A stretch of 64,000 nt of DNA from a virus (Duplodnaviria > Heunggongvirae > Uroviricota > Caudoviricetes). The translations under genes and the position numbers were made by a program. This document shows positions 1-64,000 of this stretch, in pieces (positions within the stretch are counted from its first letter, which is position 1; each line of letters begins with the position of its first letter). The notes below the pieces were generated by a model. That model saw nothing but the letters and a program-made list of their open reading frames with translations, was not told the DNA's origin and did no database searches. The stretch lies in the IMG/VR virus record IMGVR_UViG_2799113015_000003, positions 1-64,000 of that record. One strand, given 5' to 3'.

Positions 1-250
1 ATGAGTGAGCCTGAAGTGGTTGCTTACGAAATGCGTCCGTACGACAGATACTATGCGGGATGGATTCTGGCTATGTCGCGGTCACCACGGGTCACTGCCG
101 AGCGGATGCGGGAAGTGATCGCAGACGCGAAGGTAAGAATTGCCCGGTATCAACTAACCCATACCAACTAATAGAGAGGCACGTGAACCCATTGCGTGAC
201 TCACAGGAGCAATTCTGTGGGTTGCGTTGTGTGCTCACGACACACAATCC

Positions 251-267
251 ACACACGGAAGGGATTA
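251..267 (+). promoter_or_regulatory. start-associated conserved motif (ACACACGGAAGGGATTA) 3 nt upstream of ATG 271
   Basis: One of nine copies of the motif consensus CACACGGAAGGGATAC seen directly upstream of start codons; contains a purine-rich SD-like core GGAAGGGA. Confidence 0.6.
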
Positions 268-270
268 GAA

Positions 271-804
271 ATGGAATTCACAGAAGTTTACAACGAAAAC
301 GGTGTGGCCATTATCGCTGTAAATGATCGCGGCGTCAGTGGTAAAGCCACAGTATCGCTCTATGTTCATGTGCCTAGGCATGACAACGACAATGAGTTTG
401 TGACCCCTGCTGTCCATATTCGATTCAATGGACGCGTGACAATTAACAATAAGGACTACGACGCATGGCGGTGCAGCGCAGATTACGCGCCTGGCCGCTG
501 GGGCGGAACTGAACGCAAGGTGTTGACCGACAAGGGATTTAAGAAAGTCCACTACTCGCCCAGTGCGGGTGGGTCATTTCGCGAACTCACAGATAGCGCG
601 CGAAAGAAACTTGAACAGCTCGCAACCGTTGTAGCCGATCGATACCTAACGACCGAAGCGTCTAAGGCGGTGATCGTTGACGCGGCCAAGTACAAGGTAG
701 CGACCGCCATCAGCGAGAAAGAAAAGGCTGAGGTTGAAGTTCAAGAACGCGTTGCCGATTTGGACAGCGCGCGTGCCTATCTCGCACAAATGGAACAACT
801 CTAA
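271..804 (+). CDS. hypothetical protein (start set at the motif-associated ATG inside ORF 196..804)
   Basis: In-frame ATG at 271 (MEFTEVYNENG...) lies 3 nt after the conserved motif; the 178-aa ORF ends at 804. Confidence 0.5.
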   Translation: MEFTEVYNENGVAIIAVNDRGVSGKATVSLYVHVPRHDNDNEFVTPAVHIRFNGRVTINNKDYDAWRCSADYAPGRWGGTERKVLTDKGFKKVHYSPSAGGSFRELTDSARKKLEQLATVVADRYLTTEASKAVIVDAAKYKVATAISEKEKAEVEVQERVADLDSARAYLAQMEQL

Positions 805-877
805 GCGTATTGCTCGCTTCAGTCGGGCGCGGATTCTATCCGTGTCCGGTTGTGGCAATCAATCACGGGATTGCCTA

Positions 878-893
878 CACACGGAAGGGATAC
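878..893 (+). promoter_or_regulatory. start-associated conserved motif (CACACGGAAGGGATAC)
   Basis: Exact consensus copy; ATG at 896. Confidence 0.6.
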
Positions 894-895
894 GC

Positions 896-1480
896 ATGTC
901 AAAGAATCGGAAGTCTGACAGCCTCTCAGTTGACGAGATGGCCGATCGCCTCTATTCGATCTGGCAGAGCGCAGAACCGTGGCAGCACGATTCAGGTACT
1001 AAGTGGTATGACGCCGCCCGGCAGTGGGTTATTGAGGCTGCGGAACGTCACAACGTCAGTAATGAGGTGGTGGCCGGTGTTATCGCGGCCTACTCACCAC
1101 AGACCCGATGGGTAGACAACCTGCGGGATGCTGAGTATCACTTAGCGGGTTCTCCCCTGCGCTCTGGAGTGATGGGGGCGAACGTTCGTCGTGCCGCTGC
1201 TGTCATTGAGCAGGGACTAGATGGGCTAGGTAACGGACCCAAGGTTAAAGCGTTCGCGCGCAACATCCTTGGAGATACTGACGCTGTCACTGTAGATGTA
1301 TGGGCAGCACGGGCTGCATTCGGCACAATGGACAAAGCCGTTGCTGCACGAACGATTGCGTGGGTTGGTGCCTATGACAAGGTGGCCGACGCATACCGCA
1401 AGGCCGCTGCCAATGCTGGTGTTCCTGCCTCTGTTATGCAGGCAACCGTTTGGGTAGCCATTAGAGGCAAAGCCGAATAG
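896..1480 (+). CDS. hypothetical protein, 194 aa
   Basis: ATG at 896 (MSKNRKSDSLSV...) 2 nt after the motif, in frame with ORF 734..1480. Confidence 0.5.
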   Translation: MSKNRKSDSLSVDEMADRLYSIWQSAEPWQHDSGTKWYDAARQWVIEAAERHNVSNEVVAGVIAAYSPQTRWVDNLRDAEYHLAGSPLRSGVMGANVRRAAAVIEQGLDGLGNGPKVKAFARNILGDTDAVTVDVWAARAAFGTMDKAVAARTIAWVGAYDKVADAYRKAAANAGVPASVMQATVWVAIRGKAE

Positions 1481-1495
1481 TTCTAGATAGGCAGA

Positions 1496-1547
1496 GTGGG
1501 TCGCGAGTCTTTCTCGCGGCCCGCTTGGTGTATCTAGCACCAAAACA
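1496..1547 (+). repeat. conserved ~50-nt intergenic element (copy A) containing the imperfect hairpin GCGAGTCTTTCTCGC and the shared segment CGCGGCCCGC...TGTATCTAGC
   Basis: Aligns with copy B at 2744-2798 (GTCTTT(T)C(T)CGCGGCCCGC ... TGTAT(C/T)TAGC); both sit about 50 nt upstream of a start-associated motif. Confidence 0.45.
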
Positions 1548-1591
1548 TCCTATGACCTGCATCGATTGGGTGCGTGGTCGGATGGTTTCAC

Positions 1592-1607
1592 CACACGGAA
1601 GGGATAC
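1592..1607 (+). promoter_or_regulatory. start-associated conserved motif (CACACGGAAGGGATAC)
   Basis: Exact consensus; ATG at 1613. Confidence 0.6.
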
Positions 1608-1612
1608 AAACT

Positions 1613-2653
1613 ATGTCTGCTGAAATCGACAACGCAAACGGTGTCTACATGTACACCGACTCCCGTAATGATGCCTGGCATCAGCTGGGGCAGCGGGTCG
1701 GGCGCACTATGACAGCTGAGGAGGTTCTCAGCGCGTCGCACCTAGCTGGTTGGGACGTACGGAAGATGCCTATCAACATCCCGCAAGACCCAATCATCAA
1801 TATGGATGGGGTTACTACTCCACCTGCGATCGTCGTGCCCGACAGGTATGCAACAGTACGAACCAACCCGATTACCAAGGAGATTGACTACCTCGGGATT
1901 GTTGGCGATCGGTATGAGCCGGTGCAGAACGAGGCATCATGCGATCTGTTGAACGCCATTGTGGACGAGTCGGGTGCTCACTTCGAGACAGCCGGTGCGC
2001 TCTACAACGGTCGCCAAACGTTCGTAACCATGAAGCTACCCAAGGTGATGGATATCGCTGGTGCGAACGGTGTTACCGACCGTACCGAGTGGTATCTAGC
2101 ATCGCTCAACAGTCACGACGGCTCAAGTTCGGTGCGGGTGATCTTGACGGGTGTACGCATCGTGTGCGCCAATACTCAGCAGTGGGCGTTGAAGAGTGCA
2201 CGATCATCATTCTCTGTGCGCCACACCAAGAATGCTAAGGCGAACATTGCCGAAGCGCGGCGGCTGTTAGGTATCACCTGGCAGTCCATCGACAGTGTGG
2301 ACGCCGAGTTCCGGCGCATGGCTGAAGCTGAGATGTCCTTCATCGAAGCTGAGGAGTTTGTTCGTAAGCTGCTCAAGGCTGACGATGTTGAGCCAGGTAC
2401 GGCTGCGGCCACTCGTCGTGACAATGTCGCCAACAGCGTTCTCGATCTGTTCACCTCGTCGGAAACCATTGCGCCGGTGCGCGGTACACGTTATGCGTTG
2501 TACAACGCATTCACTGAGTATCAGGACCACTACGCAGCTGTTCGTGGAGCTGGTGGCCGGGATGCGGATGCGCGCGCACTGCGCACCATTCGCGACGCCG
2601 AGAGTGAGACCTCACTCAAGGCGCGTGCGTTCCGTGGCCTACAGCTGGTCTAA
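1613..2653 (+). CDS. hypothetical protein, 346 aa
   Basis: Long ORF; ATG 1613 (MSAEIDNANGVYMY...) 5 nt after the motif; no motif recognised with confidence. Confidence 0.55.
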   Translation: MSAEIDNANGVYMYTDSRNDAWHQLGQRVGRTMTAEEVLSASHLAGWDVRKMPINIPQDPIINMDGVTTPPAIVVPDRYATVRTNPITKEIDYLGIVGDRYEPVQNEASCDLLNAIVDESGAHFETAGALYNGRQTFVTMKLPKVMDIAGANGVTDRTEWYLASLNSHDGSSSVRVILTGVRIVCANTQQWALKSARSSFSVRHTKNAKANIAEARRLLGITWQSIDSVDAEFRRMAEAEMSFIEAEEFVRKLLKADDVEPGTAAATRRDNVANSVLDLFTSSETIAPVRGTRYALYNAFTEYQDHYAAVRGAGGRDADARALRTIRDAESETSLKARAFRGLQLV

Positions 2654-2743
2654 CGGAAATGCATATTGATGCGGGATGGGTGGTCGCGTGGCTTATCTGC
2701 GCGGCCATCTACCTAGTCCAGTACCGGAGAGCTAAATAGGGAG

Positions 2744-2798
2744 GGTGGGACGCGAAGGGGTGCAAGTCTTTTCGCGGCCCGCCCGCTGTATTTAGCAG
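2744..2798 (+). repeat. conserved ~50-nt intergenic element (copy B)
   Basis: GGGACGCGAAGGGGTGCAAGTCTTTTCGCGGCCCGCCCGCTGTATTTAGC aligns with copy A at 1496-1547. Confidence 0.45.
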
Positions 2799-2800
2799 CA

Positions 2801-2816
2801 CACACGGAAGGGATAC
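2801..2816 (+). promoter_or_regulatory. start-associated conserved motif (CACACGGAAGGGATAC)
   Basis: Exact consensus; ATG at 2819. Confidence 0.6.
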
Positions 2817-2818
2817 CA

Positions 2819-3061
2819 ATGACAACTATCGCGGCACGCCCGTTAAATGTGATCGCGGACGAGATTAAAAGGGATTGGATTAAACCGTTTTACGGCGCTG
2901 TCCCCTACTTGGATGCCATGGCTGCGCTCGGTGATATCGATGAGCGTTACGGGTGTGACTCTGCCGAGTCCATCGTTCTAGGCTTCCTGGCCAACTCTGG
3001 CAGCTGGCGCGGCAAGGTGGCGTGTCGGATCAAGAAGGAACTGACAGACATCCTGGGCTGA
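2819..3061 (+). CDS. hypothetical protein, 80 aa
   Basis: ORF begins 2 nt after the motif. Confidence 0.5.
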   Translation: MTTIAARPLNVIADEIKRDWIKPFYGAVPYLDAMAALGDIDERYGCDSAESIVLGFLANSGSWRGKVACRIKKELTDILG

Positions 3062-3100
3062 ACAGGGAGCTGTCGTACGTCTGCTGTATTCAGGCAGCAA

Positions 3101-3116
3101 TACACGGAAGGGGTAC
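3101..3116 (+). promoter_or_regulatory. start-associated conserved motif (TACACGGAAGGGGTAC variant)
   Basis: 14 of 16 nt match the consensus; ATG at 3119. Confidence 0.55.
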
Positions 3117-3118
3117 GA

Positions 3119-3325
3119 ATGCATACATCCAGCATTCTGGGGACCAAGGGTGAGGGCGTCATGTGGCAGGGCCCTGGCCGACTGAAGTATGACGAGGCCT
3201 ATAAGGAAGCCTCTGACCACGCTCTTTACTGGTTTGGCCGGAAGAGCGGTGAGGTGTCTGTGGACGAAACTAAGATCATCCACAACGGGGTTCACATTGC
3301 AAACATCCTGGTAGAGAGGATCTAG
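3119..3325 (+). CDS. hypothetical protein, 68 aa
   Basis: ORF begins 2 nt after the motif. Confidence 0.5.
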   Translation: MHTSSILGTKGEGVMWQGPGRLKYDEAYKEASDHALYWFGRKSGEVSVDETKIIHNGVHIANILVERI

Positions 3326-3362
3326 ACCATGGTAAATCGCACTGAAGAGCGGGTGACATTCC

Positions 3363-3686
3363 TTGGGGACATCTTGGACGAGGGCATGGCAGCGGCTCGG
3401 GGCACACGAGCAGTCGTGGCACGTGCGAGATGACGGTACTAATGTCGTTGAATTCCTACCCGAGGGTGAGTCACCCGCAGCCACTGTTGACATTGACGTG
3501 GTTGCGCGAGGGCTGCGCCTTATCTGCGACGGCAAGGTTGAGCACTTCAACGCCGGATATGACGGTGCCACTCGCAGTCGCATCGCGGCGTACAACCGAA
3601 CTAACGGGGATGAGGCTGACGCGGACGCAATCGACTACGACTGCATCATTCAAGCAGGTTTGTTCGGTGAGATTGTCTATAGCTAA
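3363..3686 (+). CDS. hypothetical protein, 107 aa
   Basis: ORF in the same orientation as the surrounding array of small genes; ATGA overlap with the next ORF. Confidence 0.4.
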   Translation: MGTSWTRAWQRLGAHEQSWHVRDDGTNVVEFLPEGESPAATVDIDVVARGLRLICDGKVEHFNAGYDGATRSRIAAYNRTNGDEADADAIDYDCIIQAGLFGEIVYS

Positions 3687-3943
3687 TGAGCCTGAGTAGG
3701 CAGTTTAATACGGTTGGGGAGTCAATGATCATCCCCGCTATCCTCATCGCAGGTAGCGTAATACTCACTCCCCCAACAGCTCCCGACTGTGCACGATACG
3801 ATGTGTGCAAGTATCAGCCGGGATATAACGGGCCCCTCATGCCCACCTGGAACACTCCAGGTACGTATGGGGGCTGGACAACCAACCCGGTCTTGTGTGA
3901 CCCGGTCGAGTATCAGTGTCAGCAAGTAGTACCAGGAAACTAG
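3686..3943 (+). CDS. small Cys-rich secreted or membrane protein (possible start at ATG 3725)
   Basis: Hydrophobic N-terminus IIPAILIAGSVILTPP followed by cysteines; GGGGAGTCAATG RBS-like context at 3725. Confidence 0.35.
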   Translation: MSLSRQFNTVGESMIIPAILIAGSVILTPPTAPDCARYDVCKYQPGYNGPLMPTWNTPGTYGGWTTNPVLCDPVEYQCQQVVPGN

Positions 3944-3955
3944 AAAGGGGATTCA

Positions 3956-4153
3956 ATGGTTGAGGTGTTGGCAGAAGATCAGCGCAAAGGCAAGGGGTGG
4001 CGGCTCAAACTTGCCGCAGTCCCTCGGGTTGCCGATAGTGTTCAGATTGAGGGTAAAGACGCGGAGGTGAAGAGCGTCGTTTGGATACCTCAGCCAGACG
4101 AGTTCGCTGCAGTAGTTCAGGTCAGTCTGCCAGTAAAGGGCAGGATGCTGTGA
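3956..4153 (+). CDS. hypothetical protein, 65 aa
   Basis: ORF with GAAAGGGGATTCA upstream RBS-like sequence. Confidence 0.4.
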   Translation: MVEVLAEDQRKGKGWRLKLAAVPRVADSVQIEGKDAEVKSVVWIPQPDEFAAVVQVSLPVKGRML

Positions 4154-4368
4154 GAACTAAGCAATACCGCATCACGCTGAAGATGGATGACGGATTCACG
4201 AATGAAGCTGAGGGGGAAGACCTTCCGCAGCTCGTCACCACCACCAACGCACTCGCGGCGAGACATGGCGGCGAAGACGTTCACGACTACTTAGACGAGA
4301 ACGGATCAATCATCTATACACGCAAGGGTAAGACAATCGGACGGGCTGACGTAACGCCAGTCATCTAA
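4150..4368 (+). CDS. hypothetical protein, ~72 aa (GTG start overlapping the preceding stop)
   Basis: In-frame GTG at 4150 in GTGA overlap with the stop of 3956..4153, preceded by AAGGGCAGGA. Confidence 0.35.
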   Translation: MRTKQYRITLKMDDGFTNEAEGEDLPQLVTTTNALAARHGGEDVHDYLDENGSIIYTRKGKTIGRADVTPVI

Positions 4369-4385
4369 CACATCTGAATACGGAG

Positions 4386-4432
4386 GAGCCGCAGCGGGAG
4401 TCATTCTCGTTGCGGCTCTGCTGTTTTCAGCA
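4386..4432 (+). terminator. putative intrinsic terminator
   Basis: Inverted repeat GAGCCGCAGCG...CGTTGCGGCTC followed by TGCTGTTTTCAG. Confidence 0.4.
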
Positions 4433-4475
4433 CACAGGGCATGGGACTCACGAACCCATGCCCTTTTTCTATGCC

Positions 4476-4490
4476 CAGAGGAAGGGAACG
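4476..4490 (+). promoter_or_regulatory. start-associated motif variant (CAGAGGAAGGGAACG)
   Basis: GGAAGGGA core retained; ATG at 4492. Confidence 0.45.
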
Positions 4491-4491
4491 C

Positions 4492-4959
4492 ATGTTATTG
4501 GAAGGTTGGACATCAACGCCGGTTGAATACGAACGCCTCACTCGCGCTGAGGTAGTCGAGCACGAGCGCTACTGGGCCGAGATGGTTCTCAAGGCGCGAA
4601 GCCTACGGCGCAAGTATGACCGCGCGGTATGGCTGAAGGACACAAAACGGGCTGAGAGCCTCGCAGAGGCCCTGAGATCCCTTGGCCCATCCATGTTGTA
4701 CGCCCACGGACGTTGGGAGCGTCACGGGCGCTGGAACCGGTACTACCAAGTACGTGGTGGCGCTGTACACACCACGCTGACATGCCGGTGCATCAACGGG
4801 GAGACGGTACTAAACCCGCTACCCCAATTCGCCGGTAGGTCAAGGAAGTTCATCGCAGATCGGTACAAGCTGTGCCGACACTGCGGGGACACCCACACGG
4901 GCGACATTCCTGCTGATCGAGCCTATCGGTCGTTCAAAGCCTACCTGCTCATTACCTAA
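4492..4959 (+). CDS. hypothetical protein with C-terminal Cys-rich (zinc-ribbon-like) region, 155 aa
   Basis: Start placed at the motif-associated ATG 4492 inside ORF 4441..4959; C-terminus carries CRCING...CRHCGDTH. Confidence 0.45.
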   Translation: MLLEGWTSTPVEYERLTRAEVVEHERYWAEMVLKARSLRRKYDRAVWLKDTKRAESLAEALRSLGPSMLYAHGRWERHGRWNRYYQVRGGAVHTTLTCRCINGETVLNPLPQFAGRSRKFIADRYKLCRHCGDTHTGDIPADRAYRSFKAYLLIT

Positions 4960-5004
4960 AGCGCGGTCTGACCTGCATTAAGTGGGTCGGGTTTACGTTC
5001 TGAA

Positions 5005-5023
5005 TACACGAAGGAAGGGATAC
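5005..5023 (+). promoter_or_regulatory. start-associated conserved motif (ACACGAAGGAAGGGATAC)
   Basis: Consensus with a 3-nt insertion; followed by ATG 5029 of a 26-codon mini-ORF. Confidence 0.5.
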
Positions 5024-5105
5024 CCAAAATGTTCGAAGAGGAAGAGATCGATTACGGCCCCGAGTGGTGGGGTGACTACCTCCAGGAGTCAGGGAGGTTG
5101 GCCCA

Positions 5106-5300
5106 GTGAAGTGCTCAATCAGCTACTGCTGGGAGGACTCCGTGTCCAAAGAGATGTGCGCACATCACTACCAGCAGAACTACAAGCGGGACACGCGAGG
5201 CGATCGACGCAACCGGTCACGGCTCGCTAAGCGTCTGGAGGCTAAGGGTTTCAAGGTCTCTCAGGAGTACTTAGAGCAGCGATTGGCTGGCCTACGGTGA
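5106..5300 (+). CDS. hypothetical protein, 64 aa (GTG start)
   Basis: ORF begins at a GTG overlapping the stop of the 26-codon mini-ORF 5029..5109. Confidence 0.35.
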   Translation: MKCSISYCWEDSVSKEMCAHHYQQNYKRDTRGDRRNRSRLAKRLEAKGFKVSQEYLEQRLAGLR

Positions 5301-5572
5301 GCGCGCCAGCCACTCGGGATGTGCGCTACTGGTACGAGCTTGGTAGACGCACCCTGAGTCCCGGGACAGAGGTGTCCATTAAGGGCAAGACTGGCCGGTT
5401 CCGGTTCCAGTACTGGCGGCACACCAGCTCTGGCATGGATGAACTCACGTTCGTCGGTGGGCCGCTACATGGACAGGGAGAGCGTTACGTCTCGGTCTAC
5501 CCCGAGCGTGTTACCCGGGTGCATCGAATCAACAAGACACTGACCAACATTCAGAAGGAGAAGCGCAAGTGA
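5297..5572 (+). CDS. hypothetical protein, 91 aa
   Basis: ORF with 4-nt overlap to the upstream gene. Confidence 0.4.
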   Translation: MSAPATRDVRYWYELGRRTLSPGTEVSIKGKTGRFRFQYWRHTSSGMDELTFVGGPLHGQGERYVSVYPERVTRVHRINKTLTNIQKEKRK

Positions 5573-5742
5573 GCGCCACGGTACTGGAGGCGCGGTGGCT
5601 CACGAAAGGCCACTACCTACCCGTGTATGCGGAATCGGTGGCTGAGGTGGTTCAGCTGGAGGACTTTGTCGTCGTGACGTTCGCCAGCGACCTGCCAGTG
5701 AAGGTCTTCCACGAAACCGACAAGGTCGAGGTGTGGGAATGA
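5569..5742 (+). CDS. hypothetical protein, 57 aa (GTG start)
   Basis: GTGA overlap with the upstream stop and ATGA overlap with the downstream start; not in the ORF track because it is shorter than 60 aa. Confidence 0.3.
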   Translation: MSATVLEARWLTKGHYLPVYAESVAEVVQLEDFVVVTFASDLPVKVFHETDKVEVWE

Positions 5743-5933
5743 GGTACTGCCCCACTCCCGACAAGAAGTCATATGTCAACAAAGGTGTAGCACTTCGAGC
5801 GGTTACCAGGATCCGCAAGAACAGTAGGACAAGGCACAACAAGAAGCGCTACATACCGGTGGAGCCGTACGTCTGCACATGCGGCGAATACCACCTCTGC
5901 ACTGCCGACAAAGCGAAGTTCAAACGCAAGTAG
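5739..5933 (+). CDS. small basic Cys-containing protein, 64 aa
   Basis: ATG 5739 preceded by GAGGTGTGGG; sequence MRYCPTPDKK...CTCGEYHLC; last gene before the integrase. Confidence 0.4.
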   Translation: MRYCPTPDKKSYVNKGVALRAVTRIRKNSRTRHNKKRYIPVEPYVCTCGEYHLCTADKAKFKRK

Positions 5934-5939
5934 AGAAGA

Positions 5940-5975
5940 GGGTCAGCCCACATGGGTTGGCCCTTTTCTTTTACC
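5940..5975 (+). terminator. putative intrinsic terminator
   Basis: GGGTCAGCCCACATGGGTTGGCCC stem-loop followed by TTTTCTTTT. Confidence 0.4.
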
Positions 5976-6037
5976 CAGATCGTTAGCAGACCTAACCAAA
6001 TACCCACCCAATCATTCAGTCTCCTGCGGTATCATCT

Positions 6038-7438
6038 ATGACTATGCGAGCTGCCGTCTACCTGCGCCAATCAATGGATAGAGAAGGTGACGGACTAGCC
6101 GTCGAACGTCAGCGCGAAGACTGCCTGAGGATCTGCCGTGAGCGCGGCTGGGAACCCACTCAGTACGTCGACAACGACACTAGCGCCAGCAAGGGCCGTC
6201 GACCGTCGTATGAGCGCATGCTCGCTGATATACGCAGTGGTCGCATTGATGCCGTAGTGGTGTGGGATCTTGACCGCCTACATCGTCAGCCCAAGGAGCT
6301 CGAGCAGTTCATTGAGTTGGCCGACGAGAAGCGGCTAGCGCTGGCCACTGTAGGCGGGGACGCTGATCTCTCCACCGATAACGGTCGGCTGTTCGCGCGC
6401 ATCAAAGGCGCGGTGGCCAGGGCTGAGGTGGAGCGGAAGTCAGCAAGGCAGAAGCGCGCATTTCTCCAGATGGCCCAATCTGGTAAAGGCTGGGGCCCGC
6501 GCGCATTCGGATACAACGGTGACCATGACAAGCCGAAGATCATCCTCAAGGAGGCTGAGGCCCTGAGGCGTGGCTACAAGATGCTCCTGTCGGGCGAAAC
6601 CCTCTATTCAGTTGCAAAACACTGGAATGACGCTGGCCTGAAGACCCCCCGGGGGAACCTGTTCAACGGAACCACGGTGCGCCGGATTCTTCAGAACCCG
6701 CGCTACGCAGCTGTGCGCACCTACCACGATGAAGTCGTGGGCGAGGGTAAGTGGCCTGCGATCATTGACGAGACCACCTGGCAGGCTGTGAATGCCCTCC
6801 TTAGCGACCCATCACGCCATCAGCCGCGCCAGGTTCGTAAGTACGTCCTCGGCGGCCTACTCACCTGCAGCGAGTGTGGCCACAAGATGTCTGTGGGCGT
6901 ACAGCACCGGAAAGAGGGGAATGTCCCCATCTACCGGTGCAAGCACGTCAGCTGCGGCAAGGTCACCCGACGTGTTGAGCGTATGGATGAATGGGTGAGG
7001 GAGATTGTCCTGCGCAGAATGTCGAGTCGGCATTGGGTTCCCGGCAATCAGGACAACCGGGAAAGGGCCCTCCAGCTACGGGAAGAGTTGGACACAATCA
7101 AGCAGCGAATGGACTCCCTCGCAATCGATTTCGCTGACGGAGAACTCACCGCAAGCCAGATGCGTATCGCTAATGAGCGCATGCAGGCGAAGCTGGATGA
7201 CGTTGAGGACAAGCTGCGTCGAACCAATGTGCGGCCAATCCCCGATGGGATTCTCACCGCGAAGGACCGTGGCAAGTTTTACGACGACCAGATGTCTCTG
7301 GATGCGAAACGAGCCCTCATTGAGGCCTTATGCAACTCGATTGTCGTGCATCCCCTTAACCTCAAGGGCCGCAGTGCTTCCCAGGCTCCGCTCGGGCATA
7401 ACATCGATGTCCACTGGCACAAGCCCAGTAATGGCTGA
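6038..7438 (+). CDS. int: large serine recombinase (serine integrase)
   Basis: N-terminal resolvase-type catalytic domain (AAVYLRQSMDREGDGLAVERQRE...); 466 aa with a Cys-rich zinc-ribbon and coiled-coil C-terminal region typical of phage serine integrases. Confidence 0.9.
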   Translation: MTMRAAVYLRQSMDREGDGLAVERQREDCLRICRERGWEPTQYVDNDTSASKGRRPSYERMLADIRSGRIDAVVVWDLDRLHRQPKELEQFIELADEKRLALATVGGDADLSTDNGRLFARIKGAVARAEVERKSARQKRAFLQMAQSGKGWGPRAFGYNGDHDKPKIILKEAEALRRGYKMLLSGETLYSVAKHWNDAGLKTPRGNLFNGTTVRRILQNPRYAAVRTYHDEVVGEGKWPAIIDETTWQAVNALLSDPSRHQPRQVRKYVLGGLLTCSECGHKMSVGVQHRKEGNVPIYRCKHVSCGKVTRRVERMDEWVREIVLRRMSSRHWVPGNQDNRERALQLREELDTIKQRMDSLAIDFADGELTASQMRIANERMQAKLDDVEDKLRRTNVRPIPDGILTAKDRGKFYDDQMSLDAKRALIEALCNSIVVHPLNLKGRSASQAPLGHNIDVHWHKPSNG

Positions 7439-7521
7439 GATCCGCGACAACTGCGACTGAGTGAGTGGCGGCGCATCGCCCAGGATCCTGGCGAAGATCG
7501 CCTCGTCTTCGTCTGACCATT

Positions 7522-7762
7522 TCATCGAGGTAGTGCCCCATCCACTCGCTTCATGACTTCAGCGACGAGCGCCCATGACCCATCCGAATATCGGTGGTGC
7601 AGCGTGCCTGACGCGCTGGCCTTCGGGATCTTCGTACCGTCAAGTAGTGTTGCCTCGCGCTGCTCCGCTTCCCATCGGTAGACGTATGCACTACCACGGT
7701 CTGGGTTGAACATCTCCTGGCGGGTGATGAAAACCTCCCCAATAACCCTGCTATTAAGCATT
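7522..7762 (-). CDS. hypothetical protein, ~80 aa
   Basis: ORF downstream of the phosphoesterase gene, start trimmed to an internal ATG to avoid overlap; weak RBS. Confidence 0.3.
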
Positions 7763-7772
7763 ATTGGAATGA

Positions 7773-8474
7773 CTAGCACTTTTGATCCTCCAGCTCCTGA
7801 ACGATCGCCACAATCTGATCGAGCGCCACGGGCCTGTAGTCCCACGCGTCGAGGCCGACGTGAATCTGATTGATACGTGCTGGTTTGTTGCGCAGCGCAG
7901 CGCCACGCCGCTTAGCCTCCCGGCCACCGATACTCAGCTTCTCCGGGCTATGCGTGTGGCCATGCAGGATGTAGTGCCCATAGTCCGGCAAACGCCACTC
8001 GGGATAGCGGTCCTCATCCGTGTGGTCGCCCGTGTACGGGAAGTGAGACAGCATCGCGGTTGTATGGCCATCTCTCAAGGGAATTCGAACTTTCGCGGCC
8101 AACTGCACACACTCGAATGGTGCAGGCCGGTCAGGTTGATCCTGGCCAAGATAGATGGGCAACCACTTATGCGAGTCGCGGTGCAAAGGATGTGTGCCAC
8201 AATGATTCCCTGGAATACCGCGCTTGCGGCCAGGGCGAGCACGTAGCCAATCTAGGGCCCTCAATTGCGCTGTCTTGGTACCGGACGAAATGTCACCCAA
8301 CACCCACACGACATCGTCAGGCGCAACCATACTGTCCCAGTTACGGGCCAGCTGCGAGTCATGAGAGTCGATCTCCGCGCCTACGTATCGTGGTAGCACC
8401 CATCCGCGAGTGCGTTCCCTGGCCACCTTCTCGTGGCCGATATGTAGGTCAGATGTGAACCACACCTTGCTCAT
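7773..8474 (-). CDS. calcineurin-like metallophosphoesterase
   Basis: Motifs DLHIGH, GDISSG, GNHC and GHTH, in the order characteristic of the metallophosphoesterase superfamily. Confidence 0.75.
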   Translation of the reverse strand: MSKVWFTSDLHIGHEKVARERTRGWVLPRYVGAEIDSHDSQLARNWDSMVAPDDVVWVLGDISSGTKTAQLRALDWLRARPGRKRGIPGNHCGTHPLHRDSHKWLPIYLGQDQPDRPAPFECVQLAAKVRIPLRDGHTTAMLSHFPYTGDHTDEDRYPEWRLPDYGHYILHGHTHSPEKLSIGGREAKRRGAALRNKPARINQIHVGLDAWDYRPVALDQIVAIVQELEDQKC

Positions 8475-9157
8475 TCGATCACCTCAGTGAATGGCCCGTC
8501 TACCCCTAGGCGGTCAACGACACGGGGTGTACGAGGCTTGGGTACGCAATTCGTACTCTCAGGAGATACGGAATGCGTAGTCGCCGGTTCCTGTTGTGGC
8601 TCCAGGTAGTCGTCCCTACGGGATACCCGCCCAGCGGCAAGGTCGTCCAGTCCACGCGCCAGAGACTTGCCCGGTTCCTGTTGCGCTTCCCCGGTCGCAT
8701 CACATGCGGCGCAATCCGTTTCCAGCCAGCCGCCTGGTACCTTCCCGTAGCCAACACCAGATCCGTTGCAGATCCGGCACGTCTCCGGTACCTGTTGTGC
8801 TGTTGGGTCAGGGTCGGGTCGTGTCACAAGCGGCTCTTCGCCAGGCGGAAACCAGTCCAACCCTGATTTGCCGGGCCACTGATCGGGGCGGATCTGCGGC
8901 CAAGAGTCGGCGTGGTCGCCGTCAGTATCGAGTCGAGGCTTTCGAACATCGAGGTAGAAGTACTCCCACCCCAGTTCATTCATGATGGCGATGTATCCAC
9001 CGTCTGGTCGTCGTGCGATGGTGCCAACAGGTGCACCCTCGGGGATGCTGTTAGCGATATCAAAGGCAATCTGCATTTCCCAGACCGCCATCCCGGCAGC
9101 TTTAGCGATTAATTCCAACTGTTCGGCAGTCGGTTCCAGCTTGCCCATCGGTTTCAC
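8471..9157 (-). CDS. hypothetical protein, 228 aa
   Basis: Long ORF with 4-nt overlaps on both sides; internal CxxC...CxxC segment. Confidence 0.5.
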   Translation of the reverse strand: MKPMGKLEPTAEQLELIAKAAGMAVWEMQIAFDIANSIPEGAPVGTIARRPDGGYIAIMNELGWEYFYLDVRKPRLDTDGDHADSWPQIRPDQWPGKSGLDWFPPGEEPLVTRPDPDPTAQQVPETCRICNGSGVGYGKVPGGWLETDCAACDATGEAQQEPGKSLARGLDDLAAGRVSRRDDYLEPQQEPATTHSVSPESTNCVPKPRTPRVVDRLGVDGPFTEVIE

Positions 9158-9339
9158 CAGCCTGCCGCCATTCCTCGTGTCATGTGTTTGTAGCCTTCGC
9201 CGTTTGGTATTCCTGACCCAGGCCGGAAGTAGCAGACCTCATTTGGCTCAGATCGACAGGTCGGGCATGCCACGTTCAAATCCGGGTCGCCCTCTGCAAT
9301 CGCTTTCCGCTGCGCTTTAGACGGATTCAACACGTTCAC
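9154..9339 (-). CDS. small zinc-finger-like protein, 61 aa
   Basis: CPTCRSEPNEVCYF motif; overlapping-stop arrangement. Confidence 0.35.
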   Translation of the reverse strand: MNVLNPSKAQRKAIAEGDPDLNVACPTCRSEPNEVCYFRPGSGIPNGEGYKHMTRGMAAGW

Positions 9340-10022
9340 CAGCCAAACTCCCTTGGTACATAGACTTGGTTCTGCGGTCGGATGAAGTCCGAATCCGCTG
9401 GCGGTTGGTCAGATTCAGTGATGCGGATTAGCAGACGCCATCCACGTTCAGTAGCCTGCGACGCCTGGTGGATATTCCACCAATCCCATGAGTGCCAAAC
9501 ATCCTCTTGCGCAGTCAGTTTCCGCAGAGTTGTGCATCCATCAATCCGGCGAGTTAATTCTGAGTAGAGCTGTTCGTCTTCGTCGTGCTCAATCGGCAGG
9601 TACAGTAATCCATCAATGAACACAGTTGGGCAGTCGTTTCCAACGTGCAGCGTGTGGTAGCGCGGGTAATAGCCCTCAAGGGAACGGTAATTCTGCAGCG
9701 GAAGGGACGGCGTGCCCCAATTCGCTGGGGTCACGGTCTCGTCTGCAGCGCTGTAGCGCGGAACCCCATCGGTATGCCACCCGGGAATCGCAGGCCACCA
9801 GCCAGGCATCAGCATAGAGACCTTAGTGTCCACGAAGATGTGCTTGTGGTCCCCAACAATTGGGGCTGACTGCAGGAGTCCGCGCAAGAGTGGACCTCCA
9901 TAGAGCACAGCATTCGACAGGCTCGCGCGGCGCAGGTTCGGTGTCCCCTCGATTAGCGCGTGGTCGGATTCCGCTCTGGGCCCGATCACCACAGGGTTGC
10001 GGTTAAACCAGTAGGCGGTCAC
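9336..10022 (-). CDS. hypothetical protein, 228 aa (possible 2OG-Fe(II) oxygenase-like HxD...H)
   Basis: WHTDG followed ~45 aa later by HTLHVG resembles the HxD...H iron-binding facial triad; assignment tentative. Confidence 0.45.
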   Translation of the reverse strand: MTAYWFNRNPVVIGPRAESDHALIEGTPNLRRASLSNAVLYGGPLLRGLLQSAPIVGDHKHIFVDTKVSMLMPGWWPAIPGWHTDGVPRYSAADETVTPANWGTPSLPLQNYRSLEGYYPRYHTLHVGNDCPTVFIDGLLYLPIEHDEDEQLYSELTRRIDGCTTLRKLTAQEDVWHSWDWWNIHQASQATERGWRLLIRITESDQPPADSDFIRPQNQVYVPREFGW

Positions 10023-10333
10023 ACCAACCCCAATGCCTTCATCTCGGCGTGCGCCTCTACCACCTCACGGTCGAACCGGTCGCGGGTGTACTCGCCGCCA
10101 AGGTGGGCGATGGTGTCCTCGACCATCCGAATCCACCATTCGGCCACGCCATCAAGGCCACCCATCGTGGCGGTTTCGCCCACAAGGATGAACCACGGGT
10201 GCGCGTTGGCTTCCAGGCACTCATCGCCATACGCCATAGAGATAGGTACACCAGGCACCGAACACACTCCGAGTGCGGGCTCCTTCCCGCAGACATCACA
10301 AATCAGTTCTGGCAGTGCAGGCTTCTCACTCAT
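10019..10333 (-). CDS. hypothetical Cys-containing protein, ~104 aa
   Basis: Start set at an internal ATG giving an ATGA overlap with the stop of the Pth2 gene. Confidence 0.4.
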   Translation of the reverse strand: MSEKPALPELICDVCGKEPALGVCSVPGVPISMAYGDECLEANAHPWFILVGETATMGGLDGVAEWWIRMVEDTIAHLGGEYTRDRFDREVVEAHAEMKALGLV

Positions 10334-10683
10334 AGCAGTTTCAGCTCCCCTGTAATCGGCGCGAGTTCGTCGGCGGTCGCTGGACCAATGGCACAACAGG
10401 TAGTTGTGAGCACGCCGTGGAACTCAGTCAATCCGTTGTCAGTAATCAATGAATTCGGGATTCCGGCCTTAATTGCCTTATCCCACAGCTCAATCAGCGC
10501 ATCCTCACTCTCGACACGCACACATACCTTGGTGAAACTCCCCTGCAGCCACTCTTCAACGCGCGGATCCGAGAGGTATTCGAGCGTCGCAGCCAGCGAT
10601 GCATGCGCGCCCTGTGCGACCATCTTGCCTGCACGCATACCAAGGTCTTTACGCATGACGATCATTTGCTTCAGCTCACTCAT
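10330..10683 (-). CDS. pth2: peptidyl-tRNA hydrolase, PTH2 family
   Basis: IVMRKDLGMRAGKMVAQGAHASLAA matches the conserved PTH2 core (e.g. human PTRH2 [21 protein letters not shown]). Confidence 0.7.
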   Translation of the reverse strand: MSELKQMIVMRKDLGMRAGKMVAQGAHASLAATLEYLSDPRVEEWLQGSFTKVCVRVESEDALIELWDKAIKAGIPNSLITDNGLTEFHGVLTTTCCAIGPATADELAPITGELKLL

Positions 10684-10756
10684 CGCCGTTCACCTCCCCC
10701 ATGATCTGAGCGCCGTCGTACACGGTCACCGGGTCGTAGTCGCATGCCGAATCGCG

Positions 10757-10767
10757 GTATCCCTTCC
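10757..10767 (-). promoter_or_regulatory. start-associated motif core on the minus strand (GGAAGGGATAC) upstream of the Pth2 gene
   Basis: Reverse complement GTATCCCTTCC on the top strand; followed on the minus strand by a 21-codon mini-ORF that ends at the Pth2 ATG. Confidence 0.35.
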
Positions 10768-10812
10768 CTGGGATTACCGGGTACTTCTCGAACCAGAACC
10801 CCTCACCGGGCA

Positions 10813-12051
10813 CTAGGTTCCCTTCACATTCAGCACCTGGCGAAGCTCCGTGACAACCTCAACCAGAGGGGCGGCGTCACTCATCACGACGTCGATTGGC
10901 TTGTAGCAGGAAGGGATCTCGTCAATCCATTCCTCGCCGTGGCGGTACTCGATGCCTTGCATCTGGTCGGCCAGGTCTTCAAGGGTGAAGAGTTCCTTCG
11001 CCTTGGTGCGAGAGAATCGCCTCCCGGCACCGTGCGGTGCAGAGAACAGGCCATCCTTGTTGCCCCGACCCCGGACCACATAGGAGCGTGTCCCCATCGA
11101 GCCGGGGATAAGTCCCAGCTTCCCCTCTGACGCATCGATAGCGCCCTTCCGGGTCAGCCATACCTTCCGCCCATCGATCTCAGTCTCAACCGTGTAGTTG
11201 TGGTGACAGTTCACGCGGTCGATCTCGACGCGCTGCGCCTGCACTCCAAGCCAATTCGCGAACACCTGGACGTAGCGGTCCATCATCTCGGCACGGTTCT
11301 CGTAGGCGAACTTTTGTGCCCACTGCAGATCCTTGATGTAGCGATCGAACTCAGCGGTCCCCTCAGTGAGGTAAGCAAGATCCCGATTCGGCAAACGAAA
11401 TTGAGGAGCGGCCTCGCCTGAGCACTTCTGTAGGTACTCATAGCGCGCAACGGCTACCTTAATGTGGCGCTGAGCGATCTTGTTGCCCACGCCCCTACTT
11501 CCCGAGTGCAGGAACAGCCACACAGTGTCTTCCAGGTCGACACACAGCTCGATGAAATGGTTACCGCCACCAAGTGAGCCCAACTGCTCCATCCACTTCG
11601 GGGAGTGAGACAGGTCTACATCCAGCTCGTTCTGAAGCCGGATCAGGCCCTCAATCCGATTACGTGTGAACGGGAACCGCTTAATGTCCGAGTTATAGTT
11701 GCCTGGCGACAACGGGATTGCACCCTCGATGGCCACGCGCAAATCGGGCAGGCGGGGCATATCAGCCAACAGGGCGTCATCCATGATGTTGGCCCACTCG
11801 TAGCGGGTCTTCACCGCGATCATGCCGCAGCCGATGTCCACGCCAACAGCCGCAGGAATCACAGCCCCCACGGTGGGGATGACCGTTCCAACAGCTGAAC
11901 CCTTGCCACTGTGCGCATCAGGCATCAGCGCCATGTGCGGGTAGATGAACGGCAGCGAGGCCGTCTCCTTAGCCTGATCGATCGTCGTGTAGTCGATCTC
12001 TGAGGCGAACGAGATGATGTTGTCACCAATGCGCTGGCTCAATTCCTTCAT
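10813..12051 (-). CDS. rtcB: RtcB-family RNA ligase (3'-phosphate/5'-hydroxyl RNA ligase)
   Basis: MPDAHSGKGSAVGTV, GVDIGCGM, GGGNHFIEL and SAPHGAGR are hallmark RtcB active-site motifs. Confidence 0.9.
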   Translation of the reverse strand: MKELSQRIGDNIISFASEIDYTTIDQAKETASLPFIYPHMALMPDAHSGKGSAVGTVIPTVGAVIPAAVGVDIGCGMIAVKTRYEWANIMDDALLADMPRLPDLRVAIEGAIPLSPGNYNSDIKRFPFTRNRIEGLIRLQNELDVDLSHSPKWMEQLGSLGGGNHFIELCVDLEDTVWLFLHSGSRGVGNKIAQRHIKVAVARYEYLQKCSGEAAPQFRLPNRDLAYLTEGTAEFDRYIKDLQWAQKFAYENRAEMMDRYVQVFANWLGVQAQRVEIDRVNCHHNYTVETEIDGRKVWLTRKGAIDASEGKLGLIPGSMGTRSYVVRGRGNKDGLFSAPHGAGRRFSRTKAKELFTLEDLADQMQGIEYRHGEEWIDEIPSCYKPIDVVMSDAAPLVEVVTELRQVLNVKGT

Positions 12052-12127
12052 ATACCAATGCTATTGAGCGATTACGGGTTCATGTGGGTACGAAAAAGCC
12101 CCCAGCTTTCGCTGAGGGCTCTTCGAG

Positions 12128-12198
12128 TAGTCCATGCGGGAATCAAACCCGCACCAACACCTTGAGAGGGTGGTGTGCTCTCACTACACCAATGGACC
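12128..12198 (-). tRNA. tRNA-Glu (anticodon CTC)
   Basis: T-arm GCGGG/AATCAAA/CCCGC (reverse complement); 7-bp acceptor with G1-U72; anticodon loop CTCTCAA. Confidence 0.7.
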
Positions 12199-12204
12199 TT
12201 AGGG

Positions 12205-12543
12205 CTATTGCTCAACCCACTTGCCGGATTCACGAACCTCTGTCTTGAGGTTAACCGGCCACATATCACGCTCCACTTGGGCACGTTGTAGGTCTTCGCG
12301 GCCCACCTGACGTTTCACCCATAGCTGGAACTTTGGTGAGCTCGCCATGCGCCTGAACGCGGCCTGCTTGTTCTGCAGCTGGCTACGCTCCTCGCGCGAC
12401 TCACCCACCGCGCCAGAAGGCTCATGCGTAATCCGCACGCCCGTCTCGCGCTTGTTCTGGTTTTGACCGCCTTTGCCCCCAGATCGGAATGTGTCCACAC
12501 GACAATCCGAGAGGGTGACAGACAGTACCCGTTCTCTACTCAC
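12205..12543 (-). CDS. ArfB-like peptidyl-tRNA hydrolase (class I release-factor GGQ domain protein)
   Basis: FRSGGKGGQNQNKRETGVRITHEPSG matches the RF-1/ArfB GGQ catalytic loop (E. coli ArfB [22 protein letters not shown]); ~110 aa with a basic C-terminal tail, as in ArfB. Confidence 0.65.
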   Translation of the reverse strand: MSRERVLSVTLSDCRVDTFRSGGKGGQNQNKRETGVRITHEPSGAVGESREERSQLQNKQAAFRRMASSPKFQLWVKRQVGREDLQRAQVERDMWPVNLKTEVRESGKWVEQ

Positions 12544-12544
12544 G

Positions 12545-12618
12545 TCAAGTCGACCGGATTTGAACCGGCGTCCCCCGCCGTGACAGGGCGGTGCTTTAGA
12601 CCTCTAAGCTACGACTCG
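12545..12618 (-). tRNA. tRNA-Asp (anticodon GTC)
   Basis: Acceptor pairs 12546-52 with 12612-18; anticodon arm CCGCC/GTGACAG/GGCGG. Confidence 0.7.
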
Positions 12619-12675
12619 AAAGAACGTTTGCCCCCAGTGGTTTTCGAGGCCACCGGGGCAGGTACGAACAACCTG

Positions 12676-12750
12676 AGCCAACTTTCTGGGAATCAAACCC
12701 TGGAGCTGCTTGGCCAAAACTCCCGTGGAGACGGTGCGAATTGAACGCGA
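12676..12750 (-). tRNA. tRNA-like sequence, isotype undetermined
   Basis: T-arm-like CTGGG/AATCAAA/CCCTG at 12686-12702, but acceptor and anticodon stems could not be paired by hand. Confidence 0.3.
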
Positions 12751-12800
12751 CCACACCAATCTTGCAAGGATCGGTCGCCACCTTGGAACATGCGCCCCCA
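12726..12800 (-). tRNA. possible tRNA-Ala (anticodon TGC), poorly folding
   Basis: Anticodon arm CAATC/TTGCAAG/GATCG gives loop CTTGCAA; T-arm GTGCG/AATTGAA/CGCGA is imperfect and the acceptor was not resolved. Confidence 0.3.
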
Positions 12801-12869
12801 AGGCCCCCGTTTTGACAAGACTGGGTCTGAACTTGGACGGTTACCTCAACGGAGCCGACAACCCTGTAG

Positions 12870-12943
12870 GGCCTCATCGAGGTCTCGAACCCCGCGCCTC
12901 TTCGTTACTAAGGAAGTGCTCTAGCCGGATGAGCTAATGAGGC
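12870..12943 (-). tRNA. tRNA with anticodon AGT (Thr?)
   Basis: Perfect 7-bp acceptor 12871-77/12937-43, D-stem GCTC/GAGC and a good T-arm; anticodon loop TTAGTAA gives the unusual A34 anticodon AGU. Confidence 0.55.
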
Positions 12944-12992
12944 CTGTTGCATAGGCGTTTTGAACAGGTGCCCTTGCAAGTGGCCTGTGGCG

Positions 12993-13065
12993 TACCCAGT
13001 CGAGGAATCGAACCCCGCTTGGCTGGATGTAAGCCAGCTTTCGTCCCAGACTAACCAGGCATGAG
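12993..13065 (-). tRNA. possible tRNA-Val (anticodon TAC)
   Basis: T-arm CGAGG/AATCGAA/CCCCG and a perfect anticodon arm GCTGG/ATGTAAG/CCAGC; acceptor pairing not confirmed. Confidence 0.45.
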
Positions 13066-13140
13066 AACGAGTGACCAGATTCGAACTGGCACGACCTGTT
13101 TGGAAGACAGGGATGCTAAACCGTTAAACATCACACTCGC
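13066..13140 (-). tRNA. tRNA-Gly (anticodon TCC)
   Basis: Acceptor 13067-73/13134-40; anticodon arm CCTGT/TTGGAAG/ACAGG. Confidence 0.7.
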
Positions 13141-13144
13141 ATGG

Positions 13145-13212
13145 AGCGGCAGAGGTGACTCGAACACCCTTGCAGCGGCTTAGGAGGCCACGCACTTTCC
13201 GGAACTACCGCT
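13145..13212 (-). tRNA. possible tRNA-Arg (anticodon CCT), short or atypical D region
   Basis: T-arm AGGTG/ACTCGAA/CACCC; anticodon arm GCGGC/TTAGGAG/GCCAC; only ~68 nt between the acceptor halves. Confidence 0.4.
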
Positions 13213-13215
13213 TGG

Positions 13216-13287
13216 TAGGTTCGCACAGAATTGAACTGCGATTGCCGACGTATCAGGTCGGTGTCCTTACCATTGGACGACGAACCA
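13216..13287 (-). tRNA. tRNA-Ile (anticodon GAT)
   Basis: Acceptor 13217-23/13281-87 (6 of 7 pairs); anticodon arm CCGAC/GTATCAG/GTCGG. Confidence 0.65.
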
Positions 13288-13288
13288 G

Positions 13289-13360
13289 TGGGAGCACCAG
13301 GGGTCGAACCTGGGATTCATGGGTAAGAGCCAAGAGTTATAACCGCTTAACTATACTCCC
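13289..13360 (-). tRNA. tRNA-Lys (anticodon CTT)
   Basis: Perfect T-stem CCAGG/CCTGG; acceptor 13290-96/13354-60; anticodon loop CTCTTAC. Confidence 0.6.
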
Positions 13361-13361
13361 C

Positions 13362-13433
13362 TAGGGCGCAAGGGATTTGAACCCTCAACTCGTAGATTAA
13401 AAGTCTAGGGTGATGCCGTTTCACCAACGCCCA
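13362..13433 (-). tRNA. tRNA-Lys (anticodon TTT)
   Basis: T-arm AAGGG/ATTTGAA/CCCTC; anticodon loop CTTTTAA. Confidence 0.6.
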
Positions 13434-13434
13434 G

Positions 13435-13509
13435 TAGTCGGCGCGAGGATCGAACTCGCACACACCGAGGTTTGAGCTCGGCGGCTTTGCCAGGTTTGCC
13501 TAGCCGACC
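13435..13509 (-). tRNA. tRNA with anticodon CAA (Leu codon UUG) but class-I length
   Basis: Perfect T-stem GCGAG/CTCGC, acceptor 13436-42/13503-09, perfect anticodon stem CCGAG/CTCGG with loop CTCAAAC; only a 5-nt variable region (75 nt total). Confidence 0.55.
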
Positions 13510-13567
13510 ATGCTCAGCATTTAACCGACCCAAGGCGGTTGGCACCCGTGAGGGCTGTTTGAACCGG

Positions 13568-13641
13568 TACTCCAAGAGGGATTCGAACCCACAACCTCCA
13601 GGGTCTAAGCCTGTCGCCTCTGCCAGTTGGGCTATTGGAGC
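13568..13641 (-). tRNA. tRNA with anticodon TAG (Leu codon CUA) but class-I length
   Basis: Acceptor 13569-75/13635-41; anticodon loop CTTAGAC; 74 nt with a short variable region. Confidence 0.5.
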
Positions 13642-13698
13642 TTGGTGCCGATATTGCCGCGTCGGCTTTACGGTGACTCCTACTCACCGCGCGCGTCG

Positions 13699-13770
13699 AG
13701 ACGAAGGCCGGGATCGAACCGGCGTGGGTCAGGGTTGCAGCCTGCCAGCTAGCCACTCACTCACTTCGCC
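13699..13770 (-). tRNA. tRNA-Cys (anticodon GCA)
   Basis: Perfect T-stem GCCGG/CCGGC; acceptor 13700-06/13764-70; anticodon loop CTGCAAC. Confidence 0.65.
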
Positions 13771-13778
13771 TTAAGCCG

Positions 13779-13943
13779 CTATTCTGCGGCGGGTGCTGCC
13801 TTCTTCGCGGGTGCCTTCTTGGCTACCGGCTTCTCTTCCACTGCGTAGTGGAAGTCCTCAAGGGCATCCATACGATCAATCAGGTCGTTTACCGCCTTGA
13901 CGATGTCGATATGGGCGATGCCCGTGCGCAGCTTGTCAGTCAT
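13779..13943 (-). CDS. small lysine/alanine-rich protein, 54 aa
   Basis: ORF MTDKLRTGIAHIDIVKAVNDL...KKAPAKKAAPAAE directly downstream of the HNH gene (ATGACTGA junction); below the ORF-track size cutoff. Confidence 0.25.
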   Translation of the reverse strand: MTDKLRTGIAHIDIVKAVNDLIDRMDALEDFHYAVEEKPVAKKAPAKKAAPAAE

Positions 13944-14337
13944 TGGTCGCCTCTGCTAGTCGTTTTCTGTAGTCGCGCTTACGATTTCTTGCTGCTAACC
14001 GACAGAGGCCGCAGCGGCACCCCCATCGGTCATACATTGTGCTTGTCCCATGGCGGGTTGGCCGCGTGCCATGCGTGAGCGGCATTTGGGCTGTGGTCTT
14101 GTCGCGATGACACCTCTTACAGAGGGGTTGACACTTCCTCAGCTCTGCCTGGAGTCGCGGCTCGGCCCAACTCCATATTCGGTGAGATGATTTCTCCATC
14201 GGATCGATGTGGTCGATCTCGAGTTGCTCAGTCGCACCGCAACTCACACACTTTCTGCCCTCAAAGTACCTAGCACGCCTTGCGGCCTGCCGTAGTCGTT
14301 CGTATTCTCGTCGGCGGACAGGATCTTTGATTGGCAT
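13936..14337 (-). CDS. HNH endonuclease (paralog 1) embedded in the tRNA array
   Basis: CVSCGATEQLEIDHIDP...CKRCH...GCRCGLCR HNH/zinc-finger motifs; start set at internal ATG 14337 (AGGGG RBS) because the longer ORF would overlap tRNA-Arg. Confidence 0.7.
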   Translation of the reverse strand: MPIKDPVRRREYERLRQAARRARYFEGRKCVSCGATEQLEIDHIDPMEKSSHRIWSWAEPRLQAELRKCQPLCKRCHRDKTTAQMPLTHGTRPTRHGTSTMYDRWGCRCGLCRLAARNRKRDYRKRLAEATND

Positions 14338-14432
14338 GTAACCCCTGTTTATATTGGGGTGACCGGACGGTACTGACCCGTCATCCTCGCGGTCACATCG
14401 CGAGATTCTCAACCTTTGAACTACGGTCACAG

Positions 14433-14507
14433 ACCCGTTGGCAGGATTCGAACCTGCATGCGTTGCGCCTTCGTAGGGCGGTGGGCGCTCCATTGCCCAA
14501 CAACGAG
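14433..14507 (-). tRNA. tRNA-Arg (anticodon ACG)
   Basis: Perfect T-stem GCAGG/CCTGC; acceptor 14434-40/14501-07; anticodon loop CTACGAA with A34, as expected for bacterial Arg-ACG. Confidence 0.7.
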
Positions 14508-14517
14508 AGCAGGCGGT

Positions 14518-14536
14518 TTAACGTGGAGTGCCCAGC
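14518..14536. repeat. 19-nt repeat TTAACGTGGAGTGCCCAGC (copy 1)
   Basis: Identical apart from one base to 14788-14806; lies 11 nt beyond the 5' end of tRNA-Arg on the tRNA strand. Confidence 0.5.
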
Positions 14537-14645
14537 ACGGAGCAGTTTTTCGTGATGTCTCAACACGGATGGTTCTTCCAGTTGTGAACCAACAACATTC
14601 ATGAGCCAGTTTCTACCCCAGCCGTGTACTGGCAACCCTCGTCCG

Positions 14646-14720
14646 TGGCGGGTACCGGATTTGAACCGGTGGTCTCAAGGTTATGAGCCTTGCGAGATGG
14701 CCGAGCTTCTCTAACCCGCT
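14646..14720 (-). tRNA. tRNA-Met (anticodon CAT)
   Basis: Perfect T-stem ACCGG/CCGGT and anticodon stem CAAGG/CCTTG with loop CTCATAA; 1-72 position is an A-C mismatch. Confidence 0.65.
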
Positions 14721-14787
14721 AAGTATGAGTGACTCATTCCGGCAGGACAGTTCGTCGCCTGCCGTATCCGCGCGAGTCAACGCGGCC

Positions 14788-14806
14788 TTTTACGTGGAGT
14801 GCCCAG
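14788..14806. repeat. 19-nt repeat TTTACGTGGAGTGCCCAGC (copy 2)
   Basis: Second copy, 68 nt beyond the 5' end of tRNA-Met. Confidence 0.5.
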
Positions 14807-14846
14807 CTTTTCACCAGTAGCTGTGGAACCTGGTTTCCCTTACACG

Positions 14847-14920
14847 CCGACTCTCCCCGAATCGAACGGGGGCGCACCGGGCTTCAACCGGTCGCTCTTA
14901 CCTAACTGAGCTAAGAGTCG
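14847..14920 (-). tRNA. tRNA-Phe (anticodon GAA)
   Basis: Perfect T-stem CCCCG/CGGGG, perfect acceptor 14848-54/14914-20 and anticodon stem ACCGG/CCGGT with loop TTGAAGC. Confidence 0.7.
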
Positions 14921-15214
14921 ATTGTTAGAGGCTGAGAGTACACCCGCTATCGAGAACCTTTCGCAGCATTATGGATTCGCTGCTTCTCCAGGCCATCCCT
15001 GACCTAGTTCTCACGCCTGGTCCGTTACCGTGAACCACTCGTTATGCCGAAAGCTACTCTGCGGCTTTCCCTTCGCGATGAGATGGCCGTCTCACTGCTG
15101 CAGTACTTGCCTACAAACCGCACTCACCTTGCGGGACTATTGTGCGGCCCAGATTCCCGAGGGTCTGGGATTAAGGCGCTTTTGCTCCTCGGCAGGGGAA
15201 GGACTTTTGCTTTT

Positions 15215-15290
15215 TATTGACGACGGGACTTGAACCCGCACATCCAGTTTCCAATAACTGGTGACCTACCGTTGGTCTACGCCATTCTCG
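15215..15290 (-). other. degenerate tRNA-like element
   Basis: Good T-arm ACGGG/ACTTGAA/CCCGC and an anticodon-like hairpin CCAGT/TTCCAATA/ACTGG with an 8-nt loop; no matching acceptor stem found. Confidence 0.25.
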
Positions 15291-15740
15291 CAGCGGAGAA
15301 TGATTTGACTAGAGACGTGCTTCCCCATGAAGTTCCGCACCCTTTTGGGGCACAGAATGCTTCACGCCTCTCGTGCTTTCGCCTGGCGGGGCTAATTACA
15401 CTCTCTCTCAACCGCATTGCGAGCCGTCGCCCGACGCGAGATCGATCATGGAACACGCCCTTGCTTGCGAGGCTCGGACTCAGTTCCTTCCGTTCCACAG
15501 GGCGCTTGTTCGATAGCCTTTTCACACGCACGTACGTGATGGTGTCCTCAGCACTTTGCCGTTGGACGGGGCGTAACTCGCAACCTGGCAGCCATCACTG
15601 ACTGCTCAAGGATTGGATTGCATGGATTGCCCTTGCGGGTGGTGGGTTGTCACCCCACCTTTCACCACCTTGCGGTGGCTTATGGGCCATGCCCCGAATG
15701 TCTTAACTATATCTCCCACAACAGAGTTCGTGTGGGTGAG

Positions 15741-15822
15741 CGGAGAGGCAGGTATTCGAAACCTACTGCGAACAGCGCTCCGGTTAGCAACCGGGCCTAG
15801 TCACCTAACTAGTTGCGCTCTC
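15741..15822 (-). tRNA. tRNA-Ser (anticodon GCT), class II
   Basis: T-arm CAGGT/ATTCGAA/ACCTA; anticodon loop TTGCTAA; ~13-nt variable arm; 82 nt. Confidence 0.55.
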
Positions 15823-15903
15823 CAAAATCCACCCCTTCGGCGTCGACACTGGACTCGACGCACCTGTATTCACTCTTAGCCATGGCCAGGCGGGTGGAGA
15901 ACG

Positions 15904-15988
15904 AGGAAGGTAGAGGAATCGAACCCCCGAGTTTTCAGGCTCGCCCCGGTATTCGACGCCGGTTGCCGACCATTCAGCGGTGCCTTCC
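15904..15988 (-). tRNA. tRNA-Ser (anticodon CGA), class II
   Basis: T-arm AGAGG/AATCGAA/CCCCC with G-U pairs; long variable arm; anticodon loop GTCGAAT; 85 nt. Confidence 0.5.
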
Positions 15989-16068
15989 ATATGCCCCATT
16001 TTGATAACGCAACTGGAGCGGCTGCGGGCAGTCAACTCATGGCAGGTACCTACCGGTTGACTCAAAAG

Positions 16069-16140
16069 CTGAAGACCCTGGATTCGAACCAAGAACTGCG
16101 ACGTTCAGAGCGTCGTGTGTTGCCGTTACACCAATCTTCA
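16069..16140 (-). tRNA. tRNA-Gln (anticodon CTG)
   Basis: Acceptor 16070-76/16134-40; anticodon arm CGACG/TTCAGAG/CGTCG. Confidence 0.7.
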
Positions 16141-16217
16141 AGGGCGATTTGACCGTATGCATCCGATCGGGAGCCGCAACCCAGCAGATCATTTGCCCCG
16201 GCCTGCCAGCGGAGTCG

Positions 16218-16299
16218 TACGGACTGATGGATTCGAACCACCACACTCGAAAGCTCTGATTTACAGTCAGAGATCCCTCGCCAATAGGAGAGAGTCCGC
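16218..16299 (-). tRNA. tRNA-Tyr (anticodon GTA), class II
   Basis: Acceptor 16219-25/16293-99; anticodon arm TCTGA/TTTACAG/TCAGA; 11-nt variable arm; 82 nt. Confidence 0.7.
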
Positions 16300-16302
16300 A
16301 TT

Positions 16303-16680
16303 TCACGATGCACGTTGTCGGCGCTTCGCGTTTCGGGCCCACAGGCGACACAGCCCGCATCGGCAGCCGTGTCGTTGGTACATTCTGCACGTGCCATGTC
16401 GGTAGGACTTGAAACCGATGGTGATCTCGGTTTGCGCGATAGTCTTCGCCTTGTGGCAGGCACGACACAGGGCTTGACACTTATCCAATTCTGCAATGCG
16501 TCTGCCTGCCGACCAGGACCAAATCGCGTTCGTAACCTTCACTGTTGGATCAATGTGATCCAGTTCAAGGTCACCCCCTGAACCGCAAGAGGCACATACC
16601 CTTCCGGCGAACCACTCGTCACGTCGACCTGCTCGCCACTCTCGTTGGTACCGGCGCTTCACTTCACCTGTAAGTGTCAT
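16303..16680 (-). CDS. HNH endonuclease (paralog 2) embedded in the tRNA array
   Basis: CASCGSGGDLELDHIDP...CRACH...YRHGTCRMYQRHGCRCGLCR aligns with the 13936..14337 product; the ORF is flanked tightly by tRNA-Tyr and tRNA-Asn. Confidence 0.75.
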   Translation of the reverse strand: MTLTGEVKRRYQREWRAGRRDEWFAGRVCASCGSGGDLELDHIDPTVKVTNAIWSWSAGRRIAELDKCQALCRACHKAKTIAQTEITIGFKSYRHGTCRMYQRHGCRCGLCRLWARNAKRRQRAS

Positions 16681-16684
16681 AACG

Positions 16685-16758
16685 CTGGCTTGGCAGGATT
16701 CGAACCTACACCTCGCGAGTTAACAGCTCGCTGCTCTACCAATTGAGCTACAGGCCAA
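16685..16758 (-). tRNA. tRNA-Asn (anticodon GTT)
   Basis: T-arm GCAGG/ATTCGAA/CCTAC; anticodon arm GCGAG/TTAACAG/CTCGC. Confidence 0.65.
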
Positions 16759-16876
16759 GAGCGAGGGTGGCCAGTGTCAGCGCGCTTTCTGACCTGTGCG
16801 ACCCTCTTGCCCGTCCTGCTTAGAGATGAGACGGAGCCGAAAACACCCGTACGGTCATCATACGTGATGACCAACG

Positions 16877-16951
16877 TCTGCCAGGCGCGATTTGAACACG
16901 CGATCTCCTGGACCCAAACCAGGCGGGATGGCCAAACTTCCCTACAAGCAG
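16877..16951 (-). tRNA. tRNA-Pro (anticodon TGG)
   Basis: T-arm GCGCG/ATTTGAA/CACGC; perfect anticodon stem CCTGG/CCAGG with loop TTTGGGT (G37); perfect D-stem GGGA/TCCC. Confidence 0.6.
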
Positions 16952-17194
16952 ATGATGGACGACACGGCCCAGGTACGGCACCTCAGGTCAGATCCTTTTT
17001 ATCGGAACCTACTGCGGGATTACCCTGCCATCCATATGGCCACCGGCATCCCGATGGCCGCGCGGAGATGTCTCTCCACATTCCCCGTACGACCGACGCT
17101 TTCCTGGAGCTACCTGTACTTGCGCATGTGGTCTGACAGCCGGGGCCACACTGACTAACGAGGATGTTCTCCCTTTGCACTACCGGCAGCCTAC

Positions 17195-17260
17195 GCCGCC
17201 AGTCGGGGCTCGAACCCGAATCTTCCTCTCGTGGAGCTGCCCGGAATTGAACCGGGATGT
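17195..17260 (-). other. two adjacent perfect T-arm-like hairpins (tRNA-like fragment or structured ncRNA)
   Basis: TCGGG/GCTCGAA/CCCGA at 17203-19 and CCCGG/AATTGAA/CCGGG at 17240-56, with no resolvable acceptor or anticodon arms. Confidence 0.2.
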
Positions 17261-17642
17261 TACGTGACTTGTCACAGTCTTCTACGTGCGTAGTCCACCG
17301 ATTGGGTCGGTTGGGGTGGACGCCTGTCCGAATCGAGACCTCAGACTCTCGACCGATCTTCCAGCACAGTTTGTCGCCTGAGAGCTGGTCATTGCGAGTT
17401 CCCCGTATTCGCGACGGTGAATTGGTACACGGAACGGGTAAACCGTTGTACCCCACCGGACTACGCAGCTAGGGCGTAGTCGGACTGAGCAGAAGCTGCA
17501 GTTATTGTGGTTGCACTGTTACGGGCGTTGCGGACCCGGCACGCTTCTCAGTAAGTTGACACGCAATCGAATACCTGTCAGCCCCATTGAAGTATCTATA
17601 TCTCTATGGAGTTTTCAAATGTCATGCCACACAGAGGCATTG

Positions 17643-17713
17643 CACGGGCGGAGAGAATCGAACTCCCACTAACGGGTTTGGAATCCGTTGTCCTGCCTTT
17701 GGACCACGCCCAT
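17643..17713 (-). tRNA. tRNA-Trp (anticodon CCA)
   Basis: T-arm GAGAG/AATCGAA/CTCCC; acceptor 17644-50/17707-13; anticodon loop TTCCAAA. Confidence 0.65.
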
Positions 17714-17843
17714 ATCACCGGAATTTCCGGCTCCGGTAACCGGTGTGAACTAAGTCTACGACCCACCCACATGAACCTCTAGCGAATAAAAACGGGCCCC
17801 GATCCACTGAGGAACCGGGGCCCAACGCCGAGAAAGCCTGCGC

Positions 17844-18023
17844 TTACTGCTTGGTTGGGAAGGCTCCGTCATCAGCCGGAATGGTGCCGTTCCACCATCC
17901 ATGGGCCTTCGCCTGGGACCACTTGTCGCGGTCAGCCGACCCATAAATGGCCTCGACTACCTGCGAGCGGAACAGGTCAGCCTGTGGGGTTCCCGCTACG
18001 GGCTTGTTGTTCTGATTCGCCAT
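17844..18023 (-). CDS. small hypothetical protein, 59 aa
   Basis: ORF MANQNNKPVAGTPQADLFRSQVVEAIYGSADRDKW... between the last tRNA and the HNH gene; below the ORF-track size cutoff. Confidence 0.25.
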   Translation of the reverse strand: MANQNNKPVAGTPQADLFRSQVVEAIYGSADRDKWSQAKAHGWWNGTIPADDGAFPTKQ

Positions 18024-18101
18024 GTGGTGAGTCCTTGCTTGAAAGTCTTTGATGCACAGACACTGTGCTTACATCTATATTCTAGCACGCGTTTGCTGTG
18101 A

Positions 18102-18419
18102 CTATTCCCGCCAGTTCCTTGACGTGGGATGTTTGACCTTCTTCTTCGCCTTCCCGCCTCGACGCTGATTGCAAACCAGGTGGCAGGGAACGAGATTCGA
18201 AACGTCGTAGCAGAGTGGGTCATCCCAGGCGAGATCTTTCACGGGGATGATGTGGTCTACGGTCGCGCTCATCGGGTCAGGCCATTTGAGGCTCAGGTCA
18301 ATGAACTCGTGGCATTCGTCGCAGATCTGGTTTGCACGCAGTACGCGGGCTTTCGCCTTATCGAACTTGACGCCAGTACGACCGAGAGAGCGCGGGCCGT
18401 TTTTCGATGAAGTCGGCAA
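18102..18419 (-). CDS. HNH endonuclease, 105 aa
   Basis: CDECHEFIDLSLKW...VDHIIPVKD...CHLVCNQRRG carries the H-N-H core and a zinc-binding Cys pair. Confidence 0.6.
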   Translation of the reverse strand: MPTSSKNGPRSLGRTGVKFDKAKARVLRANQICDECHEFIDLSLKWPDPMSATVDHIIPVKDLAWDDPLCYDVSNLVPCHLVCNQRRGGKAKKKVKHPTSRNWRE

Positions 18420-18440
18420 TGGGTTCCTCTACCCATTATC

Positions 18441-18656
18441 TCACGAGCTCTTGGCTTCGCTCTCTGCATCGCTGTAGCCCATGTCGTATCCCTCGTCATA
18501 ACCGGCGTCATAGCCTCGGCGGTAGTCTGCATTGCTTCTTGAGTCGCCCAGTCTGTGTGCCAAATCTTCCCAGCGAAGCTGCTCTTCGTGCTCCAGTTCG
18601 TACCAGTACTTCGAGCCGCATGGACGCCAGAGGTCGTATATCTCAGCGCCAGTCAT
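18441..18656 (-). CDS. hypothetical acidic protein with GYD repeats, 71 aa
   Basis: ORF; RGYDAGYDEGYDMGY repeats. Confidence 0.4.
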   Translation of the reverse strand: MTGAEIYDLWRPCGSKYWYELEHEEQLRWEDLAHRLGDSRSNADYRRGYDAGYDEGYDMGYSDAESEAKSS

Positions 18657-19059
18657 AGGTTAACTCCTTGTAGTCGTCCGGGTGATGAGTTCCGTTATTG
18701 CTCAAACGAATCCACCCGCGCCCCGGCCAAGTCACATCGAGGATGTCTAGGAAGTAGCGCTCTTTTACGATTTCGACAACGTCGAGCTTGATGGGATACC
18801 TATCTATTACAGACTTCATGGGTGTGACCCGATGGGCGTAGGGGAAGATCCAGTCATTGCGGCCATCGAAATATTCGATGCTCCCTGCCCACGGGTCCTT
18901 CAAGCCCGTTCCACCATCAACCGCTAGCCGAGTGATGCTGATGTAGTTAGTGCCCGCCTGCTCCTGCAGCTCATGACGCCACCAGCAGATGACGGTTGGC
19001 TTCTTTCGGGTGTCATCTGCCACCACTAGCAACCTGCTCACTGCGGCAACCCTGCCCAT
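18643..19059 (-). CDS. hypothetical protein, 138 aa
   Basis: ORF in an overlapping-stop arrangement. Confidence 0.45.
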   Translation of the reverse strand: MGRVAAVSRLLVVADDTRKKPTVICWWRHELQEQAGTNYISITRLAVDGGTGLKDPWAGSIEYFDGRNDWIFPYAHRVTPMKSVIDRYPIKLDVVEIVKERYFLDILDVTWPGRGWIRLSNNGTHHPDDYKELTYDWR

Positions 19060-19373
19060 CCTTCAAGGCGTGCCAGTCGGCGCTCAAGCTCATCCAGGCT
19101 TGCGTTCTGGGCCTTGTTAGCACTCTTGGTGGTTGCCCCAAATCCGGCCTTCACGAGAGCCTCTGCGGCTTCCTTTGCGGACAATGGGCTAATTCGATAC
19201 AACCCACTTACGACCTGCGCGTTCTTGAAGTTAGTGCGCCCATGCTTCTCGATGATCGCAGCCATCACATCAACGTCGGACACGTCCCCACCTACTTGGT
19301 GGGGACTGTCGGCATGACCGGCGTCGGCCAGCAGAGGAGCGCAATGCCCTTGTCCTTGGCGATGTCCAGACAC
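19038..19373 (-). CDS. hypothetical protein, 111 aa
   Basis: ORF; start position uncertain because it overlaps the SPFH gene end. Confidence 0.35.
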   Translation of the reverse strand: MSGHRQGQGHCAPLLADAGHADSPHQVGGDVSDVDVMAAIIEKHGRTNFKNAQVVSGLYRISPLSAKEAAEALVKAGFGATTKSANKAQNASLDELERRLARLEGWAGLPQ

Positions 19374-20152
19374 TTGGAGACCAGCACGTTGGGGTCGCGT
19401 GATACGGAGCTCGACAGAATCTCATTTGCGCGGGCCTGGGCCTCGGCAGTCTTCTGGTCCTGCAGGGCCACCGAGGTGGCAGCGCGGGACTGGTTGATTT
19501 GATTGATCTTCTGTTCGGTGCCCTCGTCGTAGTCGATCGTCGGGACAGCTACGTCCAAGATTTCGACTTGGGTGCCCACCTTGCTTGCAAGGATTTTGCG
19601 GGCCTGCTCCGACAGCTCTGGCAGTGGAGACTGGTCGAGATTCTTCGGGGCCAAAGGGTCGAACGTTGCGAACACCTCGTTCAATGCAACCTGCAGGTTT
19701 CGGGTGACCAGATTGGTTCGAACGTTGTCGAATGTCTTGTACTGGACGAATAGCTCTGGCGTGGCTTCCTGCTTAATCTGCCAACGAACTGACACATCCG
19801 CGTCTGCAGTGGAAGAGTTACCTAGACGAACCTTGATGCGGTTATCACCCTTGTGCTGGTCGATCTGGATCGCCCCGTCCATCTCAGTGACGTTCGCCCA
19901 CGGGGCCTTGAAGTGTAGGCCGTTGGACAGCGTTGAGCCATTCGGTCGCCCGAACGTGGTCTCGATACCAATCTGTCGAGTACCAACGGTGGTAATCGAA
20001 GCGAAGATACCGAAGATCAGCGCGAATACACCGGCACCGGCAGCGGTGAGGAGTGGGATGTATCGATCTTTGTGGGGCGCGATCGGAGTTGCAATAACGG
20101 CAATTCCGGCAACGATGAGCAGGATCAGGGTGATCCACATTGTGGGCGGCAT
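19292..20152 (-). CDS. SPFH/band-7 (stomatin-prohibitin-HflC/K) domain membrane protein
   Basis: N-terminal transmembrane helix ITLILLIVAGIAVIA followed by GIETTFGRPNGSTLSNGLHFKAPW, typical of SPFH domains. Confidence 0.55.
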   Translation of the reverse strand: MPPTMWITLILLIVAGIAVIATPIAPHKDRYIPLLTAAGAGVFALIFGIFASITTVGTRQIGIETTFGRPNGSTLSNGLHFKAPWANVTEMDGAIQIDQHKGDNRIKVRLGNSSTADADVSVRWQIKQEATPELFVQYKTFDNVRTNLVTRNLQVALNEVFATFDPLAPKNLDQSPLPELSEQARKILASKVGTQVEILDVAVPTIDYDEGTEQKINQINQSRAATSVALQDQKTAEAQARANEILSSSVSRDPNVLVSKCLDIAKDKGIALLCWPTPVMPTVPTK

Positions 20153-20256
20153 AGACGGCTCCTAGATTTCGGTGGTGAGTAATTCGGCTACGGTCACGGG
20201 GCGCTGAGACCCACGTCTGAAGTGAAATAGCCTGTGGTAGAGGTAGATGAGCTGCT

Positions 20257-20769
20257 TCACGCAACGTTTCCGAACAGGCGCTCCATCACGTTGTCGGTAG
20301 AGGCCCGGAACTCGGCAAGGTTCTTCGAGTGGTTGTCCACATCGCCTGGCTGAGTGCTGAGACGTGAACGCCACTCGAGGTTGTCGGCGTCGCAGTTTTG
20401 TGGATCACCGTCAATGTGGTGCACGCGCCACTTCTGCACTTCACGTTGATCAGCTCGGTTGTACGGCACGCCATGGAATGCAGAAGCGACTAGGGTGTCT
20501 ACCCGTAAGAGCAGACTCCAACTCGCAGTACGCCCGGATCCACGATGAATCGACACGTATAGATGGTCATCAGCTGGTCGGTTCTTACTGGCGTTCCGGC
20601 CAATTCGCCGCGACAGGTAGTAGCCGTTGTAGTTGCGTTTCCATGTCGTGCCGTCCTTGCGGGTGAATTCCCGGGTGAACGGCAACGATCGAACGATACC
20701 TGTGTTGGACACTTCATACCGCTGGTCCAGGAAAGGGATTGGCTTCCAGATCAGCTCAGGTGTCTCCAT
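20257..20769 (-). CDS. HNH homing endonuclease (NUMOD4 plus HNH_3-like)
   Basis: N-terminal IWKPIPFLDQRYEVSNTGIVRS (NUMOD4-like) and HHIDGDPQNCDADNLEW (HNH_3-like). Confidence 0.7.
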   Translation of the reverse strand: METPELIWKPIPFLDQRYEVSNTGIVRSLPFTREFTRKDGTTWKRNYNGYYLSRRIGRNASKNRPADDHLYVSIHRGSGRTASWSLLLRVDTLVASAFHGVPYNRADQREVQKWRVHHIDGDPQNCDADNLEWRSRLSTQPGDVDNHSKNLAEFRASTDNVMERLFGNVA

Positions 20770-20984
20770 CAGCGTCCCTCCTCGGCCCAGTAAGCCTCCA
20801 TCACTTTCGTGACGGCCTTGTACCAGTCAGGGCGTCCGCTCAGTTCGCCGTCAATGGCATCGAAATAGACCTCACCCGTTGCGGTTTCTTCGATCTCGCC
20901 GTCCAGATGCTGGCGGTCAAGCTCGCTGATGAGAACCTCTTCGAGCTGGCGGATAAGCACTGTGTCATCGGGGCGCAGGCTCAC
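20769..20984 (-). CDS. hypothetical acidic protein, 71 aa
   Basis: ORF with ATGA overlap to the HNH gene. Confidence 0.4.
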   Translation of the reverse strand: MSLRPDDTVLIRQLEEVLISELDRQHLDGEIEETATGEVYFDAIDGELSGRPDWYKAVTKVMEAYWAEEGR

Positions 20985-21197
20985 CTAGATCTGCTCCAGG
21001 GCTTGGATTACCTCATCTGGAAATACGCCAGATTCCTTGACCGCCGCGATAAAAGAGTTGGTGAGGGCTATGAGCCCCGCAGCGGTGCCCAGCCATGCGA
21101 AGAACTCGCCTACCTGATCGATGGGAATGCCGTTGAAACCAATGTCAACGGTGTCGTTGCTGTTGATCTTGAAAGTGTTTTCGATTTGGTTCTTCAT
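20985..21197 (-). CDS. hypothetical small protein, ~70 aa
   Basis: Start set at an internal ATG with an AGGAA RBS, 3 nt downstream of the 21200..22006 stop; the longer track ORF would overlap that gene. Confidence 0.35.
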   Translation of the reverse strand: MKNQIENTFKINSNDTVDIGFNGIPIDQVGEFFAWLGTAAGLIALTNSFIAAVKESGVFPDEVIQALEQI

Positions 21198-21199
21198 AG

Positions 21200-22006
21200 T
21201 CAGATTCCTGTCACGTTGGTGGATGCAATGCAATGGGTGTCTTTCAGCCACTTGCCGCAGTCCTGGCACTGGAAGCGCGTGTAAACACGAGTGGCGTTCT
21301 TGCGAGTGCCCTGCTTGGTGATGTGCGTGGAATTGCAGTTTGGACAATGCATCTCGCCGTCCTCGGTCCACAACCCGAGGTTCATGCCACGCAGCCACGG
21401 ACGGGTGTCGTAGTAGAGCTCCACCGTCTGATCGACGTCGCGCATGTTGTAGCTCTTCATTGACCGACGAGCACGGCGTAGCACATCGCCCTGGCCGAAG
21501 CGCAGTGTGCGCCAAAGGCCATTCTCAGTGTTCTCCTTGCCCTCCATCGCCTTTGCCTTTGCGACGTAGCGCATTGACTTGGCGTATGGGTTGAAGTTTC
21601 GCGAGATTTCCTTCATGAGGTCAATGTCCACATGAGGAGCTGGCGGCGTTAGGTCGTAATACCAGAACGCAGTATTGAGGTGCTTGACGTCGAAGTTCTT
21701 GCTGTTGTACCCAACGACGTAGTCCGCTGCCGACAGGAGGTCCCAAGCCTGCTCCACCATGTTCTGATGTCCACCACCCGGGGTGTGAGACTGGTTGTCC
21801 TGCGGGAGGTTCCCATCCCATTCGGCAACGAACTTGGTCTTGTGGTTGGGGTCGTCAATCCACCGGTAGGCGAAGCAGATGGTGCGAGGAGGCTCGATAA
21901 CGCGTTCGGGGGCAATCCAACTGCCGTACTGCTTGCCTTCCCACACCCCGTCAACCAGAGCCGACTGGCGCTCGATATCGATTGCCAGGATCTTCGCATC
22001 CGTCAT
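21200..22006 (-). CDS. putative DnaQ-like 3'-5' exonuclease with C-terminal zinc ribbon
   Basis: N-terminal ILAIDIE (Exo I D-x-E-like) and C-terminal CPNCNST...CQDCGKW; assignment tentative. Confidence 0.45.
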   Translation of the reverse strand: MTDAKILAIDIERQSALVDGVWEGKQYGSWIAPERVIEPPRTICFAYRWIDDPNHKTKFVAEWDGNLPQDNQSHTPGGGHQNMVEQAWDLLSAADYVVGYNSKNFDVKHLNTAFWYYDLTPPAPHVDIDLMKEISRNFNPYAKSMRYVAKAKAMEGKENTENGLWRTLRFGQGDVLRRARRSMKSYNMRDVDQTVELYYDTRPWLRGMNLGLWTEDGEMHCPNCNSTHITKQGTRKNATRVYTRFQCQDCGKWLKDTHCIASTNVTGI

Positions 22007-22019
22007 ATGTCTGCCTATC

Positions 22020-22253
22020 TCAGTTCTGGAACTGTTCTTCGAGCTTCGCGGTGGTGAGCTTGTCCCAATGGGCGATGAATTCTTCTGTCATGACATGCAA
22101 TTGCTCACCGGACACGAGAAAGGCATGTGGCTCACCGCTCTTATGGGTGAGCACCTGAATGAAGATGTTCTCAGTGACCCGGACGGTCACGCCCATGTCT
22201 GTCTCAATGGCTTCGAGCTGACCGAGATGCTCGAACTCGCCCGTAGCGCTCAC
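22020..22253 (-). CDS. hypothetical protein, 77 aa
   Basis: ORF. Confidence 0.4.
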   Translation of the reverse strand: MSATGEFEHLGQLEAIETDMGVTVRVTENIFIQVLTHKSGEPHAFLVSGEQLHVMTEEFIAHWDKLTTAKLEEQFQN

Positions 22254-22519
22254 TCGGGGGCCGCGAAGCAGTCGAGGGTCGTACCAGCGAGAAAGGCCGC
22301 GAACAGCCTGTCAGCCATCTCGCCCCGCTCTTCAACGGTCTGCACCCAGACGCTCTTTGGAGACGCTACGAGCGTGTCGGGGCCTGCGACGATTAGGAGG
22401 TAGCGCCCATCCTCCAGTGCAACAGTGAGGTGTCCGTTGGAGTAGTGGAATGGGAGCCGCGTCCCAGGTGTTTTCAAAGTTTCCATGTGTCCCAGTCTAT
22501 TTCGGTAAAATGGGATCAT
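22250..22519 (-). CDS. hypothetical protein, 89 aa
   Basis: ORF with a 4-nt overlap. Confidence 0.4.
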   Translation of the reverse strand: MIPFYRNRLGHMETLKTPGTRLPFHYSNGHLTVALEDGRYLLIVAGPDTLVASPKSVWVQTVEERGEMADRLFAAFLAGTTLDCFAAPE

Positions 22520-22527
22520 GTGGGTAG

Positions 22528-22749
22528 CTATTTTCGGCCGAAACCCGTGTACGGATCGACCTTCTCACTCAGGTAGTTCAGGAGATGGAGACCCGTAATA
22601 GCCACTGCGGCATGACAAATAGCCCAACCAAGACGAGAGCTCAGCCACCTATCAAACTGGTGACTGAGCTTCTCATCTTCGGGCGCAAAGTATTCAACGG
22701 CGGCGATGTACACCACCAGGCCGATCCAGCCCTTTTCTGAATAGCGCAT
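22528..22749 (-). CDS. small membrane protein, 73 aa
   Basis: Two hydrophobic helices (GLVVYIAAVEYF; WAICHAAVAITGLHLL). Confidence 0.4.
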   Translation of the reverse strand: MRYSEKGWIGLVVYIAAVEYFAPEDEKLSHQFDRWLSSRLGWAICHAAVAITGLHLLNYLSEKVDPYTGFGRK

Positions 22750-23120
22750 TAGTCGCGGAACTTCTCCAACCCCTTCGGGCCCTTGAAACGATCATCGAAC
22801 TCGGGGAAGTTCTTGCGGAAGTACATCAATGCCAGGGCATGGAAGATCACGGCGGTGAGGTGCTCCAAGCCGGTTCCGCCCTCGCCGTTGTCAAACTCTT
22901 CGCCATTCCACCACGCCATAGCGTGACGCATCATGGCGTCGTACGACTTAGACCACTCATAGCCCTTGGCCCAGTTATGGTCTGAGTACTTCTTCGCGCC
23001 CTTGCCGTACAGCTCCGCAACCTCTAGGAGCTCACGCACCGGGAGCAGGGACATGCGGACGTCGTTGCCCGCCTTCTGCCCTCCCGTGGAGGAGGTGGTC
23101 ATCACTTCCCCGACACTCAC
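22749..23120 (-). CDS. dATP/dGTP diphosphohydrolase-like (MazG-like) protein
   Basis: LYGKGAKKYSDHNWAKGYEWSKSYDAMMRHAMAW resembles the small nucleotide pyrophosphohydrolase domain common in actinophages; tentative. Confidence 0.4.
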   Translation of the reverse strand: MSVGEVMTTSSTGGQKAGNDVRMSLLPVRELLEVAELYGKGAKKYSDHNWAKGYEWSKSYDAMMRHAMAWWNGEEFDNGEGGTGLEHLTAVIFHALALMYFRKNFPEFDDRFKGPKGLEKFRD

Positions 23121-23314
23121 GCGCCAAGCTCCCTTGCTGCTTCGTTCAGAAAATCGTTGGCCCGGTCGTGGATCCCACGCAGGACGTCCTTGTCAACCTC
23201 GATAAGTTCATCGCGCTCATACACAGAGCTGAACTCGATTCCGTCTTCGAGGTGTTCGATTGCGATCCGGCGCGCGACCTCAGTGATCGCTTCTGGGGTC
23301 ACTTCTTCACCCAC
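23117..23314 (-). CDS. hypothetical acidic protein, 65 aa
   Basis: ORF. Confidence 0.4.
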   Translation of the reverse strand: MGEEVTPEAITEVARRIAIEHLEDGIEFSSVYERDELIEVDKDVLRGIHDRANDFLNEAARELGA

Positions 23315-23727
23315 ACTGTGATGGTCTTCTCCTGTGAGACAACCTCTTCAGTGGGTCCGTCGTAGTAGCCACCATTGAAGGAGGCATACCACCCATCACG
23401 ACGGAAGTAGCGAACCTCGCCATTATCGTCGGTAATCTTGAAGACAAACCAGTACTGGTCGCCTTGCCCTTCGCCTCCGAAGGTATCCTCAAGCTCGATA
23501 CGCCCGAAGCCTTCGAAGTACTTGTAATCAATCTCCGACTCGGGGATCGGAGCGAATTTGCGGGTGTCCGGGTTCCACCGCTCCTTGCTCACCCCGATGT
23601 ATTCCTCGAACTCGTGCCAGCCGGTGATGTGCTCAGTCTTCGGCTCGGTCTCTTTGTACGGAATGTAGGTCACATCCCAGCCGGTATCCTGTACCAGCTC
23701 TTCGATGTCCTCGACGGTGTAGCTCAC
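23299..23727 (-). CDS. MSYT-family paralog 1 (unknown function)
   Basis: Shares GGEGxGDxxWxxFKxTxxxGxxRxFRRxGxYASFxGGxYDGPTxEV with the next two genes. Confidence 0.5.
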   Translation of the reverse strand: MSYTVEDIEELVQDTGWDVTYIPYKETEPKTEHITGWHEFEEYIGVSKERWNPDTRKFAPIPESEIDYKYFEGFGRIELEDTFGGEGQGDQYWFVFKITDDNGEVRYFRRDGWYASFNGGYYDGPTEEVVSQEKTITVWVKK

Positions 23728-24059
23728 TTGATCTCCTCATATACGTTCATAAGCTTCTGCGTGACCCTTACTTCCCTTGTAGGGCCGTCATAGTCGCCGC
23801 CCACGAAGGATGCGTAGTAGCCACTGCGTCGGAAGTGGCGCTCAGTGCCATCAAGGCTGGTGACCTTGAAGATCATCCAAAGGTCTTCACCCTTTCCTTC
23901 GCCGCCGTACTGATCGATAAAGGTCGCTCGCCCAATGCCAGGGATGACTACCTCTTCATCCCCGTACTCGAGCAGATCTTCGAACTCGAACCAGTTACCG
24001 GACCACTCGTTTTCTTCGTCTTCGATCGCCTTGTTGAGTTCCTTGATTGTGTAGCTCAT
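23724..24059 (-). CDS. MSYT-family paralog 2 (unknown function)
   Basis: N-terminal MSYTIKEL and the same C-terminal motif block; ATGA overlaps with its neighbours. Confidence 0.5.
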   Translation of the reverse strand: MSYTIKELNKAIEDEENEWSGNWFEFEDLLEYGDEEVVIPGIGRATFIDQYGGEGKGEDLWMIFKVTSLDGTERHFRRSGYYASFVGGDYDGPTREVRVTQKLMNVYEEIK

Positions 24060-24391
24060 CAGATAGACCTCCAGTCAGCCTTCTTTACGTGCGCGGCCTC
24101 TACCTCGAATGTGTCTCCACCCCAGTGGATTCCGTCATAGGAAGTGGCATAACCACTGTGCTTGAAATGGCGAATGCCCGAGAAACTCCTCACCTCGAAA
24201 ACGAAGTACACCTGTGTACTCACGCCCTGTTCCTTCTCTGGGGTGTGGGCCTCAACAAGGGTGGCTATGCCGATGCCCGGAAGACCTACAGAGGCACCCA
24301 TCTGCAGAAGGTTGTAGAGCCCTTCCCAGGCGATCCCGGGTGCTACGAAGGTCGTAGCGAGATCGGTGATGTCGTCAACGGTGTAACTCAT
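24059..24391 (-). CDS. MSYT-family paralog 3 (divergent)
   Basis: N-terminal MSYTVDDI and conserved HFKHSGYATSYDGIHWGGDTFEV. Confidence 0.45.
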   Translation of the reverse strand: MSYTVDDITDLATTFVAPGIAWEGLYNLLQMGASVGLPGIGIATLVEAHTPEKEQGVSTQVYFVFEVRSFSGIRHFKHSGYATSYDGIHWGGDTFEVEAAHVKKADWRSI

Positions 24392-25194
24392 ACGGTTTCC
24401 AATCGCTTCAGAAAGTGGCTGTTGTCTTTGTGCCGCTGCACGTAATCGAGATCCGGTTTACGGAACTCGTCAAAGTGGCTGACGATGAACTGAGCGCTCC
24501 TCCCCTTCGTCAGGGAGGTGATCGTGCGGCGCAGGGCCCACTGGTATGCCGCACCCGGTGAGTACTTGTAGTCGTTGGGGATCACCAACCGCTCCAGTGC
24601 GGTCACGTAGATCTCCTCGCGGAACATCTGCACAATGCGCTCGTGAGGCATCGCCCAGACCTTCGCCATGTCCATCTGGACCGTCTTGCCGTCCTTCAGG
24701 CACTCGTCATAGATGGGCTTCCCGGGCGTGTAGGCCACGGAGTGGTGGATGGAGTCATGGTCGTAGCTGCGCTTCACCGCGTCGGTGAAGAACGCATCGG
24801 ACTCCTGGGTGAGATCCACCTGCTTCTTGCCATGGTGGTCTTCCCACACCCTGTAGAGCACGTCATGCCATTCGGGGATGAGCTTGGCTCCCCTGCGCTC
24901 GAGGTCCAGCAGGTCGGCCATGTGCTTACCCCAGGAGTTGTTCTTCAGCTCCCAGTAGGCGTGCGAGTGCTTGATTGTGTACAGCTGATCTGGGCTTGCG
25001 AATACGGACGTCTTGTCCGTCAACTCCAGAATCTCGTACAACCGGGGATCCCAGAATGCGTCGCCTCGGATAGATGGGTCCGCGAGCGAGGTGTTTGGCT
25101 CGTTCGTGAAGAGGTCGACATCCTTCGGTTCCCGCCAGTCGGGAAACCAGTGCTTCGCGGCTACCGAGCCGACGATGAGCGTGGTCAAATCCAT
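24388..25194 (-). CDS. nucleotidyltransferase-fold protein (Pol-beta superfamily-like)
   Basis: N-terminal LIVGSVAAKHWFPDWREPKDVDLFT fits the hG[GS]x9-13Dh[DE]h minimal NTase motif. Confidence 0.4.
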   Translation of the reverse strand: MDLTTLIVGSVAAKHWFPDWREPKDVDLFTNEPNTSLADPSIRGDAFWDPRLYEILELTDKTSVFASPDQLYTIKHSHAYWELKNNSWGKHMADLLDLERRGAKLIPEWHDVLYRVWEDHHGKKQVDLTQESDAFFTDAVKRSYDHDSIHHSVAYTPGKPIYDECLKDGKTVQMDMAKVWAMPHERIVQMFREEIYVTALERLVIPNDYKYSPGAAYQWALRRTITSLTKGRSAQFIVSHFDEFRKPDLDYVQRHKDNSHFLKRLETV

Positions 25195-25382
25195 GCCTTC
25201 TGTCGTCGGATGCGATGGATGCGACGGCGCACGCGGGACCGCCTCGGGTTGTAGTCGCCGCGACCCATAGCGAGGCTGCGCTTCAGCGCGCGGCCCGGGA
25301 TGCGAGACCAGCGTTCTGGCGCATCCTCTGAGTCGGCTGGAACCATCGGATTCTCTGGCGTTTCCACAGTCTCGTCACTCAC
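25185..25382 (-). CDS. hypothetical basic protein, 65 aa
   Basis: ORF. Confidence 0.3.
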   Translation of the reverse strand: MSDETVETPENPMVPADSEDAPERWSRIPGRALKRSLAMGRGDYNPRRSRVRRRIHRIRRQKAWI

Positions 25383-25858
25383 TTTGCCTTCATCCCCGCA
25401 TTCAAATAACCCTGGACCTCGCCGGGGTGAACGACCTTCATTCCCAGCGCTGTTGCGACATGGTGCTCAAGCTGAGCACCCCGTGACTTGTTCCAACCTG
25501 GCAGCAGGACAATGTGCGTGCACTCAACCAACTCGCGCAGATCGCGGCGTAGATACCAGTCCCAAGAGACACTGGGATCTGCCGGGTGAAGCTCGTGCGG
25601 GGAAACAACATTGAGGCCCGCATCACGGAACCGTTTGGCAATCTCAGCGAAGGCTGGGTAGTTGTACTCGGGGTAACCGGTCATCGGTCCCGCGATATAG
25701 AACCGCTTATGCTCGGGCTTCTCCGATAGCGCCCGAATCGTATCCCGCTGTGTCGCAATGATTTCCGCCATCGTCTGAATGCTGCCATTCAGCGATGCCG
25801 TTGCGCCCCAGTCGTTTCCATCCATGAAAATAATCGTATCGACGGGATTCGGGTTCAT
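25379..25858 (-). CDS. nucleoside 2-deoxyribosyltransferase-like protein
   Basis: FYIAGPMTGYPEYNYPAFAEIAKRF matches the NDT/DNPH1 nucleoside-binding signature. Confidence 0.5.
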   Translation of the reverse strand: MNPNPVDTIIFMDGNDWGATASLNGSIQTMAEIIATQRDTIRALSEKPEHKRFYIAGPMTGYPEYNYPAFAEIAKRFRDAGLNVVSPHELHPADPSVSWDWYLRRDLRELVECTHIVLLPGWNKSRGAQLEHHVATALGMKVVHPGEVQGYLNAGMKAK

Positions 25859-25994
25859 GTGGGTGAGAAAAAGTAGAGCCCCGGTCGGCGGCGCGTGAGA
25901 GGGCGTCTAGATACATCGACCGGGGCGACTACTGGAGCGTAGCTCTACAGCAGCTACTTACATTATATAGCTATGGCGTGCACGTCTTGGTTTG

Positions 25995-26636
25995 CTACAG
26001 GCCCAGTTCGCGACATACCAAGCTAAAGAGCTGGCTGAAGAAGTTCGATGACTTCCCAATGCGTGCAGCCAGATCCGTGGTTGGAACGGAAGGGTTGGCA
26101 ATGATCGCGTTCAACACGTCCAAGCATGCTGTGCGATTCTGGTGCCCGACACGGCGATGGAACACAGCGAAGTCGGGACGAGCTGTCACCAGCTCATGAG
26201 CCGCACGCGCCTTTTCCAGGCGGTTGCGGTAGCGAGTATCCACACCGTTGTGAGCGTGGAGAGCTTCGCCAGTCAGGGCCTCTACCGGCATGGTGATCTG
26301 CTTGATGTCAGGCCACTCGGGGCGCATCGCTGCGCGTTCAGCTGGAGTGGTCCCACCCCAGATACCGAATTCCTCGCCATTATCCAGGGCCCAAGTACGG
26401 CATTTGTCCAAAACGGGGCAGCGTGAGCACGTGGCCTTTGCGCGCTGCTCGGCGTAGGCCACCATTTCGGTAGCCAACTCCTGAGTGACTCCATCCTCGA
26501 CCAGCTCTTCCACGGTGAGAAAGTGCGACTCCTGGTCGTCAGGATCGCATACAGCTTTGCTGCGCCAATCAAGATCCAGGTCGCTGGCCGTAGGTGGGCG
26601 CTCAATCATAGCGGTCATTTGGTTGTATCCCTTCAA
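25995..26636 (-). CDS. WhiB-like transcription factor with ~100-aa C-terminal extension
   Basis: Four Cys (AVCDPDD...ATCSRCPVLDKC) and G[IV]WGG (FGIWGG), diagnostic of WhiB Fe-S regulators. Confidence 0.7.
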   Translation of the reverse strand: MKGYNQMTAMIERPPTASDLDLDWRSKAVCDPDDQESHFLTVEELVEDGVTQELATEMVAYAEQRAKATCSRCPVLDKCRTWALDNGEEFGIWGGTTPAERAAMRPEWPDIKQITMPVEALTGEALHAHNGVDTRYRNRLEKARAAHELVTARPDFAVFHRRVGHQNRTACLDVLNAIIANPSVPTTDLAARIGKSSNFFSQLFSLVCRELGL

Positions 26637-27011
26637 TCAATCCCGGTCGTGTACCGGAATCTTTGTTGCAAGTGCGACAAGCTCGGCCAGGGTGCAGCTA
26701 ACCCACTGTTTCATGGGATCAGTTGTGCCCTTGCGCTTGTGAACGAAGAACCCGGCAAGAGCTCCCGCGTTCTTGGCCTCTACTTTAGCCTCCCCAACCC
26801 CTTCGGGAAGGCTTAATGCAGCTACGTCCTTAGTTTCGATAACGATGTCGTGCCCGTCAATACGGAAGTTGACAACATCGCCCTTGTCAACACTCCCCCA
26901 GCTCGGTGCAACCTGAATGTTGGGGTCCTGCAATGCTTCTCGCAGCCCATCAACAATGAGGCGATTGAACGTCGCCCCTGCGGCTTTCGCCGACTTCCGG
27001 TTCCTACTCAA
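26637..27011 (-). CDS. putative PD-(D/E)xK-type nuclease or Holliday-junction-resolvase-like protein
   Basis: Start set at a TTG with AAAGGTAGCGGG RBS; GDVVNFRIDGHDIVIETKD resembles a D...E-x-K nuclease core; tentative. Confidence 0.3.
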   Translation of the reverse strand: MSRNRKSAKAAGATFNRLIVDGLREALQDPNIQVAPSWGSVDKGDVVNFRIDGHDIVIETKDVAALSLPEGVGEAKVEAKNAGALAGFFVHKRKGTTDPMKQWVSCTLAELVALATKIPVHDRD

Positions 27012-27259
27012 CGACCCGCTACCTTTACGTCCGAACCTGTTTACGCGACAGACCCTCAACCTCCCCGGCTGACTGTCCGTCAGTGGAATGACCATACAGA
27101 GAGGGTATGACAACCGGCACCCACATGAACTGCAAACGCCTCCCCGCCGATGCACAGATACCCTCCCAAGTCTCGTTTGGCAGACTGTAACCCTGGTCAC
27201 ACGGGGTCTGCATCTGGGGACTCAGCTTTACCAGACAACTGACTGGTTGGGTTTGCCGC

Positions 27260-27583
27260 CTAGCGGATGAAGTCAGGCCGGTCATCCTCTTCCTCAGGGA
27301 TTCTGCGGGCCATGGCCGCATAGAACTCCGCACGCCGCGCCTTCGCTTTGGGGGTCTTCCCGAACATCTCGGGAATCCATTCACCAGCCACCCAAACCGT
27401 ACTCTCCTGGCGGTCAACGCAATTCGCCTTCAAGCACTCGGGACGTACCGGGCATTCGCCACAGATGCTCTGGACCTCGGCAGTATCCTTCTCGCCAAGT
27501 TCGTTGGGGTCCTTGATGAAACGAATATCTCCACCGCACTGGATGTACTGATACCACTCCTGGTTTGAATTCCAGAGCTTCAT
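27260..27583 (-). CDS. second WhiB-like protein
   Basis: C-x24-C-x2-C-x5-C (QCGG...ICGECPVRPEC) and VWVAGEW. Confidence 0.45.
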   Translation of the reverse strand: MKLWNSNQEWYQYIQCGGDIRFIKDPNELGEKDTAEVQSICGECPVRPECLKANCVDRQESTVWVAGEWIPEMFGKTPKAKARRAEFYAAMARRIPEEEDDRPDFIR

Positions 27584-28875
27584 GCTGCGAACCGCATCTG
27601 GTCGAAACGTTCAGCAAGGATCACGACATCCTCAGGACCCTGTCGGTTCTTCACGAAGCACGCGTTCATCAGTGGCATGCCCTGGTCTTCGTCATCTCCA
27701 TGGGACGTAGGTGGACGGGACAGGATGACAGCGACGTCAGCCGTCTGCTCAATGCCGCCTGATTCGCGAAAGTCCGACTTGTTCGGAAGGCGAGGCTTGC
27801 CATTGTGCTGCTCGAGGCTGCGATTCAACTGTGCTGCAACGAGAACCGCGCAGTCCAGTCGGCGCGCAATGCTGCGAGCCATGGTCGCGATGTAGTCAAC
27901 CTCAAGTACACGTGAGTCAAATCGCTTGGCAGACTTGACCAGCTGCAGGTAGTCAATGAATACGAAGTCCAGACCGAACCGCTGCTTGTGCACCCGGCAC
28001 CTCTGCGCGATTTCCTCAATGGTGAGGTCTGGCTCATCATCGATCGTGAAACGGATCTCCGCATTTTCAGCGGCCCATCGGCTGATCTTCTCCTGCTGAG
28101 ATGGATCCATCTTGCGCCGGAAGATCGGCTTGTAAGGGGTCTCGGTGCCACATGCAGCAAGACGGCCCATTAGGTCGTCCTTGGAGAGCTCCAGCGAGAA
28201 CACCAGCGTCTCGTACCCCTGCTTGGCGATATGCCACGACACCTGCGTGCCGAAGATCGTCTTGCCGCAACCGGGGCGTGCGCCCGTCACGTACAGGCGC
28301 TGACTCTGATATCCCCCGCCGAGCTGGTCATTGACGTTCATCCAGGGTGTAGGCAAGAAGGGACGATCATCCTCCTGCGCCGTAGACCACTGGTCATACA
28401 GGTCGCGGAACCCTAGGGAGTAGATCTCCTGCATGTCATCCAGCTGGTCAAGGAAGGATCGCGCGGCCTCCAATGCCTCGGGAATCTCGCCCGGATCGTC
28501 ATGCAGCGCCTGGAACCTCTGCCCCAGGCTGTTGACGGTGCGGATCTTCCACTGCTCTGTGACGATCTGTGCGTAGTAACCAACGTTCCCCGGCACATTG
28601 CAGTGCTCCATGCAGGTCTGCAGGTACGGGGCTCCACCAGACTTGCGCAGATCCTTACTTCGGCGCAAGCGGTCGAACACCGTCATGGCGTCAATAGGCA
28701 CAGCCTCCGCATACATGCCCTGAATGCACGTGAAGAGGAGCTCGTTGGTTGGGTGGTAGAAGTGATCAGCCCTCAGGCCCTCCAGCTTGGAGAACACGTC
28801 AGGGTTCAGGAGGAGCGCTCCGATTACACCTTGCTCGGCTCGGAGGTCGTGGGCTGGCTCTCGGTCTCCTGACAC
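27580..28875 (-). CDS. dnaB: DnaB-like replicative DNA helicase
   Basis: DnaB N-terminal region EQGVIGALLLNPDVF and Walker A GARPGCGKT; 431 aa. Confidence 0.85.
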   Translation of the reverse strand: MSGDREPAHDLRAEQGVIGALLLNPDVFSKLEGLRADHFYHPTNELLFTCIQGMYAEAVPIDAMTVFDRLRRSKDLRKSGGAPYLQTCMEHCNVPGNVGYYAQIVTEQWKIRTVNSLGQRFQALHDDPGEIPEALEAARSFLDQLDDMQEIYSLGFRDLYDQWSTAQEDDRPFLPTPWMNVNDQLGGGYQSQRLYVTGARPGCGKTIFGTQVSWHIAKQGYETLVFSLELSKDDLMGRLAACGTETPYKPIFRRKMDPSQQEKISRWAAENAEIRFTIDDEPDLTIEEIAQRCRVHKQRFGLDFVFIDYLQLVKSAKRFDSRVLEVDYIATMARSIARRLDCAVLVAAQLNRSLEQHNGKPRLPNKSDFRESGGIEQTADVAVILSRPPTSHGDDEDQGMPLMNACFVKNRQGPEDVVILAERFDQMRFAA

Positions 28876-29345
28876 TCGACCCTCTCTCTATAAATCTGGG
28901 TGATCCATGCCCGCGAAATCTCCCTGTGCCAGAAGCGGATAGCTTCTGGGTCAGTCATATCGTCGGGTGGATACTGCTTGGGCATCTTGATGCCGAATCG
29001 GTTCTCCACAGCTTTTACGTTCGTGGTCTTCCACTGCTGCTTCATCCAATTCCGTTGGGCTGCACGCTCGTCTGCGAAAAGATCGACGTCGTCGTACCGG
29101 CCCTGCTTTAGCCAGGAATGCGCTGCTGGAACGTAGGTCAAGTCGTCCGGGTCACATGACATCGCAAAGTTACGCGCGGACTCAATGAGCTTGGCCGGAT
29201 CTTGCCCCTTGTTTTCGACCAGGTCAGCGAAAACACGCTCGGCCTCACTGATGGCAGTGTGTTTGGGATAGGCATCCCAAAACTGCCTGAAAGACCGAGC
29301 GTGTTTCTTACGCGCCTCGCCGGGGGTTAGCTTTTCGCTCACCAA
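28824..29345 (-). CDS. hypothetical protein, 173 aa
   Basis: ORF lying between the SSB and DnaB genes. Confidence 0.45.
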   Translation of the reverse strand: MVSEKLTPGEARKKHARSFRQFWDAYPKHTAISEAERVFADLVENKGQDPAKLIESARNFAMSCDPDDLTYVPAAHSWLKQGRYDDVDLFADERAAQRNWMKQQWKTTNVKAVENRFGIKMPKQYPPDDMTDPEAIRFWHREISRAWITQIYRERVECQETESQPTTSEPSKV

Positions 29346-29773
29346 TCCGGTTCATCGTTGTTGGCGTCGCCGCCCCATGCATCATCAGCGGGCTTCTGAC
29401 GTGCACCTCCACCGCCCTTCTGCGGAGCTGCAGTGGCAAAGCGAAGGTCGGGGCCGAAGGAATCGAACTCAACTTCCAGCACAGAGCGCTTCTCTCCTTC
29501 GCGGGTCTCGAAGGAGCGCTGCTTGATCTGGCCGTGGCCGATAACGCGGTCTCCGCGCGATAGGCTCTCGGCTACGTTCTCCGCGAACACATCCCAGATG
29601 GTTCCGTTCAGGAACGTGGTGTCACCGTCGACCCAGTTGCCACCCGGGTCCTTCTTCCGGGTGTTCGTCGCCACCGACACATTGACCACGGCCTTACCGC
29701 CGCCAGTAAAACGGACCTCGGGATCACGAGTCAGTGTGCCAACAACAGTGACTTCAGGAAGGGTGATGCTCAT
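29339..29773 (-). CDS. ssb: single-stranded DNA-binding protein
   Basis: OB-fold signature VTVVGTLTRDPEVRFTGGGKAVVNVSVATN, Gly-rich linker and acidic C-terminal tail DDAWGGDANNDEPDW. Confidence 0.85.
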   Translation of the reverse strand: MSITLPEVTVVGTLTRDPEVRFTGGGKAVVNVSVATNTRKKDPGGNWVDGDTTFLNGTIWDVFAENVAESLSRGDRVIGHGQIKQRSFETREGEKRSVLEVEFDSFGPDLRFATAAPQKGGGGARQKPADDAWGGDANNDEPDW

Positions 29774-29794
29774 ATGCTCTCAATTCGTTCGGGA

Positions 29795-30148
29795 TCAGTT
29801 GCTGGACCATGGGTCTCGTAGATCGATGTCTCTATGATATTCGGCCCCCAGTAGGTTCATGTGGGTGAACTTTCCCAGGTGGTGCTGGTATATAGGGATG
29901 GAAGCTGGCTCTTCCCAAGGCCTTACGTGATAGCCCTCAGAGTGTGCTGCGTTGGGGTTGTGTTCAATCCACCCATGGCAACCGACCGTTCCGTGTCCGC
30001 ACACGTGGACGATGTTGTCAAGGCTCCACACGCCTCCCTGAGACCTCTTCTTGCGGTGGTGCATAGACAGTCCACCACCGATGCCGCAACGCTCGCATAG
30101 GCCACCTGAGCGGCGTGGGACCTCTACGCGGCACTGCTTCTCGGTCAT
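29795..30148 (-). CDS. HNH endonuclease, ~117 aa
   Basis: CERCG...HHRKKRSQGG...CGHGTVGCH; start set at an internal ATG that overlaps the stop of the upstream small ORF. Confidence 0.6.
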   Translation of the reverse strand: MTEKQCRVEVPRRSGGLCERCGIGGGLSMHHRKKRSQGGVWSLDNIVHVCGHGTVGCHGWIEHNPNAAHSEGYHVRPWEEPASIPIYQHHLGKFTHMNLLGAEYHRDIDLRDPWSSN

Positions 30149-30303
30149 CAAATGGGGAGGAGGATCCGCGCAAGCTGACGAAGCAACTCCCGCTGCCACG
30201 GAATGACGATCTCACCGAGCATCGCCTCAAGCTGCTGAATGAAGTTGGGTGCAGGCCTTACAAACTCGCGCAGCTCAGCGTCCAATGCGTCGAAGTCAGC
30301 CAT
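30148..30303 (-). CDS. hypothetical small protein, 51 aa
   Basis: ORF coupled to its neighbours by overlapping start and stop codons; below the ORF-track size cutoff. Confidence 0.3.
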   Translation of the reverse strand: MADFDALDAELREFVRPAPNFIQQLEAMLGEIVIPWQRELLRQLARILLPI

Positions 30304-30474
30304 TGCGTGTCCTTCTCTTCAGTTCCTCGCGCTGGTGGGTCTGCAAGCTCTTCAAAACCTTCGTGAACGGCCACGTCTTGCCATCGTGAATCAGCTTGCC
30401 GTCGCGGTCATACGCGGGCCGCTGGTCAGGGAGCTTGTTCGGCAACGCGGGGGCGTGAAAATGCGATGGGCGCA

Positions 30475-30780
30475 TCAGGATCCGAGTCCTCTCATCTGTA
30501 CGTCAGTCCCAGCTAGCTGGCTGTACAGCGTCCAGCGGGATGGGAAGTTGAAACCGAGATCCTCGAACCAGTCTCGATCCCATTCGGGAGTCTCTGTAGC
30601 CCAGATGAATTCATCATTGGACAGCTCAATGACTGCTGATCTCACCGTCTTCTCTTCGGGGTGTGCGAAGAGGTAGTCGCCCATGTAGTAGCACAGCCAA
30701 GCGCCCGGGGTAAGGTCTGGCTCCTTCAGTTCGCCGGAGAAATTCTGGAAAAGCCGACGCAACGAGCTGAGCAGCTTCAC
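30475..30780 (-). CDS. hypothetical protein, 101 aa
   Basis: ORF. Confidence 0.4.
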   Translation of the reverse strand: MKLLSSLRRLFQNFSGELKEPDLTPGAWLCYYMGDYLFAHPEEKTVRSAVIELSNDEFIWATETPEWDRDWFEDLGFNFPSRWTLYSQLAGTDVQMRGLGS

Positions 30781-30980
30781 AGCACGTTCTCCTTGAATTC
30801 CAAAGTGAGCCAGAGGCCATCATGTTCTTTTGTGATTCGCACCGTTTGTGCGTCCCCGCCAGGGATTGTCAGTAACGCAGCGCCGTGAGTGAGGGTGAGG
30901 GCGACCTGATAATCCGTACGAGGGTGGTTGCGGATGGCCTGCGCGATGCGGCTCTCTAGTCGAACGCGGACGGAGTTCAC
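30777..30980 (-). CDS. hypothetical protein, ~67 aa (GTG start)
   Basis: GTG with GGGGAGAT RBS in a GTGA overlap with the stop of 30977..31480. Confidence 0.35.
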   Translation of the reverse strand: MNSVRVRLESRIAQAIRNHPRTDYQVALTLTHGAALLTIPGGDAQTVRITKEHDGLWLTLEFKENVL

Positions 30981-31480
30981 ATCTCCCCCAGGTACTTTGT
31001 TTCGGTGTAGCTTTGGGACTGACTGGGCGGATCCATGACGGCCTCCCAGTCGTGGAAGTTCCTCACGCAGAAGCGGAGGTTGGTTTCCTCGTTCGGCTTG
31101 TCCCACCAGACAACGTCGTCATCGAGAACTCGATACTCGACATAGCCGTTGGTGGCATCACAACGCAGGATGGTGAATCCGAAGGGCGACTGAAGTTCGG
31201 TAAGCCGATCCTTTTGGCAGCGAGTGGGATCCAGATCTTTGGCGATCAACGCAAACTCATCAGCCGCAGTAATCACTGGGCGGTCAGTAGCGTCGCGATC
31301 GATGCGGAATCGTCCAACCTCGCCGTGACCTTCAGCGATTAGCGTGGAGTTGAAGAACTCCTCTCCGGTCTCCGGGTCCTGCCATCCCTCATCGGGATAC
31401 TTTCCGACAAGCCGAAGTACGATCTCACTCAAGGCCCAACTCCCTCGCCCACTCCTGGAAGTGCTCTGTCGAGTTCTCAT
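30977..31480 (-). CDS. hypothetical protein, 167 aa
   Basis: ORF. Confidence 0.4.
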   Translation of the reverse strand: MRTRQSTSRSGRGSWALSEIVLRLVGKYPDEGWQDPETGEEFFNSTLIAEGHGEVGRFRIDRDATDRPVITAADEFALIAKDLDPTRCQKDRLTELQSPFGFTILRCDATNGYVEYRVLDDDVVWWDKPNEETNLRFCVRNFHDWEAVMDPPSQSQSYTETKYLGEM

Positions 31481-31772
31481 CCCGCAACGCCTTGCTGTCG
31501 AGCCACTTTGCGAGGCCTTCCGCTGACTGCGCTGTGTAGCGCTTCACTGCAACCTCCGAGATGCCGCGCGACTGAAGAAGCTTCGTGCGGTCATGGTCAT
31601 AGGAGGCGAGCACTACACGGATGTTCGCGGCCATACCATGCGGGTATTCACCGCGCTCCTCGAGATAGTCGAGGACGTGCGAAAGTGCTACGTACAGAAC
31701 CTCTCCGTAGGAGATGGGGATCTGGGCGCTACTCATCGCGCATCTCGTCTTCAAGCCGGTTGAAGAACTCAC
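31425..31772 (-). CDS. hypothetical protein, 115 aa
   Basis: ORF. Confidence 0.4.
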   Translation of the reverse strand: MSSSTGLKTRCAMSSAQIPISYGEVLYVALSHVLDYLEERGEYPHGMAANIRVVLASYDHDRTKLLQSRGISEVAVKRYTAQSAEGLAKWLDSKALRDENSTEHFQEWARELGLE

Positions 31773-32088
31773 CTTCAGCCTCTTTGTACTGCTCGGTGAT
31801 TGCCGCCAGGAAGTGTTCGCCTACCTCACGAGCGATAGCGTCTCCAGCCACCAAACCAGCAGGACCGTAGTTGGCGTGAAGATACTCTGCGACTAGCTCG
31901 TTGTATCCGAGCAGCCAGTCCGCGATCTTGTCGCGGTACGCCTTTGGGATATTCGTATGCAAGGCTAGGAAGTTGATAAACGTACGCGGTGCCTCCGCGA
32001 TGGTGAACGGCAGCGAGAGGTTCATTGAATCGACCCGCTTGGGCTGGGCAGGAAGCTTGATGGGGTCAGGGATTGGCTTACGGGCCAT
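31729..32088 (-). CDS. hypothetical protein, 119 aa
   Basis: ORF. Confidence 0.4.
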   Translation of the reverse strand: MARKPIPDPIKLPAQPKRVDSMNLSLPFTIAEAPRTFINFLALHTNIPKAYRDKIADWLLGYNELVAEYLHANYGPAGLVAGDAIAREVGEHFLAAITEQYKEAEGEFFNRLEDEMRDE

Positions 32089-32480
32089 CAGAAGTTTCCT
32101 CCACCAGTTCCGAATACTTGTGCCAGCAGTTTGGAGCGCATACCGATCGCAATCAGCTCTTTCTCAAGCGCTGACAACCGGCGTTCGCAGAGACCAAGCT
32201 GGGCATTGGCGATATCGAGGTCAATGCGCTCCTGCTCAGTCTCCTTGGCCGCGTGAGCCTTTGCCTTGCCAACAGCGCCAGTGAACGCCATCATCTGACG
32301 GGCCTCGGCTACGGCGAATCGAGTTGCGCGCCAATCCTTCTGTGCCCTATGCCAGGCAAGAATCTTGTTCCACTTCGTGATAAGGAAGTTGACCTTATCT
32401 AGCTCGCGGTCGATATGGTCGGGCGTGAGATCCGTGTATGTGTAGTCAACCAGCTCGTCACTCATTCGACCTCGTACCAC
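32088..32480 (-). CDS. hypothetical coiled-coil protein, 130 aa
   Basis: ORF. Confidence 0.45.
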   Translation of the reverse strand: MVRGRMSDELVDYTYTDLTPDHIDRELDKVNFLITKWNKILAWHRAQKDWRATRFAVAEARQMMAFTGAVGKAKAHAAKETEQERIDLDIANAQLGLCERRLSALEKELIAIGMRSKLLAQVFGTGGGNF

Positions 32481-32671
32481 TCAGTGACGGTGCGCTGCAG
32501 CAATTTCAGCTCGGGATCCTTACCTACATAAGCACGCGCCTGGGCCTCAGTGAGCTCGCCAACCTCGTCGCGGCAGGCAACCTCTCCGCATGGGTACGAA
32601 AAGCTCCACTCTACGTAGCACCTCGGCAGCGGCTTGTTCTGCGCTTCGAGCTGCTCCTGCACGCTACTCAT
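32462..32671 (-). CDS. hypothetical protein, 69 aa
   Basis: ORF with Cys pairs. Confidence 0.35.
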   Translation of the reverse strand: MSSVQEQLEAQNKPLPRCYVEWSFSYPCGEVACRDEVGELTEAQARAYVGKDPELKLLQRTVTEWYEVE

Positions 32672-41598: not shown

Positions 41599-41850
41599 CT
41601 ACACCACCAATGCGTGGTAGTCCGCAATCAGCTCCTTCAGCTCCTCGGAAGCGAAGCCCTCCCAGACATTGTCGTCATCGATCAGCACAACAGGTGCGTT
41701 CATGAACCCGTGAGACGTCACGCGCTCATGCCATGTCGCGTCCTCGTCCAGACGGATCTCCTTGAAAGGGATCTCGTTCTTCTTCAGCTGGTTCTTCACC
41801 AACGTGCAGCGGTGGCAGGACGGTCCGGTTGAAAAGACAGTGATGGTCAA
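41599..41850 (-). CDS. nrdH: NrdH-like glutaredoxin (thioredoxin fold, CxxC)
   Basis: TVFSTGPSCHRCTLVK CxxC redox motif in an 83-aa protein. Confidence 0.65.
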   Translation of the reverse strand: MTITVFSTGPSCHRCTLVKNQLKKNEIPFKEIRLDEDATWHERVTSHGFMNAPVVLIDDDNVWEGFASEELKELIADYHALVV

Positions 41851-41858
41851 GAGATTCC

Positions 41859-42824
41859 TTAAAGAGAACGCAGGTATGCCACTGCGGGTTCGATGTCGTA
41901 ATTGATATGAGGAAGGGTTGGTGGCGACTGCGCGATGAACTGCCCACCGTAGATGATTGCCCGGAACACTGCGAAGATCTCCACAGGTGGATTGCGGATG
42001 ATCTGCCCTACCTGCTCTAGTAGAGAGTCAGCCCCGATGAAGGCGTTCTTCAACTCCTGAACCACACGGTAGACGGCGGTCATCATCTCGCCGGTCTTGT
42101 CGTCCGGGGTGTCGGTGTAGATATCGCGGCCCCACACGCTGTTGGCCCCGTGGGCGTAGTCGTACCACCATGCCGGGGTGTTGGCCAGGCGATCGTCGCC
42201 AATTCCGCGACCTGCCGGAATTGGCCAACCTGCGGCGCGGTTTCCGTTCGCCACGCCGACCTCACGACATGGGTTGCCATAAGTGACTGCACCGATAATG
42301 CGATCCTCAAGGTCAGTGCCCACGATGTAGCGCTTCCACACCATCGAGGTGACAATGGCTCCCTGCGAGTAGCCGACCAGGACGAACTTCGCGGCCGGGA
42401 ATCGGTCCAACCGCAGCTTCATCTGCCTCAGCAGTTCCGCGATACCAGCGTCCACCGAAGACCCCATCGGGAATGCGGCAGCGGGATAGCCAATCCCCTG
42501 CCAGCGGAACAAGTCGAGAACTTCACGTGCCAGGTCAGCCGGATAGCCAGCGTCCCAGCCCGCTCCCGTGCCAGCGACAGTGAACAACCACGGCTTCAAC
42601 GCCTCAGGAACACCCAAGGCCTTCTGAGTGGCGAAGTCTAGAACGCCATCAGTACGCAAACCACCCTTGTTGCGCTGGAACGTTTTCACGGCAGCTGTGA
42701 GCTCAGGAGTGAACTTTTCAGTCAGCGCGAGCGACTTACCGTATGAGAACTTCGCACGCAGCTCACCAACAGCCGCGAGAACAGGCAGGCCTTCCATGCC
42801 TTCCTGCCAGCCAATCCATGCCAT
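41859..42824 (-). CDS. lysB: lysin B (mycolyl-arabinogalactan esterase, cutinase-like)
   Basis: N-terminal peptidoglycan-binding repeat (AVKTFQRNKGGLRTDGVLDFATQKAL) and the G-x-S-x-G lipase motif GYSQG. Confidence 0.8.
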   Translation of the reverse strand: MAWIGWQEGMEGLPVLAAVGELRAKFSYGKSLALTEKFTPELTAAVKTFQRNKGGLRTDGVLDFATQKALGVPEALKPWLFTVAGTGAGWDAGYPADLAREVLDLFRWQGIGYPAAAFPMGSSVDAGIAELLRQMKLRLDRFPAAKFVLVGYSQGAIVTSMVWKRYIVGTDLEDRIIGAVTYGNPCREVGVANGNRAAGWPIPAGRGIGDDRLANTPAWWYDYAHGANSVWGRDIYTDTPDDKTGEMMTAVYRVVQELKNAFIGADSLLEQVGQIIRNPPVEIFAVFRAIIYGGQFIAQSPPTLPHINYDIEPAVAYLRSL

Positions 42825-42887
42825 GAGTACTTCTTTCGGAGATGACGAACGGACCCACCAATAGCGGTGAGCCCGTCGCGTTTTGGG

Positions 42888-43202
42888 TTAGTGAGAGGTG
42901 CGGTACTGGTCGATCAATTCCTGAACCAACTCTGGGTTGGCCTTCACCACAGCCTCGACGTGAACGGGGTCAGTCGAGCCCTCATGGAGGATCTTCTCCA
43001 CCAAGTCCACGGCGGTCTTGTTCTTCTTCAGGAACGTCAAAACCGCAGTAACGCCTGCAAATCCGACCATGAGTCCATGAACCCAGTTGGGCGGCAGACC
43101 ATCAGCGATGGCAAGAACAGTTCCTTCCTGAGCGGCGAGCGCGCCGAGGAAGGCTACAAGGGCCTTGTAGATCTCAGGTAGGCGACGTAGGAGATCCATC
43201 AC
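42888..43202 (-). CDS. putative holin (two transmembrane segments)
   Basis: 104 aa between lysA and lysB; YKALVAFLGALAAQEGTVLAIA and VHGLMVGFAGVTAVLTFL. Confidence 0.55.
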   Translation of the reverse strand: MMDLLRRLPEIYKALVAFLGALAAQEGTVLAIADGLPPNWVHGLMVGFAGVTAVLTFLKKNKTAVDLVEKILHEGSTDPVHVEAVVKANPELVQELIDQYRTSH

Positions 43203-43408
43203 TTACCTCCGAACAACTTTCCGATTGGTCCGAGAAACTGCTCTACAGCGTTCCCAACCGTCTTCTCGATGCAGTCGGGAAGCATCTCCCAGGCTTCGTT
43301 CTTGGCCTGCTGGATCTCCTCGCGGATGATCTTCTCGATCACCGGCTTGAGCTCGCGAACAATCGGCGAAACAAACGCCTCCCCAACAAACTTCGCTACA
43401 GCACTCAC
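43199..43408 (-). CDS. small lysis-cassette protein, 69 aa
   Basis: ORF overlapping lysA and the holin; amphipathic, no clear transmembrane segment. Confidence 0.35.
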   Translation of the reverse strand: MSAVAKFVGEAFVSPIVRELKPVIEKIIREEIQQAKNEAWEMLPDCIEKTVGNAVEQFLGPIGKLFGGK

Positions 43409-44799
43409 TTCGCGGCCTCCTTGTAGGCCTCGAGAATCTCCTTCGGCACACTGGCGAGAATCTTCTTGGCACGTGCGATATTGCCCTTGTCGGTAACAGC
43501 GCCTTCACCTGCAGCAGTGCGGATTACGCGCTGTAGTGCATCCTCATCCCCCAGAACCGCAAGTCGCTCGATGAGCTCGGCGTGCTCCATGCCATCGTCG
43601 TTCAACAGCATTCCGGCCAACGTATCCACGGGGCCCTCACCCGGGGCGCGGTAAATCGAACGAGACTCCCAGCGATTGGTCAGCTCGAAGTAGATGCGGT
43701 TCAGCTTCAGCCGATCGTCATCAGTGAACATGTCATCCTCTCCAGCCTGAGCTGAGAATTCGAGTAGGTAGTTGTTGAAGACGTCCCACGGAAAGTTCGG
43801 CCCCACGTCGGTGTGGTTGCCGATACCAAGGCCGACAGTGATTCCGTTGTGGTCGGTAATTCCGTCAGTGGTAGGAAGCTGCGAATACTTGTTACCCACA
43901 AGGATCTGGACCGGAATCCCGTACTTCACACAGTCCTGCACAGCCAAGTAAGCAGAGACTCGAATTGCTTTGTCGTACTTCTGAAGCCATTCGATGCGGC
44001 TCATTGAGGCGTAAGATCCTGCGAACACCTGATTGATCGTGTATCCATTGGCATCCAACACAGACCATGAAGCGTCGTCGGTGTCAACGAGATCCAACGT
44101 CTTCCCGTCTGGATCAATCACGTAGTGGTAAGAGACACCCGCACCGGCCATATAGTTGACCAGGTCCATACCGAGTGCGTTGCCCTCTTCGGTGTGGAGA
44201 ACGATCAGGCGCGGCTTTCGACCATTGCGCGACTGCCAATTTGGAGCCCACTGCCCGATAATGTTCCCTTCTTCAAAGAACCTCGGCGGCAGAACAATCC
44301 CAGTGGTCAGTCGGTTGAAGTACTCAACAGCCACTCCCATTGCCTGGTCGTAACGATCGGGGAACGCGGAGCGCTGTACTTTCTGGGCACACTGGCCCGG
44401 GGTAAGCCCAGGATCGTTGTAATCGAACGCTTTAAGCCCAAACTTGCGAGGGTTCGCCAGATGGTCATAAAACATGGCAGCAGCCTTGTAAGGGTCCATG
44501 CGATCATCGAGCGAACCCCACTCAGGAAAGTTCTGCTGCTGAAACTCATTAACGGACGTACCGTCCGATCCCACCGCGTCATACTTGAACCTCTTGTCAA
44601 GGGACTCTGGGTAATTCGAGTTTGCGTACATCACGAACTTCGACTCCACCCACGCGGTGGCCAGCGCAATGTGGATGCCGCGTGAAGTGATGCCGAGATC
44701 CTGCCCGCAACGAATGACGATCCGTGCGATGTCGTCCTTGGTGTAGAACATGAAGCCCTTAAGGGGTGTCAGCGATGATGATGTCGGAGATCTCCACAC
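43405..44799 (-). CDS. lysA: lysin A (endolysin with amidase-2/PGRP-type domain)
   Basis: Multi-domain 464-aa protein; central segment (GNHTDVGPNFPWDVF, HYVIDPDGKT, DDASWS) resembles the N-acetylmuramoyl-L-alanine amidase family; sits upstream of the holin and lysB. Confidence 0.75.
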   Translation of the reverse strand: MWRSPTSSSLTPLKGFMFYTKDDIARIVIRCGQDLGITSRGIHIALATAWVESKFVMYANSNYPESLDKRFKYDAVGSDGTSVNEFQQQNFPEWGSLDDRMDPYKAAAMFYDHLANPRKFGLKAFDYNDPGLTPGQCAQKVQRSAFPDRYDQAMGVAVEYFNRLTTGIVLPPRFFEEGNIIGQWAPNWQSRNGRKPRLIVLHTEEGNALGMDLVNYMAGAGVSYHYVIDPDGKTLDLVDTDDASWSVLDANGYTINQVFAGSYASMSRIEWLQKYDKAIRVSAYLAVQDCVKYGIPVQILVGNKYSQLPTTDGITDHNGITVGLGIGNHTDVGPNFPWDVFNNYLLEFSAQAGEDDMFTDDDRLKLNRIYFELTNRWESRSIYRAPGEGPVDTLAGMLLNDDGMEHAELIERLAVLGDEDALQRVIRTAAGEGAVTDKGNIARAKKILASVPKEILEAYKEAAK

Positions 44800-45763
44800 C
44801 TGGTGTCAGGAGATCCGACTTAAATCCGAGGCCGAAATAGCGCTCGCCCTCACCGTGGTTCACGATCTGCGTTGTGTCTGTCCAGCTGACAATCGGCGTC
44901 AACGAGGTACCGACGTACAGTGAGTACGCATTGGTGAGTGGGTTGTATTCGGCGGTGTAGTTCTGGTTAGTGGCAGTGGTGTACTGCACCGGAGTGACGC
45001 GACTCTGCGTGGTAACTGGGCCCGTCCCGGTAACAACCTCGACAGTGTCGTGCTGCCACAGGCCATTCAGAAAGACGCCGTTGTGCTTCAGTGCCGCGTA
45101 GTTGGTCATGTCGTAGTTCGAACAGATCGCAATCCACGCGGTGCCGGAACCAAATCGAATCGTGTTGTAGGTCAGGCGAATCGCATCGGTTTTCAAGGGC
45201 GCGTAGTACAGCATGGCGACGTCGTCAAACAACGTAGGTCCACCACCAGCGCCATCGGTAATCGATGCTGCTGCGACCGCATTTGGAAGGCTGCGGTACG
45301 CGTTGTCGTAGACGCGCGGCTTGCCATTCATAATGCGCCACGCAGGATCCACCACGAAGCCGGGAGTGCCGAAGCTGTAGCGGTACTGCACACCATCGAA
45401 CTCGCCAGACTGAGGCGGTGCATCCGGGAATGGAGCTTCGCTTCGAATCACAGTTCCCTGTAGCTCGAGCCGGGGCTCATCCAACTCCGGGGTCTGAATA
45501 TGCAGAGTCCACGAAGCGCCGCGCGGCAAGGCATTCGAAATAGCCTTGGCCTCAAGGAAGGTCACTGTAGAACCAGCGACAATGCCTTCAAATGTGGCGA
45601 GCGTCTGGCTATAAGTGTTTTTGATCGTCAGGAATGCTGTAGTTCCAGATGGGAACTTCTTACCACCACTGAGCGTGTACTTATAGTGAAGCGGATTGTC
45701 GCGATTCAGCTCAAGAGGCTGGTTGCTGAGAACCCGAGTCGAAGGCGTCCAAATCGCCATCAA
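44759..45763 (-). CDS. minor tail protein
   Basis: Position at the distal end of the tail gene block. Confidence 0.5.
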   Translation of the reverse strand: MMAIWTPSTRVLSNQPLELNRDNPLHYKYTLSGGKKFPSGTTAFLTIKNTYSQTLATFEGIVAGSTVTFLEAKAISNALPRGASWTLHIQTPELDEPRLELQGTVIRSEAPFPDAPPQSGEFDGVQYRYSFGTPGFVVDPAWRIMNGKPRVYDNAYRSLPNAVAAASITDGAGGGPTLFDDVAMLYYAPLKTDAIRLTYNTIRFGSGTAWIAICSNYDMTNYAALKHNGVFLNGLWQHDTVEVVTGTGPVTTQSRVTPVQYTTATNQNYTAEYNPLTNAYSLYVGTSLTPIVSWTDTTQIVNHGEGERYFGLGFKSDLLTPGVEISDIIIADTP

Positions 45764-45782
45764 AACTCTCTCTTTCAGTGTA

Positions 45783-46139
45783 TCAGGAGACGCGCTTCGC
45801 GAGATTGATCTTGCGGCGCAATGCGATACGCTCTTCTTCGTTCAGTCCGGTAATCTTCGGGAACAGGTCATCCAGGATGTCCGTAAGCCCGGTGACCGCG
45901 CCCACCAGCTGATCCAACCGGTCGCGAAGTTCCGCATTCTCCTTGCGCACTTCCTCGCGGATTGCGGTGGAGATAGCCGAAAGTACTTGCGCTTCATCGA
46001 CCTTGCGCTTACGTCGACCTGTTGCGAGCTCAATAATCTTGCTCAGCACACCACCAGCGGCCAGGGCCCCAAACAGGGAGACCACTGTCTCGGCGTCAAG
46101 ATCAATGAGCTCGTCCACCAGGCTCACAACTCGGCCCAA
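45783..46139 (-). CDS. hypothetical coiled-coil protein in the tail block
   Basis: ORF. Confidence 0.4.
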   Translation of the reverse strand: MGRVVSLVDELIDLDAETVVSLFGALAAGGVLSKIIELATGRRKRKVDEAQVLSAISTAIREEVRKENAELRDRLDQLVGAVTGLTDILDDLFPKITGLNEEERIALRRKINLAKRVS

Positions 46140-46284
46140 TCTGCTACCTCAGCTTCGGGGGCGTAGTGCCCACCAACTTCTGAGTGCATCACCGCCCACT
46201 TGCCATCGGTGCGCTGAATGGCTACGGCCAGTCGGTCCGGGGACACGCGAATCACTGGATTCGTGTTGTCAGTCAATGTGTTTC

Positions 46285-47871
46285 CTATACAGATGCGGTG
46301 TTGTCGTGTCCTGGGACATCGACGTCACGTGCCGCCTCAACAACGGAGAGCCCTCTGTCCTCCGGGGAAACGACACCAAGACGATCAACCGCCGCGATAC
46401 TCATAGCCCGCTCGGTCTCACCCACAGTTGCGCTGCGTTCGCTTTCATTTACCGCGATATCGCGTTCAGTTTGAGGAACATTGACGGATCGATCGACTGG
46501 ATCGATATATACGATCTCGCGGATGGATCCGAACCATGCCCACATCGATGCGTTTACCGACAAGTCGGCATCGGCAGTGAACTTCGCCCCGACCGTTCCG
46601 GTTCCAAGAACCTCTACCGCCAAGCTGGCAGCTGCCGCGTAGTTCACCTGCGCTGCTGCGGTCATAGCCGCGATCAGATCTAGGTTGGTATCTGCGACAT
46701 TTCCACCAGTCGAATCTGGAGTACTGTCGAACTCTATTCCCAGCGCTGCTTCTGCGCTGACGGTCTTGTATGCCTCTGCGGTGATAAAGGCCATCGCCAC
46801 TAGGTTCGCGGCCAGGCTTCCCTGATACTTCAGTCCAGCTTCAAGGCCAGCACCAACGCCGAGTGCGCCCCCAATGGCTTGCCCGCGTGCTGCCACTGCA
46901 GTCACAGCGGTAACCAGATTCAGGGCGCTCGCGACACCGAGGTCTACATTCGCACCTGCCAGCAACGCAGCTGTCAGGGCGAGATTTACGTCCCCTACCC
47001 CGTACTCGGTGGCTGCAGCTGAGGTGGACGTGTTTACCGCCAGCGAGGCTGCCCCGTTCAATACCTTGACGATCGCACCGACTGGCGTAGACGAGAGAAA
47101 CAGGCTCGACTGAACCTTGGCGTCATACCGATTGATACCAACAGGTGTGGCCGCAGCGGAAAGATTCGCACCCATGGACTGGCCCCGAGAGCCGGTCACG
47201 GATGACGTGGCGGTTACTGCTAAGGCTGCACCCACGACAGCGCTGTTAGTCAGTCGTGCGGTGGGCGATGCGATAGCCGAAAGATTGGCGTCAGCTGTCC
47301 AAGCGACTGGCTCGTACCAGGCGAAGAACCAGATCTGACCAGCACCACCAGGCCGTCCTGGTTTCACGCCGATCGTGAAGAATCCGCCCGTGCCTGGACC
47401 ACCACCGCCGCCCGGGGCTACTCCATCATTGTTGGCAGCGGCTGTACCGCCACCTGCGTACGCATTGCCGTTATAGGTGATACTTCCGGGCGACTCTCCA
47501 GGAGTGTTCTTGCCGTTTCCCGCATAGGCACCAGCACCGCCAGCGCCACCGGCAGCAGTCGTGGTTGAGCCATTGAATGTCGCGGATGATCCGCCCCCAG
47601 CTCCACCGGCCTTCTCAATCGGGCCTGCAGAACCGCTGGCTCCAACCGACCAATCAACGTAGGGCGCGGCCCAAGAAGCCCCGGGCGAACGAGTAAGCGT
47701 GAAGGTCTGCCATGACCCCTTCTTGCCACCCTCGCCTGTGGTGTTCTGGCCACCGTCACCGCCACCGCCACCACCGCCAGCTCCAAGGAGGATTACATCT
47801 ACACGATTCGCTTCGGGTGGTAGCGCGTAAGAACCGGAGCCTGACGTATACGTAGTCGACCCCAGCGCCAT
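46285..47871 (-). CDS. glycine-rich minor tail protein (fiber-like)
   Basis: 528 aa with long GGxGG/GAGG tracts in the N-terminal third. Confidence 0.55.
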   Translation of the reverse strand: MALGSTTYTSGSGSYALPPEANRVDVILLGAGGGGGGGDGGQNTTGEGGKKGSWQTFTLTRSPGASWAAPYVDWSVGASGSAGPIEKAGGAGGGSSATFNGSTTTAAGGAGGAGAYAGNGKNTPGESPGSITYNGNAYAGGGTAAANNDGVAPGGGGGPGTGGFFTIGVKPGRPGGAGQIWFFAWYEPVAWTADANLSAIASPTARLTNSAVVGAALAVTATSSVTGSRGQSMGANLSAAATPVGINRYDAKVQSSLFLSSTPVGAIVKVLNGAASLAVNTSTSAAATEYGVGDVNLALTAALLAGANVDLGVASALNLVTAVTAVAARGQAIGGALGVGAGLEAGLKYQGSLAANLVAMAFITAEAYKTVSAEAALGIEFDSTPDSTGGNVADTNLDLIAAMTAAAQVNYAAAASLAVEVLGTGTVGAKFTADADLSVNASMWAWFGSIREIVYIDPVDRSVNVPQTERDIAVNESERSATVGETERAMSIAAVDRLGVVSPEDRGLSVVEAARDVDVPGHDNTASV

Positions 47872-48261
47872 TTACGCCGCCAGAGGGCCCAGGGACAAGC
47901 CGCAGTTAGTCAGGGTCAAGGTGTCACCCGACTGAACACTCTTCGGGACAGACAGAACAGCCGACCACTGAAAGTTGCCTCCGGTAGAAGCGTCCCAGAT
48001 CGAAATATGGGTGATGGTTTCAGTGGCGGTCATTGACCAGGACGGGTTCGTTCCGGTCAGTGCGATTGCACCAGATGCAGCCGCAGCGAATGCTGCCTGA
48101 CTCCTCGCGGATACAGCCGATCCTGCAGCGGTGCCAGCCGCGCCCGGGTCTGCGGTGTGAAGCCGTACCCATAGGCCACCAGGCTGAGCCCAGGCGGTTC
48201 CACCACGTAGGTGGTCAAGAATCTTATTGGCAAGATTGGCAGTGTGAAGACCAACGGTCAT
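47872..48261 (-). CDS. minor tail protein
   Basis: ORF abutting the glycine-rich gene. Confidence 0.45.
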   Translation of the reverse strand: MTVGLHTANLANKILDHLRGGTAWAQPGGLWVRLHTADPGAAGTAAGSAVSARSQAAFAAAASGAIALTGTNPSWSMTATETITHISIWDASTGGNFQWSAVLSVPKSVQSGDTLTLTNCGLSLGPLAA

Positions 48262-48347
48262 TCCGAATCCTTTGAATCACTTGGTCGCTCAACCTCGGCG
48301 TCTGCCCACGCCGTTAGAGCGAAAACGATCTCAGTAGGTTCGTTCAC

Positions 48348-48629
48348 CTACATCTCCTTGATTTCGACCGTGAAAGTTCGGTCATCCTCACGACCACCGT
48401 TGGTAATCACGTGAACGGTGACGTCGTACTTACTTCCGGCTGCACCGGCAGAGACCCAAACAGTCACTGCGTCAACCGTGTTTGAAACAGTTCCGACAGT
48501 CAGGCCACCAGTTGGGGACACCGTCGCCGTTGCCGACGTGATCGTGTCGCCAGGGGCAAGCCAGTCAGCCCAATTAAGGGTGTAGTCGAGAACCGCATCA
48601 GGATCCTGCTTAAATGTCCTGAGCGACAA
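48348..48629 (-). CDS. hypothetical tail-region protein, 93 aa
   Basis: ORF. Confidence 0.4.
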   Translation of the reverse strand: MSLRTFKQDPDAVLDYTLNWADWLAPGDTITSATATVSPTGGLTVGTVSNTVDAVTVWVSAGAAGSKYDVTVHVITNGGREDDRTFTVEIKEM

Positions 48630-48638
48630 AGTAACTCC

Positions 48639-48989
48639 CTAAGACTTAGGAATGGGTTCGTAACCCATAGCCGAAAGCGCAGCATCATGTGACGAGCACT
48701 CCTCAATCCGGCACAGCGGAGTCAGCCCATTGGCTGGGTTGAAGTCCGCGTCAAGAACCACCGCGTTCTCGTCTGACAGGAAGACGTCAACTGTCTTCGG
48801 CAGGTGGAGCATGTTCACCGGAATGCCAAGCAGATTGCCCAGGGATTCAGCGGACGCAACAGTGATCAGTAGGTACCACGTTGTGTCACCATCCGAGCAG
48901 CGATAGTGATTAGTTTTCGGGCAGAACTGCGGTAGAAATTCCGAAATCAGTTCGGCTGTATGCATTAACCCTCTTTCCAGAACACCCAC
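48639..48989 (-). CDS. hypothetical tail-region protein, 116 aa
   Basis: ORF. Confidence 0.4.
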   Translation of the reverse strand: MGVLERGLMHTAELISEFLPQFCPKTNHYRCSDGDTTWYLLITVASAESLGNLLGIPVNMLHLPKTVDVFLSDENAVVLDADFNPANGLTPLCRIEECSSHDAALSAMGYEPIPKS

Positions 48990-50635
48990 AGCACACCACT
49001 GGCCCCGGGGCCTCCTGTACCGCCCGATCCTTTACTTCCGGTGTCGTAGCCAGCGCCACCACCACCGCCGCCCCCGCCACCACCGGGGTATCCGCCAGCG
49101 CCACCATTCCCGCCCTTGGCCTGAGCCAAAGTGCCGGTTGGGTTTCCACCGCCACCGCCACCGCCACCGCCACCACCGCATTTGGTGTCGACCCCAGCGG
49201 ATACTGACTCTCCAGCCGTCCCATTTGTTGCCGGTAGTGCGCTAGGCGATCCACCAGTTCCGCCTCCCGCAGATGCGGACGCGACTCCGGTTCGACCTGT
49301 GGTTCCATAGTTGGCCGATGTTCCGGCTTTATAACCACCGGTGCCACCTGCCCCGCCACTGCCAGGTGTGGACGACGTTGCCAGGAAGGCGAATTCGCTC
49401 TTGCTTTGGATACCGCCAGCACCAGCGACAGTCGTCAAATAGGACCCAAACGATGTCTCGTTGCCATTCGTTCCGATTGTTACGTCGACCGGCCAAGTAA
49501 TGGCAGACGGGTCGAGCCCTAGCTTCAGGAACCCGCCGTTCAGACCACCAGAACCGGCAGCCCCACCAGCTGACGTGGTTCCGCTAGATCCACCAAACCC
49601 GTTACTACCAGCGCCAATTCCGATAACGAAAACTTCGCTAAGATTTGCAGCCGGTTTCTCGTAGGACTGCGATGAAACGATTGTGTCCACGGTGTAGCCA
49701 TTGATTACGGCTTGCTTGATCGCCTCGATAGTCGTCCTGACTTCAGCTGGCGAGCCTGTCGCGGACGATCCACCGAACCAGCCATTGGTGATCGCCTGAA
49801 AGCCCCCGACAACGACGTTTCCGAGATCTACCAGGCCCTCAACAGCACTCTTCGCCACCTCACCAACCAGCTTGGAGGCGTCATAGCCACCTTCGCCATT
49901 TAGGTGAGACGTCTTGCCAGTGATCGCATTCCACCAGTCCTTGACATCCTGGAGAGCCTGGTTGATTGGCGTGACCAATACACCACGGAAGATGTCAATG
50001 ACCTGGTTGATCATGGAGTTGATGCCGTTAAGCACTCCCCCGAGGCCCGCGATCATATCCTGCGCAAACTGGCCGGAAACGATCTTCGAAGCGTCGAGGC
50101 CGGGAATCACACTGCCCGACAGCAGGCCACCGATCAGTGTGGCGAGCTTTCCCACCGGGGCGAGGATCATGTCAATGAAGTCAGCCGCAGCCGCAAGCGG
50201 ATTGAACGACGGCGAGTTGAAGTCGATGTGCGCGAGGAACTTCTTCAGATTGTCGAACCAGAGCTTCAGCTCAGCGATTCCGCCATCCGCGATACCGGTG
50301 ATCCACTTGACGATGTCACCGAGAAGCGGAACTTCCTTGAGACTGTTGAGGAATGCCTCCATTCCCTCGTCAAGATTGATATTCAACCCGGGGAACAGAC
50401 GATTTACCAACGCCTCGAGGATCGCAAGAGGCAGTCCCAGCGCCGCATTCAATCCATGGAAGATCGCATCAGACGCGTTATTCAGTGAACTGGTGTTCTG
50501 AACGCGCTGCTTGAGCATCTCCTCAATGGGCCCACGCGTTCGACCAGCTAGATTGCCAAGCCCCGCACCAACAACGCCACCGTCATGTCCAGATAGGTCA
50601 TACCCACTCGGATCGCTGCCAGTCGGCATCGTCAT
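48965..50635 (-). CDS. minor tail protein with collagen-like glycine-rich C-terminus
   Basis: 556 aa; C-terminal GGGGGGGGGNPTG...GGNGGAGGYPGGGGGGGGGGAGYDTGSKGSGGTGGPG. Confidence 0.55.
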   Translation of the reverse strand: MTMPTGSDPSGYDLSGHDGGVVGAGLGNLAGRTRGPIEEMLKQRVQNTSSLNNASDAIFHGLNAALGLPLAILEALVNRLFPGLNINLDEGMEAFLNSLKEVPLLGDIVKWITGIADGGIAELKLWFDNLKKFLAHIDFNSPSFNPLAAAADFIDMILAPVGKLATLIGGLLSGSVIPGLDASKIVSGQFAQDMIAGLGGVLNGINSMINQVIDIFRGVLVTPINQALQDVKDWWNAITGKTSHLNGEGGYDASKLVGEVAKSAVEGLVDLGNVVVGGFQAITNGWFGGSSATGSPAEVRTTIEAIKQAVINGYTVDTIVSSQSYEKPAANLSEVFVIGIGAGSNGFGGSSGTTSAGGAAGSGGLNGGFLKLGLDPSAITWPVDVTIGTNGNETSFGSYLTTVAGAGGIQSKSEFAFLATSSTPGSGGAGGTGGYKAGTSANYGTTGRTGVASASAGGGTGGSPSALPATNGTAGESVSAGVDTKCGGGGGGGGGGGNPTGTLAQAKGGNGGAGGYPGGGGGGGGGGAGYDTGSKGSGGTGGPGASGVLWVFWKEG

Positions 50636-50638
50636 GGG

Positions 50639-51094
50639 TTACTCCTTGGATTTGATGTACTCAGTGAGCAGGATCAATTTCTTGATCTCGGACTCGAACT
50701 GTTTGGAGATCTTGGCACGCTCCTCATCGGAACCAGCCGCCTTGATCTTCTTGAGAAGTTCCGCATACTCGGGATGTTCTTCAGCGATATACCCAAGAAC
50801 CTCTTCGGCTTTAGCCTTCAGGTCGTTGGACTTACCGAAGTCTTCTGGCTTCTCATCCACAATGTCCGCGACGGCGAACTGGCCCCCACCTACAGCCCAC
50901 TTCGTGGCAAGCTCTGGGTGCCAACGCAATCCGAGTTTCCACCACAGTTCAGATGTGGGTTCCCAGGACTGAACGATCGCCATAACCTGGTTCGGATTCG
51001 CACCTGGTCGCGGATCAACCATGCCTACGCCAAGGACCCAGGCCATTCCTTTAGGGTGCTCTGGATCGGGCGGATGAACATTAACCGGAGGCAT
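50639..51094 (-). CDS. hypothetical tail-region protein, 151 aa
   Basis: ORF. Confidence 0.45.
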   Translation of the reverse strand: MPPVNVHPPDPEHPKGMAWVLGVGMVDPRPGANPNQVMAIVQSWEPTSELWWKLGLRWHPELATKWAVGGGQFAVADIVDEKPEDFGKSNDLKAKAEEVLGYIAEEHPEYAELLKKIKAAGSDEERAKISKQFESEIKKLILLTEYIKSKE

Positions 51095-51139
51095 CTGCTC
51101 CTACCTCTATTGTCTCACGAATTAGCCTGCAGGCCAGCA

Positions 51140-52909
51140 CTAACTAATGAGGTGGACACCGATGTTCTGGAGGATGTCCTTGATCTTCTTAGTTAGCCGA
51201 GCGAGACGTTCACCGACCGACATTGCGGCCTTGTTCTGCCCGATCTTCACCTGGACGCTGAGTGGCGTATTGGACGCGTTATCCCATGAAGGAATGATCT
51301 CCTCGACCTGGGAAACGAAAATTCGGTCACCGTATCCACGGCTAGTGGAACCGACACGGGAACCAATTGCGAAGTGTGCACCCGGAATAATCCACGAGTT
51401 ACCCCTCAATGACAGTGTATGCGAGGTCTCAGACTTCGACGCCAGGAAACCACCACGTAGAGCAGCCAGCGCAGACAGCGACCACGAGTTGTTCTCCGCA
51501 CCCTGCTGGTACAGCTCCCAAAGGTGCACCCACCCAAGGTTCTTCGCCCGGCCAGTGTTCTTCCACTCCAACCACGCGGCGATCGTGCCAACCAGGAATG
51601 GCATGATCACGTCAGCTGCGATGGTTCCCGCCGACGAGAATCCGCCAAGTAGGAAGTATCCCAGGATATTTCCGGTGGTTTCGATGATCAAACGTGCGAT
51701 GGCATCTGCTGCCGGGTTGTCACCACCAACCACCACAGACACTGCAGTGGCGGGGCTCCACGTGAGCTCGCTGGTCTCGACTGGAGACCAGCTCGAATCT
51801 CTGATGACCAACCACGGCATTTGCGCCAAGGTGGCAAGCCACCCACTCCCGTAGTACTCGTCAGGGTGGTAAGTCTCATCATCTGCGATGACTGACGCGG
51901 TGTCCTCAATGAAGCCACCGACATACTGCACCACCGAACGGACCATGCCATCTGCGATCGTTCCGCCGAGGAAGGTTCCGCCCAGGATTGGGTTGTAATA
52001 ACCGCTGTCGTCAACGATCTCGAAGATCAAAGCGCCATTCGCTGGTGTTTCAACGAACAGAATGCCGTTCTCAGTCTCGCCCTCATCGGAGAAGCAGCGC
52101 CTCCACCTGATGGTCAGCTGCGCATCCTCCAAGGCGTCCGCGATTACCGAATCGATCGGGTTCATGCGGGTACCGAGGACGGTCCACAGGGACGAATCAT
52201 CAAGCGGGAGTGGATTGGCCTTGATGTGACACTGCCAGTTTTCCCACTCGGTAGGCAATAGCCCTAGCCACTGACTCAAATCGAATGGATCATCTGGCAG
52301 GTGATAAATCGGTGCCTGTACTCGAATCAGGTTGATCAGGATCATGATCGAGCAGGCCCATTTCGCAGGGCCCAGGATGGGCAGCACCCTTGGCCACTGG
52401 AATACTGGGATGGGCAGGGCCGGATTCGGTGGGCCCAAAAGGAACTGGAGGAACTGCAGGTCGTCGTTAAACGTTAGTTCCATGTACGCCATGCCATCTC
52501 GCATCTTCTTGGCATGGTGATGGAGCAATCCCGTCCAACGGAGCTTGCCACCGAAGAAGTCGATACGGATGACAACGTTCTTGCGCGCGTGAGGATCATC
52601 AGGAATGGAGCGCATCCACTCCGAGATGTAGTGATCGAAACGCAGCTCAAGCACACCCTGAGTGGAGGTGTTCTTCTTGAACGGGAACGAGGCCTTGATA
52701 GTGTCGCGGTAATCGACACGTCCGTAGTACTCCAGGCCTGGCGATCCGTCTTCCTTGTTGCGCCAGAAGGAGATCACCGGCTTTGCCATGCGAAGCCACA
52801 TCAGCTCCTGGCGATATGCCTCGACAGACTCATTGATGCCCGAGATCTCCTCGAGCGTCCTTAGACTCATACAGCCCCCACCGGACGGCTCCAGGGGCGC
52901 GAGTACCAC
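51140..52909 (-). CDS. minor tail protein, 589 aa
   Basis: Second gene after the tape measure, the usual position of a tail-tip component. Confidence 0.55.
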   Translation of the reverse strand: MVLAPLEPSGGGCMSLRTLEEISGINESVEAYRQELMWLRMAKPVISFWRNKEDGSPGLEYYGRVDYRDTIKASFPFKKNTSTQGVLELRFDHYISEWMRSIPDDPHARKNVVIRIDFFGGKLRWTGLLHHHAKKMRDGMAYMELTFNDDLQFLQFLLGPPNPALPIPVFQWPRVLPILGPAKWACSIMILINLIRVQAPIYHLPDDPFDLSQWLGLLPTEWENWQCHIKANPLPLDDSSLWTVLGTRMNPIDSVIADALEDAQLTIRWRRCFSDEGETENGILFVETPANGALIFEIVDDSGYYNPILGGTFLGGTIADGMVRSVVQYVGGFIEDTASVIADDETYHPDEYYGSGWLATLAQMPWLVIRDSSWSPVETSELTWSPATAVSVVVGGDNPAADAIARLIIETTGNILGYFLLGGFSSAGTIAADVIMPFLVGTIAAWLEWKNTGRAKNLGWVHLWELYQQGAENNSWSLSALAALRGGFLASKSETSHTLSLRGNSWIIPGAHFAIGSRVGSTSRGYGDRIFVSQVEEIIPSWDNASNTPLSVQVKIGQNKAAMSVGERLARLTKKIKDILQNIGVHLIS

Positions 52910-53781
52910 TTGGGCACCTCAAGCTGGAGGCGATAGCCACCAACAGCGTCCTTTACCTGAACCGGGAGGCGGCTATAAGTCCCGCCAGCAATCGGGTACA
53001 GAAGATCCTTACCCTTCCAGAGTCCCTGAAGATGAATACGGTTGGCTGCCATTAGGGTTTGCACTCGCGGGTCTGAGTTCGCAACACAGCCAGCGCCCTT
53101 GGGCAGGTACGGGAGTTCGACGGTTCTACCCGAGTCCTGGATGCCTCGCCCATACTCTTCGTTGCCAAAGGAGAAGTCGGGCAGACGCCAGCGCGCCTGG
53201 TCGGTGAGAGTCCACTTTGGCCAGACGGGAACGTCACAGTCCACTTCAAGCTTGAAAGTGGTCCGGCCACTGGAAGTGTCGCCGTCCCACTCGTAGAAGT
53301 CCGAGGGTCCAACAAAGAACGGCAGCTCAGCAGCAACTGTCATCACGACAGTGCTGCAGGCATACAGCGCGGGGTCCTTGCCCTCCCAGGGACCGTCCTC
53401 GTATGCCCGAGGCTCTTCGAGAAGACGAACCCTCAAATCGCGATAACCGTCCGAGGTGGTGAAGCGAATGGTCGCTTCCTTCACGTAGTCAAACGCGAAG
53501 CGCCACTTGGAGTCGACCGTGCGCCAAACCTCAGGGTCTCCTCCGTCATCAAAGATGTTGACGGTGAATACGACGTCCCTTCGCTCCCATCGGAAGTCAA
53601 CAAACGTCTGTCCGTACGCTCCCGGAAGCCACATCGACTTGACCGGCGCATCGATCATCCCCTTGAGCTTGGGCATGAGCTCCACGCCCTGCTCACCCTT
53701 ACCGGGCCCGGAGATGCAGAAGTACTCTCCGTGCACGCCGAAGATCTCAATCTTCGCGGTGTAATCGATTGTGTCCATCAC
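52867..53781 (-). CDS. minor tail protein (distal-tail-protein position)
   Basis: First gene downstream of the tape measure. Confidence 0.5.
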   Translation of the reverse strand: MMDTIDYTAKIEIFGVHGEYFCISGPGKGEQGVELMPKLKGMIDAPVKSMWLPGAYGQTFVDFRWERRDVVFTVNIFDDGGDPEVWRTVDSKWRFAFDYVKEATIRFTTSDGYRDLRVRLLEEPRAYEDGPWEGKDPALYACSTVVMTVAAELPFFVGPSDFYEWDGDTSSGRTTFKLEVDCDVPVWPKWTLTDQARWRLPDFSFGNEEYGRGIQDSGRTVELPYLPKGAGCVANSDPRVQTLMAANRIHLQGLWKGKDLLYPIAGGTYSRLPVQVKDAVGGYRLQLEVPKWYSRPWSRPVGAV

Positions 53782-53826
53782 AAGTTTCCGTAGAATGGAA
53801 ATGAAATACGCAGCCGCCGTGCGTGT

Positions 53827-56800
53827 TTAGCCGTACTTGGAGATGTAAGGCATTGCCGCCTGTGCGTCCGAGGTCGCCTGAACCCTCTTGAATTCATCAA
53901 GGTTCGTGACGTGGTACTGACGGTTGTCGTTCACCAACTTCGGAACGCCGGTCTGCTGCGGCTGACGAGAAGGCAGCATTGGGATACCCGAGGCAGACTG
54001 AGTGGATCCACCAGTGGCGGTACCAACCAATAGCGACGACAGGATGTTCACGGCACCAGAGATGGCCTGGCCACCCATCTGGAAACCGGCCTGAATCCCC
54101 TGCCCTGCGGCACCACCAGCGCCAGGCGCGGCGGTGTTGATGCCCATGGAGGCAGCCATCGCTGCTAGGCCACCAATAGCCCCTGCAGCACCCTTAATCG
54201 CACCGGAGACACTGGGGTTGTTGTGCTCCTGGGAGGTAGGTGCAGCACCCAGGGTCGCGCGCATGTCTGGCTGATCGGTAGGAGATGCGCCAGGCTGTGC
54301 ACCTGGATCACCCGCCTGTGGACCGGCACCCATAGCGGCACCAGCTCCACCAACCTCAGTCAAAGCGTCATTGACCTGGGGAAGAGCGCCAGGGTCAGGA
54401 GCGGGAGCAGTCGCCCCGGGCCCCGGCGCACCTCCGGTCGAAGGGACCGCACCAGCTGCGCCAATAGATGGCACCTGAACAGTGGGAGCAGGCTGCTGCT
54501 CGGGCTGATCTAGGTCTAGCGGTCCAGGGGTCTGGCCACCAGCTCCAGGAGCAGGAGGAGGCGGAATGAAGAGCGGGAATCCACCGTCAGCGAATCCCTT
54601 GGCGACGTTGCGTGGAACCTTCTTGCTATTGAGCGCATCGAACAGCGCGGGCCCATAGAACTTGGTCGCGTCTCCGCTGGTGCGATACTCACCGGTCGAC
54701 AGCCATGCCAAGTCGTTGGCCCAGCCACCATCGGCAAAACCGACACCGCGCCCGATCTGGTTTGGCGATCCGTCCTTGTTAACGCCCCATCGCTTGATGG
54801 TGTAGTTGATGGCAGCGGCGATCTGGGATACCGGGTCGTTGATACTTCCCGACCCAATGTTTTCGACCTTGTAGGAGTCGAAAGTGGTTGGCAGGAAGTT
54901 AAATAGACCCTGGACGGTTTGCCTTCCGCCCTTGCCATCCGTGTCATTAGGATTGATCGAGAACGGATCACCCTTCGACTCAGTCCAGATCTGCTCCTCA
55001 AGGGGCTTCTGCCACAAGGAGGGATCCACGCCCATTGCCGCACAGATCTGTGCGATGAGCGCTCCATAGCGCGCGTGGATCTGCTCCTTCGTGGTCGACT
55101 GTCCGAGACCACTCGTAGGAGCCCCACCCTTGCCCGAGCTGTATGCACTCGGATCGAACGACATCCCATTGGCCGCTAGCTTCTGCTGCAACTGAGGGCT
55201 CAAGCCCGCGACACCGCTTGAGTAGTCGGACATAGCCTGGTCGGCCACATCAGCGCCAGAGTTGGATCCGTTGGATCCGTTGAGTGCGCCCATGAACTTG
55301 TCGAGCGGGTTGGAATTCTTCTTAGGCTCGTCGCTCAGGTAGTAGTTGCCGATCTGCTGGGCTGCCTGGACATATGACAAGTCAAGGCCGAAGATTCCGG
55401 CCAACGCCTGCAGACCGACCTGGCCGACCTGCTTTGCGATCGACACTGGCTGAATGTTGTCAGGCAGAGTCTTCAAGGCTGCCAAAAGGTTTGGCGTACC
55501 CGATCCACCGCCCTGCTGGTAGATATTCGGCAGCATCGATCGCCCACCAGGCAATGGAATAGACCAGCTCTGACGGGTGTGAACGTGGTCGGTATGTCCA
55601 CCCCAGTCGTCGCGGTAGTAGTCCTCAATCGACTGGTTAGCGCCACGATCACCTGGATCAACGCCGATCTTGGTTCCGTCACGCGGATCCATGAAGATGA
55701 CCTGCTCCATGCCGGGAACAGACTTCACGTACTCCGCGAAAGCACGAAGGTTCTCGGGAGGACCAGTCCAGTCGATGCCCTTGTTCAGGCCACTCTTTTC
55801 CTGGTGTCCCGGATAAGTGGATGCCTTCAGCCCGAAGGCTGAGCCGAGCTGGTTGACCCAGTCGGGGAACTTGACTCCCTGGCCGCCGAATCCTTCACTA
55901 TTGGATCCGACCGCAATGCCGTATGGCTCGCGGATATCAGGCACCCCGCCACCCAGTGCAATGTCCGCACCCGGGATGCTGAAATCAGCTCCAGGGCCTG
56001 GTGTTACAGGCGTATCGCCAAGATGAGGGGCTGGCTTACCGATCGAAGGTGCTGCACCACCAGGGTTTAGCGTCTGCTTCGGGCCAATCGGAGGAAGATC
56101 GGGCGCAGGAGCAGGACGTGGTGGAGGTGCAGGAAGCGGCGCAGGGACAGGCGCAGGCGCTGGAGCGGGTGCTGCTGGCTCGGGCATGAATCCAGGCGCG
56201 ACAGCGGGCATTGGCGCGATACCCCCACCACCGCCAATGGGGCCGATAGGGCTCGGCACCGGCATAGGAGGCTGCTGTGGGATATCGAACGGGAATCCGC
56301 CGCCGAAGTGGCGAGGAATCCTCTTGTTGTTCAGGTCGTCAAATAGCTTGACGCCGTAGTAACTAACGGCATCCGCATTGGTGATGTGCTCGTATGGCGA
56401 GACGCGAACCAGGTTCATGTCATCGCGCGGGCCACCGATTCCCCGAACGAGACCGCCGTCCTTGAACTTCTGGACATCTAGAAGCTGAGCAGTGGCATCA
56501 GCAGTCAGGTGAGTCTCGTACTGGCCGTCGCGAACCTTTGTGGTCGAACCGATCGTCTCATCAACGTTCGGATCACGGTCGGTAGTGATTACACCGTTAC
56601 CGTCCTGACCGATCGCAATGTGCGAGGAGTCATTCAGGCCACCGAAGGGCCCGAAGATCGCAGCACCACGGCCACCAGGCTTGAAGCGCCCCTGTCCGTT
56701 AGATGCCTCGTTGACCTGTCGCTTGTCCGCACCATGCTGGCCCAGCGAGCTCGGGATGTCGCTAAGACCGATCAGCGGGGCCGCGAGATCGATGGTCCCA

Positions 56801-59577
56801 GTGGACTTCAGTACCGAGGTGAAATCGTGCGGGATAGCTCCAGTGGCCTGTCCAGCAGAAATGCGAGGCGTGTTAACAGCGGCAGGCATCCATGGAAAGA
56901 TGTTGTGGCTCTGGAGAATATCGTTATATGCCTTGTCAACCTTCTCCTTGGCCTTCTGGTCACCACGCAGACCGGCCACGAAAGTGTCAAGGTCAATGCC
57001 GCGCTCGTTCCACAGGTCAGCGTCACCACGCCAGACCGCGCTCGAACCGATAATCGACTTCAGCTGCTCCTGGCCAGCGCCAAGGAGCTGACTGCGCTGT
57101 GCGTCGTTACCAGGGAGCATCGCCGCAAGAAGCTGTGCATCGCTCTGAACCAAGTTGGAGCGACGAGCATCCTCAAAGAGGTTCCTATCCCCCAGGCCGG
57201 GGATGGCGTACTTCTGGGCGCTCTTGGCGGTCTCGGTTACACCCTGCGCGTTGAGGTTGCCAGTGACGTCGTCAATAGCACCCTTCAGGCCATCGAGGGC
57301 AACCCTCTGCCTATCAGCGTCTTCGGCAGCCTTGCGGTGAGACTCTCCGAGCTTATCGATGGCAATGATCGCGCCGCCTACGGCAGCGGTGAGTGCCAGC
57401 GGTCCGAATAGGGCCCCGGCGAGCGCACCAACACGGGTGAGCATCGAAGCCCTACCGGCCCCACCGATCTTCTCCCCCGCACGCGTGGCAGCATCACCAA
57501 CATCGTTGATGCCCTTGCGGGCGTTGCCTGCCGCAGTAGTAGTCGCCGTGAGCTTGGGCTCAACCTCTTTAACCTTGCGACCGAAAGCGTCGTACCGGTT
57601 ACCTGCGCGGTCTACAGCTTCACCGAAGCGCAGGGCCTCCTCACGCGCCTGACGGCTCGAGAGACCAGGAAGCTCCTCGCCCTTGGCAACACGAAGGTTG
57701 CGCGCCGTAGCCTGAACGCCAGGGATGTTGCGAGTCCCCTCGAAACGTGCAGCGGCCTCAACAACCTTGTTGTAGTTCTTCCACGCCCCAGTGAGCCCCT
57801 CAAGAATGGGCTTGACCGTGCGGTACGTCAGATAGACCTTCAGCAGGGTGGAGAGCGCATGCGTGTGCTGCTCGATCCACCTCGCGGAGCTGATGAATAC
57901 GCCGAGGGCTCCAAGCATCGCTGCCGACCACTCGCGCGCAGCCTCTACCGCATCTCCGATTCCCCCCTTGACACGCTTCAACGCATCCCAGAGGCGATCA
58001 ATGAAGTCGCGAGCCTCACCGAAGTACTTCGCCAACATGTTCTGGCCGCGTGTGGACTTCAGGAAGTCGTCAAGCTTCTTCGTTCCATCGGCCAACGAGG
58101 AGATGAATCCGCCCTTATGACCGGAAGCCTTATCGAAGGCAGCGGCCACCGACGAGACGATCCCGCCGATGTTCAACAGCGAGTTGCCAAGATCACCGAT
58201 GGCCTTCAGGCCTGAGTCAATCCAGCGGTCGAGCGAACCGTCAGTGGAAACTCGCTTGGTGAACCGATCGAAGCGGTCGAAGACCGAAGAGAACGCATTA
58301 CCAATGCGTGGCAGGAAGTCTGAGGACTCCTTGGTCAACCGGGTGAAGCCACTGATCAGTGGGTCCATTCCCCGGGCCATGTTGCGCCAGAAGATGTCAG
58401 TGTTACCGAAGATCGCGGACATTAATCCCTGGTTGGCGTTGCCTCCAACGGAGGACAGCGCGCTCCTTAGGGCAGCGTTAATTCCGCTTGCGGTGCGGCG
58501 GATTCCGATGGACAGTCCTGGCAGGGCCTTCTGGCCTAGCTCCGTAATCGCTACATCGAGGCCCTCGCTAAGAGCGTCCTGAGAGCTCTGCTGAAGTTCA
58601 TGCCATGCACCCGATAGCCCATGGACCGCCTCGACGGTCTTGCGCATATTCGGCGACAGCTGGCCGAGCGCCTTGTCTACCTCTGAGATCTTCGAGGCGC
58701 TGAGAGCCTCTGTGTTCTTCGCAATCTGGTCGAGGGCATCAAGTACCCGATCCGCGCCTTCTACGCCCTGAGCGTTCGCGTCAGCGGCATCCTGCGCAGT
58801 CCTTTGCGCCTTGGTCTGAACCTCCTGCAGGTGATCCAGCGCCTGCAGGTACGAAAGCTGGTCACGCTTCAACTCAGTAAGCGAACGCTGACCACCCTCA
58901 CGGATACGGTCAGCAGCCTCCTGCACCGACAGAACGGCATCCGCCACATTTAGAGACGAACGACGATTCTCCGCGTTCAGGTCCTGAATCTCGCGGATAG
59001 TGTCGCGAACAGCCATGCGATACGAGCGATACGAGCTCTCCACATTGCGGTTCGCAGTGGCGATCTCACGCGCACGAGTCGTTGCGTCCTTGGAGTCTGC
59101 CGAGTAGGCCTTGAAAGCAGCTCCAACACCATTGAGTCCAACAGCAAGCGCGCCAACCGATGCCAGTGCACCGCCAAGTAGGCCAGGAAGAGCAAAGGCG
59201 CTCTTAGCCAACGCGTCTAGGCCCGACGTGGCGCTACCAGCCGCATACGCAAGAGCCGGTAGGGCGTCGAGCCCAATTACCTTGATATTTAGGCGAAGTG
59301 CCTTAGAAAGAGAGTTCCGCTTGAAGATGTGCTCAACCTGCGAAAGGTCGCGACGGAACGTCTGAAGATCTGCCCGGACGGGGATCGAAACCGCATTCAG
59401 TTCCTGGCGCTGACGCCAAGCCTGCACTTCTGCCTCGGCCTTGCCGAGCTGCGGGTCAAATTCGATCTTGATGTGATCGAACTTCATTGCGTTAAGGCGG
59501 CGATCCGCCTCAGTCTTGAACCCACGCAGAGTAGGGACAATGCGGATTGCGGCCTCACCCACTAGGGTGGCAGCCAT
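53827..59577 (-). CDS. tmp: tape measure protein, 1916 aa
   Basis: Longest ORF; lies between the chaperone pair and the minor tail genes; N-terminal coiled-coil, Pro-rich spacers and an internal lytic-transglycosylase-like segment (EQIWTESKGDPFSINPNDTDGKGGRQTVQGLFNFLPTTFDSY). Confidence 0.9.
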   Translation of the reverse strand: MAATLVGEAAIRIVPTLRGFKTEADRRLNAMKFDHIKIEFDPQLGKAEAEVQAWRQRQELNAVSIPVRADLQTFRRDLSQVEHIFKRNSLSKALRLNIKVIGLDALPALAYAAGSATSGLDALAKSAFALPGLLGGALASVGALAVGLNGVGAAFKAYSADSKDATTRAREIATANRNVESSYRSYRMAVRDTIREIQDLNAENRRSSLNVADAVLSVQEAADRIREGGQRSLTELKRDQLSYLQALDHLQEVQTKAQRTAQDAADANAQGVEGADRVLDALDQIAKNTEALSASKISEVDKALGQLSPNMRKTVEAVHGLSGAWHELQQSSQDALSEGLDVAITELGQKALPGLSIGIRRTASGINAALRSALSSVGGNANQGLMSAIFGNTDIFWRNMARGMDPLISGFTRLTKESSDFLPRIGNAFSSVFDRFDRFTKRVSTDGSLDRWIDSGLKAIGDLGNSLLNIGGIVSSVAAAFDKASGHKGGFISSLADGTKKLDDFLKSTRGQNMLAKYFGEARDFIDRLWDALKRVKGGIGDAVEAAREWSAAMLGALGVFISSARWIEQHTHALSTLLKVYLTYRTVKPILEGLTGAWKNYNKVVEAAARFEGTRNIPGVQATARNLRVAKGEELPGLSSRQAREEALRFGEAVDRAGNRYDAFGRKVKEVEPKLTATTTAAGNARKGINDVGDAATRAGEKIGGAGRASMLTRVGALAGALFGPLALTAAVGGAIIAIDKLGESHRKAAEDADRQRVALDGLKGAIDDVTGNLNAQGVTETAKSAQKYAIPGLGDRNLFEDARRSNLVQSDAQLLAAMLPGNDAQRSQLLGAGQEQLKSIIGSSAVWRGDADLWNERGIDLDTFVAGLRGDQKAKEKVDKAYNDILQSHNIFPWMPAAVNTPRISAGQATGAIPHDFTSVLKSTGTIDLAAPLIGLSDIPSSLGQHGADKRQVNEASNGQGRFKPGGRGAAIFGPFGGLNDSSHIAIGQDGNGVITTDRDPNVDETIGSTTKVRDGQYETHLTADATAQLLDVQKFKDGGLVRGIGGPRDDMNLVRVSPYEHITNADAVSYYGVKLFDDLNNKRIPRHFGGGFPFDIPQQPPMPVPSPIGPIGGGGGIAPMPAVAPGFMPEPAAPAPAPAPVPAPLPAPPPRPAPAPDLPPIGPKQTLNPGGAAPSIGKPAPHLGDTPVTPGPGADFSIPGADIALGGGVPDIREPYGIAVGSNSEGFGGQGVKFPDWVNQLGSAFGLKASTYPGHQEKSGLNKGIDWTGPPENLRAFAEYVKSVPGMEQVIFMDPRDGTKIGVDPGDRGANQSIEDYYRDDWGGHTDHVHTRQSWSIPLPGGRSMLPNIYQQGGGSGTPNLLAALKTLPDNIQPVSIAKQVGQVGLQALAGIFGLDLSYVQAAQQIGNYYLSDEPKKNSNPLDKFMGALNGSNGSNSGADVADQAMSDYSSGVAGLSPQLQQKLAANGMSFDPSAYSSGKGGAPTSGLGQSTTKEQIHARYGALIAQICAAMGVDPSLWQKPLEEQIWTESKGDPFSINPNDTDGKGGRQTVQGLFNFLPTTFDSYKVENIGSGSINDPVSQIAAAINYTIKRWGVNKDGSPNQIGRGVGFADGGWANDLAWLSTGEYRTSGDATKFYGPALFDALNSKKVPRNVAKGFADGGFPLFIPPPPAPGAGGQTPGPLDLDQPEQQPAPTVQVPSIGAAGAVPSTGGAPGPGATAPAPDPGALPQVNDALTEVGGAGAAMGAGPQAGDPGAQPGASPTDQPDMRATLGAAPTSQEHNNPSVSGAIKGAAGAIGGLAAMAASMGINTAAPGAGGAAGQGIQAGFQMGGQAISGAVNILSSLLVGTATGGSTQSASGIPMLPSRQPQQTGVPKLVNDNRQYHVTNLDEFKRVQATSDAQAAMPYISKYG

Positions 59578-59590
59578 TTAGTCTCCTGGA

Positions 59591-60055
59591 CTATTGACGC
59601 TGTGTCCGTTCGCGATTGCGCTGCTGCGCGCGCTCGACAGCGTTCTTGGTTTTGATCAACTTCCGCTGGAGACGCAATTCGAGGCCCGGAATGACAGGAC
59701 CCGGCAAGGACTTGCCGATCTGCACCTCAACGAGGCGCTTCAACCACGCGATATCTTCGGTGTGCCCGAAGATGCGTACCTTGTTGGGACCGTCATCGCT
59801 GTCCATACGAGACCCCATCCATTCGATAGTTTCCGGGTCGTTGAGAACAGCCTCATTGGTCAGAGTGCCCTGGATATTCATCAGGGTGTCAAAGAATCCG
59901 AGTAGCTCATCAATGGGCCGCTTGCGTCGCCATCGGCCATCGCCAACCGGCTCCCACTGGAAGTACTCGTATGCAGAGAAATGAAGAAGGTGCTGGCAAT
60001 CCCAGCAGATCGCTGACCAGTAGCGGTCAACGATCGTGATTAGTCTTTTAGGCCC
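59591..60055 (-). CDS. tail assembly chaperone, -1 frame extension (T part of a G-T fusion; made by frameshifting)
   Basis: The -1 frame relative to the upstream chaperone gene stays open from 60055 to 59591. Confidence 0.4.
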   Translation of the reverse strand, partial: GPKRLITIVDRYWSAICWDCQHLLHFSAYEYFQWEPVGDGRWRRKRPIDELLGFFDTLMNIQGTLTNEAVLNDPETIEWMGSRMDSDDGPNKVRIFGHTEDIAWLKRLVEVQIGKSLPGPVIPGLELRLQRKLIKTKNAVERAQQRNRERTQRQ

Positions 60056-60330
60056 TCATCACCCGGCGCTCCGAAGAAGTGGCGCAGGTAGAGGGTGTTG
60101 AAGTTCTCCCACACGTGCTTTGGCAGCGGGTCGAACAGCTCATGGACGGCGTCGTACAGATCACCAAACAAGGCGCGCTCACCGGCCTCAATCGTTGGGG
60201 CGGAACGCCACGCGTTCACCTGCGCCTGAGTTGGCTCAAGGAACTTTAGTCCCTGGAACTCCAGCGGAGGGATAGCATTTTCAGTCTGAAGCTTCTCCCA
60301 GACTGAATCGGTGTTCTTTGCAGTAGCCAC
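60040..60330 (-). CDS. tail assembly chaperone (G-like)
   Basis: 96-aa ORF between the major tail and tape measure genes. Confidence 0.5.
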   Translation of the reverse strand: MATAKNTDSVWEKLQTENAIPPLEFQGLKFLEPTQAQVNAWRSAPTIEAGERALFGDLYDAVHELFDPLPKHVWENFNTLYLRHFFGAPGDEGLKD

Positions 60331-60424
60331 TTGATCTGCTCCTATCGAAAGTGGTTGTTACAGAGGTAATCCCCAGCCCCGCAGCGCTGCCGCAGGGCCG
60401 GGGAAAGTCATTGAATTGCCAGGA

Positions 60425-61318
60425 TTAGCTGACGGTGATACTCACCGTCGAGGTCTTGCCCTGGTAGGTCGCGGTAATAGTTGCACTACCGGTTGCGACA
60501 CCAGTGACCTTGCCGTGCTTATCAACCGACGCCTTGGTAGGTGCCGAGCTGGTGTACTTGGCGATCGGGGTGTAGTTGATCCCGTTATCACCGGTCACGG
60601 TGATCTGCGAGTTGGCAGCCACGGCCACAGTCGCAGTCGAAGGAGTCGCAGTGATCGAAGCGATCGGAGCCACGAAGCCGGTCTTATCAACCAGGCGTAG
60701 CCAGCCAGGTCCGCACCAACCCTGAAGGACCGAGAAGCCCATTTCCTTGTCGCGGAAGGCCTGGAACGTCATCTTGTAGGTGACTGCTCCATCGTCCTTG
60801 CTGTCCTGGTTGTCGACCTTCACCAGCTTGGTACGCGGCATGATGTAGTAGGCGAAGAGGTCCTCACCGTTCACATCATCGCTGGCAACCAGGTAGGCGC
60901 GGTAGAAGATGTTGCGCGGCAGAGTGGGAGCCTTCAGGGTCACACCACCACCGGGCGAAACCTCGAGGTTGGTGCTATCGAAGACAGTTCCCCAGAACTT
61001 CTCCAGCACAACCTTCTTGGTCTCAAGGAACTCAGCCTCGAACTGAACGGTGCGCTTGGAGATGATGGTGCGCGCAGGCTCCGCGTCACCGTAGGACTCG
61101 ATGTCAGTCGAATCGATGTTGTGGGTGATCGAGACACCGGCCTTCTTCTCGATCATGCCTGCAGACTCGGCGGTCGCGGGCACGTCAAGGTCGCCGGTAA
61201 CTAGATCCTCGAGAGTCGCGACGGCGGGGTTATCCATGTCATCGAACAGGATCGCGAAGTGCATGTTCGCACGGATGAGATCGTTGTTCGCGTCGCGAAT
61301 GGTCTCAAAATCAGCCAT
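60425..61318 (-). CDS. major tail subunit with C-terminal Ig-like (Big_2) domain
   Basis: Position just upstream of the chaperones; C-terminus SVDKHGKVTGVATGSATITATYQGKTSTVSITVS is a Big_2-type Ig fold. Confidence 0.7.
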   Translation of the reverse strand: MADFETIRDANNDLIRANMHFAILFDDMDNPAVATLEDLVTGDLDVPATAESAGMIEKKAGVSITHNIDSTDIESYGDAEPARTIISKRTVQFEAEFLETKKVVLEKFWGTVFDSTNLEVSPGGGVTLKAPTLPRNIFYRAYLVASDDVNGEDLFAYYIMPRTKLVKVDNQDSKDDGAVTYKMTFQAFRDKEMGFSVLQGWCGPGWLRLVDKTGFVAPIASITATPSTATVAVAANSQITVTGDNGINYTPIAKYTSSAPTKASVDKHGKVTGVATGSATITATYQGKTSTVSITVS

Positions 61319-61336
61319 GAGCTAGAGATGTCCTTG

Positions 61337-61846
61337 TTAGGGAAGCGATTTGATGATCTGCCGGTACTTCGGCAGCCCTTCGGGCTCGCGGAGCGAGATC
61401 TTGAAGGAGATGGGGATGAACTTCTCGTCCACGTACTCCTCAGGTACGAGCTGTGGACCGAGCCACTCCTCCGACTTGCGGATCGTGGTTGTATCGCCAT
61501 CTGGCAGGGTGATCGGAAGTCCCGTCACCACTTCGTCATCCATCATTCGACGGACGAAACGGATTAGTTTCCAAGACTCTTTGCGAGTCGGCGTAATAGC
61601 GGCGATCTGGATCACTGCCTGATCCATGCGAAGTGAGGGATCAAACCGTCCAGGCTGTCGCCATACCCGCAGAGTGGGCTGCGTACCACCAACTTCCTCA
61701 CCTGGAGAAAGGCTGTACCAACCTGGCGGAAGCCAAGTACACACTTTGACCTTGTCTCCAAGGAGCCGCGAAAGATAGCTCATAACAAGCACTTCCGCGT
61801 CGGTATCATCGTCCTCGTACCAGTCGGGAAGTTCCAACATGGTCAT
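61337..61846 (-). CDS. head-tail connector or tail terminator protein
   Basis: One of four small genes between the capsid and major tail genes. Confidence 0.45.
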   Translation of the reverse strand: MTMLELPDWYEDDDTDAEVLVMSYLSRLLGDKVKVCTWLPPGWYSLSPGEEVGGTQPTLRVWRQPGRFDPSLRMDQAVIQIAAITPTRKESWKLIRFVRRMMDDEVVTGLPITLPDGDTTTIRKSEEWLGPQLVPEEYVDEKFIPISFKISLREPEGLPKYRQIIKSLP

Positions 61847-62265
61847 AGAGGCGGCAATTCTGCGTAGAGGGCTGAGCGAAGCGCTCCCGAACCCTGATAA
61901 ATGGATCCGTGCTGGCCCTCAGATGGGTTCTTACGACCCATCTCATCTGCGAGCGCGTAACGCACTCCAACAGTGATTTGGCCAATCCAGCGGTCAGTCT
62001 TGTATCCACCAATGAACACTTCGGCAGAAACAGCACCAGCCATCGCGCCCGGGTGACGGTCGCTCTGCTGCTTGGGTCGGGCCTCGAGACTGGTCACGTA
62101 GTTGACGGCGACCTTGGCGGTGTACTCGCCGGTTAGCGCGTGAAGTCGCGTCCCTACAAGGATTTGCGCGAGAGCCGGGTTCGGATCCTTGTAAAAGTAG
62201 GCAAGCCCACCCTCTGCGTGACGTTCGAGCGGGTAGCCCTTGTCAGCGTCAGTTGATGGTGGCAT
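61843..62265 (-). CDS. head-tail connector protein
   Basis: Position; overlapping-stop arrangement. Confidence 0.45.
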   Translation of the reverse strand: MPPSTDADKGYPLERHAEGGLAYFYKDPNPALAQILVGTRLHALTGEYTAKVAVNYVTSLEARPKQQSDRHPGAMAGAVSAEVFIGGYKTDRWIGQITVGVRYALADEMGRKNPSEGQHGSIYQGSGALRSALYAELPPL

Positions 62266-62656
62266 CTACAGTTACCCAGTGGTATTCAGGTGGGGTACTG
62301 GTCATCAGCTGGGGGTAGTCCCACATGCCAGTCGAAGTGACCTTGTACTTCACTTCATTGATCACTAGACGGTCACCGAACTTGACCTTGATGGCGTTTT
62401 TGTTCGGGATCCCAATCTGGCCAGTGGTATTCGAAGACTCTTGGCGATCCAGGGAGGAGAATGGAGCCTGTCCACCCATGATCAATCCGTAGACGGTTCC
62501 GATACACCCAACGCCGCCTTCAAGGCGAATAACATTGCCGTGCTCGTCAATCGGATCTCCGTGCTCATCACGGCTATGTACTGCCCGGTAGACCTTCGCT
62601 GACAGCGAGCCGCGCCGAATCACAGATGCTCGCTCTCCATCCACCCCGGATCCCAA
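62249..62656 (-). CDS. head-tail connector protein
   Basis: Position. Confidence 0.45.
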   Translation of the reverse strand: MGSGVDGERASVIRRGSLSAKVYRAVHSRDEHGDPIDEHGNVIRLEGGVGCIGTVYGLIMGGQAPFSSLDRQESSNTTGQIGIPNKNAIKVKFGDRLVINEVKYKVTSTGMWDYPQLMTSTPPEYHWVTVDATIN

Positions 62657-63099
62657 GGGTTGAAATAAGGAAGTGGCTTGTCGAAACCGAGGATTCGCAC
62701 GTAACCGAGAACCATGTCCATGTCATCTCGACAAGTCCCCTGTACCCAGAGCTGTCCGCTAGGGCGGTACTTCTGGAGAAAGGCCCTCTCAGCGTCTGTA
62801 AAGAACCCGTTCGGGTATGCGAGACGGTCGTACGAGGCAGACTCGGGGCCCTTGACCTCGTAGGTGACGTGGCGGGGGTTTTCGAACTCCCTGCGCGCAG
62901 CTGCGGCGACAATGCCGCGAACTGTCACAGAAACCGTGTCACGATCCGGCCAGAGCTTGCCCGAGATCATTCGAGCCCACCCGGAGGCCACGCGGAGGAT
63001 GAACCTCGCGCGGGCCTTGTCGTCGTCATCGAAGACGACGCCCATCCAGGTGGCTAGCTCATCTGCGGTGGCAAGCTGGTCGGGAAAATCGTCGGCCAT
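62620..63099 (-). CDS. head-tail adaptor protein
   Basis: Position immediately downstream of the putative capsid gene. Confidence 0.45.
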   Translation of the reverse strand: MADDFPDQLATADELATWMGVVFDDDDKARARFILRVASGWARMISGKLWPDRDTVSVTVRGIVAAAARREFENPRHVTYEVKGPESASYDRLAYPNGFFTDAERAFLQKYRPSGQLWVQGTCRDDMDMVLGYVRILGFDKPLPYFNPWDPGWMESEHL

Positions 63100-63111
63100 C
63101 TTGCCTCCCGA

Positions 63112-64000
63112 TCAGGCGACAGTGATGGTGTAGTTGTCCGTAACCGAACCGATAGTCGCGGTGATCTTGGCGGTACCTGCTGCCACACCAGTCACGACGC
63201 CGTTCGCGTCAACGGTCGCCTTGGCAGGGGTGTCCGAGACCCAAGTGACCATCGAGTCACCGGCACGGTTGTCCAGGTTGGAATCAACCAACGACAGCGC
63301 GCGAGTCGCACCTACAGCCACATCGCCCTTGTTGCCGATGGCAACCGACGTTGCGGCGAGCTGGATACGAGCTGCGCGGACAAACCCAGGATCGGGATCA
63401 ACCACGGCCTTGTATCCGGCCCAGGTGTCGACCAACGAACGGTCAGTAGTGATCTGCGAGTCGTAGTCGCCCAGCCAACGCAGGCCAATTCCATTCTCGG
63501 AACCAACAGTCGATACAGCGACGTTGTTGGAGAACGGCTTACCAGGTGCGCGGGTAACCAGCACGAAGGCAGTTGGGTGGAACAGGAACGCCGCACCATG
63601 AGGGATGGTGTCCACCACAACCACGTCATATCCGGCCAGACGACCGATACGGGCGTTGGTCAGGCGGTCAGCGCCAGCCTGTCCTGCCGAGTCGTAGCGC
63701 ACGAAACGGTCATCAAGAAGCAGGGCCTCTTCGACAGCCGATCCGACAAGAAGGACGCGTCCCTCACGGGGAACGAAAGCGTCATTAAGCTGACGACGGG
63801 CATGGATCACCGCGTTGTAGATCGCATCCACAGCAGCGGTGTGCACCTGCTGATACGGGGCGTCGACAATGGTGGTCGCGACACCGGCCTCGAGCTTCTC
63901 GCTAACAGAGCGAACCTGACGCGGCAGAACGTCCACAGCGAAGCTGCGAACGTCAAGCTCGCGCTCCTCATCGGTCAGAGCGATCAGGTTGTACACCACG
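63112..64000 (-). CDS. putative major capsid protein, 3' portion (gene continues beyond the window) with C-terminal Ig-like domain
   Basis: The ORF runs off the window end; C-terminus VTWVSDTPAKATVDANGVVTGVAAGTAKITATIGSVTDNYTITVA is a Big_2-type Ig fold; precedes the connector genes. Confidence 0.45.
   Translation of the reverse strand, partial: VVYNLIALTDEERELDVRSFAVDVLPRQVRSVSEKLEAGVATTIVDAPYQQVHTAAVDAIYNAVIHARRQLNDAFVPREGRVLLVGSAVEEALLLDDRFVRYDSAGQAGADRLTNARIGRLAGYDVVVVDTIPHGAAFLFHPTAFVLVTRAPGKPFSNNVAVSTVGSENGIGLRWLGDYDSQITTDRSLVDTWAGYKAVVDPDPGFVRAARIQLAATSVAIGNKGDVAVGATRALSLVDSNLDNRAGDSMVTWVSDTPAKATVDANGVVTGVAAGTAKITATIGSVTDNYTITVA

Follow-up and report, generated by a model that had tools for sequence, protein, structure and literature searches.

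The question raised by this locus is how two tRNAs that carry leucine anticodons without the long variable arm of a bacterial tRNALeu are charged, and with which amino acid. According to a 2023 review of tRNA identity, tRNALeu is long-armed everywhere but in animal mitochondria (PMC9976931). The two genes are found in a window (the whole stretch of DNA that was analysed, 64 kb) lying entirely within a prophage; the region is 96.6% identical to prophi86-1, a Mycobacterium phage resident as a prophage in M. abscessus, and 88.9–90.3% identical to prophiGD54-2 and prophiT49-2. It is probable, in our judgement, that both genes encode functional phage-borne leucine tRNAs which have lost the long arm, have kept all else that a bacterial leucyl-tRNA synthetase (LeuRS) reads and serve in ordinary leucine decoding. 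The analysis establishes that the genes are real, what their architecture and set of identity elements are, that they belong to a family and how this family is distributed.

Both genes are confirmed as real tRNAs, ARAGORN and Infernal agreeing on their boundaries and anticodons. ARAGORN calls tRNA-Leu(caa) at 13434-13509(-) and tRNA-Leu(tag) at 13566-13641(-), and Infernal with the Rfam model RF00005 (gathering score 29 bits) places the former at 13435-13509(-) with 51.8 bits (E 3e-8) and the latter at 13568-13641(-) with 54.3 bits (E 7e-9), the E values referring to the whole window and both matches being full-length (model positions 1-71). Counted to the discriminator base, the CAA gene measures 75 nt and the UAG gene 74 nt. 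A first-pass annotation, made by folding the sequence by hand, had proposed these coordinates, anticodons, lengths of 74-75 nt and a short variable region, all of which the two programs bear out; its author had wondered whether the fold was wrong, and the full-length RF00005 matches, together with the ARAGORN check run here, show it to be right. The parts of the two genes are as follows.

13435..13509, minus strand: tRNA-Leu(CAA), 75 nt to A73 (13435), with G1.U72 and no encoded CCA
13472..13474, minus strand: anticodon CAA (reads UUG) in the loop CUCAAAC with A37, from ARAGORN gene position 36-38 and the Infernal alignment
13483..13500, minus strand: D arm of the CAA tRNA, with a 3-bp stem GGC/GCC, A13.A22 and the 12-nt loop AAACCUGGCAAA (A14, A15, G18G19), from the ARAGORN structure
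13460..13464, minus strand: variable loop of the CAA tRNA, UGUGU, 5 nt, whose last base U48 is the Levitt partner of A15
13510..13567, minus strand: spacer of 58 nt between the two Leu genes, read from the sequence, with no Rfam or ARAGORN feature
13568..13641, minus strand: tRNA-Leu(UAG), 74 nt to A73 (13568), followed by CC
13605..13607, minus strand: anticodon UAG (reads CUA/CUG, possibly more CUN) in the loop CUUAGAC with A37
13616..13632, minus strand: D arm of the UAG tRNA, with a 3-bp stem GCC/GGC, C13.A22 and the 11-nt loop CAACUGGCAGA, preceded by U8 A9
13593..13597, minus strand: variable loop of the UAG tRNA, AGGUU, 5 nt, whose last base is U48

The genes belong to an array whose 19 further tRNAs and tmRNA are likewise encoded on the minus strand. 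On the plus strand opposite the two genes, the only Rfam match, to Plastid-ycf2, stays below threshold (27 bits; gathering score 65.7); a reading from that strand, in which the anticodons would be UUG (Gln) and CUA (an amber suppressor), was rejected, no tRNA-level score being obtained there. The GenBank records of the related prophages already annotate both genes as tRNA-Leu(caa) and tRNA-Leu(tag), 76 nt each. The CAA gene is identical to the annotated tRNA-Leu(caa) of prophi86-1 (100%) and nearly so to that of prophiGD54-2 (98.7%), and the identity of the UAG gene is 100% to prophi86-1 and prophiT49-2 and 90.8% to prophiGD54-2.

The description of the two tRNAs as having class-I architecture was half right: the 5-nt variable loops agree with it, whereas the D arm is that of a class-II tRNALeu. 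In place of the 4-bp D stem and 7-10 nt loop of canonical class-I tRNAs, both genes have a stem of 3 bp with loops of 11 nt (UAG) and 12 nt (CAA); a 4-bp D stem is present in 71% of other viral tRNAs. The D arm of the UAG tRNA shares its architecture with the cellular tRNALeu consensus GAAUUGGUAGA, and the D-arm consensus of cellular class-II tRNALeu in our sample is G-AAUUGGUAGA on a 3-bp stem. The likeness to bacterial class-II tRNALeu thus comprises the 3-bp D stem, the 13:22 mismatch, the 11-nt loop of the form N-AAYUGGYAR-A and the same G18G19 register, as well as the CAA/UAG anticodons, A73, U8:A14, A15:U48 and the T loop UUCGA. Different from the bacterial pattern, in addition to the variable loop (5 nt in the phage genes, ~10-17 nt in the cellular sample), are A9, C13 or A13 and C12-G23 against the near-invariant cellular G9 and R13 and the cellular G12-C23, G1.U72 against G1-C72 and, in the UAG isoacceptor, A37 against the G37 usual in cellular tRNALeu(UAG). 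The core bases of the UAG gene are A9, C12-G23 and C13.A22, those of the CAA gene A9, C12-G23 and A13.A22. G1.U72 is enriched across viral tRNAs generally; in the UAG tRNA it is one of three non-Watson-Crick pairs, the others being A27.G43 and U50.U64, and in the prophiGD54-2 orthologue A27.G43 has become A-U and U50.U64 has become G.U, the remaining differences falling in loops.

These features can be set against what a bacterial LeuRS is known to read. The set defined for the E. coli enzyme comprises A73, the A15:U48 Levitt pair, G18G19, A20a, U8:A14 and the pairs between D and T loops (PMC9976931), and the spacing of G18G19 belongs to the LeuRS identity set as well (review of Giege and Eriani, PMC9976931). 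In both genes the D loop reads AAC(C)UGGCARA and is accompanied by U8, A14, A15:U48, G18G19, A20a and A73; the T loop is UUCGA, with the partners U54 U55 C56 A58 present, and the anticodon stands in a 7-nt loop after U33. Both also have what is expected of a bacterial tRNALeu in the anticodon (NAG or YAA), A73 and a Leu-type core, and have 5-nt loops where a bacterial tRNALeu has the long variable arm. In other words, nothing of what experiments have defined as the identity set of bacterial LeuRS is missing, and the arm alone is absent.

Published work indicates that this absence need not be an obstacle. In E. coli, the sequence and the folding of the long arm are dispensable for leucylation, a minimal arm-less tRNALeu is active if A73 and the tertiary contacts between D and T loops are kept, and human mitochondrial tRNALeu is charged without the arm (PMC9976931). 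The suggestion that the phage tRNAs might be charged by LeuRS in an atypical way is therefore unsupported, the identity set being complete and the arm not being needed by the E. coli enzyme. Two precedents are instructive in this respect. Engineered and SELEX-derived E. coli tRNALeu without the arm (Larkin, 2002; Asahara, 1998) are, in the account given of them by the identity review, still leucylated given A73 and the D/T contacts (PMC9976931); the logic is the same as in the phage genes, which also keep A73 and the D/T-loop contacts, but those constructs are laboratory molecules studied in vitro, whereas the phage genes are natural and maintained in many lineages. The animal mitochondrial tRNALeu (UUR, CUN) are natural leucine tRNAs without the long arm, whose identity is carried by A73 and A14 and read by a bacterial-type LeuRS (PMC9976931). 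They are, however, structurally degenerate and served by a dedicated, co-evolved synthetase, while the elbow of the phage tRNAs is canonical and their charging must depend on the same ordinary LeuRS that serves the long-armed tRNALeu of the host.

On this basis, the two tRNAs would be transcribed together with the rest of the minus-strand array and processed, their CCA ends being added or completed by host enzymes. The host LeuRS would then charge them with leucine by recognizing A73 and the Leu-specific elbow and core, that is, the 3-bp D stem, the 11-12 nt D loop, A14, A15:U48, G18G19 in the Leu register, A20a and the T loop UUCGA. During prophage or lytic expression they would decode UUG (CAA) and CUA/CUG (UAG) as leucine. 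In compact, fast-evolving phage arrays the arm may have been dropped from Leu and retained in Ser and Tyr, the loss being confined to Leu because LeuRS makes no identity use of the arm; by the published identity rules, SerRS measures the long arm and uses it as an identity element, and TyrRS contacts it.

The two genes have many relatives. With the UAG gene as query, BLAST matches 410 phage records, and 351 of these have a single place spanning 80% or more of the gene; among the matches listed all annotated features are tRNA-Leu except one tRNA-Arg (Pseudomonas phage Milchi), several matches being unannotated. The hosts of these phages include Escherichia, Salmonella and Shigella (Felixounavirus, Mooglevirus), Erwinia, Streptomyces, Gordonia, Rhodococcus, Myxococcus and Mycobacterium. 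Homologues of the CAA gene occur in 31 mycobacteriophage records, and the mycobacteriophage lineages with homologues include Rey, Wildcat and Bonray. Identity to phage tRNA-Leu genes ranges from 77 to 100% over 74-76 nt. By full-length homology and by their A9 / C-or-A13 / C12-G23 core, both genes of the window belong to this short-arm family, and they are thus part of a large natural exception found in phages that infect Actinobacteria and Proteobacteria, among other hosts.

In an alignment of 78 diverse homologues, 98.5% of the cells pair, and double changes are seen at all 20 pairs; the proportion of paired cells is 35-45% in slid controls, and none of 500 shuffles reaches the observed value. 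The cloverleaf is, judging from this alignment, not a chance fold, and the pairing and double changes point to selection for function. The core varies within the family. A9/C13 is present in 59% of short forms and C12-G23 in most, and the class-II core is kept in ~18%; cellular tRNALeu has G9 in 99%, R13 in 99%, and G12. In an unbiased sample of 39 short forms, the nearest neighbour is long-armed in 14 and short in 25, compared with an expectation of 14% short, and for this reason the arm was probably lost more than once, with one old lineage that has spread widely. The anticodon loop has changed as well: A37 is found in about half of the short viral tRNALeu(UAG), including the gene of the window, and G37 in 21 of 22 cellular ones.

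The loss is specific for leucine. In phage wV8 the Leu tRNAs tag, caa and taa are all short and the Ser (90 and 93 nt) and Tyr (88 nt) tRNAs are long-armed; in 120 IMG/VR loci chosen for the presence of a short Leu, 189 Leu tRNAs are short and 30 long, and the long arm is present in 90 of 94 Ser and 40 of 44 Tyr tRNAs. This pattern, in which Leu loses the arm while Ser and Tyr keep it, matches the predictions of the in vitro identity studies, and the family can for that reason be regarded as a natural experiment on what synthetases need. A single pattern accepting both forms gave 129 matches in IMG/VR, of which 24 are short, and 121 in GTDB genomes, of which 3 are short (Fisher p = 2e-5). The view that short Leu tRNAs exist only in phage DNA is not upheld, given these three cellular matches. 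The genes beside them (histidine kinase, subtilase, glutamate-synthase-like) are not obviously of phage origin. Two phage tRNAs were considered as examples and discarded: the tRNALeu(UAG) of T5, proposed as an experimentally studied short form, is an 85-nt class-II tRNA, and the tRNA-Leu(CAA) of Gaia, which genetically replaces the host gene, is an ordinary 83-nt class-II tRNA and so provides no functional proof for the short forms.

The phages wV8 and Sf14 (Felixounavirus/Mooglevirus), like Streptomyces and Gordonia phages, have short tRNA-Leu genes that are 77-84% identical to those of the window over the full length. These genes have in common with those of the window the D arm, A73 and often G1.U72, with a variable loop of 5-7 nt. 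They differ in their hosts, which are Proteobacteria and other Actinobacteria, and, in wV8 and Sf14, in encoding CCA and adding a UAA isoacceptor. The array itself resembles the mycobacterial and phage tRNA array units already described (Morgado and Vicente, 2018; Behra et al., 2019; cluster M phages), with more than 20 tRNAs, tmRNA and HNH. In a single sentence, Behra et al. (2019) remark that the cluster-encoded mycobacterial tRNALeu(TAG) “has a short variable loop” (PMC6582537); the papers on mycobacterial arrays leave aside identity elements, the occurrence of the family beyond mycobacteria and the way in which Ser and Tyr differ from Leu. A literature search found no paper on the family, whether on its breadth, on the change in its core or on the identity set that it retains. 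As far as we found, what was already known is that the genes are annotated in near-identical records and that the short loop was remarked upon once, the family being uncharacterised.

The position of the two genes in the prophage bears on what they are for. The array and the genes next to it are the following.

12127..17713, minus strand: tRNA array with 20 tRNAs, a tRNA-like unit within the GOLLD RNA, tmRNA and HNH ORFs (ARAGORN, Rfam)
14929-15372, minus strand: GOLLD RNA (Rfam), which encloses the tRNA-like unit
17229-17585, minus strand: tmRNA
13936-14493 and 16303-16680, within the array: HNH endonuclease ORFs
10330-10683, minus strand: PTH2 peptidyl-tRNA hydrolase (Pfam, E 8e-32)
10813-12051, minus strand: RtcB RNA ligase (Pfam, E 5e-107)
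12205-12543, minus strand: RF-1-domain protein (Pfam, E 8e-19)
10330..12543 (context block), minus strand: the three genes above and a tRNA-Glu

ARAGORN counts 21 tRNA-like genes and the tmRNA on the minus strand of 12127-17713. The GOLLD-embedded unit (15215-15286) has the only odd anticodon loop of the array. In prophi86-1 the neighbourhood of PTH2, RtcB, tRNA-Glu and RF-1-domain genes is annotated alike. As for codon use, CUA accounts for 10.9% and UUG for 13.0% of the leucine codons of the window's ORFs, whose GC3 is 66%; the use of CUA would be above expectation for a host of 64% GC. Judged from the window's own ORFs, a role of both tRNAs in supplying UUG and CUA decoding is plausible. 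Codon supply is probably not the whole story, because genes for RtcB, PTH2 and an RF-1-domain protein adjoin the array.

It is in this context that an adaptive explanation of the short arm has to be weighed. In this explanation, which we hold to be unlikely though worth considering, the short arm (and the lack of G37) would let the tRNA evade a tRNA-targeting host nuclease, toxin or modification enzyme whose target is cellular tRNALeu, LeuRS still charging it. It would extend the explanation preferred here rather than replace it, the array, RtcB, PTH2 and the ArfB-like protein forming an anti-defence or translation-rescue module, a proposal that we consider equally tentative. The idea of a defence function is reasonable because of the RtcB, PTH2 and RF-1-domain neighbours, which directly adjoin the array, and of the change to A37, and it agrees with work in which phage tRNA anticodon-loop mutations are linked to anticodon-nuclease resistance (PMC12482277) and with the published discussion of mycobacterial tRNA arrays as a putative anti-defence system (PMC12803027). 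The excess of short forms among viral matches and the prevalence of A37 among viral tRNALeu(UAG) also speak for it, and the remodelled A9/C13/C12-G23 core of most short forms suggests a maintained lineage rather than random decay. Taken together, arm loss, the A9/C13 core and A37 might define a selected “stealth” isoacceptor, charged by LeuRS and unseen by defence nucleases, toxins and regulators specific for tRNALeu, a possibility to which we likewise give little weight. In mycobacteria, where LeuRS may read the arm, such a tRNA could also differ from host tRNALeu in charging or editing. However, neutral loss driven by a deletion bias accounts for the Leu-only pattern just as well, the 14 of 39 short forms with a class-II nearest neighbour fit repeated and easy loss, and T5 and Gaia have ordinary long-armed tRNALeu. 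To our knowledge, moreover, there is no nuclease or toxin that reads the variable arm of tRNALeu. For engineering, the family is a source of leucine tRNAs that are compact and possibly defence-resistant.

Less probable still is that mycobacterial LeuRS needs the arm, so that the two tRNAs are charged poorly or not at all and are either relics or molecules with no decoding role, such as decoys or processing signals. For the LeuRS of M. tuberculosis, Hu et al. proposed that the arm is recognized through a contact between Arg921 and A47h, important for aminoacylation and pre-transfer editing (PMC3561953), and deletion of the arm lowers the affinity of the Aquifex LeuRS (PMC2377443). Because of this proposed contact and this drop in affinity, charging of both tRNAs in a mycobacterial host could be inefficient. 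The mismatches of the UAG tRNA point in the same direction, as do the His, Val, Tyr and Pro tRNAs of the array, which look degenerate and fall below the Rfam gathering score. The three non-Watson-Crick pairs of the UAG tRNA and its A37 also weigh against the explanation preferred here. On the other hand, both Leu genes are well above that threshold, are conserved in two or three other prophages (100% for UAG, 98.7-100% for CAA) and persist as homologues in several mycobacteriophage lineages; the differences in the more distant prophiGD54-2 orthologue restore pairs, and covariation across the family is strong, all of which argues against relics. The family offers a direct test of the arm contact proposed for the M. 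tuberculosis LeuRS, an enzyme that is an antibiotic target.

As to the amino acid carried, the isotype was addressed in several ways. A Leu core signature (U8, A14, A15, U48, A73, a 3-bp D stem and a 10-12 nt D loop) was scored on 2357 ARAGORN tRNAs from 365 loci. Among Leu tRNAs unselected by any D-loop motif, 42 of the 64 short ones and 41 of the 66 long ones have it (~64%); it is present in 84-90% of motif-selected Leu tRNAs and in 18 of 1723 non-Leu tRNAs (1%). Within the window, two of the 21 tRNAs have it, namely the two genes with Leu anticodons. Furthermore, a covariance model trained on 70 tRNALeu of cellular origin with long arms, and scanned over 11900-17900 at all positions with filters off, ranks the UAG gene first (48.3 bits) and the CAA gene second (43.5 bits) in the array, ahead of tRNA-Asn (35.3 bits) and the class-II tRNA-Tyr (30.1 bits), in a comparison that favours Leu-type D loops, as the training genes were gathered with the D-loop motif, and to which the conserved A35 contributes a few bits. 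The alignment deletes the long arm of the model on both genes. This test supersedes nhmmer isotype profiles with masked anticodon and variable region removed, in which Leu was tied with Gln/Asn and with Tyr and only ~12 of 19 control tRNAs were classed correctly. When the closest cellular isotype was sought by BLAST with the UAG gene in 5,426 E. coli genomes, only two uninformative 30-nt matches were obtained. In phage Sf14, Leu is the top tRNAscan-SE isotype for tRNA-Leu(TAG), (CAA) and (TAA), with scores of 67.4, 49.1 and 60.2 (Table 2 of PMC12482277); these tRNAs measure 77, 78 and 79 nt, as checked here, and the paper is silent on their missing arm.

A mis-sense or recoding role, in which another synthetase charges the tRNAs, or they descend from another isotype with a mutated anticodon, and UUG and CUA are read as something other than leucine, is suggested by the superficial class-I look of an arm-less tRNA, by the failure of the nhmmer classifier to separate Leu from Gln, Asn and Tyr and by the annotation of the homologue in phage Knocker as “tRNA-Gln(caa)”, and is very improbable: the anticodons are sense and not complementary to stop codons, they stand in standard 7-nt loops and match none of the synthetases that read anticodons, U3-A70 in both genes takes the place of the G3.U70 of tRNAAla, A73 without an arm is found instead of the G73 and long arm of tRNASer, the Leu-specific core signature is present and the Sf14 homologues are Leu by tRNAscan-SE isotype models (PMC12482277). 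The recoding or mis-sense option raised in the first-pass annotation thus finds no support, with sense anticodons and a Leu covariance model that ranks both genes at the top.

For annotation practice, a short tRNA-Leu in a phage is no ground for dismissal as a pseudogene or for relabelling of the kind seen in Knocker. That label is most simply a mix-up of codon and anticodon, because CAA is a glutamine codon and ARAGORN calls the gene Leu(caa).

A non-Watson-Crick pair at positions 1:72 is common among the tRNAs of the minus-strand array (window 12127-17713) of this Mycobacterium abscessus prophage, being G.U in the Glu, Val, Gly, Tyr and both Leu tRNAs, U.U in those for Ile and Lys(ttt), and A.C in the Met tRNA. 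In our samples, G1.U72 occurs in 34% of viral tRNALeu without a long variable arm (short) and 27% of those with one (long), versus 7% of cellular tRNALeu, and in 12% of viral non-Leu tRNAs versus 2% of cellular ones; across the samples analysed, this pair is generally commoner in viral than in cellular tRNAs. Moreover, the tRNALeu(UAG) of the array carries A37 instead of G37 (window 13601) and thus lacks the m1G37 (TrmD) site of cellular CUN-reading tRNALeu; A37 is found in about half of the short viral tRNALeu(UAG) versus only 1 of 22 cellular ones.

Short tRNA-Leu genes with the A9/C13 core change are also carried by cellular assemblies, at three of the loci fetched for comparison:

L332:3550-3794, Planctomycetota MAG JBCCHQ010000007.1
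L317:2732-2806, Herbiconiux sp. chromosome
L275:491-566, Gordonia sp.

One of these loci holds three in tandem (cag, taa, gag). None of the neighbouring genes is obviously a phage gene: they code for a subtilase, a protein resembling glutamate synthase, and a histidine kinase. The short tRNA-Leu genes at these loci may be either native or acquired. In Mycobacterium phage Knocker (MZ150786.2; L003:1501-1575), the gene annotated as "tRNA-Gln(caa)" is actually a tRNA-Leu(caa) of the short type that shares 84.5% identity with the tRNA-Leu(CAA) gene of the window, and its label looks like a mix-up of codon and anticodon.

Four array tRNAs called by ARAGORN score below the Rfam tRNA gathering score, and some of them may be degenerate:

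12992-13060 (-), tRNA-Val, 69 nt, minimal D arm
14355-14430 (-), tRNA-His, T loop without UUC
16217-16299 (-), tRNA-Tyr
16876-16951 (-), tRNA-Pro

The tRNA-His differs from the gene at the equivalent position in the related prophage prophi86-1. The spacer between tRNA-Gly and tRNA-Ile (13145-13211, minus strand) gives a full-length 22.3-bit match to the class-II Leu covariance model, with no tRNA call there from ARAGORN or Rfam, and may be a decayed tRNA.

The array directly adjoins a set of translation repair and rescue genes (10330-12543, minus strand), and includes HNH endonuclease ORFs and two further RNAs:

10330-10683 (-), PTH2 peptidyl-tRNA hydrolase
10813-12051 (-), RtcB RNA ligase
12205-12543 (-), RF-1-domain (ArfB-like) protein, 112 aa
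13936-14493 and 16303-16680, HNH endonuclease ORFs
14929-15372 (-), GOLLD RNA (Rfam RF02032, 198.7 bits, full length)
15215-15286 (-), tRNA-like unit inside GOLLD RNA (ARAGORN; Rfam tRNA, 49.5 bits)
17229-17585 (-), tmRNA (Rfam, 80.5 bits)

The GOLLD-embedded unit is read by ARAGORN with a 6-nt anticodon loop and called "tRNA-?(Gln|Pro)(tg)". The prophi86-1 annotation labels it tRNA-Gln(ttg), and that of the related prophiGD54-2 has tRNA-OTHER. The phage-encoded tmRNA, flanked by tRNA-Pro and tRNA-Trp at the end of the array, specifies the tag peptide AASAQSDYALAA.

Follow-up and report, generated by a model that had tools for sequence, protein, structure and literature searches.

HNH-A and HNH-B, two HNH endonuclease genes inserted in the tRNA array of a Mycobacterium abscessus prophage, appear to be free-standing homing-endonuclease-type genes of phrog_4234, a family found between the genes of phage tRNA arrays. 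Judging from comparison of related sequences, we infer that their distribution was driven by the nuclease itself, and we give this reading a probability of about two in three. The comparative support comes from intact genes, conservation of the proteins, sporadic presence among relatives, linkage to particular tRNA alleles, and a family-wide association with tRNA arrays.

The tRNA array and its two HNH genes

The window (the whole stretch of DNA analyzed, 64,000 nucleotides) is from a cluster-M-like prophage of M. abscessus and was identical to GCA_900141225.1 over 16.3 kb. Its tRNA array lies among RNA-repair and ribosome-rescue genes (RtcB, tmRNA, RF-1 domain, and PTH2). The features of the array to which the HNH genes belong were as follows.

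12127..17713, minus strand: tRNA array, 21 tRNA genes and a tmRNA (ARAGORN)
13936..14337, minus strand: HNH-A, intact HNH endonuclease gene, 133 aa (ORF, Pfam HNH, phrog_4234)
14355..14430, minus strand: tRNA-His(gtg) "type a", 76 nt, directly adjoining tRNA-Arg, the allele linked to HNH-A (ARAGORN, junction sequences)
16217..16299, minus strand: tRNA-Tyr(gta) "type 1", 83 nt, the allele linked to HNH-B (ARAGORN, allele comparison)
16303..16680, minus strand: HNH-B, intact HNH endonuclease gene, 125 aa (ORF, Pfam HNH, phrog_4234)

Both HNH genes are stand-alone ORFs that fill inter-tRNA spacers and lie outside any intron or intein, and an Rfam scan of the array region detected no intron. HNH-A starts 17 nt after tRNA-His, and its stop overlaps by 8 nt the start of a 54-aa ORF (13779..13943), which is followed by tRNA-Cys. 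HNH-B is separated by 3 nt from tRNA-Asn (16684..16757) upstream and by 3 nt from tRNA-Tyr downstream, in agreement with the gaps of less than 5 nt given for these two tRNA genes in a preliminary description of this DNA.

That description had also taken the two products to be paralogues, and this was borne out by an alignment with 55% identity over 121 residues (E 9e-45). Against PF01844, HNH-A scored 26.2 bits and HNH-B 23.5 bits (gathering score 21.4), and both matched phrog_4234 end to end (HNH-A, residues 1-130, E 1e-42; HNH-B, residues 2-124, E 1e-45). The motifs quoted earlier (CxxCG, LE[IL]DHIDP, CxxCH, and GCRCGLCR) were present in both and were invariant or nearly so among 90 family members, in which C32, D41, H42, C72, and H76 were invariant and C29 and C68 nearly invariant. 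In our reading of the alignment, the position of the usual HNH-motif Asn is an invariant Lys (K67) in this family. The AlphaFold2 model of HNH-B (pLDDT 92.4) contained the HNH core. Membership of both proteins in the HNH superfamily is thus indicated by the score above the curated cut-off, the conserved motifs, and the HNH fold. No exact-sequence match to HNH-A or HNH-B was present in the protein collection; HNH-A is listed there with a longer start (P0001), and HNH-B is not among its entries.

A protein family associated with tRNA arrays

The two proteins are built around a zinc-bound HNH core, with a helix at the N terminus and, at the C terminus, an HG..Y..GCRC..C module that probably binds DNA. 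The solved HNH structures of GVE2 HNH (5h0o), Geobacter Gme HNH (4h9d), and the T5 SciA nicking endonuclease (9qgv/9qgx) matched the core of about 65 residues only; the helix and the C-terminal module are specific to phrog_4234, with no solved counterpart. Searched with the family profile, the PDB yielded cytochrome c matches only, which were rejected as spurious hits through the CxxCH motif.

Among uncultured viruses, a tRNA gene lay within 100 nt at 39 of 79 viral-contig loci of the phrog_4234 family, and the family was also found in the tRNA arrays of unrelated phage groups. At 24 of the 39 tRNA-near loci the ORF ended at most 10 nt from the next tRNA or overlapped it, and the stop codon was often U8-A9-G10 of that tRNA. 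A stop abutting or inside the next tRNA was considered as a hallmark of the HNH family and rejected, the proportions being 19/25 for HNH genes (76%) and 76/133 for other array ORFs (57%) (Fisher P = 0.12). Because the other ORFs show it as well, the pattern was dropped as evidence that the HNH proteins target tRNA 5' ends.

HNH genes and tRNA alleles form cassettes

Comparison with related prophages placed each HNH gene in a segment that also carries a neighboring tRNA gene.

13944..14430, minus strand: cassette A, HNH-A and type-a tRNA-His, without counterpart in prophiT49-2 and prophi86-1 (blastn)
16142..16683, minus strand: cassette B, HNH-B, type-1 tRNA-Tyr, and a 76-nt spacer (homology breaks against five relatives)

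The blastn homology breaks of cassette A lay between 13943 and 13944 and between 14430 and 14431. Copies of HNH-A at 98% identity were present in L019/L010 and L011, and the gene was not found in T49-2, 86-1, GD54-2, L017, L018, or L020-L025. Type-a tRNA-His was present in every HNH-A-positive array, whereas in HNH-A-free arrays a spacer of 65 nt is followed by a "type b" tRNA-His of 72 nt. The exception was GD54-2, with a type-a tRNA-His (89% identity) but without HNH-A; this is the only HNH-A-empty allele with the same tRNA-His, and its flanks were 6-23% diverged. The phage collection contained no relative of HNH-A above 51% identity, and the HNH-A site between tRNA-His and the 54-aa ORF was unoccupied in the M1 and M2 phages examined.

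Cassette B stands in place of the spacer, type-2 tRNA-Tyr, and second spacer of all relatives. Its breaks, between 16141 and 16142 and between 16683 and 16684, were the same against T49-2, 86-1, GD54-2, L010, and L011. All relatives free of HNH-B carried an unrelated 78-nt type-2 tRNA-Tyr instead. Beside the cassette, 42 nt of tRNA-Gln(ctg) (16100..16141) were 100% identical to the GD54-2 allele, compared with 83-86% identity to T49-2, 86-1, L010, and L011. The linked tRNA-Tyr and tRNA-His alleles, together with this GD54-2-type tract, are of a kind that co-conversion could produce, although the array is mosaic throughout.

The pair of HNH-B and type-1 tRNA-Tyr recurs in PegLeg-type phages; Bongo, which has a type-2 tRNA-Tyr, is without both. 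In the phage collection, type-1 tRNA-Tyr (at least 85% identity) was limited to five M1 phages, all of which had an HNH-B orthologue. The PegLeg (cluster M, Mclasvirinae) protein gp96 shared 73% amino acid identity with HNH-B, with a dN/dS of about 0.08, which indicates purifying selection. The gene arrangement is also shared: like HNH-B, gp96 lies 3 nt from an 83-nt tRNA-Tyr and has a tRNA 3 nt upstream, and its presence in PegLeg and absence from Bongo parallels the pattern in M. abscessus. The two differ in host lineage, HNH-B being in an integrated M. abscessus prophage, and in the upstream neighbor, which is tRNA-Asn for HNH-B and a tRNA-Gln(ttg)-like gene for gp96. Cassette B of the window and that of PegLeg were 74% identical at the nucleotide level with synonymous sites saturated, a divergence equal to that of the genomes themselves, and this fits an old polymorphism within each lineage as well as recent transfer. 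HNH-B was met in one M. abscessus assembly only; it is rare and not sweeping.

Presence and absence of HNH genes among related arrays

The preliminary description had proposed a comparison with related phages for HNH-free alleles at the same tRNA junctions. Among some 13 tRNA arrays from related M. abscessus prophages, such alleles existed for both genes, a result that supports mobility: HNH-B was present only in the window genome and absent from the other 12 of 12 arrays, and HNH-A was present in three arrays (the window, L019, and L011). The flanks at the HNH-free junctions were 97-100% identical. The window is itself HNH-free for two HNH genes of its relatives.

13510..13565, minus strand: empty spacer between tRNA-Leu(tag) and tRNA-Leu(caa), an HNH-free allele (comparison with relatives)
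14721..14845, minus strand: empty spacer between tRNA-Phe and tRNA-Met, an HNH-free allele (comparison with relatives)

The Phe/Met site holds HNH-C (gp117) in prophiT49-2 and L025 and a different HNH gene (gp102) in PegLeg. Where this site is occupied, the replaced segment is the entire spacer, exactly from the 3' end of tRNA-Phe to the 5' end of tRNA-Met. In L019 and L011, the site between the two tRNA-Leu genes is taken by a fourth HNH gene, HNH-D, of about 197 aa. Arrays that are otherwise near-identical thus differed in HNH genes at a minimum of four junctions, and every variable HNH gene lay within the tRNA array.

About half of the variable cargo in the array spacers consisted of HNH genes. 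Presence in these spacers, with identical boundaries, also varied for non-HNH ORFs, such as the Phe/Met ORF of 86-1, which we take to be DUF4031-like; this ORF was considered as a degraded HNH gene and rejected, being unrelated to the HNH family. Other variable ORFs were the small gp125, gp126, and gp127 at the Leu/Lys junction and the RF-1-domain ORF at Asp/Glu, which was missing in L017 and L024. Because such ORFs vary in the same spacers, general recombination at the conserved tRNA genes could move cargo of any kind, and for the same reason nuclease-driven homing is a reading that we infer. The array might then be a recombination hotspot in which ordinary homologous exchange between phages or prophages in the same cell, with the conserved tRNA genes as recurring arms of homology, shuffles whatever small ORF a spacer contains, and in which the nuclease activity has no role in the spread. 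The shared presence/absence pattern and spacer-replacement boundaries of the non-HNH ORFs agree with this, as do the mosaic structure of the array, with patchy identity to relatives along its whole length whether next to an HNH gene or not, and the tight abutment to tRNAs common to array ORFs in general. However, such shuffling does not predict that the same HNH family should recur in the tRNA arrays of unrelated phage groups and at half of the 79 uncultured viral loci. The large HNH share of the variable cargo and the purifying selection on the protein also argue against it, and the tested analogue SegB drives its own inheritance (PMC2330249). We consider passive shuffling a rather unlikely explanation, and homing of HNH-A and HNH-B the better one.

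HNH genes outside the array

Three further HNH genes, reported in the preliminary description, were confirmed by Pfam and PHROG matches.

18102..18419, minus strand: HNH gene, 105 aa, just upstream of the array (Pfam HNH 30.3 bits)
20257..20769, minus strand: NUMOD4 and HNH_3 endonuclease gene, 170 aa (PF07463 34.0 bits and PF13392 32.6 bits, both above the cut-offs)
29795..30148 (or ..30199), minus strand: HNH gene (phrog_740) beside the SSB gene (Pfam HNH 21.9 bits, weak; phrog_740 E 1e-32)

Orthologues of the first were in the same place in T49-2, 86-1, GD54-2, PegLeg, Bongo, LilhomieP, Rey, and IMG/VR contigs, that is, in all Mclasvirinae relatives sampled. The second is of the I-HmuI-like NUMOD/HNH_3 type and had a fixed position in all of L016-L025, T49-2, 86-1, and GD54-2. 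The third was also positionally fixed, and a tRNA lay within 5 kb at 0 of 17 related loci, which are close relatives only and not an independent sample. To judge from their positions, these three genes are fixed and take no part in the traffic within the array. The homing-endonuclease traffic that had been suggested from the density of HNH genes was thus supported for the sporadic in-array genes but not for the three outside, whose location did not differ in any of the sampled relatives.

The total in the window is five HNH genes and not six as first counted. Pfam analysis of 94 non-overlapping ORFs gave four PF01844 genes and one HNH_3 gene among the best 25 families listed, beyond which a weaker match to an unrelated nuclease family could lie. 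No sixth HNH gene was found by phmmer with ten HNH/Endo VII queries against all six-frame ORFs or by regular expressions, and none was present in the annotation of prophiT49-2, the closest relative, or among the ORFs of window-specific segments.

A likely homing mechanism and its alternatives

If HNH-A and HNH-B are homing genes, the sequence of events would begin when two related phages or prophages share one cell and the nuclease cuts an HNH-free array, either in the junction itself or close to it. Repair would then use the genome with the HNH gene as template and the conserved neighboring tRNA genes as homology arms, and the HNH gene would be copied along with the adjacent tRNA allele. Because the transferred tRNA allele differs from the one replaced, the product would not be cut again. 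The outcome would be that a cassette of an HNH gene and its own tRNA replaces a spacer and another tRNA allele, by which the array is turned mosaic and the set of tRNA variants in the phage is altered.

As a tentative extension, phrog_4234 may be a widespread, dedicated tRNA-array homing family, the HNH counterpart of SegB, that reads tRNA-gene DNA via the repeatable HG..Y..GCRC..C module and drives the replacement of tRNA alleles (for example, of the 78-nt by the 83-nt tRNA-Tyr). If this is true, the family would be a chief driver of change in the tRNA content of actinobacteriophages and of many uncultured phages, with possible consequences for escape from host tRNA-cleaving defences.

The genes could instead be a domesticated weapon or adaptive tool, which excludes the markers of competitors or triggers amplification or exchange of tRNA genes against host tRNA-targeting defences. 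SegB amplifies a segment containing tRNA-Tyr, leading to escape from Septu (PMC13096335), and in two lineages HNH-B goes with a tRNA-Tyr allele of its own. Selection on the protein is purifying, and the array lies among RtcB, tmRNA, RF-1-domain, and PTH2 genes. Nevertheless, we regard this alternative as quite improbable: few close relatives have HNH-A or HNH-B, unlike what a generally useful gene would show, and no tandem amplification was seen in the window. A housekeeping nuclease for tRNA-precursor processing or, like terminase-associated HNH proteins, for DNA packaging is hardly credible, since HNH domains are DNA nucleases, the terminase region is far from both genes, and HNH-A and HNH-B are missing from the majority of close relatives, whose tRNAs and packaging genes are the same. 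This absence leaves the processing role once suggested for the two genes unsupported, even if they lie on the same strand within a presumably co-transcribed tRNA operon and some phage HNH proteins assist terminases.

Relation to known systems

Homing of HNH-A and HNH-B would have a close parallel in T4 SegB, also a free-standing nuclease gene in a phage tRNA cluster that is absent from close relatives (PMC2330249, PMC13096335). The tRNA genes next to SegB are co-inherited with it, and the SegB family is generally tRNA-associated (PMC2330249, PMC13096335). SegB has a GIY-YIG fold and no sequence relationship to HNH-A or HNH-B, in which Pfam reported HNH alone and no GIY-YIG domain, so the likeness is one of position and pattern. 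Cleavage by SegB, its recognition site (the T-psi-C motif), and its biased inheritance are experimental (PMC2330249, PMC13096335), whereas the case for HNH-A and HNH-B is comparative.

Mycobacterial chromosomes and plasmids likewise contain tRNA islands gained by horizontal transfer, and HNH genes occur in these as well (PMC5966550; PMC6582537). The islands of the M. abscessus/chelonae group combine HNH genes in tRNA arrays with GOLLD RNA and tmRNA, and the HNH genes were read as evidence of phage origin and mobility (PMC5966550; PMC6582537). Those studies describe co-occurrence, whereas presence/absence was resolved here junction by junction, together with linkage to tRNA alleles. As relayed in PMC5966550 and PMC6409571, Pope et al. 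2014 (J Virol 88:2461) stated that cluster M HNH genes generate tRNA-repertoire diversity. The linkage of HNH-A and HNH-B each to a distinct tRNA allele matches these published statements and those on T4 SegB (PMC2330249), and supports the earlier suggestion that the HNH genes shape tRNA content. The idea of an HNH-driven tRNA repertoire is therefore already published, and the gain here is in detail and generality and not in a new principle.

The near-identical prophage arrays of a clinical pathogen, differing in four HNH genes of which HNH-A and HNH-B are allele-linked, form a natural series. The SegB paradigm can be tested in it with a second, unrelated nuclease family, in mycobacteriophages of therapeutic use. 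Phage tRNA arrays are increasingly viewed as a counter to host codon bias and to tRNA-targeting defences, which makes the turnover of their content a real question.

Reading frames that end at tRNA genes

Many array ORFs end inside the next tRNA or within a few nucleotides of it. It follows, as a speculative corollary, that processing by RNase P would trim or remove the stop codons of these ORFs. If so, the ORFs would be linked to the rescue genes of the same arrays (tmRNA, RF-1 domain, and PTH2). In a promoter and terminator scan of the array, the counts did not exceed those in shuffled sequence, and the hairpin at 17824..17793 was the sole feature that stood out.

HNH genes of the tRNA array

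ARAGORN called 21 tRNA genes and a tmRNA from 12127 to 17713, every one on the minus strand. The following HNH genes were found in the window:

13936..14337 (-), HNH-A, ORF of 133 aa; Pfam HNH; phrog_4234
16303..16680 (-), HNH-B, ORF of 125 aa; Pfam HNH; phrog_4234
18102..18419 (-), HNH gene outside the array, 105 aa; HNH match
20257..20769 (-), NUMOD4 and HNH_3 gene; domain matches
29795..30148 (-), HNH gene; domain/family match

The products of HNH-A and HNH-B exceeded the Pfam HNH gathering score, matched phrog_4234 ('HNH endonuclease') end to end and aligned with each other at 55% identity over 121 residues (E 9e-45), which confirmed the preliminary description of a paralogous pair within the array. 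The gaps of under 5 nt reported there beside tRNA-Tyr and tRNA-Asn were also correct, as HNH-B starts 3 nt past tRNA-Asn and ends 3 nt ahead of tRNA-Tyr. HNH-A starts 17 nt past tRNA-His, preceded by a GGGG Shine-Dalgarno-like run, and its end overlaps the start codon of a 54-aa ORF located before tRNA-Cys. The three further HNH genes reported were all real; the reported total of six was reduced to five, since regular expressions, phmmer with ten nuclease queries, the 25 top families listed by a Pfam analysis of 94 ORFs, and the prophiT49-2 annotation yielded no sixth HNH gene in the window. A strong terminator-like hairpin (17824..17793, minus strand; 13 pairs, 9 of them G-C, then a T run) was located between a 59-aa ORF and tRNA-Trp, which suggests that the array is a separate transcription unit starting after 17793.

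A profile search recovered 3,045 related proteins with E-values of 1e-8 or better; the majority were about 120-135 aa long, and the majority came from metagenomes. Across 90 family members, C32, D41, H42, K48, W54, E64, K67, C72, H76, G96, C108 and C111 were invariant. The only matches returned by a sequence search of the PDB, to cytochrome c, were false. The confident AlphaFold2 model of HNH-B (pLDDT 92.4) shows an HNH core with one helix at the N terminus and two at the C terminus, the latter bearing the HG..Y..GCRC..C motif. Comparison of HNH-B with gp96 of the cluster M phage PegLeg gave a pN of 0.17, a saturated pS of 0.71 and a dN/dS of about 0.08, which indicates that the HNH-B protein is under maintenance. 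In HNH-D, a fourth array HNH (12563..13156 of locus L019), the C-terminal HG..Y..C.C..C motif occurs in tandem, as HGSTYAWSKAKCLCSVC and one CGERKAYQNGCRCEIC-type copy; these two copies suggest that the motif is a repeatable DNA-binding module.

Occupancy of tRNA junctions in related arrays

Megablast of 12000..18500 against a phage collection showed that the closest relatives were the Mycobacterium abscessus prophages prophiT49-2, prophi86-1 and prophiGD54-2 (Vilmaviridae, Mclasvirinae), which covered 76-79% of the query at 89-97% identity; farther matches included the M. smegmatis cluster M phages Bongo, PegLeg, Rey and others. Contig FVXS01000003.1 (assembly GCA_900141225.1) matched the window with 0 mismatches in 16,317 nt. 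The window was collinear with prophiT49-2 from about 16.5 kb to 78.9 kb (record positions), and two of the eleven window segments without a match in prophiT49-2 held HNH-A and HNH-B. Ten additional loci were gathered by exact match to the conserved 105-aa HNH beside the array and two with a 98% relative of HNH-A, and all were mapped using ARAGORN and tblastn, giving about 13 distinct M. abscessus-type arrays.

The preliminary description had proposed a search for HNH-free alleles at the same tRNA junctions, and such alleles exist among the relatives for both genes. HNH-A and HNH-B were missing from the annotated arrays of prophiT49-2, prophi86-1 and prophiGD54-2, and blastn homology to prophiT49-2 was lost between 13943 and 13944 and returned at 14431, and was lost again between 16141 and 16142 and returned at 16684. 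Among the approximately 13 arrays, HNH-B was found only in the window's own genome, and HNH-A in the window, L010 (the same locus as L019) and L011. A third array HNH, prophiT49-2 gp117, which is 33% identical to HNH-A, was present at the Phe/Met junction in prophiT49-2 and L025, where the window has a 125-nt spacer without an HNH. HNH-D (about 197 aa) was present at Leu(tag)/Leu(caa) in L010 and L011, a junction of 56 nt in the window. Five additional arrays of the same type in IMG/VR held no extra copy of HNH-A or HNH-B; the IMG/VR locus with both HNH-A and HNH-D (L135, on the same contig as L037) is probably the same prophage as L011. The flanks in the window were 97-100% identical to those in L010, L011 and prophiT49-2. 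Among near-identical arrays, the four junctions are therefore occupied independently of one another, as expected of mobile nuclease genes.

The presence of HNH genes also varied between junctions in the M. smegmatis cluster M phages. PegLeg carries them at Gln(ttg)/Tyr, Phe/Met and Asp/Glu and LilhomieP at Pro/Ser and Asp/Glu; in the array parts examined, Bongo had none at Tyr or Phe/Met and Rey had none at all. One IMG/VR relative had an HNH at tmRNA/Asn. The HNH genes at 18102, 20257 and 29795 were placed identically in every relative, which by the reasoning of the preliminary description argues against their current mobility. The active HNH traffic suggested there would concern the variable array genes and not these three.

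Linkage of HNH genes to tRNA alleles

The window-specific block containing HNH-B also comprised an 83-nt tRNA-Tyr and a 76-nt spacer. All relatives had at this site a spacer, an unrelated 78-nt tRNA-Tyr and a spacer; the 78-nt gene was slightly decayed in prophi86-1 and prophiGD54-2, without an ARAGORN call. PegLeg gp96, 73% identical to HNH-B in amino acid sequence, was followed at the same 3-nt spacing by an 83-nt tRNA-Tyr 85.5% identical to that of the window, and Bongo, a close relative of PegLeg, had the 78-nt tRNA-Tyr and no HNH. In the phage collection, the 83-nt tRNA-Tyr at 85% identity or more was found only in five M1 phages, all with an HNH-B orthologue. On the left, the boundary of the replaced block coincided exactly with the 3' end of tRNA-Asn. 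On the other side, an initial stretch of 42 nt in tRNA-Gln(ctg) (16100..16141) was only 83-86% identical to prophiT49-2, prophi86-1, L010 and L011 and 100% identical to prophiGD54-2, and therefore the exchanged tract extends into this tRNA gene.

HNH-A always adjoined a 76-nt tRNA-His (type a) lying directly after tRNA-Arg. Arrays without HNH-A had a 72-nt tRNA-His (type b) behind a 65-nt spacer, with the sole exception of prophiGD54-2, which had type a without HNH-A. The empty Phe/Met spacer was shared by the window and prophiGD54-2. At this junction the whole spacer was swapped exactly, from the tRNA-Phe end to the tRNA-Met start, with an HNH in prophiT49-2 and an unrelated ORF, which we take to be DUF4031-like, in prophi86-1.

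Association of the family with tRNA arrays

Family members in other mycobacteriophages also sit among same-strand tRNA genes: in cluster C, Sebata gp172 is flanked by two tRNA-Thr genes and Rabinovish gp81 lies ahead of three tRNA-Leu genes, and in cluster L, Crossroads gp113 is flanked by tRNA-Trp and tRNA-Leu. Four of six members sampled from long contigs lay in tRNA-rich regions, and three of the six had a tRNA gene within about 40 nt. Among 79 IMG/VR loci, 39 had a tRNA within 100 nt and 42 had at least three (up to 37) within 5 kb, and tRNA genes thinned out with distance, with 2.45 per kb over the nearest 500 nt and 0.46 per kb at 4.5-5 kb. Relatives of the 29795 HNH had no tRNA within 5 kb (0/17 loci), a weak control because these loci are close relatives.

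The HNH stop codon lay within 10 nt of the next tRNA or inside it in 24 of 39 IMG/VR loci; in 20 of those loci the ORF ended within the tRNA without a stop of its own, and in seven the stop fell exactly at tRNA positions 8-10 (UAG or UAA). Prophage T49-2 gp117, PegLeg gp102 and the presumed DUF4031-like ORF of prophi86-1 likewise end in tRNA-Met. This abutment was rejected as evidence on the nuclease target, because in the same arrays other spacer ORFs abutted the next tRNA nearly as often (76/133, compared with 19/25 HNH ORFs; p = 0.12). It reflects either the packing of ORFs into tRNA arrays or the way such ORFs are delimited. Many array ORFs, HNH or not, lack their own stop and frequently end at the conserved U8-A9-G10 triplet; those terminating inside the next tRNA gene included:

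L001, 4343..4723
L002, 4572..4856
L005, 4966..5415
IMG/VR loci L053, L085, L096, L098-L100 and L104

RNase P cleavage at the 5' end of the tRNA, if it takes place, would deprive such messages of a stop codon, which may bear on the tmRNA and rescue genes of the same arrays.

Probable mobility of the array HNH genes

These comparisons are best explained if HNH-A and HNH-B are free-standing genes of the homing-endonuclease type and pass between related phages or prophages. Transfer would occur by break-induced or ordinary recombination within homology arms provided by the conserved tRNA genes nearby, and would take the adjacent tRNA allele along. The mobility proposed in the preliminary description is supported by the HNH-free alleles; the homing steps are inferred from comparison. 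The main rival is that the array is recombinogenic in general and both genes ride in it as passive cargo, as non-HNH ORFs show the same boundaries and the same variability. However, the family is tied to tRNA arrays throughout, the protein is under purifying selection and T4 SegB provides a precedent, and for these reasons an active role is favoured. A function in tRNA processing, as had also been suggested, or in packaging is very unlikely because most relatives lack both genes.

SegB, a GIY-YIG homing endonuclease encoded inside the T4 tRNA cluster, targets the T-psi-C motif in tRNA genes and promotes its own spread together with that of adjacent tRNA genes (PMC2330249). A statistical association with tRNA genes holds for its family, and SegB can provide escape from the Septu defence through amplification of tRNA-Tyr (PMC13096335). 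HNH endonucleases are the most widespread CDS in mycobacterial tRNA arrays (Morgado and Vicente, PMC5966550), and Pope et al. (2014), as cited (PMC5966550; PMC6409571), implicated adjacent HNH endonucleases in the tRNA repertoire diversity of cluster M arrays. Behra et al. reported HNH genes together with GOLLD RNA in tRNA islands and made the SegB analogy (PMC6582537). An involvement of nuclease genes in the turnover of phage tRNA arrays is thus already on record, and the window adds a further candidate case. Added here are a record of presence and absence at each junction across M. abscessus prophages, the pairing of HNH genes with particular tRNA alleles in two lineages, and a quantitative link between phrog_4234-type HNH genes and the tRNA arrays of uncultured phages; some of these details may already stand in Pope et al. 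(2014).

Neighbouring features

A full-length GOLLD RNA match (RF02032, model 1-416; 198.7 bits against a gathering score of 150, E 1.6e-55) was found at 14929..15372 (-) between tRNA-Gln(ctg) and tRNA-Phe, within the HNH-A to HNH-B interval. A 'tRNA-???(tg)' call at 15215..15286 is embedded in it, and prophiT49-2, prophi86-1 and prophiGD54-2 have no annotated gene here. GOLLD with an internal pseudo-tRNA is known from mycobacterial tRNA islands (PMC6582537), and a structured RNA of about 430 nt occurs in 81% of arrays (PMC5966550). Upstream of GOLLD, part of the unannotated 15373..16067 gap is occupied by a class II tRNA-Ser(cga)-like sequence (about 15910..15997, minus strand) without an ARAGORN or Rfam call in the window. 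It was 86% identical to an L017 stretch that ARAGORN called tRNA-Ser(cga), its core (15944..15980) was 100% identical to a tRNA-Ser/tRNA-OTHER site in more than 100 cluster C phages, and it is a decayed or missed tRNA.

Genes for RNA repair and ribosome rescue frame the array (10330..12543 and 17231..17585):

10330..10683, PTH2
10813..12051, RtcB ligase
12205..12543, RF-1-domain (ArfB-like) ORF between tRNA-Asp (0-nt gap) and tRNA-Glu (6-nt gap)
17231..17585 (-), tmRNA, tag AASAQSDYALAA

Elsewhere the window has an ORF of the RlaP family, and PegLeg has an HNH gene in place of the RF-1 ORF at Asp/Glu. Outside the array, a 174-aa Endonuclease_7 (PF02945) gene of L011 (939..1463; window 18411..19036) replaces the two small ORFs immediately preceding the conserved 105-aa HNH gene, another nuclease-gene polymorphism. 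The Band-7/SPFH membrane protein gene at 19292..20152 (-) was missing in L010, L018 and L023 and was two ORFs in prophiT49-2. A 2.5-kb segment without a prophiT49-2 counterpart (38960..41518, plus strand), where converging gene blocks meet, holds genes for a Gln/Pro-rich protein of 415 aa (39081..40328) and for two proteins predicted to lie in the membrane (40349..41119 and 41121..41510), and may be a prophage-expressed accessory cassette.

Follow-up and report, generated by a model that had tools for sequence, protein, structure and literature searches.

Within the analysed window, a stretch of 64,000 nt, a gap of 690 bp separates the genes for tRNA-Pro(UGG) (16876-16951, minus strand; identified by ARAGORN and Rfam) and tRNA-Trp(CCA) (17642-17713, minus strand), and no tRNA is reported by ARAGORN between the two. 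The gap is fully occupied by RNA genes on the minus strand: a complete, ssrA-like tmRNA gene (17229-17585), of which tRNA-Trp is the upstream neighbour, and a conserved RNA of 280 nt (16952-17231), not annotated before, which lies directly 3' of the tmRNA and reaches tRNA-Pro. It is highly probable that the locus consists of a phage tmRNA and of a second RNA carrying a permuted tRNA-like module at its 5' end, both belonging to a single transcription unit, the tRNA array of a Mycobacterium abscessus prophage of cluster MabI; this judgement concerns the identities of the two genes and not the function of the second.

An earlier note on this DNA had described two perfect T-arm-like hairpins lying 37 nt apart, and both were located: TCGGG/GCTCGAA/CCCGA at 17203-17219 and CCCGG/AATTGAA/CCGGG at 17240-17256 (plus-strand letters), their starts being separated by 37 nt. 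Read on the minus strand, both are T-arms, with loops TTCGAGC and TTCAATT. Perfect hairpins of the form N5-TTCRANN-N5' occur eight times in the window, always on the minus strand; six of them lie within annotated tRNAs, and the other two are those found in the gap. The two hairpins far exceed chance expectation: base-shuffled copies of the window contain on average 0.21 such hairpins, with a maximum of 2.

The second hairpin is the T-arm of the tmRNA (CCCGG-UUCAAUU-CCGGG, 17240-17256). It is directly followed, on the minus strand, by CAGCTCC-A (17239-17232), in which the earlier note had seen a resemblance to a tmRNA 3' end. This is truly the 3' end of the gene (17232-17256, minus strand), formed by the T-arm, the 3' strand of the acceptor stem (CAGCUCC, 17233-17239) and the discriminator A (17232). 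A 5' pairing partner and a tag frame had also been looked for and declared absent; both exist. The partner, located by ARAGORN and Rfam, is GGGGCUG (17579-17585, minus strand), read from the sequence in agreement with the Rfam alignment, and the two strands form a 7-bp acceptor stem. The Rfam tmRNA model RF00023 matches the gene with 80.5 bits (gathering score 47, E 1e-29, model positions 1-374); the whole tmRNA, including its pseudoknot-rich body, is thus matched by a curated covariance model above the gathering score. The extent assigned by ARAGORN is 17231-17585. The reduced D-loop (UUCGA) is present, near the 5' end, within GGUAUUCGAU. In the acceptor stem, G3 (17583) and U70 (17235) form the wobble pair known as an alanine identity element. 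CCA is not encoded: the trinucleotide after the discriminator is CGA in the window copy, CUA in prophi86-1 and CCA in Rey and Nanosmite. This feature does not disqualify the gene, because many bacterial tRNA and tmRNA genes depend on the CCA-adding enzyme.

Upstream of the gene, a weak promoter-like site, TTGAAA-16-GATACT (17591-17618, minus strand; a consensus match only), ends 6 nt before G1 of the tmRNA, within a spacer nearly invariant among MabI types. It fits poorly the mycobacterial -10 motif, TANNNT, and may be listed as a candidate promoter with low confidence; a dedicated tmRNA promoter was not retained, the match being a weak one of sigma-70 type.

The tag frame extends from 17461 to 17499 on the minus strand (gene positions 87-125 according to ARAGORN). 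Its codons, GCA GCU UCU GCU CAG UCC GAC UAC GCC CUA GCU GCG UAG, encode AASAQSDYALAA*, a translation checked by hand. The frame opens with an alanine resume codon and no start codon, is terminated by a stop and produces a hydrophobic C-terminus ending in LAA. The M. tuberculosis ssrA tag is AADSHQRDYALAA (PMC4416901); the last six of the 12 residues of the phage tag (DYALAA) are identical to it, and 3 of the 12 differ. In relatives the frame is kept with substitutions, as in ANAHQSDYALAA and ANAHQSDYVLAA.

The tmRNA of the window is 98.3% identical to the one annotated in the M. abscessus prophage prophiT49-2 (cluster MabI), and the identical tmRNA annotation is found in prophiT49-2, prophi86-1 and prophiGD54-2. 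A tmRNA gene is also annotated in Rey, PegLeg, Aziz and Wildcat, homologues are found in mycobacteriophages of clusters M and V, and homologous tmRNAs were identified in 40 mycobacteriophage records. The order tRNA-Trp, tmRNA is conserved in MabI, in cluster M and in Wildcat. When bacterial SsrA (RF00023) and the tmRNAs of MabI and cluster M/V phages are compared with this gene, the full architecture is alike and nothing essential differs. The phage tmRNA itself is already known, and is ordinary for this phage group: the MabI array has been described as composed of 21 tRNAs, a tmRNA and a release factor (Dedrick et al. 2021, PMC8092301).

According to established tmRNA biology, the transcript would be cut from a precursor and given its CCA end, to be added post-transcriptionally since CGA is encoded in place of CCA. 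Alanine would then be attached to it by virtue of G3·U70, and with SmpB supplied by the host it would rescue stalled ribosomes, the rescued products carrying a host-type Clp degron; host factors are assumed here because no SmpB is annotated in the phage. Genes for RtcB, PTH2 and a small RF-1-domain protein adjoin the tRNA array, and the position of the tmRNA beside them assigns it to a translation rescue and repair toolkit.

The gap had been described as having no convincing coding sequence, and this holds. The opposite reading, in which a protein is encoded in the gap and the hairpins arise by coincidence, can point to an open frame of 157 codons (16983-17456, minus strand), and its probability is negligible. 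The frame overlaps the high-scoring tmRNA, its product has no Pfam match, and relatives do not preserve it: the longest ORF that spans the 3' end of the tmRNA measures 157, 137, 105, 96, 84, 49, 31 or 26 aa across relatives, whose alignment contains indels that are not multiples of three. No CDS is annotated at the gap in the three GenBank relatives prophiT49-2, prophi86-1 and prophiGD54-2. The 157-aa ORF, which overlaps both the tmRNA and the tRNA-like RNA, is therefore spurious; the gap is explained by the tmRNA, and the suspicious ORF should not be annotated.

A search of positions 16850-17750 against Rfam at E <= 10 returned tmRNA, tRNA, a weak YrlA match and weak tmRNA_permuted matches, in addition to sub-threshold matches to unrelated eukaryotic or viral families, which were treated as due to chance. 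Nothing was retrieved at this limit for group I introns, a remnant of which had been suggested for the region, nor for RNase P RNA, SRP RNA, 6S RNA or riboswitches, and likenesses to RNase P or SRP motifs noticed by eye are supported by no model. The more general proposal of the earlier note, a structured RNA to be given up if Rfam and ARAGORN had no match, is borne out, as both programs report the tmRNA and a covarying tRNA-like module is found next to it.

This circularly permuted, YrlA-type module (17153-17231, minus strand; all segments verified as exact substrings) corresponds to the first 79 nt of the 280-nt RNA and starts 3 nt after the tmRNA discriminator. It is composed, in order, of CGA, the 3' strand of a closing stem (17224-17228), a V loop, a T-arm (17203-17219), a capped acceptor-like hairpin (17183-17202), UA, a D-arm (17166-17180), A, the 5' strand of the closing stem (17160-17164) and the tail GUUAGUC. 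There is neither an anticodon loop nor a free CCA end. The T-arm of the module is the first of the two hairpins, for which the suggestion of "tRNA fragments" had come near the truth.

The fold was evaluated on two alignments. The first, A3, is a gapless alignment of 75 columns, in which a hand segmentation, made with the fold in mind, was verified in 11 phages. The 21 pairs of the cloverleaf are paired in 95.7% of the cells, and in 17 of them both partners have changed; covariation scores 0.823, compared with 0.295 for shuffled alignments (0 of 500 reach the observed value), and slid controls are paired at 35-51%. The second, A4, is a covariance-model alignment of 18 matches (17 distinct copies), and shows 96.9% pairing and a covariation of 0.852 versus 0.241, values to be read as those of an alignment fitted to the model. 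In A3 the tertiary Levitt 15-48 pair (columns 55 and 12) covaries as well, being A-U in 7 copies, G-C in 2, G-U in 1 and an unpaired G-G in 1. The T-loop UUCGA is invariant, and GG is found in the D-loop of 10 of the 11 copies; a single mismatch (G×A) occurs in the D-stem of the window copy. Under R1, a covariance model built from the phage modules, this copy scores 61.6 bits, and the best junction between neighbouring tRNAs of the window 18.5 bits. Single-sequence folding of the 280 nt is unexceptional (z = -1.18).

The rest of the RNA is a conserved structured 3' domain of 201 nt (16952-17152, minus strand) that ends 3 nt before tRNA-Pro. Its structure, taken from an RNAalifold consensus, includes a helix, CCCCG/CGGGG (within 17138-17147 and 17079-17089), the hairpins GUGGAGA-GACA-UCUCCGC (17062-17079) and GGCCAUCGG-GAUG-CCGGUGGCC (17038-17059), and a closing stem made by AUGGAUGGCA (17026-17035) and UGUCGUCCAU (16955-16964), all on the minus strand. 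Its 46 pairs are formed in 98.8% of the cells, and 8 of them covary, compared with 1.2 in shuffles, as counted on the same 9 sequences from which the structure was derived. Invariant sequence blocks alternate with variable segments. Exact copies of the conserved blocks were found, in viral, genome and metagenome collections, only in 6 MabI-type IMG/VR contigs; distant blastn of the domain against phages returned only 3 MabI records, and nhmmer no further relatives. A covariance model of the domain, R2, scores 168 bits on the window and 12.9 bits on the next best sequence. The domain is confined to MabI-type prophages, and has no detectable relative outside that cluster. A short hairpin, GGAGA-N-ACAUCUCC, is shared with cluster M, where it apparently falls in the 5' half of GOLLD; it was not taken as homology.

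A module of this type could in principle be an inert remnant of tandem tRNAs, formed by the 3' half of one copy and the 5' half of the next and kept by descent, the rest of the gap being spacer. A ready evolutionary route is offered by the junction between the Lys(CUU) and Ile tRNA genes, which have a 0-nt spacer: it can adopt the same permuted fold and reaches 32.7 bits under R1 in prophiT49-2 and 26.5 in Rey, which also indicates that mid-range R1 scores are not specific. The D-stem mismatch of the window copy, and the losses and degenerate copies reported below, would agree with decay. We nevertheless consider such a remnant unlikely. The strands of each helix are separate DNA stretches that would decay independently in the absence of selection, whereas the double changes at 17 of the 21 pairs leave 96-97% of the cells paired, and the 15-48 pair covaries too; the adjoining 3' domain, moreover, does not resemble a spacer, since some of its blocks are invariant and its helices covary.

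In every copy of the module that was found, the start lies 3-4 nt beyond the discriminator of the tmRNA or tRNA that precedes it. The preceding gene is the tmRNA in the case of MabI, cluster M and Wildcat; five cluster M phages carry the module behind tRNA-Asn, and L009 carries it behind tRNA-Val. In MrMagoo and Estes the module is absent after the homologous tmRNA, in Aziz only a T-arm-like hairpin is recognisable after the tmRNA, and the Wildcat copy is weak (30.3 bits under R1); the module is thus dispensable in some phages. Most tRNAs of the same arrays have none. A search of the literature found no published description of a tRNA mimic fused to the 3' end of a tmRNA or tRNA.

The constant position suggests a mainly cis-acting element, which, folded into a compact tRNA shape in the CCA slot, would direct or insulate the 3' maturation of the tmRNA or tRNA by RNase Z, RNase P and the CCA-adding enzyme and would have no later role. 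The arrangement has a parallel in mascRNA/MALAT1-type tRNA-like elements, which use tRNA processing enzymes: there too a fold shaped like a tRNA directly adjoins the 3' end of a different functional RNA, and in both cases RNase P and RNase Z probably act on it. The phage module differs in being permuted and in its bacterial and phage setting; because of the permutation, RNase P and RNase Z would cut inside its acceptor-like hairpin and not at the 3' end of the upstream tmRNA. MrMagoo and Estes, in addition, retain their tmRNA with no module behind it, most tRNAs of the arrays have none either, and maturation in cis leaves the conserved 201-nt domain unexplained. In favour of such a role, the YrlA of M. 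smegmatis is a substrate for RNase P cleavage and for CCA addition in vivo (2014, PMC4201824). On balance, a purely processing role is a possibility that we hold with considerable reserve.

The order of the two halves, the 3' half preceding the 5' half, is also that of true circularly permuted tRNA genes and of two-piece tmRNAs, and the ends could be thought to be joined, for example by the RtcB encoded in the array, into a functional adaptor. G3·U70 occurs in the acceptor-like stem of the copies L005 and L008, and Rfam reports weak tmRNA_permuted matches. In the permuted tRNA genes of Cyanidioschyzon merolae, as in the module, the 3' half comes first and a loop links the acceptor strands; what the module lacks are an anticodon loop, a bulge-helix-bulge motif and any sign of circularisation, and its product cannot decode. 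Joining the tail to the 5' trinucleotide gives no consistent 7-nt anticodon loop across copies, for which reason a permuted tRNA gene matured by RtcB was rejected, and in the window the tail continues into the 201-nt domain. RtcB joining is disfavoured also because the products of RNase Z and RNase P (5'-P, 3'-OH) are not RtcB substrates. With two-piece tmRNA (RF04321) the module shares the T-arm and acceptor 3' strand placed before the acceptor 5' strand, but the module contains a true D-arm of 4 bp, and G3·U70 lacks conservation. The matches are below threshold (14.5-27.9 bits, the cut-off being 47) and the variable segment has no conserved tag frame, for which reasons a second or two-piece tmRNA was rejected. 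A functional adaptor of either type is very improbable.

The closest resemblance is to the tRNA-like domain found in YrlA, a bacterial Y RNA. Module and YrlA present the same elements in the same order: a variable region, the T-arm, a loop-capped acceptor-like stem, the D-arm and a helix that replaces the anticodon arm. Conserved T-loop and D-loop nucleotides and a covarying 15-48 pair are found in both, an (U)AAAC tail is common to the module, the Rfam YrlA consensus and Bxz1, and both are co-encoded with RtcB. When applied to actinobacterial Ro60 loci, R1 produced 90 matches in 80 loci, all on the sense strand and upstream of the Ro60 ORF, and it recovers the YrlA site upstream of the Ro-like gene of Bxz1. 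The reverse comparison is weaker: the Rfam YrlA model (RF02553) matches the window at 17139-17243 with 15.8 bits, where the gathering score is 69. On the tRNA-like core of other phage copies it gives 24.9 bits for L005 and 30.9-43.6 bits for the cluster M copies located after tRNA-Asn, and the control, the Bxz1 YrlA locus beside the Ro-like gene, is also below the gathering score, with 32.5 bits.

These similarities would be compatible with a genuine Y RNA, orthologous to YrlA, that binds host Ro60/Rsr and tethers it to an exonuclease. The vicinity of RtcB recalls the rsr-yrlBA-rtcBA operon of Salmonella (PMC7790460), and M. smegmatis, a host of cluster M phages, possesses Rsr (PMC4201824); M. 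abscessus is not represented among the best 80 of 172 relatives in a Ro60 genome scan. Several features expected of such an RNA are, however, missing. The Ro-binding motif GNCGAAN0-1G, the presumed Ro60 contact near the 5' end of YrlA, has no conserved match in the 280 nt across six sequence types; the look-alikes GCCGAU and GGUCGUA lie in the variable segment, are not conserved across types and were discarded. The long terminal stem between 5' and 3' ends, made in Bxz1 YrlA by GGGGAGGCAG/CUGCCUCCCC, has no counterpart in the phage module: the window RNA has only the 5-bp closing stem, since only 3 nt separate its 5' end from the tmRNA, and its 3' side enters a separate domain. No Ro60 was found in the window by tblastn of Bxz1 gp220 (best E 2.2), and none is annotated in prophiT49-2. 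Together with the YrlA score far below the gathering value, this makes a Ro60-binding Y RNA rather improbable. The module also differs from YrlA in its location, 3-4 nt behind the 3' end of a tmRNA or tRNA, and, in MabI, in the cluster-specific 3' domain that follows. We are thus dealing with a Y-RNA-type tRNA-like domain accompanied by neither Ro60 nor a Ro-binding site, and its presence in tRNA arrays, abutting tRNA and tmRNA 3' ends and near RtcB, suggests a role in tRNA processing, repair or defence instead of one linked to Ro60.

Two cuts would release the 280-nt RNA: one of RNase Z type, at the discriminator of the tmRNA as part of 3' processing, and one by RNase P at the 5' end of tRNA-Pro, which would thereby define the 3' end of the RNA upstream. 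The product may then be a tRNA mimic that cannot be charged and cannot be cleaved in the anticodon loop, a suggestion made with low confidence. Equally low is our confidence that such a mimic would engage tRNA-binding enzymes, most plausibly as an anticodon-nuclease decoy or as a handle for co-encoded enzymes of tRNA repair and processing; these roles are suggested by the presence of the tRNA elbow and the absence of an anticodon loop and a CCA end. Extended to the Vilmaviridae mycobacteriophages (MabI prophages, clusters M and V), a tentative hypothesis is that they carry a family of Ro60-independent, YrlA-type tRNA mimics, located 3-4 nt behind tmRNA or tRNA genes and released by tRNA-processing enzymes, which would serve the tRNA-targeting nucleases of the host, or the co-encoded RtcB and PTH2, as handles or as decoys that cannot be cleaved. 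If this were true, the tRNA-like domain of bacterial Y RNAs, long unexplained, would gain a Ro60-independent function, and in MabI the mimic would carry an additional structured domain of 201 nt. The hypothesis is testable, since cluster M phages, which grow on M. smegmatis, lend themselves to genetic manipulation.

There is, in addition, a gain for annotation: tmRNAs can be added to the many cluster M GenBank records that lack them, and modules to all the records examined, none of which has this element annotated.

Both hairpins described in the earlier note (+ strand TCGGG/GCTCGAA/CCCGA at 17203-17219 and CCCGG/AATTGAA/CCGGG at 17240-17256) are present, with starts 37 nt apart. On the minus strand they have the form of canonical T-arms, whose loops are UUCGAGC and UUCAAUU. 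When perfect N5-TTCRANN-N5' hairpins were counted over the 64-kb window, 8 turned up, all on the minus strand, six of them inside annotated tRNAs and the remaining two being this pair; the mean for base-shuffled sequence is 0.21, and the pair is far from chance. The ARAGORN count for the window is 21 tRNA genes plus a single tmRNA, every one of them on the minus strand. The region is 98.3% identical to prophiT49-2 (Mycobacterium phage), 88.1% to prophi86-1 and 84.7% to prophiGD54-2, all of them prophages of M. abscessus, each about 80 kb long; prophiGD54-2 was assigned to cluster MabI by Dedrick et al. 2021 (PMC8092301).

The second hairpin is the T-arm of a tmRNA, located by ARAGORN at 17231-17585 (-), with tag AASAQSDYALAA*, and by Rfam (RF00023, model positions 1-374) at 17229-17585 (-), with 80.5 bits (E 1e-29) against a gathering score of 47. 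The earlier note had named silence of these two programs among its grounds for refutation; both call the gene. It had also reported neither a tag frame nor a 5' pairing partner, and both exist: the frame GCA GCU UCU GCU CAG UCC GAC UAC GCC CUA GCU GCG UAG lies at 17461-17499 (-), and GGGGCUG (17579-17585) pairs with CAGCUCC (17233-17239), G3·U70 wobble included. Its comparison of CAGCTCC-A to a tmRNA 3' end was correct, CAGCUCC being the 3' acceptor strand and the A at 17232 the discriminator. In prophiT49-2 and prophi86-1 the gene is annotated as tmRNA, with a tag identical to that of the window; the prophiGD54-2 tag is ANAHQSDYALAA, and two IMG/VR relatives carry ANAHQSDYVLAA. The ssrA tag of M. 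tuberculosis, AADSHQRDYALAA (PMC4416901), is equal in length to the phage tag, agrees with it at 9 of the 12 encoded positions and has the same C-terminal DYALAA. The tmRNA is thus real, functional-looking and already known, being annotated in close relatives; tmRNA genes in mycobacterial tRNA arrays were reported earlier by Morgado & Vicente 2018 (PMC5966550).

Distant blastn found homologous tmRNAs in 40 mycobacteriophage records, including cluster M (Bongo, PegLeg, Rey, Reindeer, Nanosmite, Aziz and others), Wildcat-type phages and Kumao; in many of these records the gene is not annotated. Clear homologues lack annotation in many cluster M GenBank records, such as MrMagoo, Nanosmite, Reindeer, SirSheldon and Estes, those other than Reindeer being seen by blastn only. 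Cluster M tmRNAs scanned with Rfam scored 84.9-100.8 bits, the unannotated Reindeer gene (95.8 bits) among them.

The 3' CCA of the tmRNA is not encoded in the window, the discriminator being followed by CGA; cleavage at the 3' end and addition of CCA would thus have to occur. Going by the standard biology of tmRNA and tRNAs, the array would be transcribed as a precursor, from which the tmRNA would be freed by RNase P together with an RNase Z-type cut, gain CCA and alanine and, once charged, tag stalled products with a host-like degron together with host SmpB. tRNA-Trp is immediately preceded by a strong terminator-like hairpin with a U-run (17793-17824, -), and a weak promoter-like site (17591-17618, -) stops 6 nt short of the tmRNA 5' end, in a spacer nearly invariant among MabI types; these two elements hint at a possible transcription start of its own for the tmRNA unit.

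From the tmRNA discriminator up to the tRNA-Pro 5' end stretches a 280-nt segment (16952-17231, -), annotated in none of the relatives. The same RNase Z-type cut, with RNase P at tRNA-Pro, would release it as an RNA, whose first helix begins 3 nt from the 5' end. When the window, three GenBank prophages and six IMG/VR contigs were aligned, six sequence types with 61-87% mutual identity were distinguished. Invariant blocks are set apart by variable segments and indels, a pattern which suggests an RNA rather than a protein.

The first 79 nt (17153-17231, -) form a module that contains the first hairpin. On the minus strand, CGA is followed by one side of the closing stem (GAGGA), the variable loop (AGAU) and the T-arm (UCGGG-UUCGAGC-CCCGA); then come CUGGCGG-CGUAGG-CUGCCGG, a loop-capped 7-bp acceptor-like stem, UA, the D-arm GUGC-AAAGGGA-GAAC, A, UCCUC, which pairs with GAGGA, and the tail GUUAGUC. 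All tRNA spacings are kept (acceptor and D stem 2 nt apart, a single nt at position 26, a variable loop of 4-5 nt), in a circularly permuted order, with the acceptor stem closed and the break at the anticodon-loop site. A permuted tRNA gene is a very unlikely reading of this order. Tentatively, the module might be an L-shaped tRNA mimic, neither chargeable nor cleavable in an anticodon loop, that could bind tRNA-recognising proteins, either as a decoy for anticodon nucleases, an idea raised for YrlA by Hughes et al. 2020 (PMC7790460), or as a handle for repair or processing enzymes.

Behind the tmRNA, this module recurs in each of the six MabI types and, within cluster M, in Nanosmite, Reindeer, Rey, PegLeg/SirSheldon and SlimJimmy. 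Its segmentation was checked as exact substrings at 11 loci, and variable loops were trimmed to give a gapless 75-column MAFFT alignment of the 11 modules, made by hand with the fold in mind and with gap-free helices. In this alignment 95.7% of the cells of the 21 named pairs are paired, compared with a shuffle mean of 68.0% (none of 500 shuffles as high), and pairing falls to 35-51% when partners are shifted by ±1-3 columns. Changes on both sides occur in 17 of the 21 pairs, and the covariation score is 0.823 versus 0.295 in shuffles. The Levitt pair (columns 55/12) also covaries, as A15-U48 in seven modules, G15-C48 in two, G-U in one and an unpaired G-G in one; this signature was used for YrlA by Chen et al. 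2014 (PMC4201824). The fold is well supported, the function is not.

A covariance model trained on the 11 modules gave 61.6 bits to the window copy and 18.5 bits to the best window junction between neighbouring tRNAs. Outside the training set, it found full-length copies immediately behind tRNA-Asn in five cluster M phages, at 34.6-44.5 bits (Reindeer, Aziz, Rey, MrMagoo and Estes), one after the Wildcat tmRNA (30.3 bits; L021 1865-1963) and one exactly between tRNA-Val and tRNA-Thr of a MabI contig (26.1 bits; L009 5111-5185), none of them annotated. The coordinates of the five post-tRNA-Asn copies are, by contig, L014 2187-2266, L017 2147-2228, L015 2248-2331, L012 2026-2107 and L019 2041-2122. 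In an alignment of 18 hits (17 distinct) produced with the model, 96.9% of cells are paired, with a covariation of 0.852 versus 0.241. Every copy starts 3-4 nt past the discriminator of the tmRNA or tRNA before it, the slot for CCA, a placement at which a pure cis-processing element is a rival to the tRNA mimic.

The tRNA-Lys(CUU)/tRNA-Ile junction of prophiT49-2, with a 0-nt spacer, reached 32.7 bits because its two halves happen to be complementary; mid-range scores of the model are therefore not specific. This junction, a source of false positives, occurs at L001 2375-2450 (-), L104 2224-2300 and window 13261-13318 (-). Tandem paralogous tRNAs are thereby suggested as a plausible evolutionary origin of modules, and an inert tandem-tRNA remnant is an unlikely alternative to a working mimic, against which the covariation of the module pairs speaks.

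The module is probably related to YrlA, whose tRNA-like domain it resembles. The Rfam YrlA model (RF02553, gathering score 69) gave 15.8 bits in the window, 24.9 in the phage copy L005 and 30.9-43.6 for the copies that follow tRNA-Asn in cluster M; the two highest-scoring local alignments match the tRNA-like core alone (model positions 23-85). In Bxz1, which encodes a Ro-like protein and served as positive control, our module model found a site about 190 nt upstream of the Ro-like gene (30.1 bits), which scored only 32.5 bits with Rfam YrlA; an RNA at the expected YrlA position by a phage Ro60 gene thus also falls under the Rfam cut-off. With the Bxz1 Ro protein as query, 80 actinobacterial Ro60 loci (the best 80 of 172 relatives, none of these 80 from M. 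abscessus) were collected, and the module model produced 90 hits in them (E < 0.01, 22.6-42.6 bits), all on the sense strand and upstream of the Ro60 ORF. A model built from post-tmRNA phage copies alone is therefore able to retrieve the tRNA-like domains of canonical YrlA. The phage modules also have the tail motif (U)UAAAC in common with Bxz1 and the Rfam YrlA consensus.

These likenesses would favour a true Ro60-binding Y RNA, an unlikely rival; unlike YrlA, however, the 280-nt RNA has neither the GNCGAAN0-1G motif nor the terminal 5'/3' stem of Y RNAs, and no Ro60 gene was found in the window (tblastn best E 2.2) or annotated in prophiT49-2. The module was therefore not filed as YrlA. Full-text searches for YrlA, permuted tRNA and Y RNA in phages found no description of a YrlA-type mimic behind tmRNA or tRNA genes in phages devoid of Ro60, nor of the MabI-specific 3' domain, and inspected GenBank annotations hold neither.

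The 3' domain (16952-17152, -) was folded by RNAalifold from nine sequences. The predicted consensus comprises a variable segment enclosed by a CCCCG/CGGGG helix, the hairpins GUGGAGA-GACA-UCUCCGC and GGCCAUCGG-GAUG-CCGGUGGCC, and a terminal multi-helix part, closed by AUGGAUGGCA/UGUCGUCCAU and ending 3 nt before tRNA-Pro. Counted on the same alignment that yielded the structure, 98.8% of the cells of its 46 pairs are paired (35-48% in slid controls), and 8 of the 46 pairs changed on both sides versus 1.2 in shuffles. Neither Rfam, distant blastn and nhmmer nor exact-block scans of three collections found relatives elsewhere; a covariance model of the domain gave 168 bits in the window and 12.9 for the next best hit. 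In cluster M phages the sequence at this position differs.

The 157-aa ORF (16983-17456, -), which overlaps the tmRNA and the 280-nt RNA, is spurious. It has no Pfam match, the longest ORF across the same point in relatives measures 137, 105, 96, 84, 49, 31 or 26 aa, and no CDS is annotated there in three GenBank relatives, in agreement with the earlier view that the gap holds no convincing CDS.

Further features were noted around the array. A translation rescue and repair cluster (10330-12543, -) adjoins it, composed of PTH2 peptidyl-tRNA hydrolase (10330-10683), RtcB RNA ligase (10813-12051) and a 112-aa RF-1-domain protein, possibly ArfB-like (12205-12543). Rfam hits below threshold in conserved cluster M sequence after the post-tmRNA module, to wcaG RNA (L015 1968-2047 and L014 1970-2046; 28.4 and 21.7 bits against 42) and sul1 RNA (L015 2117-2174; 27 against 36.2), may be due to chance. 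The tRNA-Asn/tRNA-Tyr spacer (16300-16683, -) measures 384 nt, while its prophiT49-2 counterpart has 111 nt; the additional DNA shares 71% identity with an HNH endonuclease gene of phage SlimJimmy, and is therefore probably a mobile HNH insertion.

Within the array lies a GOLLD RNA (RF02032, 14929-15372, -; 198.7 bits against a cut-off of 150), probably the ~430-nt structured RNA reported by Morgado & Vicente 2018. GOLLD also occurs in cluster M arrays (182-206 bits). An odd tRNA, with the 2-nt ARAGORN anticodon 'tg', is embedded in the GOLLD RNA of the window (15215-15286). In the 695-nt gap on the upstream side of GOLLD there are two further orphan T-arm-like hairpins (15748-15766 and 15912-15928, -) and a block, GGGGCAUGGCCCAUAAG...CAGGUUGCGAGUUACGCC (about 15570-15695, -), homologous to the cluster M stretch between the post-tRNA-Asn module and GOLLD; the block probably corresponds to the unmodelled 5' half of GOLLD.

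Follow-up and report, generated by a model that had tools for sequence, protein, structure and literature searches.

A conserved actinophage module of tandem small acidic proteins downstream of a putative AbiEii/MenT-like nucleotidyltransferase

Introduction

Mycobacteria make heavy use of toxins that target tRNA, the MenT nucleotidyltransferases among them. Pol-beta-fold nucleotidyltransferases that AMPylate proteins are also known, among them GlnE, DrrA and MntA.

The MenT toxins of Mycobacterium tuberculosis attach nucleotides to the acceptor ends of tRNAs, and a diverse set of small MenA antitoxins keeps them in check (PMC7450476, PMC10435456, PMC11375011). An arginine four residues before the first aspartate is described as specific to AbiEii (DUF1814) proteins, whose catalytic signature has a spacer of 15 residues, hG[G/S]x15DhD (Dy et al., PMC3985639). 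Prophages of the M. abscessus cluster MabI are organised like cluster M mycobacteriophages and carry ~21 tRNAs and a tmRNA (PMC8092301).

Here we analyse a 64,000-nucleotide stretch of DNA (IMG/VR record IMGVR_UViG_2799113015_000003, positions 1 to 64,000; hereafter the window), in which an array of three small genes follows a gene for an enzyme resembling AbiEii and MenT. We describe the array, the protein family to which it belongs and the upstream enzyme, and compare the resulting two-family module with the systems above.

Results

Three tandem genes in a cluster MabI prophage

The window represents a cluster MabI prophage of M. abscessus. The region shares 94% identity with Mycobacterium phage prophiT49-2 and 87% with both prophi86-1 and prophiGD54-2, and 21 tRNAs and a tmRNA are located at 12127-17713. 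A sequence-only reading had reported a tandem triplication of proteins starting with MSYT at 23299-24391; three consecutive minus-strand ORFs lie exactly there, and the common C-terminal core, GGEGxG...FxFK...G..R.FR..GYYAS..G...DG.T.EV, was confirmed. On the same strand, an enzyme gene precedes them:

24388-25194, minus strand: enzyme gene of 268 aa, DUF7277+DUF7275 (Pfam PF23942 and PF23940)
24059-24391, minus strand: p1, 110 aa, ATG start, begins MSYTVDDI; divergent first-slot copy
23724-24059, minus strand: p2, 111 aa, ATG start, begins MSYTIKEL; canonical copy with a GGEGKGE loop (FRRSGYYASFVGGDYDG); the protein that was modelled
23299-23727, minus strand: p3, 142 aa, GTG start, begins MSYTVEDI; canonical copy

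The greater length of p3 includes an insertion of ~30 residues in its variable N-terminal half. In p1, the sequence TPEKEQG and a 3-residue insertion replace the GGEGxG loop; the GYxxS turn is retained, as is EV at the C-terminal end of the core. All three pairs are recovered by BLASTP (p2/p3, E 7e-23; p2/p1, E 3e-12; p3/p1, E 5e-6), far above chance, so that p1-p3 are true paralogues. A family HMM identifies the same three proteins (p3, E 3e-40; p2, E 2e-41; p1, E 3e-24) and no fourth copy in the 64 kb window.

The gene junctions, together with the BLASTP results, bear out the proposal of translationally coupled tandem paralogues. Coupling by overlap holds throughout, but the ATGA overlaps that had been claimed between the small genes do not: p1 and p2 share one nucleotide at their junction (TGATG), p2 and p3 share four (GTGA, with p3 starting at GTG), and ATGA is found only where the stop of the enzyme gene overlaps the start of p1. 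Strong Shine-Dalgarno sequences lie 5-8 nt upstream of p2 (GGAGG) and p3 (GAGGAG), and a weak one (GGAAA) precedes p1. The second codon of p1, p2 and p3 is an AGY serine. This fits an [A/G]TGA stop-start overlap, in which the base after the start codon is necessarily A; the conserved 'MS' start may in part reflect this constraint.

No promoter-like or terminator-like sites were found on the coding strand within the block, and we therefore place p1-p3 within one long leftward operon. Their orthologues in prophiT49-2 and prophiGD54-2 are separately annotated, all as hypothetical proteins. Those of prophiGD54-2, genes 85-87, fall within its predicted early lytic range, genes 57-133 (PMC8092301), in agreement with the early-gene block suggested by the sequence-only reading.

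That reading had also allowed for the array being one frameshifted longer gene. Fused two-domain members of the family occur naturally elsewhere (P0008, P0035, P0087), which gives this idea some footing, yet fragmentation of a single gene, or an origin of p1-p3 as chance ORFs, is practically out of the question. Three separate ORFs are annotated in the independently sequenced prophiT49-2 and prophiGD54-2 and recur in further related prophage contigs, each with its own start and Shine-Dalgarno sequence. Each ORF forms a complete domain by HMM and structure model, aligns over its full length with single-domain homologues, and is under purifying selection. Independent phage and prophage sequences, selection and domain completeness together rule out the frameshift.

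A large family of small acidic proteins

All three window proteins match two PHROG entries near full length, phrog_8206 (E 5.5e-34, 1.5e-31 and 7.7e-12) and phrog_18295 (E 3.9e-19, 1.9e-20 and 1.5e-9). Both are catalogue entries for the same family, in which function, structure and context are blank and neither the DUF7275 linkage nor the tandem arrays are recorded. Scans of p1-p3 against Pfam, NCBIfam and PADLOC returned nothing significant, and a PDB sequence search with the small-protein profile gave a single chance match, to intimin (E 1).

An exhaustive profile search of 1.84 billion representatives revealed 1,877 clusters with E <= 1e-3, of which 440 reach E <= 1e-10. Members are ~100-150 aa long, alpha+beta and strongly acidic, with a median pI of 4.38 and a pI below 5 in 99% of 155 members (4.40 for p2 and p3, 5.14 for p1). 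About a fifth of the best matches start with MSYT, and others with MTYT or MSFT. The named sources are exclusively Actinobacteria or their phages (Mycobacteroides, Nocardia, Micromonospora, Gordonia, Streptomyces phages). A degenerate-DNA motif scan mostly led back to contigs already known.

The records of 10 diverse members all carry the name 'hypothetical', and neither a Pfam domain nor an informative name appeared among the family matches examined. Fusions to known domains were absent from 432 word-index matches and the 150 best representatives. Architectural variation is confined to acidic N-terminal extensions and tandem self-fusions, the latter comprising P0114, P0132, P0150 and P0153 in addition to the three fused proteins named above.

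In an alignment of 115 sequences, Ser84 of the GYYAS motif is the sole invariant residue, and W23, G43, G52, G53, G57, G80, G87, G92, E96 and V97 are near-invariant (p2 numbering). Both p2 and p3 carry the full core (G43, GG52-53, G57, G80, S84, G87, G92, E96-V97). G52 and G53 are missing from p1, in which the aligned equivalents of G43, G57, G80, S84, G87, G92 and E96-V97 are present.

With this alignment as input, AlphaFold2 modelled p2 at pLDDT 95.1 and pTM 0.84; an 8-sequence version reached only pLDDT 71. In the model, two helices (5-12 and 23-32) lead into six antiparallel strands (36-39, 43-51, 59-68, 73-83, 87-89 and 94-97). Judging from this strand topology, one end of the sheet would carry both the GGEGxGD loop (52-58) and the S84/DG turn (84-92), so that the conserved residues would form one pole. 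A BFVD structure search matched only uncharacterised family members. Structural matches to the sponge folds Tad1, Tad2 and Acb2 were not found, and the small proteins had no matches among anti-CRISPRs or, likewise, in PADLOC. The predicted fold is confident but unmatched, with NTF2-like and cystatin-like alpha+beta rolls counted among the nearest known comparisons.

The upstream enzyme is a divergent relative of AbiEii and MenT

Homology searches with the enzyme gave 852 matches, of which 26 were chosen that are 54-83% identical to the window protein. Invariant in these 26 homologues are G9-S10, R21, D25-x-D27, K75, S77-H78, K90-H91-xx-D94 and H146-D147. The window enzyme reads V8-G9-S10, x14, R21-E-P-K-D25-V-D27, that is VGS-x14-R-xxx-DVD, which is the hG[GS]x(n)DhD motif of pol-beta nucleotidyltransferases. 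AbiEii motifs I and II are present, with R21 four residues before D25 and a spacer of 14 rather than 15. A conserved D/E near position 43 is a candidate third carboxylate. Because the GS, DxD and third-carboxylate catalytic set is conserved, the window enzyme is probably catalytically active.

K75 (in TIKxSHAYWEL) and K90-H91-x-x-D94, at a similar spacing, are candidate counterparts of the C-terminal AbiEii motifs III (a Lys among hydrophobic residues) and IV. The candidate motif IV reads KHxxD, whereas AbiEii proteins have +DxxD, with histidine here at the aspartate position. At E<1, 6 of the 26 homologues match PF08843 (DUF1814), and two of the homologues tested pass its gathering cut-off of 22.5 bits (25.1 and 23.2 bits). 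The passing homologues are collinear with the AbiEii model, through the N-terminus (model positions 19-43) and through residues 66-151 (model positions 130-217), the latter match being that of P0200. The window enzyme itself has no PF08843 match above the gathering threshold. As it stays below this threshold and its motif IV is KHxxD, we regard the enzyme as a divergent relative of AbiEii/MenT and not as a member.

Searches of the PDB with the enzyme, as a single sequence and as a profile, gave no matches. Among 120 enzyme homologues there was no fusion to the small partner, and a literature search for DUF7275 returned no paper. An assignment of DUF7275 as an HD domain, considered for its H..HD motifs, was dropped because it had no database support.

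The two families form a conserved module

Retrieval by the small proteins yielded 24 loci (prophiT49-2, prophiGD54-2, WXIN, Smoothie, BillNye, nine IMG/VR contigs, L059, L065-L067, L071 and L074-L078), and at 24/24 a DUF7275 gene lies just upstream on the same strand. In the reverse direction, retrieval by DUF7275 only yielded 38 loci (L015-L050, L072, L073), 37 of which show one to five copies of the small family behind the enzyme gene; at the remaining locus the contig breaks off 684 bp past that gene. ORF clustering across 31 diverse loci placed the enzyme and the small family at 31/31 each, with the next cluster at 10/31. No further neighbour is conserved in more than 10 of these 31 loci, and the recurring ones are replication and recombination genes of one lineage. 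In every phage examined, the small family thus follows the enzyme gene, is co-transcribed with it and is for the most part translationally coupled to it.

Copy number varies across phages, from one to five; examples are:

1 copy: L033, L035, L049, L067
3 copies: all MabI-type prophages, L075, L077
4 copies: BillNye, L021, L022, L028, L065, L066
5 copies: WXIN, L038, L074

The sequence-only reading had viewed the proteins as likely host-interaction factors. Because they form an obligate module with an AbiEii/MenT-like gene, we recast their likely role from free-standing factors to partners of the enzyme.

Genes for RNA repair recur in the wider neighbourhood. Polynucleotide kinase-phosphatase and Rnl1- or Rnl2-type RNA ligase were present within the fetched flanks of about nine distinct contigs (BillNye, L013/L041, L039, L040, L046, L066, WXIN, L077, L078), and L071 has a Ro60/TROVE gene as a neighbour. 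Genes for tRNAs lie within 5 kb in ~13 contigs; about one in three scanned loci has them at this distance, and in Smoothie-like Gordonia phages they directly follow the array. In another lineage a PD-(D/E)XK nuclease, a primase and endonuclease VII adjoin the module instead. Read from raw neighbourhood counts, the RNA-repair and tRNA association is a partial lead. The stronger proposition that the module tracks tRNA-rich phages was set aside as only partly true, given the tRNA frequency above and a phage such as WXIN, which has 2 tRNAs only.

Old, maintained copies

Each window copy is closest to the copy in the same slot of other M. abscessus prophages, and its sibling copies within a genome are far more distant. 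Outside these prophages, the nearest copy to p1 is the slot-1 protein of WXIN, a distant Omega-like phage; p2 and p3 come closest to canonical copies of WXIN, Gordonia phages and L022. This distribution, with same-slot copies nearest and siblings distant, indicates that the duplications predate these phage lineages.

Orthologue dN/dS was 0.08-0.15 for p1, 0.10-0.15 for p2 and 0.07-0.14 for p3, compared with ~0.2 for the nucleotidyltransferase, 0.03-0.14 for WhiB and 0.4-0.6 for DUF4406 among the neighbours. The array had been taken for a paralogue expansion marking rapid evolution; dN/dS of 0.07-0.15, indicating purifying selection, and positional orthology point instead to old copies that have been maintained. 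Tandem paralogues within an early block therefore need not imply rapid arms-race evolution. Cassette-like turnover of slots is seen in L010, L011 and L012, in which individual slots hold members only 33-47% identical to those of the window.

Discussion

As a conserved unit of two gene families, the module is solidly established; its function is what we infer. The reading that we favour, tentatively, is that p1-p3 may serve as non-catalytic regulators or adaptors, that is partner subunits, of an early-lytic nucleotidyltransferase. They would dock on the enzyme via the conserved beta-sheet pole (the GGEGxGD loop and the GYYAS-xDG-xWDG turns), and the variable N-terminal helical half would either restrain the enzyme, as an antitoxin does, or steer it to different targets, as an adaptor does, during early lytic growth. 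By analogy with MenT, and given the frequent RNA-repair and tRNA neighbours, the enzyme would most likely act on RNA 3' ends such as those of tRNA.

Several features sit uneasily with this partner model. The enzyme-first gene order, the reverse of that in AbiE/MenAT operons, argues against it, and the presence of several non-redundant copies is hard to square with simple inhibition. Across hosts the enzyme keeps >50% identity and the small partners only 20-45%, which disfavours a tightly co-evolving toxin-antitoxin pair.

The same imbalance, a conserved enzyme with several divergent partners that share a conserved core, would also suit an enzyme and its family of substrates. The small proteins would then be nucleotidylylated, for example on Ser84, and act as switchable effectors whose variable halves address different host targets. 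Ser84 alone is invariant in 115 diverse members, the model topology places it in a turn beside the other conserved loops, and the logic of the MntA-HepT type VII toxin-antitoxin system offers an analogy. However, characterised relatives of AbiEii/MenT modify tRNA or themselves rather than their partners (PMC7450476, PMC11375011), and an invariant serine may be purely structural, as a turn cap; we consider modification of the small proteins rather unlikely. A nucleotide-binding role is very unlikely: here the proteins would be receptors or sponges for a nucleotide derivative that the enzyme makes or consumes, with a pocket formed by the GGEGxGD loop and the FRxxGYYAS strand, which is rich in aromatic residues and arginine. 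The partner enzyme being a nucleotidyltransferase, and a glycine-rich loop and conserved Arg, Tyr and Trp residues clustering at one pole of the sheet, would accord with such a pocket, but the proteins are acidic and match no known fold, and the loop is degenerate in p1, all of which counts against it.

More weight, though still on the unlikely side, can be given to the view of the sequence-only reading that these proteins act on their own in host interaction or anti-defence. They could, for example, be acidic mimics of nucleic acids that block DNA- or RNA-binding defence proteins of the host, and would be inherited together with the enzyme without acting on it. The proteins are extremely acidic (pI ~4.4), small and predicted to be early (PMC8092301), and they form arrays of one to five copies in which single slots are swapped for distant family members, as in L010-L012; such features are typical of phage counter-defence genes. 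This view has to contend with the low dN/dS, with the lack of PADLOC, anti-CRISPR and sponge-like structural matches, and above all with the near-perfect linkage to DUF7275 across very distant phages. Because that linkage persists where the other neighbours are not conserved, functional dependence between the two families is favoured. The module as a whole may have an anti-defence or host-takeover role.

Returning to the partner-subunit reading, a broader scenario can be sketched, although we hold it to be fairly improbable as a whole. One to five interchangeable acidic partners would program the activity or the target choice of a MenT-like enzyme acting on RNA or tRNA 3' ends. Early in infection the enzyme would disable host tRNAs while phage tRNAs take over, or, together with Pnkp and RNA ligase, it would mend tRNAs or protect them from tRNA-targeting toxins of the host (MenT, VapC).

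Searches for therapeutic phages now draw on M. abscessus prophages and on lytic phages related to them. The module is conserved and widespread, with hundreds of enzyme clusters and ~1,900 partner clusters, and its description would assign a context to two Pfam DUFs (DUF7275 and DUF7277) and to a large uncharacterised acidic family. It would be a new entry point to the means by which large actinophages reprogram translation or protect it.

Among described systems, the module resembles AbiE/MenAT (DUF1814, PF08843) in its ~260-aa pol-beta enzyme with hG[GS]-x14/15-R-xxx-DhD and candidate Lys-centred C-terminal motifs, in the pairing of an enzyme with one or more small cognate proteins in one operon, and in its actinobacterial hosts (Mycobacterium), which carry MenAT themselves. 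It differs in being phage-encoded within an early lytic operon, in placing the enzyme gene first and in having one to five paralogous partners rather than one. The C-terminal half of its enzyme is a separate Pfam family, DUF7275, with a KHxxD motif IV. An AbiEi-type (wHTH + COG5340) or MenA-type upstream antitoxin was not found in the module, and the acidic alpha+beta partners share neither sequence nor fold with AbiEi or MenA1/MenA3.

The module also recalls polymorphic-toxin/immunity loci, in which an enzyme of toxin ancestry is followed on the same strand by an array of paralogues of variable length with turnover of slots. Unlike the toxins of such loci, the module enzyme carries no secretion or delivery domain and is highly conserved rather than polymorphic, and its array shows stable positional orthology under purifying selection rather than the decay of orphan immunity genes.

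Exchange and insertion within the module

The enzyme and flanking genes of L010, L011 and L012, three IMG/VR prophages of the M. abscessus type, are 80-90% identical to those of the window, and single slots of their small-protein arrays, which in L010 comprise four copies, hold substitute family members that are only 33-47% identical. By sequence comparison, this slot replacement indicates cassette-like exchange inside the array. Insertions were also found in homologues of the module: in two homologues (P0172 and P0178; 420 aa) of the enzyme encoded at 24388-25194, the middle of the enzyme is interrupted in frame by an HNH_3 endonuclease of ~150 aa, and a free-standing HNH gene separates the DUF7275 enzyme from the array at 4166-4597 of contig L071. 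These HNH genes and insertions may represent invasion of the module by homing endonucleases or intein-like elements.

Genes flanking the module

Genes near the module include:
22749-23120, minus strand: 123-aa dATP/dGTP diphosphohydrolase N-terminal-domain protein (PF18909, MazG-like), two genes downstream of the array
25379-25858, minus strand: DUF4406 gene (nucleoside 2-deoxyribosyltransferase-like), two genes upstream of the module
25995-26636, minus strand: WhiB-family protein of 213 aa

The PF18909 protein consists of the N-terminal domain alone. This domain recurs near the module in L073, a Plantactinospora genome contig that is probably a prophage; its linkage to the module is not universal. 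Across related prophages, the DUF4406 gene exhibits a dN/dS of 0.4-0.6, far above every neighbour, and an identity of 45-70%, below every neighbour. The WhiB-family protein is of unusual length, with a weak C-terminal HTH_24 match, and the related prophages possess a second WhiB gene farther upstream.

RNA-repair genes and the tRNA array

Two further features lie outside the module:
36570-37433, plus strand: 288-aa RlaP ORF (Pfam RlaP, E 7.5e-31)
12127-17713, minus strand: tRNA array (21 genes) with a tmRNA

Pfam describes RlaP as 'RNA repair pathway DNA polymerase beta family', and the ORF is predicted from sequence to be a second nucleotidyltransferase of the prophage, unrelated to the DUF7275 enzyme and associated with RNA repair. 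Homologues occur in the Omega-like phage WXIN, L031 and L078. In two unrelated metagenomic phage contigs, L077 (5359-7917) and L078 (1523-6006), the module is directly flanked by RNA ligase and polynucleotide kinase-phosphatase genes, the classical tRNA-repair pair of phages; L078 also carries Fic and RlaP genes.

Within the tRNA array, the tmRNA encodes the tag AASAQSDYALAA, and a single ARAGORN call (15215-15286) has an abnormal 2-base anticodon. Such a tRNA/tmRNA array is typical for cluster MabI / cluster M-like phages.
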